Notes under the pieces: model-generated | Database searches by the model: none | Told to the model about the DNA's origin: nothing | Seen by the model: only the letters and a program-made list of their open reading frames with translations | Made by a program: the position numbers and the translations under genes | Virus record (IMG/VR): IMGVR_UViG_3300020183_000341 | Location: 1-29,636 of that record | Length of the DNA stretch: 29,636 bases | Reading direction: 5' to 3' (one strand) | Origin: a virus | Lineage: Duplodnaviria; Caudoviricetes | Shown here: positions 1 to 29,636 of the stretch, one piece after another | Layout of the letters: the number at the start of each line of letters is the position of its first letter | Position numbering within the stretch: position 1 is the first letter of the stretch

Positions 1-188
1 AGTAGCCAATACTTAAAATATTCAAGAACTTTTACTCTTAAATCCATGTCAGAGATTTTTTTCGAAAGAGTGGTTTGAATATCAGTTGTAGTTGTATTGA
101 TAGATGCTATATTTTTATCTATATTGTCTAGTCGCGTCTCTAAACGTGAAATAACAGCATGATACGAATTTTCGTTGTAATCTTCCAT
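1..188 (-). CDS. Partial small coiled-coil protein, possibly with a C-terminal membrane anchor (runs off the window)
   Basis: ATG at 188, 9 nt after the upstream stop; open to the window edge: MEDYNENSYHAVISRLETRLDNIDKNIASINTTTTDIQTTLSKKISDMDLRVKVLEYFKYWL. Not in the ORF track; translated by hand. Confidence 0.65.
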   Translation of the reverse strand, partial: MEDYNENSYHAVISRLETRLDNIDKNIASINTTTTDIQTTLSKKISDMDLRVKVLEYFKYWL

Positions 189-197
189 AACAAATTT

Positions 198-860
198 TTA
201 TTTTTTCTTTGATTTTTTATTTTGTTTGTTCTTTTTTAATTTAATTACAAGTTTTTGTAAATTTTTTGGTAATGTAGGGGGTTTATAACTTGGTTTCTTA
301 GAATCGTAGTCTACTAATTTAGTAATTTTACCTACCTCCCTCATAGGTTGTGTAGGATCATCATCTTCTTTATTCATCGGTTCGGCTTTAATTTGTTTAG
401 ATGGCTTATTGTCTTTTTCAGGATCAACCATACTTTCTTGACCAAGTTTATCGCCTTTTTTACCACCGTCTTTATCTTTACTATTTTCAACATTTTTTTC
501 ATAAGCGGAATCTACATAATTTAAATTTTTTTCAGTTAATTTGTCTTTTATATATTTTTTTAAATCCTCAAACGCAATACTAAGTTTTTTCTCTCTTTGT
601 GTGTTGTCTCTGAAATACGTACAATCGAATAAATTGTGTACTATTGGATTTAAATCAAAATGATGTGGTTCACATCCACATATAACATAATGACCAGCGT
701 CGTTCTTATAGACTGATATACTATCGTTGACCTTTTGAACATCTTTACTTAGGACATCAATCATTTCTTCCCAAGTCTTGTCCACTTCAGTCTTTTTTTC
801 TTCAATCGTTTCACGTACTAATTTACGCAAATAAGTTTCCAATCTGATAATTTTACTCAT
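198..860 (-). CDS. Hypothetical phage protein, 220 aa, charged low-complexity Lys-rich C-terminus
   Basis: Long ORF on the main coding strand, preceded by ATATTTATA-N4-ATG; no family recognised. Confidence 0.8.
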   Translation of the reverse strand: MSKIIRLETYLRKLVRETIEEKKTEVDKTWEEMIDVLSKDVQKVNDSISVYKNDAGHYVICGCEPHHFDLNPIVHNLFDCTYFRDNTQREKKLSIAFEDLKKYIKDKLTEKNLNYVDSAYEKNVENSKDKDGGKKGDKLGQESMVDPEKDNKPSKQIKAEPMNKEDDDPTQPMREVGKITKLVDYDSKKPSYKPPTLPKNLQKLVIKLKKNKQNKKSKKK

Positions 861-864
861 ACTT

Positions 865-873
865 TATAAATAT
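865..873 (-). promoter_or_regulatory. ATATTTATA motif 4 nt before ATG (putative late promoter); second copy at 884-892
   Basis: Same motif at the same spacing before seven genes in the window. Confidence 0.7.
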
Positions 874-894
874 ATATCTTTGTTATAAATATAT

Positions 895-920
895 AAAAAA
901 AGACCATTCTTACAATGGTC
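895..920 (-). terminator. Rho-independent terminator after nrdB
   Basis: Minus strand GACCATT-GTAAG-AATGGTC followed by T7. Confidence 0.75.
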
Positions 921-947
921 ATCGCTTAATTTTAATTATAATCTAAA

Positions 948-2006
948 TTAGAGTTTAAAATCTTCAAAAGCACTTTCATTTATAGTATTATCTACACCCT
1001 TAACATAACTACTCAATTCAGTTTCTTGAGGAGCTACTTGTAGTTTCTTGCTATCATAATAGCTATCCAACCAACCAGATAGTGCATTTGTTTTGGTACC
1101 TGGATATAGTTTTTTATATCCGAGACTGCTCAATCTATTGTTTGCTAACCATTCGACATAGTGCTTAAGACTTTCGCTGGTCAAACCTACTAGATTACCT
1201 TTACTAAACAGATAATCCGACCAGTCTTTTTCAGCATCTACTGCCATTTGATAAGCAGCATATATCTTGTCTTCGTTCTTCTTTATAATTTCTTGGAATC
1301 CTTCATCAGGATTATTAATCCAGTTTTTCATGATATTCTGAGTAATAGCTACGTGAAGATTTTCATCTCTACTAATAAACTTGATAATTTTAGCATTGCC
1401 TTCCATCTTACCACGATATCCGAAATAAAATGAACAAGCAAAACTTACATAAAAAATCAAACCTTCAGTAATTTGAGTTGCTAAAACTGCGTTGAATAAT
1501 TGTTGTTTTGGATCATCTGAAATTCCTAGAAGGTCATCATATTTTTTACTTATTGCTTTTGCTCTTTTAACAATTTGTTCATCTTCCAAAATACTATCAA
1601 AAAATTTGGTTGCATCTGGATAAACATTATTTAAGATGTATGTATAACTATTACTATGAATAGTTTCAAAGAAACTCCAAGTATTCATACAAATTTCCAA
1701 TTCACTATTAGTGACATACTTCATTAGTTCGTGAATACTACGACTCAACATACTGTCAGTCATTGTTTGAAATTTAAGATTACTATCAAAAACAAAACGT
1801 TCCTCATTAGATAAATTTTTATAATCACTAATATCTTTGACCAGACTGACTTCTTGTGGTCTCCAAAAGAAATTTAGTTGTTGATCATATAATTCATAAA
1901 ACTTAGGATATTTAATGCGATCGTATCGTTGTAGCGATAGATCCTCTCCTAAAAACATTGGATTGCGTAATTGGTCAATATTTTGTTTATTTAATACGGT
2001 TTTCAT
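948..2006 (-). CDS. nrdB: Ribonucleotide reductase class Ia beta subunit
   Basis: FFWRPQEV, ETIHSNSY (iron ligands plus radical Tyr), EGLIFYVSF, DENLH, C-terminal VAPQETE..SY; directly follows nrdA. Confidence 0.97.
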   Translation of the reverse strand: MKTVLNKQNIDQLRNPMFLGEDLSLQRYDRIKYPKFYELYDQQLNFFWRPQEVSLVKDISDYKNLSNEERFVFDSNLKFQTMTDSMLSRSIHELMKYVTNSELEICMNTWSFFETIHSNSYTYILNNVYPDATKFFDSILEDEQIVKRAKAISKKYDDLLGISDDPKQQLFNAVLATQITEGLIFYVSFACSFYFGYRGKMEGNAKIIKFISRDENLHVAITQNIMKNWINNPDEGFQEIIKKNEDKIYAAYQMAVDAEKDWSDYLFSKGNLVGLTSESLKHYVEWLANNRLSSLGYKKLYPGTKTNALSGWLDSYYDSKKLQVAPQETELSSYVKGVDNTINESAFEDFKL

Positions 2007-2018
2007 TTTATTTCCTCA

Positions 2019-4313
2019 TTATAGAGCGCAAGCTCCACTAGCACAACCAGATTCTGTTTCTAGTTTAAGTTGCGGTCTTTCTTGTGTCGATTTTGTTTCG
2101 ATAACAGTTTGTTTATCACCATCATCTGTATTAGCATAGTATAAATTCTTAATACCGTACTTATATGCCGTCAAAATGTCTTTGATTACTTCTTGTACCG
2201 GTACTTTATTGTTAGGATATCTTGAAGGAATATAATACGTGTTTGTACTAATACTCATATCAGTAAATTTCTGTATAGCTGCTGCTACCTTCAAATAACC
2301 TTCATTGTTTGGCATATCAAAAGCGAATGTATAGTTGTCTCCATACTTATCGATATTAGGAACTACAACGGGCAAAATGTTGCTCTTGCTACCTTTGAAG
2401 CTAATAGCACTACGTGGTGGTTCAATACCGTTAGTACTACTTTGAATAACACTACTAGATTCTACAGGCATACAAGCTGTAAGAGTACTGTGTCTCATAC
2501 CATGCTTCTTGATTTCTTCGCGTAGTGTGTTCCAGTCACAATGTAATGGTTCAATAATAAACTCATCAATATCTCTCTTGTAAGTATCAATTGGAAGAAT
2601 ACCTTGACTAAACTTGGTACGATCAAACTTTTCACACTTACCAACTTCTTTAGCCATTTGTACACTTGCTTTAATTAAATAATAACTGGTTTTTTCCATC
2701 CACTTAGCAACAAAGTTTGGAGCATTTTTATCCCAATACTTTAAATTTTCTTTAGCAAGTAGAGCGGCTAGATTACTTACACCAACACCTAAACTACGAC
2801 GTTTCTTTGCGAAGTTTTCCGCCGCTGGTACGAAATAGTTTTGATGTTCAATAAGAGCATCCAACATTCTTACAATAACATCACATACACTTTCCATTTC
2901 TTCATCGTCTTTAATTTCTAACCAATTTAATGCCGCTAAGATGCAAACACCGATTTCACCATCTTTGTCATTTACATCTTTGATTGGAATGAGAGGATGA
3001 TTAACTTCAAGACATAGATTGCTCGTATCAACTTGGTCTAACCAACTTCCATGATCGTTTGCATGGTCAACATGCATCGTGTAAATACGACCTGTTTCAA
3101 GACGTTCTTTAGCAAGTAATCCCATCAATTCACGTGCGGAAATCTTCTTCTTAAATTTAAGATTCTTGTTCGCTTCTGCTTTTTCATACTTTTCTCTAAA
3201 ATCCGGTAGACCAAAACTGTTCCAAAGACTTGGACATTCATGATAACTGAACAGAGTAATGTCTTGATTTTTAATGAATCGTTCAAAAATTAATTTGTCC
3301 AATCCTATACAATAATCAAGTTTACGAACACGATTATCGTCGGTGCCTGCATTATTTTTCAATACTAGAATATCCATGATGTCGTAATGGAACCAAGCGA
3401 AATTAACTGTTGCACTTCCACCACGAATGCCATTTTGATGACAACATTTAACAGTAGATTCAAATGCTTTAGCAAATGGAATAGGCCCAGTATGAATTAC
3501 TTCACCATTACGAATAGGTGCGTTTGTAGCACGTAATCTGGATAAATTTAAACCAATACCATAACGACTCGCTGTGGCAAAGCCCACAGCACTATTGTTA
3601 CTGAATATGCTTGTTAATGTATCGTCTACGGTGAAGAGTGAACAACTAGCATAACTCTTCATTACAGTTCGTACACCTGCCATAATTGGCGTTGGCAAAT
3701 TGATTTTATGTTTACTAAAATAGTTGTACGCCTTTTTAACATATTCTATTCTATTTTCAGTATAGTTTTTGAAAAATGTCATAGCTATCAACATATATGC
3801 AAACTGTGGAGTTTCATATAGTTGTTTTATAACACGATTTTGTACTAAGTATTTATCACACAACTGTTTGATACCAGCATATGTAAAATTAAAATCACGA
3901 TCGTGTTTTAGATATTCATCAAGCTTGTCAAACTCTTGTTTGCTATACCAATTGAGAATATTATCATCATAAACCATCGCATCAACATTTGATTTAACAA
4001 GATCGTATAGTTTTGGTGGATTTTTACCACCCCAAACATTTTTCCTCAAACGATAATTCAACAGTCGGCTAGCAACATATTGATAATTTGGTTTTTCTTG
4101 ATTTATCAAATTAGATGCTGCTTCAATCAACATTGTATGAATATCATCGGATGTCATACCATCAAAGAAATTTAAATGTGCATTCATTGCAACTTCTTCG
4201 AAACTCACACCTTTTATATCTTCAGTAGCCCATTGTAAAACCTTATTGATTTTATCCGCACTAAACATTACCAACTTTCCGTTACGTTTCTTAATAAAAA
4301 TTTGTTTATTCAT
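2019..4313 (-). CDS. nrdA: Ribonucleotide reductase class Ia alpha subunit with N-terminal ATP cone
   Basis: IKKRNG ATP cone, LPTPIMAG, ASC, NLCLE active site, MPVESSS, STNGIEP, C-terminal CASGAC pair; uninterrupted. Confidence 0.97.
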   Translation of the reverse strand: MNKQIFIKKRNGKLVMFSADKINKVLQWATEDIKGVSFEEVAMNAHLNFFDGMTSDDIHTMLIEAASNLINQEKPNYQYVASRLLNYRLRKNVWGGKNPPKLYDLVKSNVDAMVYDDNILNWYSKQEFDKLDEYLKHDRDFNFTYAGIKQLCDKYLVQNRVIKQLYETPQFAYMLIAMTFFKNYTENRIEYVKKAYNYFSKHKINLPTPIMAGVRTVMKSYASCSLFTVDDTLTSIFSNNSAVGFATASRYGIGLNLSRLRATNAPIRNGEVIHTGPIPFAKAFESTVKCCHQNGIRGGSATVNFAWFHYDIMDILVLKNNAGTDDNRVRKLDYCIGLDKLIFERFIKNQDITLFSYHECPSLWNSFGLPDFREKYEKAEANKNLKFKKKISARELMGLLAKERLETGRIYTMHVDHANDHGSWLDQVDTSNLCLEVNHPLIPIKDVNDKDGEIGVCILAALNWLEIKDDEEMESVCDVIVRMLDALIEHQNYFVPAAENFAKKRRSLGVGVSNLAALLAKENLKYWDKNAPNFVAKWMEKTSYYLIKASVQMAKEVGKCEKFDRTKFSQGILPIDTYKRDIDEFIIEPLHCDWNTLREEIKKHGMRHSTLTACMPVESSSVIQSSTNGIEPPRSAISFKGSKSNILPVVVPNIDKYGDNYTFAFDMPNNEGYLKVAAAIQKFTDMSISTNTYYIPSRYPNNKVPVQEVIKDILTAYKYGIKNLYYANTDDGDKQTVIETKSTQERPQLKLETESGCASGACAL

Positions 4314-4413
4314 GGTGGTAAAAAATAACTATCATTTTTTATGATAAAATATATTCAATATCGATATTTTTAAAAAATATTTTTTTGTTTTTTATATACA
4401 ATTATAATATGAA

Positions 4414-5799
4414 TTATTCATCATCTTCATCACTATTATGAGCATTCCATTTATTTTTCAACATCTTTTTGACTTGATTCTCACCATCCATCATTTCATT
4501 TTGAATTGCTAGACCTTCTCTACTATTTTCGGAATATATTTCAATCTGACCACAACCAGCATTCATTTTACTTGGAAAAGTCAAACCATCTGGTCCGAAA
4601 CGATTTTTAATTACGTGAAACCGTGCAGTGTTAGCTTGTTTATCATTGACTTTACGACTTAGACTCAAAACAAAGTCAGCAGTCATAATTTTACGATAAC
4701 TATCAGCAATATTGTTTGCCTGAATGATATCTTCATCCATAGCAGCACGATTACTTTGTGAAGCACTCCAAATAGGAACTTGAAGTTCACCGGCAATACT
4801 ACGAAGTTCTTCATAGATACCACCGGCTTCACTATAGCTGTTACTGTTGCGTTCACTGTGCGTTGGTCTTAGGATATCAGCATAATCAACAATAATCATA
4901 TCAATCTTAGTACCAAGCACAGCAAGTCGTTCGACGTGAGCTTTTAAACTGTAAGCTGATATAGTCTTGATAGGAAAATATTTGATTACAAGTTTACCGG
5001 AAATTTCTCCAATCTTTTGTCTAACAATATCAACGTTGTTACGTATATTCTGAAAGTCAATACCTGTGAAACAACTATCATAGCGTAAACCAACATAATT
5101 TTCATTTAGTTCCAACGTAAAATGTACAACATTCTTTCCTTGTCTCATAGCTTCTGCACCAAGTTTGCTTAGTACCCAACTTTTACCACTACCAGCACAG
5201 GCTGTAATAATACCAAGTTCCCCAGGTCCAAGACCACCATCCATGATACTGTCGATTTCTTGCCAGTTGGTTTTAATACAGTTACGACTCATTATACTCA
5301 TACGTTTTTCAACGTCTTCACTATAGTCATGACCGATATTACGTTCTATGCCGGCTTTCATAGCCTGGTCTACAACGTGTTTGATTTTTTCATACTGACC
5401 AGTAGCCAATAGATCCGCACTTTCAAAAATCGCGTTTTTTAACTTTTGATTCTTGCAAAATTCTAAGAACTGTTCCTTGATGAAAGTGATATCATTATCA
5501 TTCATCTTTTGATATATCAACTTGAGATTATCTACTACACTTTGTGTTAAAACTTTGTTGCTTATCGTTTCAATTCTAACTTTAAAAACGTTAAGTGTCG
5601 GTAAATCTTTGTATTGGTTAAAATAAAAGATAATTTCTTTTATAATCCATTGGTGAGCATCTGTTTCAAATGATTCAACGTCAATTATGTCATGTATCCT
5701 TTCAAGAAATTGTCTATCTGAGACAAGACTTGAAATACACTTAATTTGAAAGTCTAGACCGAATTTTTTTAAGTTATCAATAATATGTTTCTCTTCCAT
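4414..5799 (-). CDS. dnaB: DnaB-like (T4 gp41-type) replicative helicase
   Basis: Walker A ACAGSGKS, HFTLEL, Walker B IIVDYAD, SASQSNR, IADS, KNRFG. Confidence 0.93.
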   Translation of the reverse strand: MEEKHIIDNLKKFGLDFQIKCISSLVSDRQFLERIHDIIDVESFETDAHQWIIKEIIFYFNQYKDLPTLNVFKVRIETISNKVLTQSVVDNLKLIYQKMNDNDITFIKEQFLEFCKNQKLKNAIFESADLLATGQYEKIKHVVDQAMKAGIERNIGHDYSEDVEKRMSIMSRNCIKTNWQEIDSIMDGGLGPGELGIITACAGSGKSWVLSKLGAEAMRQGKNVVHFTLELNENYVGLRYDSCFTGIDFQNIRNNVDIVRQKIGEISGKLVIKYFPIKTISAYSLKAHVERLAVLGTKIDMIIVDYADILRPTHSERNSNSYSEAGGIYEELRSIAGELQVPIWSASQSNRAAMDEDIIQANNIADSYRKIMTADFVLSLSRKVNDKQANTARFHVIKNRFGPDGLTFPSKMNAGCGQIEIYSENSREGLAIQNEMMDGENQVKKMLKNKWNAHNSDEDDE

Positions 5800-5807
5800 A
5801 ATTAAAT

Positions 5808-5836
5808 ACTATACTTTCTTCGTTGTAGTTTTACAA
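5808..5836 (-). promoter_or_regulatory. Sigma70-type promoter for the helicase
   Basis: TTGTAA-17 nt-TATAGT, then only 8 nt to the ATG. Confidence 0.6.
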
Positions 5837-5852
5837 GACCTTTAATAATGTT

Positions 5853-6800
5853 TCAGTCTTGAACAAAACTATTTAGTTTACCAAACGTCTCACTCAACCA
5901 AACCATATAGTTTGGTAAATTATTCCACATCTTATCTTCAGTTATAAGTTTACTAAAAGTAAGCTTATCTATACGACGTATTGGTTTATTAATTATTTCT
6001 TCAATACGTAATTGCGTAAATGATTGTACTGAACTATCGCACAATTGCATCAAAGCATAGTTCCTTTCGAGAAGAATTTTATTGTCTAAAACTCTTTCGT
6101 AAATTTTATATTTGCTTTTGTGATTTTCACAGTAATTATACAGTTCTTGTAATGAAAACTGTTTATCATTAGATAAAAATGGAAACGCCTGAATAACACG
6201 TTTTAATCCTATGCCATTTAAACCTGGTATATTATCACTCTCGTCACCTTCCATTATTCTGTAATAAATAAAATTATTACATGTAATACCATATTCATCT
6301 AATATTTCTTTACAACCAAAAATCTTTTTCTTTACAGGACTCCAAATTTTTATCTTATCACTTGCCAACTGTAAAAAGTCTTTGTCTGTAGACATGATAG
6401 TTACATTACTATCTTTGAATGTTTCTCTAGCGAGATAAGCAATAGTATCGTCAGCTTCAATTTGATCTATTGCCATCAATGTAATAGGTAACGTATCAAG
6501 ATAATTTACCGTACGTATCAATTCTTTTTTAAAATTTTGACTTGCAACTGCCGTGTCACTTAAATCTTCGTAAGTTCTATTTAAACGTATATTTGTACGT
6601 CTGCCATTTTTATAATCAGGATATATTTTACGGCGTTTTTGAGAACCACCATTACCATCAAACACAACAATAACTCTGGTTGGTTGTAATAATTTTACAG
6701 CATAGCCTACACTTTTAAGAAAACCAGCAATACCACCAGTATGAATGCCGTCATCGTTCATGCTAGGTACGGCCATGAAACACCGAATATAAGTGTTCAC
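5853..6800 (-). CDS. 5'-3' exonuclease / flap endonuclease (PolI N-terminal, T4 RNase H-like), main C-terminal part
   Basis: VVFDG, RRKIYPDYKNGR, EADDTI, STDKDFLQL, GDESDNIPGLNGIG; begins at GTG-AAC-ACT, in the middle of the usual DGxN motif. Confidence 0.92.
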   Translation of the reverse strand: MNTYIRCFMAVPSMNDDGIHTGGIAGFLKSVGYAVKLLQPTRVIVVFDGNGGSQKRRKIYPDYKNGRRTNIRLNRTYEDLSDTAVASQNFKKELIRTVNYLDTLPITLMAIDQIEADDTIAYLARETFKDSNVTIMSTDKDFLQLASDKIKIWSPVKKKIFGCKEILDEYGITCNNFIYYRIMEGDESDNIPGLNGIGLKRVIQAFPFLSNDKQFSLQELYNYCENHKSKYKIYERVLDNKILLERNYALMQLCDSSVQSFTQLRIEEIINKPIRRIDKLTFSKLITEDKMWNNLPNYMVWLSETFGKLNSFVQD

Positions 6801-6928
6801 TACAATCCGTCAACCAAAAGGACATCACTATTAAGTGATTTTTTAAGTCCTCCGGTGACGGAATCTCTTTCTATGTTTTGAAATAAAGAAAATAACTTCT
6901 TTATTTCTTTTTTGTCAAAGTTGTTCAT
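6800..6928 (-). CDS. 5'-3' exonuclease N-terminal segment, 42 aa (missed by the ORF track)
   Basis: ATG at 6928 overlaps the upstream TGA (ATGA); MNNFDKKEIKKLFSLFQNIERDSVTGGLKKSLNSDVLLVDGL* ends in the first-strand motif VLLVDGL; its TAG (6802-6800) overlaps the next GTG (6800-6798). Confidence 0.85.
   Translation of the reverse strand: MNNFDKKEIKKLFSLFQNIERDSVTGGLKKSLNSDVLLVDGL
6806..6862 (-). other. Long GC-rich mRNA stem-loop ending one codon before the premature TAG
   Basis: TCCGTCA-CCGGAGGAC pairs with GTCCTTTTGG-T-TGACGGA (16 pairs, 2 of them G-U, 2 single bulges), enclosing an inner hairpin ATCACT-TAAT-AGTGAT; paired by eye. Confidence 0.75.
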
Positions 6929-7397
6929 TTAATAATTGCTTCTTCTGGCATATCTTCTTCAGGAACTATATAAACATCTATGGTTGTTTTATGTTCAATA
7001 TCTCTTGCTTTTTTTAATCTATTAAGACCATCTGATACAGATAAACCATAAGACTTACTTTTAATTACCAAAAGTGGACATTTAGTATTTGCTTTCATCA
7101 TTCTTTTATTAGAATGTTCAGGATATTCTTCATTTTGTTTATTCCACCACTTTAATTCATGTTCTAATTTTTAAATAGGAAAATCTTTTTTAAAATATTT
7201 TTTCTCATTTTTTTCAGCAAAAGCTACAACTACAGGTACACTTCGTTTAACTCCATTATCATCTACCATGATGTTTTCTGACCCATAAAAATGATTTTTT
7301 CCTCATAAATTTTTAGATAATCTTCTTCTAACTATAACCTATTACGCAAATGATTCAAATGTTTATTAAATGTCTCATTAAGTAAATTGTTATTCAT
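6925..7397 (-). pseudogene. Decayed ParB/sulfiredoxin-like domain gene
   Basis: ATG 7397; in-frame TAG 7334-7332, frame change near 7295-7305, in-frame TAA 7173-7171; last segment RMMKANTKCPLLVI..SVSDGLNRLKKARDIEHKTTIDVYIV resembles the ParB-N 'P++V...DG.HR..A' pattern. Confidence 0.65.
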
Positions 7398-7489
7398 ATA
7401 TACATAAATATAAATAAAAAAAAGAATCCACATATCGATTCATCTTTTATAAATTTGATATAATCGTTCAGATCGATCTTCAAAAAGAA

Positions 7490-7517
7490 GTTTTTCCGCA
7501 TTGCAATGCGGAAAAAC
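7490..7517. terminator. Perfect 28-bp palindrome after uvsX/recA, probable terminator
   Basis: GTTTTTCCGCATTGCAATGCGGAAAAAC is its own reverse complement; followed on the minus strand by TTCTTTTT. Confidence 0.65.
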
Positions 7518-7536
7518 ATCCTATCAATGTGTTTTA

Positions 7537-8670
7537 CTATTCGTTACCAGCAGTTTCTTCGTTGGTATCAACAACAGCATCTTCAACAATTTGACTGTTT
7601 GGATTTTTGTATTTCATGATAACAGCGTCACAAATCTTCAAGTAAATTTCTTCACTTAATTCTTTGTCGGTCTGCATCACGCTTACAAAATCTTTGGATT
7701 GAAACTTCCAGTCTGATTCATCATTCTTCTTGTATGTGTAATAAGCTCCACCCTGTTTAATTAGACCTTGTTCTTTTAAAACTTTAATCCAACTACCATA
7801 ATCAGCAATACCGCTATCAAAATAGATATCGAAACTTGCTTGCCGTTGTGGTGGACCCATACGATTTTTTACAACAACAGCTTTACACTCATTGCCGATG
7901 ATTTCTTCACCCTTCTTGAGCTTACCTGTATTAGTCAAACGGACACGTACACTACAGTGATATGCTAGTGCCTTACCACCGCTTACTACATACTTGTCAC
8001 CAAACGCCATGGCATTTAGATTTTGACGTAGTTGGTTAGTAAATACAGTAAGAACTTTCTGACGGCCAATCATAGTGGTAATCTTACGCATTGCTTTACT
8101 AATAATAATACTCTTACCAGTTGCGTAACCATCTTTACCATGATCACTTTCTAGTTCTACCTTTGTTGATGCTGCTGCTACAGAGTCAACGATGATTGTT
8201 AGAATACGATCTTTGTTGCTCTTGCGAACAATTGCAATCATCTTCTCCATCTGAGCAAAAATATCTTCAACTGTTTCACATTGAACATATAGTAACTTAG
8301 ATAGATCTACACCTAAACTCTTCCAAAACTCAGGAGCAGCTGCATTTTCAGTGTCAATTACTACTGCAACTCCACCTTTTCGTTGAGTATCAGCTACAAC
8401 GTGTGCGGATACTAGACTTTTACCAGTACCTTCCAAACCGTTAAATTCGACCATTTTACCAACAGGCAAACCACCGTGAGGACGATTACTAATAGCTAAA
8501 TCTAGTATTGATGAACCAGTACTAATCCAATCACTAATTTCTGCAGGATTTTCTTGTTCGTCTAAGAAATAAGCAATCTTACCACCATCTTTATTAGCTT
8601 TGTTTAACTCTTCAGCTAATAGTTCAATAAGTTCATCTCTTTGATTTTCTTTACTTTGTTTTTTTGCCAT
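7537..8670 (-). CDS. uvsX: RecA/UvsX recombinase
   Basis: ISTGSSILD, GGLPVGK, Walker A GLEGTGKS, IDTENA, Walker B IVDSVAA, TNQLR, SGGKALAYH, KNRMGPP. Confidence 0.93.
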   Translation of the reverse strand: MAKKQSKENQRDELIELLAEELNKANKDGGKIAYFLDEQENPAEISDWISTGSSILDLAISNRPHGGLPVGKMVEFNGLEGTGKSLVSAHVVADTQRKGGVAVVIDTENAAAPEFWKSLGVDLSKLLYVQCETVEDIFAQMEKMIAIVRKSNKDRILTIIVDSVAAASTKVELESDHGKDGYATGKSIIISKAMRKITTMIGRQKVLTVFTNQLRQNLNAMAFGDKYVVSGGKALAYHCSVRVRLTNTGKLKKGEEIIGNECKAVVVKNRMGPPQRQASFDIYFDSGIADYGSWIKVLKEQGLIKQGGAYYTYKKNDESDWKFQSKDFVSVMQTDKELSEEIYLKICDAVIMKYKNPNSQIVEDAVVDTNEETAGNE

Positions 8671-8686
8671 AACGTATATAACTAGA

Positions 8687-8719
8687 AAGCCACTGAAGTA
8701 TAAAAAACTCCGGTGGCTT
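8687..8719 (-). terminator. Intergenic hairpin between SSB and uvsX (weak terminator or mRNA-stabilising stem)
   Basis: Minus strand AAGCCACCGGAGT-TTTTTAT-ACTTCAGTGGCTT (one mismatch, one G-U); poor U tract. Confidence 0.5.
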
Positions 8720-8729
8720 AATTTATTTT

Positions 8730-9560
8730 TTAAGAGTTAAACAAGTCGTCAAATGCTTTTGTAACATCATCGGATGCTGCTACCTTTGCTTTAGTAGCTG
8801 TTGGAGAAACTGGTACTGATTTTGCTGCACTTGCAGCAACTGCTTCAGTTGTTTCTTCATCTACTGTACCTGCGCTAACTGTGCCTTCATTTGTTTCACC
8901 TGAGTCTGGATTCAACCATTTATCCATAACATCTTTTAGTTCTTCATAATTCAACTCAGGAAACAAATCCAAAATATTGATTTGATTCTTAATTGAGTCT
9001 ACGAGACTTGTATTTTTGGGATCCACAGCTGTGGTTGCGTTTGGTTTTACACGAATCGTTGTTTCGGGAAAACTCTTTCCACTTTCTTCAGCGGTACGAA
9101 ACTCTACAACAATATCACGTCCATTGGTTAGGTCGGTAATATCACCGTAGTCCGGATCACTGATTATCGAAAGAATTTCTTGATAGACTTGCTTACCAAA
9201 TCCCCAAAATTTTACTCCTTCATGTTCTTCACCACGAACAAATATAGGTGCAAATGTACGCATCTTTGGTTCTAGTTTACGACCATTTTTCCAATCTTCT
9301 TTATCACCTGTCTTTTTAAGACGATTACTAAACTCAACAATAGGGTCTGGACGACCAAAACTATCGGGAGACATATAAGTCTTTCCATTTAAATTATAAT
9401 GAAACTTCAGTTCAATAAATGGATTGTCAGGAGTGTACTTGTATGGAACGATTCTTACAACTTGCTTACCTGGCTTGGGTTTCCAAATAAGATTTGTTTT
9501 ACTTCCTTGGTTTGAAAGTGAGTTCAAACGACTCTTTAGTCTGCTAATATCTAATGCCAT
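8730..9560 (-). CDS. Single-stranded DNA-binding protein, T4 gp32-like
   Basis: WKPKPGKQVVRIVP, VKFWGFGKQVY, YGDITDLTNGRDI, acidic tail AFDDLFNS; adjacent to the recombinase. Confidence 0.88.
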   Translation of the reverse strand: MALDISRLKSRLNSLSNQGSKTNLIWKPKPGKQVVRIVPYKYTPDNPFIELKFHYNLNGKTYMSPDSFGRPDPIVEFSNRLKKTGDKEDWKNGRKLEPKMRTFAPIFVRGEEHEGVKFWGFGKQVYQEILSIISDPDYGDITDLTNGRDIVVEFRTAEESGKSFPETTIRVKPNATTAVDPKNTSLVDSIKNQINILDLFPELNYEELKDVMDKWLNPDSGETNEGTVSAGTVDEETTEAVAASAAKSVPVSPTATKAKVAASDDVTKAFDDLFNS

Positions 9561-9649
9561 AATTTTTTAATTAGTTAATTGTTTAATTGATTAATTTGTT
9601 TAAAGTTAACTCACTCAAGTCAACAACAACGTTCTCAATCGTGAGAGTA

Positions 9650-9678
9650 ACTCTACACCATCAAGTTTACGCCGTCAA
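9650..9678 (-). promoter_or_regulatory. Sigma70-type promoter for the SSB gene; ATATTTATA copy adjacent at 9681-9689
   Basis: TTGACG-17 nt-TAGAGT. Confidence 0.65.
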
Positions 9679-9688
9679 GTTATAAATA

Positions 9689-10078
9689 TCAGATAGTTAC
9701 AATTGAGAATAATTTTAAATCTATAATTCGCAAACCGTGTTCGCCTGTAAGAATGATTGTGTTTTTATACAATTTCCAATTTAATTTATAATTTTTGTCA
9801 AAACTGCCATTTTCTTCTTCTATAATTTTATTCATTGCATTTAGTGTATACAAAGTGTTTGTTTCTTTTTTTCTGTGTACACTTATTGTGTTTGCAAATT
9901 TTGTAGTATTATCATCTTTTTTATTAACATTATATGTCAAATATACTTCTCGTAAATTCTTTACGTTTGAAAATACAAATATTTTGTTATCTATTAGTTC
10001 ATAAAAAGATTTTATGTTCTCGATTGTTAAAGTGTAAGTTTTACTGTCCGAAAATGTGCATAAAAGTTGTCTATTCAT
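9689..10078 (-). CDS. Hypothetical phage protein, 129 aa
   Basis: ATGA overlap with the upstream gene; globular-looking with HRKKETNTLYTLNAMN block; function unknown. Confidence 0.8.
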   Translation of the reverse strand: MNRQLLCTFSDSKTYTLTIENIKSFYELIDNKIFVFSNVKNLREVYLTYNVNKKDDNTTKFANTISVHRKKETNTLYTLNAMNKIIEEENGSFDKNYKLNWKLYKNTIILTGEHGLRIIDLKLFSIVTI

Positions 10079-12393
10079 ATTTTTTCTACTACTTTTTGTC
10101 CCTCAATCTTGAAAGAAAATTTACTTCCACTGGAACTGTCCATTAAGTAATTTACATATGTTGGTTTTGGAATATCATCATCTGATATAATACCGTTAAA
10201 TAAAAATAGATTAACGGTCATGTATCCATCTTCTTGTATTAGGTTAATACGTAATTTTCCAAGTTTTAATTTATCAATTTTGGTAGGTACTTCCAATTTA
10301 TAATTACCTTTAAATCTTAATCTTTCAATTTTTGATCCTGTAAATTTTATTAGTGGTAAACTTATATTGTTACCGAAAACAGCTTCGGATGATAATGTAC
10401 TCGCCAATTTAATAAAATCTTCACGAATTTTTTCTGGAGAAGATGTGCTGGTATCTTTTAATATATTATCAAGTATCAATTCAACATATCCAAGTGCTAA
10501 TATATTGCTGCGATATTTCAATATAGGTTGTAAATCCAAACGTGCTATACAATCATTTTCCTTATTATTTTTCAATATATTATCGATTATACTAATAATG
10601 TTGATTCTTAACTTTGAAGTCAAATCACTTTCCTCTTTTGATATTACAATAGGAAAGTATTCGAGCAATAGTGGATTTTTTGAAAATTCGTTTATCCGTG
10701 CCATCAATCTATCATCTTCATGTGATGATTGTAATATCTTCTTAAATGATGTTAGATTCTTAATTAGAGATGATTTTAATACAGCGGAATTTTTATCACA
10801 TACAGCTTCATCTTCGTTAAGAGTATTTATGTCTTTTTCAATTTCCATTTCTAACATCTTTAGATCTCGCATTTCACTTGTTTCCATACGTTTGACATCC
10901 AAGTTCAATTCTTTAAAAAGAAAATTTGTGATTTTAGTTTCAAAAGGTTTTATCTTGTCGATAAAATCCTTGTATATCTTTTGTAACTGATCAGGAATAT
11001 CCTTTATTATTTGAGCAAATTGTTTGAAACTATTCATGATAGTATCCAATACAGCTTCACTCAATACTTCTTGTTTTACAGCTTTTGTAGATTTTCCAGG
11101 TGCAATTGGTATTTCTGTACCGACATATGTTACTAACTTTTGTAATACATGTCCTAGTCGTGCACTACCAGCTTTTAAACTTACCAGCGCAAAAGTTATA
11201 TTTTTATCTTTTACTTTTGCAAGTGAATCAACATCTTGTTGATCAATTTGTCCATCATCAAGTGCCTTATAAACATCATCCGCCGTACCACCGTATATCA
11301 ATACAATGTCTGCTGTATTTTCTTTACTCCTACCGGCATTTTCACCTGATTTAACATCATTATATTTACCCGCAAATTTATAAAACTTTTTGATATCTTT
11401 ATGAATAAAATCAGATGGTGTACCTAAATCTGACAATGAAATACTACCGACACCGCCGATTTCAATAAGATCTTTATTTACAAGATCATATATCTTTAAA
11501 TTTTCTTCTTTGAATATAGGATTTTCAATCTTTTCCAACTTGGAACGTAGTGCTCCCCATTTCTTCAAAAAATCGATAGCATATTCTTGATAGTTACCAC
11601 TTGCATTTAAGTTTGTAAAATCACGTATACCATTTGCTACTAATATCGGAATAGTTTCAAATATTAGAGTTTTTTTGCTTTTATCAGCGTCTTTTAAAAA
11701 ATTAAGAGTTTCAAACAACTCACTATCAAGTATTTCTACAACTTTAGCTGCTTTTTTTAAATACACAGCAGGACTAATTGCTTCGGGTACAATTATACTT
11801 TTACCTAATTGTTCATCATACTTTTGTTTGCCAATATATTCACCATTTGAATCGTACCACAGAAATCCTTTGTTATAAAAACCAAATGATTTTGCTTCTT
11901 CCAACGCATATTGAAATGTTGGTGTAGTTAGAAGACCTACTACAGCTTGTGAATCTTGTTTAATTTCTTCAGGTGAACGTGTGTCTTTGTCGGAATTTTC
12001 TAGATCTCCTACTTCTTTATCAACCAATTGTGTTACGGGTTTTTCTGGTTTTGAAACATCAGCGGTTGCTAAATCGTCGTCTTTTGTAAAAATATTTGAT
12101 ACACTTTTTTTAGGGTTTTCAGCGAAGTGTGTACCTTTGTTGACGGCACGATTACGATATTCTTTAGTAGGAAATGTAACTAGTATACCATTTTTATTAT
12201 AAGCCTGTCTTTCAGGAAATCTACCGGCTTCAAATAACTTAGCGGTTTTTTCGGCTACTGTCTCTATGTCTAATCCTAGTTTTTCTAGGTATTCTTGTAA
12301 AATAAAAACGTGATCTGGATTATTTATCTCAAATACTCCGTTTTTGATTCGATTATCGCAACAAATATCGTTTATTATAGATTCGACCTTCAT
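10075..12393 (-). CDS. Large hypothetical protein, 772 aa, with a possible PD-(D/E)XK-like nuclease motif
   Basis: ENTADIVLI...FALVSLKAG centrally; preceded by ATATTTATT-N4-ATG. ORF is secure, function is tentative. Confidence 0.7.
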   Translation of the reverse strand: MKVESIINDICCDNRIKNGVFEINNPDHVFILQEYLEKLGLDIETVAEKTAKLFEAGRFPERQAYNKNGILVTFPTKEYRNRAVNKGTHFAENPKKSVSNIFTKDDDLATADVSKPEKPVTQLVDKEVGDLENSDKDTRSPEEIKQDSQAVVGLLTTPTFQYALEEAKSFGFYNKGFLWYDSNGEYIGKQKYDEQLGKSIIVPEAISPAVYLKKAAKVVEILDSELFETLNFLKDADKSKKTLIFETIPILVANGIRDFTNLNASGNYQEYAIDFLKKWGALRSKLEKIENPIFKEENLKIYDLVNKDLIEIGGVGSISLSDLGTPSDFIHKDIKKFYKFAGKYNDVKSGENAGRSKENTADIVLIYGGTADDVYKALDDGQIDQQDVDSLAKVKDKNITFALVSLKAGSARLGHVLQKLVTYVGTEIPIAPGKSTKAVKQEVLSEAVLDTIMNSFKQFAQIIKDIPDQLQKIYKDFIDKIKPFETKITNFLFKELNLDVKRMETSEMRDLKMLEMEIEKDINTLNEDEAVCDKNSAVLKSSLIKNLTSFKKILQSSHEDDRLMARINEFSKNPLLLEYFPIVISKEESDLTSKLRINIISIIDNILKNNKENDCIARLDLQPILKYRSNILALGYVELILDNILKDTSTSSPEKIREDFIKLASTLSSEAVFGNNISLPLIKFTGSKIERLRFKGNYKLEVPTKIDKLKLGKLRINLIQEDGYMTVNLFLFNGIISDDDIPKPTYVNYLMDSSSGSKFSFKIEGQKVVEKI

Positions 12394-12408
12394 CTATAAT
12401 AAATATAA

Positions 12409-13704
12409 TCACATAATCACTTGTTGTAATTCTTGGTAATTATTGCCAAAATATGTTTTTACTTTAAATTTCTTGTTTTTGACAATCTGTATAATATCTT
12501 CTATTACTGATTTACCACAAGACTTGTTGATATCAAACAATATACTGTCGTACGTATATAGAATAGGTTTAATTTCTTTGTCTATAACGTATTCGTTTAC
12601 ATTCTTTAAGCTATTGATACCATATTCAGTTTCAGCCGATTGAATTATGTAACTAAATAACTTGTTTTTATTTGCATCTTCAATATGTTTATCTGTGATT
12701 TTTCGTTTATAAATAGGCGTAGTTACATAACCCTTTTTAACAAACGAATTCCAATATTGGTCTTTTAACTTATCAATCTTTTCGAAGTATGGTATTTTTA
12801 AGTAGACAGGTTTAATTTCACCATACAGATTTACCATAGTCAATTTCTTACTTTTGCTTAAGAATTCCGAATCGACCTCTGAAATATTAAAATATTGTTT
12901 AGCAAGATGTTCATATATTGTCTCATTGTCTGGTACAGTATAACCTATTAAATTAGATACAATATATGGATGAAATCCTGTAAAATCTATCATGAACAAA
13001 AATCCGTCAGATCCATATCTGCTTACAAAAGCACTTCTACAACCATTTTCTTTGTTCAAAGCCGCATAATTCACACCGTCAAATCGATTGCTTGGTCTAC
13101 CAGTAGGATTGTATATATAATATTCACTATAAACAAATCCATCATATACCTTTGAATCAAAATGTTGTTTAAAAACAGCTTCATCTACTTTCAAACCGTT
13201 TCTTTCAACCTCATATAAGGTATTTGAAATTACATCATTGAAAAATTTAAAACAATATGATTGTGTGTCTCCATTAAATTTACTTCGGTACAACTTTACT
13301 TCTTTGTCAAAAATAAGTTGATGAATCGATAACGGAATAATTTTGTTAAAGTTATTCAAACTTTGATTTCTATAAAACAAAACATCATATTGATGACAAC
13401 TAATATCATCATTTAATTCATTTTTTTCAATAAAATCAAACAAATTTACATCAATTAATTTATGATTTTTAAGAAAAAAACTATAAGATTTTTTATTATT
13501 TACATAAATTTTTGACTGTTTTATTCCTTCTACAAAGGTTTTAAAATCACAATTTAAACATAAATCTGGATGACAAAAGTTATAAGTTTTTGTATTTTTT
13601 GTATCAATATCATAAACCAATGCCGCAATAACTTTGCTTTTTGCAACATGATTATTCACACTGTCTAATACAAATTTAAGATATATGTTACGATAGTTGT
13701 CCAC
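12409..13704 (-). CDS. Short divergent family A DNA polymerase-like protein, 431 aa
   Basis: LYEVERNGLKVD, TGRPSN, RSAFVS, motif A MIDFTGFH, motif B SKKLTMVNLYG, IQSAETE, motif C LYTYDSILFD; GTG start. Confidence 0.85.
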   Translation of the reverse strand: MDNYRNIYLKFVLDSVNNHVAKSKVIAALVYDIDTKNTKTYNFCHPDLCLNCDFKTFVEGIKQSKIYVNNKKSYSFFLKNHKLIDVNLFDFIEKNELNDDISCHQYDVLFYRNQSLNNFNKIIPLSIHQLIFDKEVKLYRSKFNGDTQSYCFKFFNDVISNTLYEVERNGLKVDEAVFKQHFDSKVYDGFVYSEYYIYNPTGRPSNRFDGVNYAALNKENGCRSAFVSRYGSDGFLFMIDFTGFHPYIVSNLIGYTVPDNETIYEHLAKQYFNISEVDSEFLSKSKKLTMVNLYGEIKPVYLKIPYFEKIDKLKDQYWNSFVKKGYVTTPIYKRKITDKHIEDANKNKLFSYIIQSAETEYGINSLKNVNEYVIDKEIKPILYTYDSILFDINKSCGKSVIEDIIQIVKNKKFKVKTYFGNNYQELQQVIM

Positions 13705-13710
13705 ATATAT

Positions 13711-13738
13711 ACTCTAAAACAATTTTTTAAAAAGTCAA
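13711..13738 (-). promoter_or_regulatory. Sigma70-type promoter for the PolA-like gene
   Basis: TTGACT-16 nt-TAGAGT, then 6 nt to the GTG; same -10 hexamer as the SSB promoter. Confidence 0.55.
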
Positions 13739-14121
13739 TATCCTAAATAATATTGTAACGGATTTTTTAAATAATCTTCAAGTAGAGGTATAGTTTTACT
13801 TCCTATTTTAATTTGTTTCGTATTATATTCAGTGACACCGGGTGTTTGTAATACATTATTTATATAAACACTGTTTGCAGGTCCACTTAGTTTCCACTTA
13901 ATTTTTACTTTTTTGTATATAACATCAACAATTAAATCATAGTTGTCTTGTAAAACCTCATACATTGTATTGTTTGTAACTCGGTATACAAAATATCTAT
14001 CAATAAATATTTTTTCATACATTTCTTTGGTAATTTTCAAAGCGGTTGGTACAGGTTCTATAGGATTGAAACTTCCAACCTTTAATTTTTGCTTAATTGA
14101 ATCTGATGTATTTAAAATCAT
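13735..14121 (-). CDS. Hypothetical protein, about 128 aa (start revised from 14187 to 14121)
   Basis: ATG at 14121 forms an ATGA overlap with the upstream stop, removing a 70-nt overlap; last gene of the baseplate block. Confidence 0.7.
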   Translation of the reverse strand: MILNTSDSIKQKLKVGSFNPIEPVPTALKITKEMYEKIFIDRYFVYRVTNNTMYEVLQDNYDLIVDVIYKKVKIKWKLSGPANSVYINNVLQTPGVTEYNTKQIKIGSKTIPLLEDYLKNPLQYYLGY

Positions 14122-16910
14122 ACAGTTATGTATTCTATGTTTTCTCCGGCTATACATCTTGGCAAAGCAGTTATTGCAGTTTCCCACATTCCACTTTGTA
14201 CAATATGATTCACTTCAGTAATCATAAAAATTATGTTTCCAGGTAAATACGGTCTTGGTAAATTACTTATAGAAAAATGTTGATACATTTCAAATCCATA
14301 AATTCCTTCTAACGTCACAGTTAAAACTAAATTTGGATTTACCTGACTATATATGTTAAAGTTATTATCAATATCTTTGTCTGTCAATATAGCGGTCAAT
14401 AAATTACTATTTACTTGATTTAATGCTAAGGCTTTGAAATTATACAAATACGTCTTACCTTCATCTGGTGGTGGTAAACCGGCCGCAACGTTAAAACCGT
14501 TTAAAGGTTTAACATATGTCATAATAGGCACACCCGAATCTCCGAGGTTACTTGCTTGAATTTGTAATTGTGCAGCTGGATTGTTTTGAATTTCCAGTTT
14601 CGGTTGAGGTAAGTTAGAATTAGTTCCGGCGGGATTTTGTTTACGTGTAATCTCAAATAAACGGTCACCGTATCTTAATGGAACTAAAGTATCAATACTA
14701 GATTGCGTATCTGTATCTGTAGGATCTTGGTTTAGGTTACCACCAAATATAATTTGATTTGTTTGTTCATCTACTAAACTTGTATTAAAACTTATTTGTT
14801 TAAATAAACCTTTACTATTACCTATATCGAACATGTAGATTTGTTGTATATTATCTTTATTACCAAAGTTTTTATCTACAATTTGTAACTTGTTATCACC
14901 CATAGTAATATCAAGTTCCCAATAATTATTTACAGCTGAATTTATACGTGGTAAAATAAAAGTTAATAGTTCTTTTACAGTTGTTATCGAAGATTCATTA
15001 CATGCTTGTATAAGCAAATCAGTTGAAACATATAAATGTTTCAAAAATCCATAAGTGTGAGCTGCATATATGCTTCCCTTTCCATTTGAATTTTTTCTAA
15101 ATTGAACGTCTTTGATTTGTGGAAAAGCACATGAACCAATAGTTTTATCGATTAATTTCGGTTTGCCGTCTTCGGTTCCCTCATCATCATATCCTTTTGT
15201 CTTCGAATTATTAGCATATAGTCCATAAAATAATCTATTTATCACGACATCATGATCATCTCTATAAATTCCATCTTGTTTAAATATTTTTTGAGCCTTT
15301 AAAAATGGTTTTTCGAAATGTGATCCTTTTATTTCATCCTCTATATAAGTCCAGTCCGATGTTTGTTTTGTAAACGCATCATCTGCGTAATCGGATGTTA
15401 AGAAACCATTTATACTACCTTTGTTGAATTTCGGCGCGAATCTATTTGGTATAAGTAAAACATCGGAATTACATGATATCAGATTTACATGTGCGGCTAT
15501 TGGATTGGAATCGGCGTCGATACCATTGAATACTATACTTTTGTTATCTTCAAAAAAGAAGTTTAATATTTCAAAAAATAAATCAAATTGTATGTAAATT
15601 ATGTTTTGATTGCCGGAATCAAAATCTTTATCAAATATTTTTGTATATTGATTATCTAAAGTTGTTAACGGCCATAAATGATTACCATCAATATTTGGTT
15701 TTCTTCCTAAAAATATTCTATCTTCAGTTTGTCCTCTATAAAAGTTAAGAGGTAATTCTTTGTTACTACCAATTAGAAATGTTTGTAGATCTGTTTCTTG
15801 TTGAGCATTTAATCTTTTACTAGTTGTATTGCCTTGCGCGTTTTGTGTTGAAATTAAATTTTGATTCCGAGTTATTTGAGACAGATATGTAATTAGGTTT
15901 TGTCCACCTCCTTCATGTGTTATACAACCTTCTAAACTCTGTAGTACATAAGTTAAAAACGATTTAAATGATGGTGTACATTTTGTCGAATCAGTTGTTT
16001 CTGTCTCTACGCTGTTTTTAACGTTTACACCTGCATATAATGCCTGACCGGACATTATGTTTACTCTACAATCGTATTTTAATCCATCCGTTGTATCATA
16101 TGAATAATTTGTAATTATACCCGTTATTACTCCATAATTACCATTTGAATATGCACTATGAAAATACGTTTTTTCACGTCCGCCTGGTATGAAGAAAGAC
16201 AATGTACCATTTTCAGCTTGAATTGAATCTGTACTTATATCAATTAAAGATTTTTGATTAAAAATGTGATATCCAAATTCCAATAAAGTAGAAATACCGG
16301 GTGTAAAAAAGAATGGTGTTAAAAATTCTAGTTGAGCTAATGAATAACAAATTATGTTCACTTCAGCTTCAAGTATCAATTCACCGTTTTGTTTTATGCT
16401 TATACCTGTTATACCGGGTTGTGGTAAAAGTGTTGGTGAATCACTTAGTTGTGGAAATTTATAAGTAACACCGCCAGACGTTGTTTGTGTTTGTTTCCAC
16501 GATCCATCTAAATAACTTTTTAAATTTAATTTATAAGGCTTGCCATCAACATCATAACCTATAACAGGTTCTGTTTTACTAAAAGTCTTTGTATCTATAC
16601 CGTATGAGGTATAAAAACCATCTCCTCCTTGTAATACAAAACCATTTGCACCACCACCTTCGCTATAAGGTTCCAATAATGGTGTAAGTGGCACTAAAGC
16701 ATTGTTTACAGGTTTAGCGTTTCCATTCGAAGTAAATCTTACCCATGTACGTAATGGGCCTTTATAGTTGTCGAAATTTCCATTCAACATTTCGGTACCG
16801 TTGGTTGGATAATTTAATCCATAATTCTTGGATCTACGTCTTATTTCTTTTATAAGATAATCGGGTATAGCTTGAATTTCCCACCATGCATATTTTCTAT
16901 ATTCAGCCAT
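14118..16910 (-). CDS. Putative baseplate hub / tail protein, 930 aa
   Basis: Position after tape measure and LysM-like gene; PQPGITGISIK, TPGISTLLEFGY, and C-terminal LTVTLEGIYG..FMITEVNHIVQSGMWETAI resemble phage hub beta-barrel proteins. Confidence 0.6.
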   Translation of the reverse strand: MAEYRKYAWWEIQAIPDYLIKEIRRRSKNYGLNYPTNGTEMLNGNFDNYKGPLRTWVRFTSNGNAKPVNNALVPLTPLLEPYSEGGGANGFVLQGGDGFYTSYGIDTKTFSKTEPVIGYDVDGKPYKLNLKSYLDGSWKQTQTTSGGVTYKFPQLSDSPTLLPQPGITGISIKQNGELILEAEVNIICYSLAQLEFLTPFFFTPGISTLLEFGYHIFNQKSLIDISTDSIQAENGTLSFFIPGGREKTYFHSAYSNGNYGVITGIITNYSYDTTDGLKYDCRVNIMSGQALYAGVNVKNSVETETTDSTKCTPSFKSFLTYVLQSLEGCITHEGGGQNLITYLSQITRNQNLISTQNAQGNTTSKRLNAQQETDLQTFLIGSNKELPLNFYRGQTEDRIFLGRKPNIDGNHLWPLTTLDNQYTKIFDKDFDSGNQNIIYIQFDLFFEILNFFFEDNKSIVFNGIDADSNPIAAHVNLISCNSDVLLIPNRFAPKFNKGSINGFLTSDYADDAFTKQTSDWTYIEDEIKGSHFEKPFLKAQKIFKQDGIYRDDHDVVINRLFYGLYANNSKTKGYDDEGTEDGKPKLIDKTIGSCAFPQIKDVQFRKNSNGKGSIYAAHTYGFLKHLYVSTDLLIQACNESSITTVKELLTFILPRINSAVNNYWELDITMGDNKLQIVDKNFGNKDNIQQIYMFDIGNSKGLFKQISFNTSLVDEQTNQIIFGGNLNQDPTDTDTQSSIDTLVPLRYGDRLFEITRKQNPAGTNSNLPQPKLEIQNNPAAQLQIQASNLGDSGVPIMTYVKPLNGFNVAAGLPPPDEGKTYLYNFKALALNQVNSNLLTAILTDKDIDNNFNIYSQVNPNLVLTVTLEGIYGFEMYQHFSISNLPRPYLPGNIIFMITEVNHIVQSGMWETAITALPRCIAGENIEYITV

Positions 16911-16913
16911 AAC

Positions 16914-17204
16914 TTAATTTAATCTTTGTAATTCTTGCATTATTGGAGTTAAATCTGTAGGAATTCTTAGTACCTTGCCAGCAGGAATCGATAGTTTACC
17001 TTTTCCCAAATTATTAGCATTTGCTATAATCCACCAAAAACTTTCGTTGTTATAGTATTTTTTTGCTAAACTGTCAAGATAATCATTGTCGCTGGCAACA
17101 ACATAAATATCGCTGTCACGTACGGGTATCACAGGATAAAAAGTAGTTTTATATACTTTTGCACCATCGAATCTTTTGGTTATATCTGTAAATGAATATC
17201 TCAT
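16914..17204 (-). CDS. LysM-like baseplate protein (gp53 / tail X-like), 96 aa
   Basis: DYLDSLAKKYYNNESFWWIIANANNL..IPAGKVLRIP; GGAGGT Shine-Dalgarno 8 nt upstream. Confidence 0.82.
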   Translation of the reverse strand: MRYSFTDITKRFDGAKVYKTTFYPVIPVRDSDIYVVASDNDYLDSLAKKYYNNESFWWIIANANNLGKGKLSIPAGKVLRIPTDLTPIMQELQRLN

Positions 17205-17244
17205 ATTATCGTACCTCCATCATATCAACTTCCGTTGTTCTTGT

Positions 17245-19671
17245 TTATGCTGCTTGTGCTTTTGCTGGAGTTGTATCAATTCGTATTGCTTCACTAAATG
17301 TGGCCGGATCACCCATAGGTCTATCATCTAAAACTGGAGCATCGCCAAAGTTATTTCTACCTGCTTGTGGTTTGTCTTTTTCTATCAAATTCATGTTAAC
17401 ACTCAAATCACATTCTCTTGGAAATTGTGCATATTTTCTTTTGCTGTCTTCCCATTTGAATGTTTGTGCTCCATAAAACCAATCATTATCTTTTGCGTAT
17501 TCTTCCGTTAATATTTCCCAAGAAGCATCATCAGGTATTGTTGTGGTAACACTTGTAATAAATACAGGTTGTTTTTTGTATAAATCTCCAATAGTAATTA
17601 ACACCATCGGAGGAACGATGAATTTACCAACTGTGGTATAATTAGCGGGTTTTGTTAGTGTTGTCAAGTAATTGATACGTTTCCACATAGGTAATAATTC
17701 TTTGATACTATGTGCTACAACTTTAAAACTGAAATTGAGTGTACGTGTAAAATTTCTGTAGTAGTATAGTGAATCAGCACGACCAATATATTCAAGTGAA
17801 TCGTAATTTGCGGTATTATTTTCACTAATACCTGTTACTGTTGCAGAAAAAGGTATATATTTGTTATTTACTAAATCATGAAAGTAAAACTTGATTAAAT
17901 CAGGACCAATTACACCTTGTGGTGTTTGTTCGGAATATTCTTTCTTAAATTGTTCTTCGTCATGTATTACACTTAAACTGTTAACATAATCAACACCATT
18001 TGTTGGTCTTATCTTTCTGACTTGATCATCTGCGCCAAATTTTTTGCCACTCAATCTTGACAGTTTAACAACTTTATCACTGGTATCGTCAGGTTTTGTC
18101 CATCTTTGAGCATAACCGTTTTCAACTTTACCACTAGCATCTATCTTTAGTTTTGTAATATAATTGAATCCGATTTCATCTTTTTTGCTCAAATCAAATT
18201 GTTGTGGAAATAAAAATTCTTTGTTTTTAACTTTATAACCTGCACTCTCAATATTTGACTTGAATTGATTTTGTACATTTTCAAAGTCTTTGTTTTCTAT
18301 TTGTTCCGGATCGGCGAAAAGATCAGAAAAGTCTTTAGGATTTTCAGTTAATAACTTATAATTGAATAATTGATCACTGTTTTCTAAGTCTCTATTATCT
18401 GTGATACTGATCATCGAACTATATGTCAATTCGTCTTCTTGTGCACTAAGTTTTTTTGTTTGTATTTTAACATTATTACCTCTACCGTTGGTTCTAAAGG
18501 CAGATTCATTAGTTTGTTTATATGTTGGACTATGATTCCATTTACGACTAGTAATTTGTGATCTATTGAAATTAGGTGGATTGTCCGACTTTTTGTACCA
18601 TCGTTGATTGACTGCACCGGAGTAATTTGCTTTTGTACCTAAACCTAATGCACTTTTAAAAACACTTTTTAATAAACCACCTATACCACCAGATGGACCC
18701 TTTGCAGGCGATGAAGATGAAAATAATCCGCCTGCGTTTAAGTAGTAATCATATGTTTTTTCATCCGCACGATAATTTGACTTCCACGGTTGTTTAGGCG
18801 GAATAATACCACCAAGTATTGTTTTGTTTAATAATGATTTACCAACACTGCTCAATAATTTTTTAAAAAAACCACCTTTACCTCCAGATGGTACTAATTT
18901 ACTATATCTAGGAGCATTATATGCATTGGTTGCAGTTTGTCCCCTTAACAAGTCTCTTACATCTGGTCTTGCTAATTGTGTTACAACTTGGTCTGATCTA
19001 TCTCCGCCGCCAATCATTGATGTAAAGGTAGCTAAACCAAATCCTCCACTAGCTTTACTTGCAACACTACTACGTGGTGGAGCTGGTACGGGAGGACCAC
19101 CTCCACCAAATAAACCACCGATAGTTCTTAGTGTACTGCCTAAACCCGTGCCACCTAACAATCCGCCTATTATGTTGCTAGTATCTAAGTGTCTAGTTGG
19201 TCTGTCTATCAAACCAAATGTAGCTAAACGTAATGCGGATATAATCGGAGACGCTGGATTATAAACTTTTGTTTCATCAAATGGTTGAAAACCTTGGAGT
19301 ACTAGTTGTTTTAATATAAAATTTCTACCCGATGTACTTCCTAAAAATCGAGTTATTCTGCCGGCATCTCTACGTGATGCTTCTGTTCTTGTTCTTAATT
19401 TATTACGTTGACCATCTTCTATGTTTCTATATCTAAAATTTGTTGATACTGGACCTTTTAGATAACTGTCTCCAATATATTTAGCGTTTTGTGAATATAA
19501 TACAGTAGTATTGTTTCTGACTAGAAAAAGTTCTTGTATTTCGCCTGGTCTACGAGATTCGATAAAACGAGAACCACCTGGTAATGTTAAACGTTTGCCT
19601 ATAACATCAGATAAAGTGGTCGTTTGAGTACCACCATTACCAAGTGTATTATAAAAATTACTATTTGCCAT
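17245..19671 (-). CDS. Putative baseplate / tail tube initiator protein, 808 aa
   Basis: C-terminal YIGRADSLYYYRNFTRTLNFSFKV..PPMVLITIGDLY..FITSV resembles a tube-like initiator domain; lies between tape measure and LysM genes; Gly-rich N-terminal part. Confidence 0.6.
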   Translation of the reverse strand: MANSNFYNTLGNGGTQTTTLSDVIGKRLTLPGGSRFIESRRPGEIQELFLVRNNTTVLYSQNAKYIGDSYLKGPVSTNFRYRNIEDGQRNKLRTRTEASRRDAGRITRFLGSTSGRNFILKQLVLQGFQPFDETKVYNPASPIISALRLATFGLIDRPTRHLDTSNIIGGLLGGTGLGSTLRTIGGLFGGGGPPVPAPPRSSVASKASGGFGLATFTSMIGGGDRSDQVVTQLARPDVRDLLRGQTATNAYNAPRYSKLVPSGGKGGFFKKLLSSVGKSLLNKTILGGIIPPKQPWKSNYRADEKTYDYYLNAGGLFSSSSPAKGPSGGIGGLLKSVFKSALGLGTKANYSGAVNQRWYKKSDNPPNFNRSQITSRKWNHSPTYKQTNESAFRTNGRGNNVKIQTKKLSAQEDELTYSSMISITDNRDLENSDQLFNYKLLTENPKDFSDLFADPEQIENKDFENVQNQFKSNIESAGYKVKNKEFLFPQQFDLSKKDEIGFNYITKLKIDASGKVENGYAQRWTKPDDTSDKVVKLSRLSGKKFGADDQVRKIRPTNGVDYVNSLSVIHDEEQFKKEYSEQTPQGVIGPDLIKFYFHDLVNNKYIPFSATVTGISENNTANYDSLEYIGRADSLYYYRNFTRTLNFSFKVVAHSIKELLPMWKRINYLTTLTKPANYTTVGKFIVPPMVLITIGDLYKKQPVFITSVTTTIPDDASWEILTEEYAKDNDWFYGAQTFKWEDSKRKYAQFPRECDLSVNMNLIEKDKPQAGRNNFGDAPVLDDRPMGDPATFSEAIRIDTTPAKAQAA

Positions 19672-19688
19672 TAATTATAAATATTAAG

Positions 19689-22265
19689 TTAATTTATTTG
19701 TGGCATCACTGACACCTGATTTTTATTACCACGACTCGACGCTACTGAACTATTTTGTTGGAATCTACTATATTCAACTTGTACAACATTTTGTGGTAAA
19801 TTAGCTAGTTTTTCTCCGAATTTTTCTACAAGGCCATTAATTGCAGATTGTTGGTCGGGAGTTAGTTCACCACTTGTACTTAAACCTACCATCTTACGTG
19901 CTTTCTTTTCAGACAATTTATTTTCCATTTCTTTAATTTTTTTCTCATGTTCTTCTCGTTCCAAATCCATTGCGTGTAAACCACTCAATCTACGAGTTAG
20001 TGATGGTCCGCCTGTTATTGATTTTTCCTCAAGCAGCCGTGTGCCAAGACCGTATTTTTCTTCTAAATGACCACCTAACATATAACCACCTACAGCGGTA
20101 CCTACAGCCGCTGTAGCTGCTCCCGCAATTGCAGCTGCACTACCAGCTAAAATTCCGCTAATTGAAGTGCCTAAAAATCCACCTAAACTTGTAAATAAAC
20201 CTGCAAATACAGGTTTCAATCCAGCAGGTAAAAATCTTGCAATAAAAGTACCAATTTGTTTACCCAACAGTCCTTCAGTCATTGTTTCAGCAACAGTTGA
20301 AATTGAATCTGCTGCACTACTTACTCCGGCACAACATTTGTCTTCTCCCTTTTCACCTTTAGTTGCTTCACCAACTGCAGCAGTTATACCACCTTTTATA
20401 CCACCTTTTCTAAAACCTTTGAATATATTAATACCTTTTTTTCCGTAATCTAATGCTGACTTTGCTGTATCTATTACTGTTTTAACGGGTTGTACAACCG
20501 TGGCATTAATAGCGCTACCTATACCTTTTACACCTTTAACCAAAAGATTTATAGATAAAACAGTGCCCGCGATTATACCTGCAAATTTCGTCCAAGGGCC
20601 AGGTTGAATCATTCCAAGCAACGGTCCTTTACCACCGGCAGATGGTAACAAAAATTTTGCAACTGCTTTTAAAGCAGGTACGATTGTGTCAACCAATCCT
20701 TTACCGAGAGCTTGTATTTGTTCTTTATTGTCTGTAAAAAATCGGGTAATACCTACCATTACTCTGTTTATTTGTGGTATTAAGGGTACAACTATTTCAG
20801 CTAACATACCAGCAAGTCTTGTGCCTAACATACGTATCTGATTCAAATTCTCTGCTCTCAGTGCATCTTGTTTTGCAGTCTTTTCACCATCAACTAATGA
20901 TTCTTTACGGATTTTATCAATTTCTTGTAATGTTTTTTTATCCAATTTTCTTCTGTTTTCAATCTTTAACATTTCTTCCGCTGTCAAACCAGTTGCATCG
21001 GCTAATGCTTGCATTTGTATAGGATCTAAATCCTTTAATGATTTGCCTGTACGTTTAATGATGTTTAATAATTCACGTTCTACACCAAGTGTGTCTTTAT
21101 TAAAAGCAGCCCGACGTAATCCTTGTAGATTCAAATTTTTACCCAATAATACACTTGCCTTTAATTCAGCTTGTATACTACTTTGAAACTGTAATGATTT
21201 ACTTGAAGCATTTACAAAGCTGTTAAGTGATACACCCAGTAATTTAGCATTTGCAGCAGCTTTCAAAATGTTCGTACCTGACTGACCTGAAAATATTGCT
21301 AAATCGCCACTTGCGTCTGCAGCTTCTTTCATCAAATCACCAAGGCCTACGCCCGATGTTTTACTTATCTGTTTAGCGAAAAATATACTTGAAGCAGATG
21401 CACTATCAACATCACGACTTACAGCGCCCATATTATCTAAAAAGGCTGCGCTAGTTTCTGTCGATAAACCAAGTTTATTTTCTAATTGTGATAAATCTTC
21501 AGCCAATCCACTTGTGAGTGCAACACTTTTACCGAATGTTTTCGTTAATGTGTTTGTCGATTTAACCGCATCTTCTAAAGTCAAGCCATTAGCAGCATTG
21601 TTTTTGTATATATTTAAAGTTAACTCGTTTAAGTCACGATTAGCTTGTCTGCTGAAATTTAGTTCTCTGTTTTGCTTTACAATTTCATCATCAATTGCTA
21701 GTGCAAAATCTAATATAGTTTTTGTAGCCGTTTGTATTATACCAAAAAGTGAACGTTGTTTTAACAGTTCAAGTACGCCTTTGCCCAAAGCTGATGCAAT
21801 TTTATCTTGTGATTCATATACAGCCAAAGCAGCAGTATTAAATATTTCTTCCGCATAAATACTACTTTTTAAATAAAAAGCCTGTCTTTTAAATAATGTA
21901 TTTTGATCTTGAAGTTGCGCTTTTTGAGCTATCAATTTCTGAAGTTTTTCACTGTTTCCTTTTTCTGTTTCTTTTATAATTTCATCAGTCAACGCTTGTA
22001 ACATTTCTTCTTTTTTATTTTCTATATCTTTTACTTTTTGTATTTTTTCGCTTATACCAAACCCCATTTTTAAAAATGTAATTTCTTTCTCTCTCAAATC
22101 GTTCAACTCTTTTTGGTATAGTTTTAATTTTTGAGCCATGTCTAACTGTTGTTCCATAGCAGCGGATGTACGTTGCTCTGAACGGGCCCTCTCCTCCGAA
22201 TAGTCTGCTACATCGGATGCAGCCTTGACATTTTCTTTTAGTTTTGGTGCTTCGTCTTTCGCCAT
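19689..22265 (-). CDS. Tail tape measure protein, 858 aa
   Basis: Long Ala/Leu/Gly-rich helical protein with coiled-coil N-terminus and hydrophobic segments; directly follows the chaperone pair. Confidence 0.78.
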   Translation of the reverse strand: MAKDEAPKLKENVKAASDVADYSEERARSEQRTSAAMEQQLDMAQKLKLYQKELNDLREKEITFLKMGFGISEKIQKVKDIENKKEEMLQALTDEIIKETEKGNSEKLQKLIAQKAQLQDQNTLFKRQAFYLKSSIYAEEIFNTAALAVYESQDKIASALGKGVLELLKQRSLFGIIQTATKTILDFALAIDDEIVKQNRELNFSRQANRDLNELTLNIYKNNAANGLTLEDAVKSTNTLTKTFGKSVALTSGLAEDLSQLENKLGLSTETSAAFLDNMGAVSRDVDSASASSIFFAKQISKTSGVGLGDLMKEAADASGDLAIFSGQSGTNILKAAANAKLLGVSLNSFVNASSKSLQFQSSIQAELKASVLLGKNLNLQGLRRAAFNKDTLGVERELLNIIKRTGKSLKDLDPIQMQALADATGLTAEEMLKIENRRKLDKKTLQEIDKIRKESLVDGEKTAKQDALRAENLNQIRMLGTRLAGMLAEIVVPLIPQINRVMVGITRFFTDNKEQIQALGKGLVDTIVPALKAVAKFLLPSAGGKGPLLGMIQPGPWTKFAGIIAGTVLSINLLVKGVKGIGSAINATVVQPVKTVIDTAKSALDYGKKGINIFKGFRKGGIKGGITAAVGEATKGEKGEDKCCAGVSSAADSISTVAETMTEGLLGKQIGTFIARFLPAGLKPVFAGLFTSLGGFLGTSISGILAGSAAAIAGAATAAVGTAVGGYMLGGHLEEKYGLGTRLLEEKSITGGPSLTRRLSGLHAMDLEREEHEKKIKEMENKLSEKKARKMVGLSTSGELTPDQQSAINGLVEKFGEKLANLPQNVVQVEYSRFQQNSSVASSRGNKNQVSVMPQIN

Positions 22266-22291
22266 ATCTTATAAATATAACAAAACTAGAA

Positions 22292-22528
22292 TTACCAGCC
22301 TGGTTTTATTTTACCTATGCTTTTTTTGATATTTGTAGGATTAGCTGCCTTATCTTCTGCTTGACTTTCTTTATTCTTCGTTTCTAACAATTTCTTTAGA
22401 TAATAATTACGCAAAAATACAGGCATATCATAAGCATCATAAAATGATACAGCACCTTCTGAGTTATAGGAAATCAAAAATAGAGTGTCGTATATTACGA
22501 GTCTATCTTCAGGTCGAAGGCCAAAAAA
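22292..22528 (-). CDS. Tail assembly chaperone extension (gp51 / lambda T-like), probably reached by frameshift
   Basis: Frame is open from the U7 run: FFGLRPEDRLVIYDTLFLISYNSEGAVSFYDAYDMPVFLRNYYLKKL; MPxxxRxxYxxxL resembles gp51/T-type chaperones; the TTG at 22477 has no RBS. Confidence 0.7.
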   Translation of the reverse strand, partial: FFGLRPEDRLVIYDTLFLISYNSEGAVSFYDAYDMPVFLRNYYLKKLLETKNKESQAEDKAANPTNIKKSIGKIKPGW

Positions 22529-23315
22529 ATTCAGCCGTCAACGGCACCTCCAGTCTGTCCTCATGACTACAACTGTTACATTGAAAGTCAAACTTGAGTT
22601 CTACATCGGGTGATACTTTTTTGATAAATCTGCGTAATTCCAAACTGTCTCTAGATAGTAGTTCTTTATCAACAAATGATCGTATATAACCTCTGTCTGG
22701 ATTGTCGTCAACTGATACTATATGATATTTCAAGCGTGTACTCAGTTCAGGTACATTGTCTGCTGATATCTTCTTTAACGCTTTAAGTTCATTTTCAATC
22801 TCAGTTTCATCTCTATGAGTCAATAACTTGATTGTAACAACACGTTTTGAAAATGGTAATGTACATTCGAATGCATTATTGTTTTTTGGTCTATTTTCGT
22901 CGGGTATATTTACATTTACTAGTTTTGAAATATCAAAGTTATGTTGACTGTCTTCACCACATTTTGGACATTTATATTTAAATGGTCCATAATTGTCACC
23001 ATAAGCTAATCGTCTACAGGCTATAATCAAAGCACTTTTATCGGCACTAATTAGATCGTTTAACTTGACATCCTTTTCAACAATCAACGATTCCAATAAT
23101 TTGTCTAAAGCGTTACCTCTACGAATGTTATTAGCATTTGTAAGAATATCCTCTTCTCTAGCGGTCATATACTTAAGTTCTACTTTACCGTTACTAAGGG
23201 GGTGATTTGTTGGATAAACACACCCTTCTGATGGTAGATCTATTTGTTCAGAAGGAAATTTGCTTACAGTTGGTTGATTATTGTTGTTTCGTTGGATGTA
23301 AATCTCGTCACTCAT
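22509..23315 (-). CDS. Baseplate hub / tail assembly chaperone, T4 gp26-like, 268 aa
   Basis: IDLPSEG, MTAREEDIL, two CxxC motifs (CPKC, CNSC), C-terminal FFWP; between tube and tape measure. Confidence 0.82.
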   Translation of the reverse strand: MSDEIYIQRNNNNQPTVSKFPSEQIDLPSEGCVYPTNHPLSNGKVELKYMTAREEDILTNANNIRRGNALDKLLESLIVEKDVKLNDLISADKSALIIACRRLAYGDNYGPFKYKCPKCGEDSQHNFDISKLVNVNIPDENRPKNNNAFECTLPFSKRVVTIKLLTHRDETEIENELKALKKISADNVPELSTRLKYHIVSVDDNPDRGYIRSFVDKELLSRDSLELRRFIKKVSPDVELKFDFQCNSCSHEDRLEVPLTAEFFWPST

Positions 23316-23355
23316 AACTTGTGTTTATACATATAACATTATTATAGTTTTTTGA

Positions 23356-24228
23356 TTATTTTATTTTTAATGTATCAATTGCTTTTGTTAATTTTTCAAG
23401 ACGGGTTTGTAACTCTTGAATTTTAACATTCTTTTTCTTTTGTTCGGTAAACGATACATCTATCGAAGGATAAGTAGATGAAGAATCTTCTTCGCCGGTA
23501 ACATATTCATGAACTTTATCTTTGATTTTAGCATTCATAAGTTCACGTTTAAGTGACTTTACTTTTTCATTGACCAAGTTTTTTAATAGTTCTTTCTTTT
23601 CTTTTGGTAATTTTTCGAATCTTTCTTTAATATTCATATTGGTTAGTATTTTATAAATTTGTTTAACTACTGGAAGACTTATGTTAGGATAGTTCGTTTT
23701 AAAGTTTTCAAAGTTTTTATCAGCTATATCTTGTCTAAGTGTACTAGCACTGATACTTCGACCATTTTTATCATCATTTCTGCCCAGATAAATAGCAGGA
23801 ACGTCGTCTGTCATGTCAACAACTTGAATACCTGTTGGTGCAGTAGCACCATCTTTTGTTGGTTTGGTTTTGTAACGTTCTACAGCTAATGCAAATATTT
23901 TACTTCTTTTTGCATCTTCTAAACTTTTTGCACTTGCACCTAAAGCTATAGTTTCCACACTGTTTTTTGGTAGATTAAATACATAACCAAACGCCGAATT
24001 CATAGGGCTGTCGTTGTCTACAGACTGTACCTGTACCTTTGGATTTTTTTTCAACAAATTCCAAATTGCTAAACTTTGTTGTAAACCTATGCCGTTACGT
24101 TCGCTTGGTCCAACCATAACTATTACTTTGGACACATCAGGTCTACTAGCAAATTTGTTGGCAAGACCCAAGTGTCCTGCATGTGGTGGTTTAAATCCGC
24201 CTGGTAACAATACGACTACTTGATTCAT
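23356..24228 (-). CDS. Cytidylyltransferase-like (HxGH nucleotidyltransferase) protein, 290 aa
   Basis: VLLPGGFKPPHAGH and ISASTLR motifs; coiled-coil C-terminus; ATATTTATA-N4-ATG. Confidence 0.82.
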   Translation of the reverse strand: MNQVVVLLPGGFKPPHAGHLGLANKFASRPDVSKVIVMVGPSERNGIGLQQSLAIWNLLKKNPKVQVQSVDNDSPMNSAFGYVFNLPKNSVETIALGASAKSLEDAKRSKIFALAVERYKTKPTKDGATAPTGIQVVDMTDDVPAIYLGRNDDKNGRSISASTLRQDIADKNFENFKTNYPNISLPVVKQIYKILTNMNIKERFEKLPKEKKELLKNLVNEKVKSLKRELMNAKIKDKVHEYVTGEEDSSSTYPSIDVSFTEQKKKNVKIQELQTRLEKLTKAIDTLKIK

Positions 24229-24249
24229 TATTTATAAATATATTGTAAA

Positions 24250-24282
24250 TAAAAAATCCTCACTAGTTTTGCTAGTGAGGAT
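24250..24282 (-). terminator. Rho-independent terminator after the tail tube gene
   Basis: Minus strand ATCCTCACTAG-CAAAA-CTAGTGAGGAT (11-bp perfect stem) followed by TTTTTATTT. Confidence 0.85.
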
Positions 24283-24304
24283 ATTATAATTAATCCATTC
24301 AAAA

Positions 24305-24796
24305 TTAATATTGGAGAATACAATAGTCTGGTTGGACCGTCAAACTTACTGTCAAAGCGTCCCCGTCGTTAGACCAGTCGAGATCACCAAATGTAGCTTC
24401 GGTAATAAAAGCACCACGTAGTGTCCATTCTTCTACTTTGTCACCCACTGGTCCTACTACGTTAATAGTTATATCTTTTTTATAGAAATCACTATAACCA
24501 TCACGGCCTGTTACAGATTCGTGTCCTAGACGAATCCATTCCATTACAGCTTGTGCACCAGATGGTACGATTGGGTCATACAATTCCATACTGACTGGAC
24601 CCCAAGTAGTTTTACCTTTGTAGTAAGTCTTGATGTTAATGTGATCCAATTCTTTAGCTTGTTGTGTAATTGATGGGCGGCTGCATTTTTTGATAATAAA
24701 TGATGGAATACCATCACACAATAGAATAAATCTATTTTGAACTTTTGGTTCAAAACTTGTATAAAAAATTTCTGTAGGATTAAGTAGCTCTGCCAT
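24305..24796 (-). CDS. Tail tube protein, T4 gp19-like, 163 aa
   Basis: FEPKVQNRF, GKTTWGPVSMELYD, VMEW, YKKDITI, EEWTLRGAF, GDLDWS; AAGGA RBS and TATTTAT motifs at 24821-24834. Confidence 0.9.
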   Translation of the reverse strand: MAELLNPTEIFYTSFEPKVQNRFILLCDGIPSFIIKKCSRPSITQQAKELDHINIKTYYKGKTTWGPVSMELYDPIVPSGAQAVMEWIRLGHESVTGRDGYSDFYKKDITINVVGPVGDKVEEWTLRGAFITEATFGDLDWSNDGDALTVSLTVQPDYCILQY

Positions 24797-24869
24797 AAAT
24801 TATGTTCCTTATGTTATAATAATAAATATAAATACTGCCGATTATTATACTATTTTTTTAAGTTTATTA

Positions 24870-26030
24870 TTAAACTGTTATGCTTAATTTTGTGTCTATT
24901 GCGGCGTTCATTGAATCATACAATTTTTTCATGTCGTTTCGTCTACGTAAAAGTTTATAAACTATGTTTGGTATGCTGAATTCTCCATGAGTTGCCAATC
25001 CGTCATTACGATAATCAGTAATTTTCTTTGTTAGATCCTTCATTATATTTGGATTTTTTGTGGATATGGCGGCCTCTATTTGTGCTTTATAGTCTCTATA
25101 AATTTTAAGTATTTCATTTTTATCCAAATTAACCCCTTCAAAGTCAGGTTCTTTTATCCATGTATTTTTAAGAATTGAATAGATACCATGACTTCTATTT
25201 GGATGATTTATATCTTGTATATAAACTTCGACTTCGTGATTGTTGATTTTGATGTTGTGTTTTTCGTTCCATGACGTACGTAATACATTAACGTAGTTTT
25301 TGACTAGATTTGTATCTGTATTTATTTGTTTAAAGTCCGATACAATGTGTAGATCTATATCACTAGTACTTGTCCAGTTGTAACCCGCACTAGATCCCAC
25401 CATTATAATATCAACAATAGGTGATTGTAATTCTGTTTCTTTATAGAAATATTTTGCGTGTTGTAAAAGCTTTTGCTGAATTTCTGATTTTAAAACTTTA
25501 CCATTCCAAAATTCTGGATTTAATGTAGTATTTTCAATATACCATCTTTTTTCTAAATTTGGTATTTGTTTCAATTGTTCTATAGTATCTTTTGCATTTT
25601 TATGTAATACACCAATACCGCCCGCTTTTCTAAAATTGTTAATATTATCAATATCATCATCAATTAATATACTATTATTATTTGCGTAATCTGCCTTGTA
25701 TTTTTTATTGCTTACAATTATTGCCTTAAAAGGTATGTTGTTATTCTTTAACCAAATTTTTTTGCCAACCTGAGCATATTCAGTTGGTCCGCTACTCAAT
25801 ATTATAGCTGGATAATCTTTTAAATAATCTACAATTTGTTTGCCATCAGGCAACCATTCCAATTGTGAATAAAAACGTTCACCAACCGAATCTACCAAGT
25901 CATAATATGCTTTTTCGCCATAACGTTGTTTATAATCTTCAGAATCTATTCCATTGCTCAATTGTTTAAACTTACCTACCCAGTCAGTAAGCACACCATC
26001 CATATCTAAATAAATTGTATAAGATTTCAT
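24870..26030 (-). CDS. Fusion of HAD-family 5'(3')-deoxyribonucleotidase-like phosphatase and Pol-beta-family nucleotidyltransferase, 386 aa
   Basis: N-terminal IYLDMDGVL, ILSS, ILIDDDIDN..GGIGVLH; C-terminal MVGSSAGYNWTSTSDIDLH and EVEVYIQD. Confidence 0.82.
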   Translation of the reverse strand: MKSYTIYLDMDGVLTDWVGKFKQLSNGIDSEDYKQRYGEKAYYDLVDSVGERFYSQLEWLPDGKQIVDYLKDYPAIILSSGPTEYAQVGKKIWLKNNNIPFKAIIVSNKKYKADYANNNSILIDDDIDNINNFRKAGGIGVLHKNAKDTIEQLKQIPNLEKRWYIENTTLNPEFWNGKVLKSEIQQKLLQHAKYFYKETELQSPIVDIIMVGSSAGYNWTSTSDIDLHIVSDFKQINTDTNLVKNYVNVLRTSWNEKHNIKINNHEVEVYIQDINHPNRSHGIYSILKNTWIKEPDFEGVNLDKNEILKIYRDYKAQIEAAISTKNPNIMKDLTKKITDYRNDGLATHGEFSIPNIVYKLLRRRNDMKKLYDSMNAAIDTKLSITV

Positions 26031-26131
26031 TAATAATAAATATAAGCAGACTGCTTGTTGTGCTTATATGCTTTTTTATAAACAAATGCTATTAATAATA
26101 ATATTGATTAGCGGCTTAAAGCATTTATACT

Positions 26132-26317
26132 TTATATAAAACAAATGTCAAGCAGTTTCTTTTCAAAACCAACACTGGGATCAATTTTTATTTTGCCAAA
26201 GTTAAATCTTTCGTTAAACTCTTCAAGTATATCTTGTGCGTAACTATCTTCGTTTTCAACGTACTGATAATCTTTAACATGCGCTAATAAGTTGTCATTA
26301 AATTCAACGTATTTCAC
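26132..26317 (-). CDS. Small acidic hypothetical protein, 61 aa
   Basis: GTG start preceded by ATATTTATA at the exact 4-nt spacing; fills an otherwise empty gap. Confidence 0.6.
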   Translation of the reverse strand: MKYVEFNDNLLAHVKDYQYVENEDSYAQDILEEFNERFNFGKIKIDPSVGFEKKLLDICFI

Positions 26318-26369
26318 ATTTTATAAATATAATACAGCGATTCGTAGATTCTATATATAACTGAATAAT

Positions 26370-26645
26370 ATGAGTGAACCAATAAAATTTTCTGAAGAAG
26401 AAATAAAATCAATAGTTGAACTACAAGATGAGTATCAACAAAAAATCTTTGAACTCGGTCAAATTAGACTTGAATTGATTGATATTGACCGTCAAAAAAA
26501 ATCTCTTGAAGAAAAAGAAAAAGAAATAATAAACGAATGGGAAAAGTGTCTCAAAAAAGAAAACGATCTGGTAAACGCTTTAAGCGTAAAATATGGCGAC
26601 GGTAAATTAAATCTAAAAGACGGTACATTTACGCCTATTAAATAA
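26370..26645 (+). CDS. Small coiled-coil protein, 91 aa
   Basis: Glu/Lys-rich heptad pattern ending KYGDGKLNLKDGTFTP; first of two plus-strand genes. Confidence 0.8.
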   Translation: MSEPIKFSEEEIKSIVELQDEYQQKIFELGQIRLELIDIDRQKKSLEEKEKEIINEWEKCLKKENDLVNALSVKYGDGKLNLKDGTFTPIK

Positions 26646-26653
26646 ATTTATTT

Positions 26654-27961
26654 ATGTTCACGTTCGATGTTAATAAATTTAAAATTAACACAAATAAACC
26701 AATCGTCGAACCACTGTCGGTTAATACACCTATAAGTGATTTTAAGAAAAATAACAAAATTACTATATGTTTTATCGGAAAACATGTACATTCTCTCATT
26801 GATAAAACAGTTACAGATAACGTTGTCGCTAACGATTTTGACATAATAAATCTAAAAAACGATACAACTATATATGACATAATAAAAAGTCATAATCCTC
26901 ATGTTTTTGTTACTTTCGGTTCTTGGACCGAATACAAAACACTGTGTAACGTTCCTTACGACTTACGAAAACGGTGGATCAACATCAAAGATAACATTGA
27001 CGATAAAAAACTAATAGAAGAAATTCTCAATTGTTACACAACAAATATACTGGATGTTAAAAGTGATTATCCACTTATTTCAGTGTTTACATGTGCATAT
27101 AATACCAAGGAAAAAATAACAAGACCGTTCGCTTCATTACAAAATCAAACATATAAAAATTGGGAATGGATTATAGTAGACGATTCAGATGACAACACAA
27201 CATACGAACTGTTAAATGCAATATCAAAATTAGATCATCGGGTCAAAGTATTTAAACCAAATCAACACAATGGTTCAATCGGTCAATTGAAAAAATGGGC
27301 AGCAGGTTTATCTAACGGCGAAATATTGGTTGAATTAGACCACGATGATGAATTGACGAATAAAGCGCTGGATTATATTAATAAATCATTCAAAAAATAC
27401 GAAGATGTAGGCTTCGTGTACTCCAATTTCAGCGAAATATACGAAGAAGATAATAAACCTGTAATTTATCAACAAAATTGGGGATTAGGATATGGATCTA
27501 TTTATAAAGAAAATTATAAAAATATAGATTATCAAGTTTGTGTGTCTCCAAAACTCAATTGCGTCACAATTCGACATATTGCATGCACACCAAATCACGT
27601 AAGAGCTTGGAGAAAAAAAATTTATGATATGGTAGGCGGTCACAATCCAAACATGTTTATATGTGACGATTATGAACTATTATTAAAAACATTTATGGTA
27701 ACAAAAATTGCGCATTTAAATAGATTTTGTTATATTCAATACAGATGTGCTGATAGATTGAATATAGGAATGACGCGACAAAAAGAAACACACCGTCAAT
27801 TTGATATGTTATTGTCTGCTTATGATAATGAAATTAATCGCCGTTTAATAGAACTAAACATAAAAGATTTGGCATTTAATACTGGTTTAAAAAAAGATAA
27901 TCTTCAAACTATATGTAAAAATCAAATAAAAGATTGTAGTATCGAAATTAATGACTTATAA
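26654..27961 (+). CDS. Family 2 (GT-A) glycosyltransferase with N-terminal extension, 435 aa
   Basis: ISVFTCAYN, SLQNQTYKNWEWIIVDDSDD, ELDHDD (DxD), DDYEL. Confidence 0.9.
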   Translation: MFTFDVNKFKINTNKPIVEPLSVNTPISDFKKNNKITICFIGKHVHSLIDKTVTDNVVANDFDIINLKNDTTIYDIIKSHNPHVFVTFGSWTEYKTLCNVPYDLRKRWINIKDNIDDKKLIEEILNCYTTNILDVKSDYPLISVFTCAYNTKEKITRPFASLQNQTYKNWEWIIVDDSDDNTTYELLNAISKLDHRVKVFKPNQHNGSIGQLKKWAAGLSNGEILVELDHDDELTNKALDYINKSFKKYEDVGFVYSNFSEIYEEDNKPVIYQQNWGLGYGSIYKENYKNIDYQVCVSPKLNCVTIRHIACTPNHVRAWRKKIYDMVGGHNPNMFICDDYELLLKTFMVTKIAHLNRFCYIQYRCADRLNIGMTRQKETHRQFDMLLSAYDNEINRRLIELNIKDLAFNTGLKKDNLQTICKNQIKDCSIEINDL

Positions 27962-29636
27962 TCTGTTTTTTAGTTCAGTAACTTCATTTTCTAAATTTTT
28001 AACCTTTTCTTGTAATTCTTCAATGTGAGCTATAGCCTTGCTCATAGCCGACCAAACAGTTGGTACAAATGGCCAATGTTCAATCCATTGATAAATCGGT
28101 TCACCCTTTTCATCAACTTGATCTTTTTTACCCTGTACAGCACCTGTTAATCCACTTTCTTGTACTTCGTGAGCTATAAACCCTTCAATAATTTTTTTTG
28201 TAGGATCGTTTTTCCAAGTAAATTTCTTAGCATTAACACGTTTAACAATGCCCCATCCATCATCATAGTTTATGATATTGGCTTTCAATCTATAATCGGA
28301 AGGTGATCCTTGAGCACCTTGTGCGCCTCTTGGACCTTGTGGACCTTGAGCGCCTTGTGCGCCTCTCGGACCTTGTGGACCTGTACCGCCTGGACCACCT
28401 GAACCACCTTGAATGCCTTGAATGCCTTGTGGACCTTGTGGACCTGTACCGCCTGGACCACCTGAACCACCTTGAATGCCTTGAATGCCTTGTGGACCTT
28501 GTGGACCTGTACCGCCTGGACCACCTGAACCACCTTGAATGCCTTGTGGACCTTGTGGACCTGTACCGCCTGGACCACCTGAACCACCTTGAATGCCTTG
28601 TGGACCTTGTGGACCTGTACCACCTGAACCACCTTGAATGCCTTGAATGCCTTGTGGACCTTGTGGACCTGTACCACCTGAACCACCTTGAATGCCTTGA
28701 ACGCCTTGTGGACCTTGTGGACCTGTACCACCTGAACCACCTTGCACACCTTGGATGCCTTGGAAACCTTGTGGTCCTTGTTCACCCATAGGACCAAATA
28801 CCATGTTATTAACACCAACGGTCGAACTTACAGTATAAAAACTGGTATCTGCAAATAATGCACTACCAATTGCTCTCGCAACAGTTCTTTGCACAACGCC
28901 ATCTTTCCAATATCTAATATTTACGCCGTCATATGTTATTTGAAGAAGAGTTGTTGATGTATATGTACCATAACTAGCTACAAAACCGCCACTTTCATAA
29001 ATTTGTAGAGCACCGCTTGATACACAATACCAAGCATAATCGAGACTAGCATAACTTGCATCAGCAGTAGGATCGGTATTTAAACCTATCATTCTATATG
29101 CACCTGTACCTCCGTAAGGATTAAAACTTACATAACAACCTCTTGTATATCCTTGTGCTGAATACACCTGACCGTCCCAGCTATTAACATTACCCGATGC
29201 TTTTGTAAAAGTATTACTATCAGTACCCGCAACATATGCTACACCACCACTGAAAACAGGAGTCCAACATACAGTTCCTTGAACACCTTGTGAACCTTGT
29301 ACACCTTGTATACCTTGAGCACCTTGAGCACCTTGTATACCTTGAGCACCTTGAGCACCTTGTACACCTTGTATACCTTGAGCACCTTGAGCGCCTTGTG
29401 CGCCTCTCGGACCTTGTGCGCCTTGTATACCTTGGACGCCTTGTGGGCCTTGGACGCCTTGTATACCTTGAGCACCTTGAGCACCTTGTACACCTTGTAT
29501 ACCTTGAGCACCTTGAGCGCCTTGTGCGCCTCTCGGACCTTGTGCGCCTTGTGGACCTTGGACGCCTTGTGGGCCTTGGACGCCTTGTATACCTTGAGCA
29601 CCTTGAGCACCTTGTACACCTTGTATACCTTGAGCA
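27956..29636 (-). CDS. Collagen-repeat tail fibre with internal beta-sandwich domain and C-terminal Peptidase_S74 intramolecular chaperone (5' partial)
   Basis: The frame of ORF 27956..29167 stays open to the window end (G-X-Q triplets); SDYRLK, GFIAHEV and terminal coiled coil mark the S74 chaperone. Confidence 0.88.
   Translation of the reverse strand, partial: AQGIQGVQGAQGAQGIQGVQGPQGVQGPQGAQGPRGAQGAQGAQGIQGVQGAQGAQGIQGVQGPQGVQGIQGAQGPRGAQGAQGAQGIQGVQGAQGAQGIQGAQGAQGIQGVQGSQGVQGTVCWTPVFSGGVAYVAGTDSNTFTKASGNVNSWDGQVYSAQGYTRGCYVSFNPYGGTGAYRMIGLNTDPTADASYASLDYAWYCVSSGALQIYESGGFVASYGTYTSTTLLQITYDGVNIRYWKDGVVQRTVARAIGSALFADTSFYTVSSTVGVNNMVFGPMGEQGPQGFQGIQGVQGGSGGTGPQGPQGVQGIQGGSGGTGPQGPQGIQGIQGGSGGTGPQGPQGIQGGSGGPGGTGPQGPQGIQGGSGGPGGTGPQGPQGIQGIQGGSGGPGGTGPQGPQGIQGIQGGSGGPGGTGPQGPRGAQGAQGPQGPRGAQGAQGSPSDYRLKANIINYDDGWGIVKRVNAKKFTWKNDPTKKIIEGFIAHEVQESGLTGAVQGKKDQVDEKGEPIYQWIEHWPFVPTVWSAMSKAIAHIEELQEKVKNLENEVTELKNRL
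28308..28785 (-). repeat. Collagen-coding tandem repeats, 45-63 bp units built from 9-bp modules (GIQ, GGS, GGP, GGT, GPQ)
   Basis: Near-identical GGSGG(PGG)TGPQGPQGIQ(GIQ) units visible in DNA and protein. Confidence 0.9.
29278..29636 (-). repeat. Collagen-coding tandem repeats with 126-bp higher-order period
   Basis: cgcctctcggacc recurs at 29401 and 29527; 9-bp ccttgNNNN modules. Confidence 0.88.

Follow-up and report, generated by a model that had tools for sequence, protein, structure and literature searches.

Can a phage still make a working 5′–3′ exonuclease from a gene that is interrupted by a stop codon just behind one of its metal ligands? The question is raised by a 29 636-nt viral record (IMGVR_UViG_3300020183_000341), which we call the window and which comprises the whole stretch of DNA analysed. 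This lake phage has tail-tube, baseplate, ssb, recA, exonuclease, DnaB and nrdAB genes, and on its minus strand the codons GAC, GGA (6808–6806) and TTG are separated by five extra bases, TAGTG, from the AAC (6797–6795) with which the rest of the exonuclease gene begins (Table 1). The initial annotation had described this break inside the DGL-N motif, and we confirm it. Sequence comparison, as set out below, indicates that the gap is real, conserved and mobile, and that ribosomes probably decode it by hopping over a very short distance.

An interrupted exonuclease gene and its relatives

Once the five bases are removed, the two parts of the gene (42 + 314 codons) yield the 356 aa previously counted, which is also the length of the closest intact homologues, P0002 and P0003; these are 88% identical to the C-part of the window. 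The protein belongs to the PF02739/PF01367 exonucleases, with the 5_3_exonuc_N domain and its conserved carboxylates present. Asp40, correctly taken for a metal ligand at the outset, aligns without gaps to Asp26 of Mycobacterium smegmatis Pol1 and to Asp18 of Taq (the alignment was made on P0002), and Asp26 is the named counterpart of a site-M1 metal ligand and one of eight metal-binding carboxylates that are essential in the Mycobacterium tuberculosis enzyme (PMC7102940). The stop is doubled in the frame of ORF1 (TAG TGA), so that plain readthrough cannot work in the window, and no tRNA genes were found there.

Table 1. Features of the exonuclease region in the window
Feature	Position	Strand	Basis
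ORF1: cassette-borne first 42 codons of the 5′–3′ exonuclease, ending Asp40-Gly41-Leu42	6803..6928	-	nt identity
Asp40 codon (GAC), counterpart of a site-1 metal ligand	6809..6811	-	alignment; PMC7102940; PMC3783174
TTG, putative take-off codon	6803..6805	-	position common to all gap types
Coding gap TAGTG, 5 nt; stop at 6802-6800; right border of the cassette	6798..6802	-	sequence, contigs of runs
GTG, putative landing triplet	6800-6798	-	inside the TAGTG gap
Exonuclease C-part, 314 codons from Asn, open frame, conserved carboxylates	5853..6797	-	PF02739, 97.8 bits (cut-off 34.3)
Compound hairpin, 57 nt; its lowest stem closes on the codons for Asp and Gly, immediately ahead of Leu42	6806..6862	-	folding, covariation
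End of the one-time endonuclease gene (its last bases), which overlaps the region where ORF1 starts	6929..6937	-	blastn match to L002 begins here
Unrelated, multiply broken ORF replacing most of the endonuclease gene	6925..7397	-	phrog_17560, E 4e-6
Endonuclease 5′ remnant (free-standing gene), frameshifted and truncated	7411..7536	-	76.7% nt identity over 180 columns to L002
recA, left flank	7537..8670	-	adjoins the exonuclease gene in most intact relatives

Contigs from seven of the eight sequencing runs bridge the gap site with the five bases and no indel, none lacks them, and the eighth run covers only ∼ 20 bases on one side of the site; an assembly error was therefore rejected. The sequence check that the initial annotation had called for was thus made on contigs, not raw reads, so that rare variants could be missed. 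Three of the eight runs are possible sources of the window DNA, and one run comes from a 2021 freshwater study. In runs X1, X16, X18 and X20 (window 6652–6902), a related phage with one extra gap base co-occurs.

The same break, for which a search of relatives had been suggested, was found at this codon boundary in 90 IMG/VR loci, compared to ∼ 2600 stretches with the intact pattern, i.e. in roughly 3% of the exonuclease loci. The best 80 of 170 loci from a protein-based search comprised 52 intact genes, 27 genes with a 5-nt gap (one of them identical to the window) and one with a 6-nt gap. Patterns requiring a stop codon hit exonuclease homologues at 75 of 78 and 15 of 63 IMG/VR loci and at 37 of 74 metagenome loci; the gaps measured 5, 6, 7 and once (L277) 8 nt. 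The C-parts of the gap loci share from 32% to 100% protein identity with that of the window. A search without the stop requirement, which covered 59 of the 64 database parts and allowed any insert of 1–15 nt after GAC-GGN-YTN, returned 70 homologues, all with a stop codon first (34 inserts of 5 nt, 30 of 6 nt and 6 of 7 nt); six-base inserts likewise began with a stop in 46 of 46 cases. The 6-nt pattern shifted one or two codons upstream gave no matches, and no gap longer than 8 nt occurred among the 90 homologues with patterns that allowed up to 33 nt. All patterns demanded NT(Y/F)IR downstream of the gap, so the conservation of these residues is circular and more distant families fall outside the sample. 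Pattern matches with no blastp match to the C-part were dropped (3 of 78, 48 of 63, 37 of 74, 2 of 48, 1 of 120 and 49 of 119); loci L160–L221 include recurring non-homologous matches, with 21- and 11-nt spans, to sequences other than this exonuclease. GTDB genomes produced 13 pattern matches and no exonuclease homologues. The three records examined as cultured relatives, Microcystis phage Mel-JY01, Flavobacterium phage immuto 3-5A and the uncultured LR756508, are all intact, a count outside which there were 1046 further matches. An alternative genetic code was rejected, given that all three stops occur and that 5- and 7-nt gaps change the frame.

Judging from its sequence, the interrupted gene is under purifying selection with its C-part open. 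The C-part is open over at least 305 aa in all 62 gap genes with enough flank, ORF1 starts with Met in 69 of 71, and dN/dS is 0.03–0.12 in eight of the 11 pairs of gap genes, the other three pairs being saturated. All 54 of 54 gap genes retain Arg47 and seven carboxylates, whereas Arg222 (48/54) and Lys241 (50/54) are slightly rarer than in intact genes. There was a single exonuclease-family match per record in each of four gap-bearing records, one of which is 89% complete. The open C-parts, the low dN/dS values and the 90 gap loci led us to reject a recent knockout.

A mobile cassette and its endonuclease genes

In most intact relatives, recA adjoins the exonuclease gene. Many gap loci encode a 300–340-aa NUMOD3 + PD-(D/E)XK-like protein between the two genes, and another clade of gap loci has a 200-aa HNH-NUMOD3 protein in this place. 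Endonuclease DNA was detected upstream of 32 of the 67 scorable gap genes (35 show none) and of none of the 126 intact genes, a contrast favoured by the fact that the endonuclease queries came from gap loci; 4 of 71 gap loci and 9 of 107 random intact loci were left out for short flank. The endonuclease of locus L002 matches MTES_1575 (E 2e-7) and NUMOD3 below the Pfam cut-offs, as well as PHROG HNH/homing endonucleases (E 3e-16 and 1e-11), and that of L098 matches phrog_655 (E 2e-53). In L187, a Mom-family gene (363–1088) was found, with an endonuclease remnant and a 6-nt gap downstream of it.

The endonuclease of the window lineage is of the NUMOD3 + PD-(D/E)XK-like type, not MobA. The window keeps ∼ 125 nt of its 5′ end, recognizable in a tblastn comparison with the L002 endonuclease (E 1e-7), and its last bases. 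The broken ORF that has taken its place shows no similarity to the L002 spacer, and its match to phrog_17560 lies in its 3′ part. TTA codons flank the first stop of this ORF (7337–7329, minus strand), probably by chance because more breaks follow. Just after recA, within the endonuclease remnant, there is a terminator-like hairpin (7517–7490, minus strand).

ORF1 of the window is 94–97% identical at the nucleotide level to that of loci L002, L016, L035, L043, L058 and L059, whose C-parts are only 63–85% identical to the window (in 150-nt bins), and 53–68% identical to the corresponding part of seven native-type intact genes. L016, L043 and L058 have intact sisters that are 88–100% identical to them in the C-part and 56% in ORF1. 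The 30 bases that precede the Asp codon are common to ten loci, which part ways at the third base behind the gap; from there on, the sequence matches the host background. The native N-terminus is preserved ahead of the endonuclease gene in one case of 32 (the first 35 codons in L106, 2411–2514, minus strand), which puts the left junction after Asn-Ser-Asp. On the tree of the C-parts (137 rows), the gap state requires 26 changes, at least 19 of them forced, as compared to 42.9 when shuffled; this was a quick tree with SH-aLRT support only, with duplicates and proteins under 280 aa left out.

The mosaic identity, the shared border and L106 thus delineate a unit that consists of the endonuclease, the replacement N-terminus, the hairpin and the gap, with the gap as its right border. 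These sequence patterns indicate that the cassette is repeatedly inserted at one site and supplies a replacement N-terminus. The initial annotation had offered the scar of an excised mobile element as one option; this is ruled out by the endonuclease neighbours, the mosaic identity and the sharp right border, the gap marking instead the edge of a cassette that is still spreading with an endonuclease gene. Locus L051 (2870–2995), with a cassette-type N-terminus, a short spacer after recA and a decayed hairpin, looks like a healed cassette.

We infer that the insert shields the gene from its endonuclease, by analogy with the protection described for MobA (10.1101/2022.08.31.505936). The insert would break the endonuclease target in the conserved DGxN codons, and a converted genome would accordingly be immune without any change in the protein. 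In the window, the endonuclease has decayed; the hop would remain.

Decoding of the gap

The hairpin in front of the gap has a folding energy of −26.3 kcal/mol (z −4.17, a stability that none of 200 shuffles reached; synonymous shuffles give z −6.2). It had been described as a 57-nt GC-rich structure: it is real and ends directly before TTG, but is only moderately GC-rich (24 of 57 bases, or 42% compared to 31% locally). A stem of at least five Watson–Crick pairs that closes on the Asp-Gly codons is found, with several loop lengths, in all 48 distinct gap sites, as opposed to none of 22 close and 13 of 109 random intact sites. Covarying pairs were looked for in 15 hand-picked sequences, the window's cluster and one neighbour, where 89% of the cells are paired and eight pairs show the two-sided changes that had been expected of relatives; the covariation score, inflated by the relatedness of these sequences, was reached by none of 500 shuffles and also exceeded slid controls. 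The wobble base of the Gly codon is paired in 44 of 47 cases, in six pair types.

The specificity of the hairpin for gap sites holds for this stem and not for hairpins as such, because 21 of the 22 close intact sites have an equally strong hairpin in a different register, which ends 5–9 nt before the Asp codon. The mean z is −6.8 for close intact sites versus −5.5 for gap sites, and z is below −3 in 27 of 109 random intact sites. Very strong hairpins of this other register (z −5 to −9), 60 nt before the DGL codons, were seen in the close intact relatives L003, L008, L036, L054, L070 and their kin. In L051, which is intact and has a cassette-type N-terminus, the hairpin is lost (z 0.0); as this locus shows gap loss with hairpin decay, some of the intact-site hairpins may be relics. 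On the assumption that 12 nt are hidden in the ribosome, the folding energy in the window is −15.5 at take-off, −17.6 at +5 and −28.2 at +12, so that the stem would be incomplete when the ribosome is at the stop; on the same assumption most of the gain falls past the landing point. The fold of the gap junction in the window is weak (−7.1 kcal/mol), and 54 gap genes gave no signal of a downstream barrier structure (mean z −0.04).

We grouped the 71 different gap sequences into 16 cassette clusters, which subdivide into 32 cluster-by-gap types. In 26 of these types, the last triplet of the gap matches the codon before the stop in at least two positions: positions 1–2 in 21 types and positions 2–3 in five, including the window, where GTG mismatches TTG at the first position. 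The six types that match at one position include 7-nt gaps ending in AAA or AAC. Loci L148, L158 and L150, all with 7-nt gaps, have full hairpins and landing triplets that do not match (AAC, AAA), and two of them have intact endonuclease genes. In 11 of 11 draws, 6-nt types with Leu at both ends stay within one codon family (CTN to CTN, TTG to TTA; p ∼ 3e-5 from codon usage, with TTA and TTG accounting for 63% of Leu codons), a value that rests on the doubtful assumption that 10 clusters are independent. Landing triplet and take-off codon have different third bases in 17 of 21, and within clusters the stop switches between TAA, TAG and TGA; thus, the stop and the tRNA match appear to be kept while the sequence drifts. 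All three stops and gaps of 5, 6 and 7 nt occur in the cluster of the window alone, which suggests a single, frame-independent mechanism for all of them. TTA is never a take-off codon, though it is the commonest Leu codon at this position in intact genes (33/107). As for the mini Shine–Dalgarno sequence that precedes the gene 60 landing codon by 5–7 nt, the window has GGA 5 nt before GTG, but this is the Gly codon, which is GGA in 5 of 16 cluster representatives. In a gap born by duplication of the Leu codon, the landing triplet would match by origin.

These patterns make it likely that Leu-tRNA leaves UUG, re-pairs at GUG and lets translation resume at Asn, giving the 356-residue enzyme. Such a +5 hop, the first of the options originally put forward, is the best-supported reading on what are purely comparative grounds. 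The ribosome would stall while its P site holds Leu-tRNA, its A site faces the stop and the bottom of the hairpin is still inside; zipping of the stem would then pull the mRNA out on the 5′ side and cause a short forward slide, and the tRNA would re-pair 5 nt downstream before decoding resumed at the Asn codon. The idea of a stem-zipping motor stems from the 5′ stem-loop of T4 gene 60 (PMC5009743; 10.1101/2024.12.09.627546), and we extend it, by inference, to the exonuclease gap. Against a hop stand the six of 32 types with a one-position landing match, the strong hairpins in intact sites and the absence of a T4-type take-off stem-loop. More tentatively, and at just under an even chance, we propose a minimal bypass motor, in which an upstream hairpin and a stop push the ribosome over a measured 5–8 bases; a codon match would help without being necessary, and the motor would do without an A-site stem-loop. 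Unrelated endonucleases (Vsr-like and HNH) would use it as a portable immunity patch in ∼ 3% of the family, and the 6-nt forms would be natural in-frame stop-hops.

Gap lengths of 6 ± 1 nt could also be accommodated by ordinary recoding, the main rival reading (−1 frameshifting for 5 nt, readthrough for 6 nt and +1 frameshifting for 7 nt), each adding two tolerated residues after DGL, the second of which is usually Leu, Val or Ile. This would account more easily for the unmatched landings, and two 7-nt clusters contain CTC-TGA-C, which resembles the prfB +1 site. However, three mechanisms would have to alternate within one cassette cluster, the 8-nt gap of L277 adds three residues, the shifted P-site codons (ATT, ACT, CCT, TCT, TAT) pair poorly with Leu-tRNA, and the landing triplet matches the codon family, not merely the amino acid. 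The spacing from Asp to Arg is ungapped relative to Taq and mycobacterial Pol1, and there was no sense-codon insert in the 70 and 46 loci from the searches that did not call for a stop, so that two-residue additions are not seen in nature here. Besides, −1 shifting is reported to be weakened when a hairpin lies on the 5′ side (PMC5009743). Altogether, we regard ordinary recoding as unlikely. Termination at TAG followed by reinitiation at GTG would produce a two-chain nuclease from 42-aa and 315-aa pieces. The stop-start overlap pointed out in the initial annotation is indeed present in the window and in other TAGTG loci, and split phage enzymes beside endonucleases exist (Topo2L, NrdA; 10.1101/2022.08.31.505936). 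Nevertheless, this option is open to the 5-nt form only: GTG ends just 2 of the 32 gap types, the rest ending in non-start triplets, such as the TTA, CTT, GTC or AAC of the 6- and 7-nt gaps in sisters from the same cluster, and the first Met of the C-part in other gap genes is 7 to over 80 codons downstream, or absent. The split would fall one residue pair after the metal ligand, with none of the terminal tails added in known split enzymes, and we find reinitiation very improbable.

If, instead, the gene were knocked out or truncated, the phage would live on the host nuclease or make an N-truncated protein from a promoter created by the insert (TTGACG, 16 nt, TATATT). Gaps of 5–7 nt do give sigma-70-like spacers of 16–18 nt, the window site turns up in a consensus scan, and gap genes score better for −35 matches (4.73 versus 3.68 of 6), an excess attributable to the pairing of GAC in the stem. 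Yet a usable −10 hexamer is present in only 19 of 71 gap genes, compared to 22 of 28 close intact genes, the region contains four promoter-like sites versus 5.8 expected, and both the stop-first rule and the codon matching are left unexplained. With C-parts open in 62 of 62 genes, dN/dS of 0.03–0.12 and the ORF1 start codon in 69 of 71, we consider this explanation improbable. The sigma-70-like site of the window lies at 6813–6786 (minus strand), with a −35/−10 spacing of 16 nt that becomes 17 and 18 nt in the 6- and 7-nt forms, and the −10 element is poor in most clusters. The least probable of the explanations considered is removal of the five bases from the RNA, by trans-acting splicing, editing or polymerase skipping, with the hairpin as the recognition signal. 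A conserved stem beside a precise excision would fit an RNA-processing signal, but the gap ends share no sequence beyond the stop and the Leu-like triplet, positions 5800–7700 have no Rfam match at E values up to 1, and selection for an in-frame stop and for tRNA-matched triplets points to translation. A self-splicing intron or a known RNA family was rejected on account of the Rfam result and an insert of only 5 nt.

Comparison with known bypass systems

Only for very few genes has programmed bypassing been proved at the bench. If the +5 hop is true, a 5-nt hop with one hairpin would set the model of a ribosome pushed by zipping mRNA apart from the several other signals with which it is bound up in gene 60, and the 32 natural gap types are ready variants for frame, stop and landing match. 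Homing endonucleases would then have a third way, beside introns and inteins, to reside in conserved genes, and some 'truncated' exonucleases of 306–314 aa in the databases may be mis-called full enzymes. We found no report of a short-gap exonuclease cassette in the literature searched, in which subscription journals were thinly covered and supplements were outside the scope.

The exonuclease cassette would work like T4 MobA/gene 60 but is outside that family. The gene 60 bypass lies within a MobA homing-endonuclease element (Manning and Atkins, 10.1101/2022.08.31.505936), and both systems combine a free-standing endonuclease, a replacement N-terminus and a gap that starts with a stop at a metal-ligand motif. 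In both, insertion is repeated at one site, the endonuclease decays while the gap stays, and the type of endonuclease is exchangeable (VSR and GIY-YIG in the MobA systems, Vsr-like and HNH in ours). A 5′ stem-loop is also common to both, although here it closes at the base before the take-off codon and in T4 it is 9 nt away. The host genes are different, Topo2L (topoisomerase II large subunit) there and a flap/5′–3′ exonuclease here, and so are the gaps, which have 20–50 nt in the MobA family (50 nt in gene 60) and 5–8 nt in the exonuclease genes. Take-off is from Gly or Asp codons in the former and from Leu in the latter, where the tetraloop take-off (A-site) stem-loop within the gap is absent. 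First-position mismatches and unmatched landings occur here, in contrast to the MobA systems, and ∼ 40% of the IMG/VR gaps (30 of 70, from the search without stop requirement) are in frame.

Shorter gaps have precedents. According to a 2016 review, shorter counterparts of gene 60 have long been presumed and a natural in-frame stop hop was not known (PMC5009743). In the synthetic 'stop-hop' of Weiss et al. (1987), a paper whose title names +5 and +6 hops, a stop has matching codons on either side and 9 nt are decoded as one residue; that hop was low-level and unstimulated in constructs (PMC5009743), whereas the present one would be natural, conserved and accompanied by a hairpin. The gene for the terminase in Streptomyces phage Hau3 also has a short gap, of 10 nt (7 nt in a prophage), at a conserved junction; bypass of a UAA construct was demonstrated by mass spectrometry in Escherichia coli, and a 5′ stem-loop was proposed (PMC10732093). 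The natural trigger in Hau3 is a hungry UUA codon, proposed to be regulatory, as opposed to the stop codon here, and there is no endonuclease; the words 'homing' and 'exonuclease' do not occur in the available text of that report (PMC10732093). The byps of Magnusiomyces mitochondria are longer, at 27–55 nt, involve an unassigned sense codon and mitochondrial ribosomes, and in the accounts available have no endonuclease partner described, but they too are mobile inserts made harmless by bypassing, with imperfect matches between the site of take-off and that of landing (PMC5009743; 10.1101/2022.08.31.505936).
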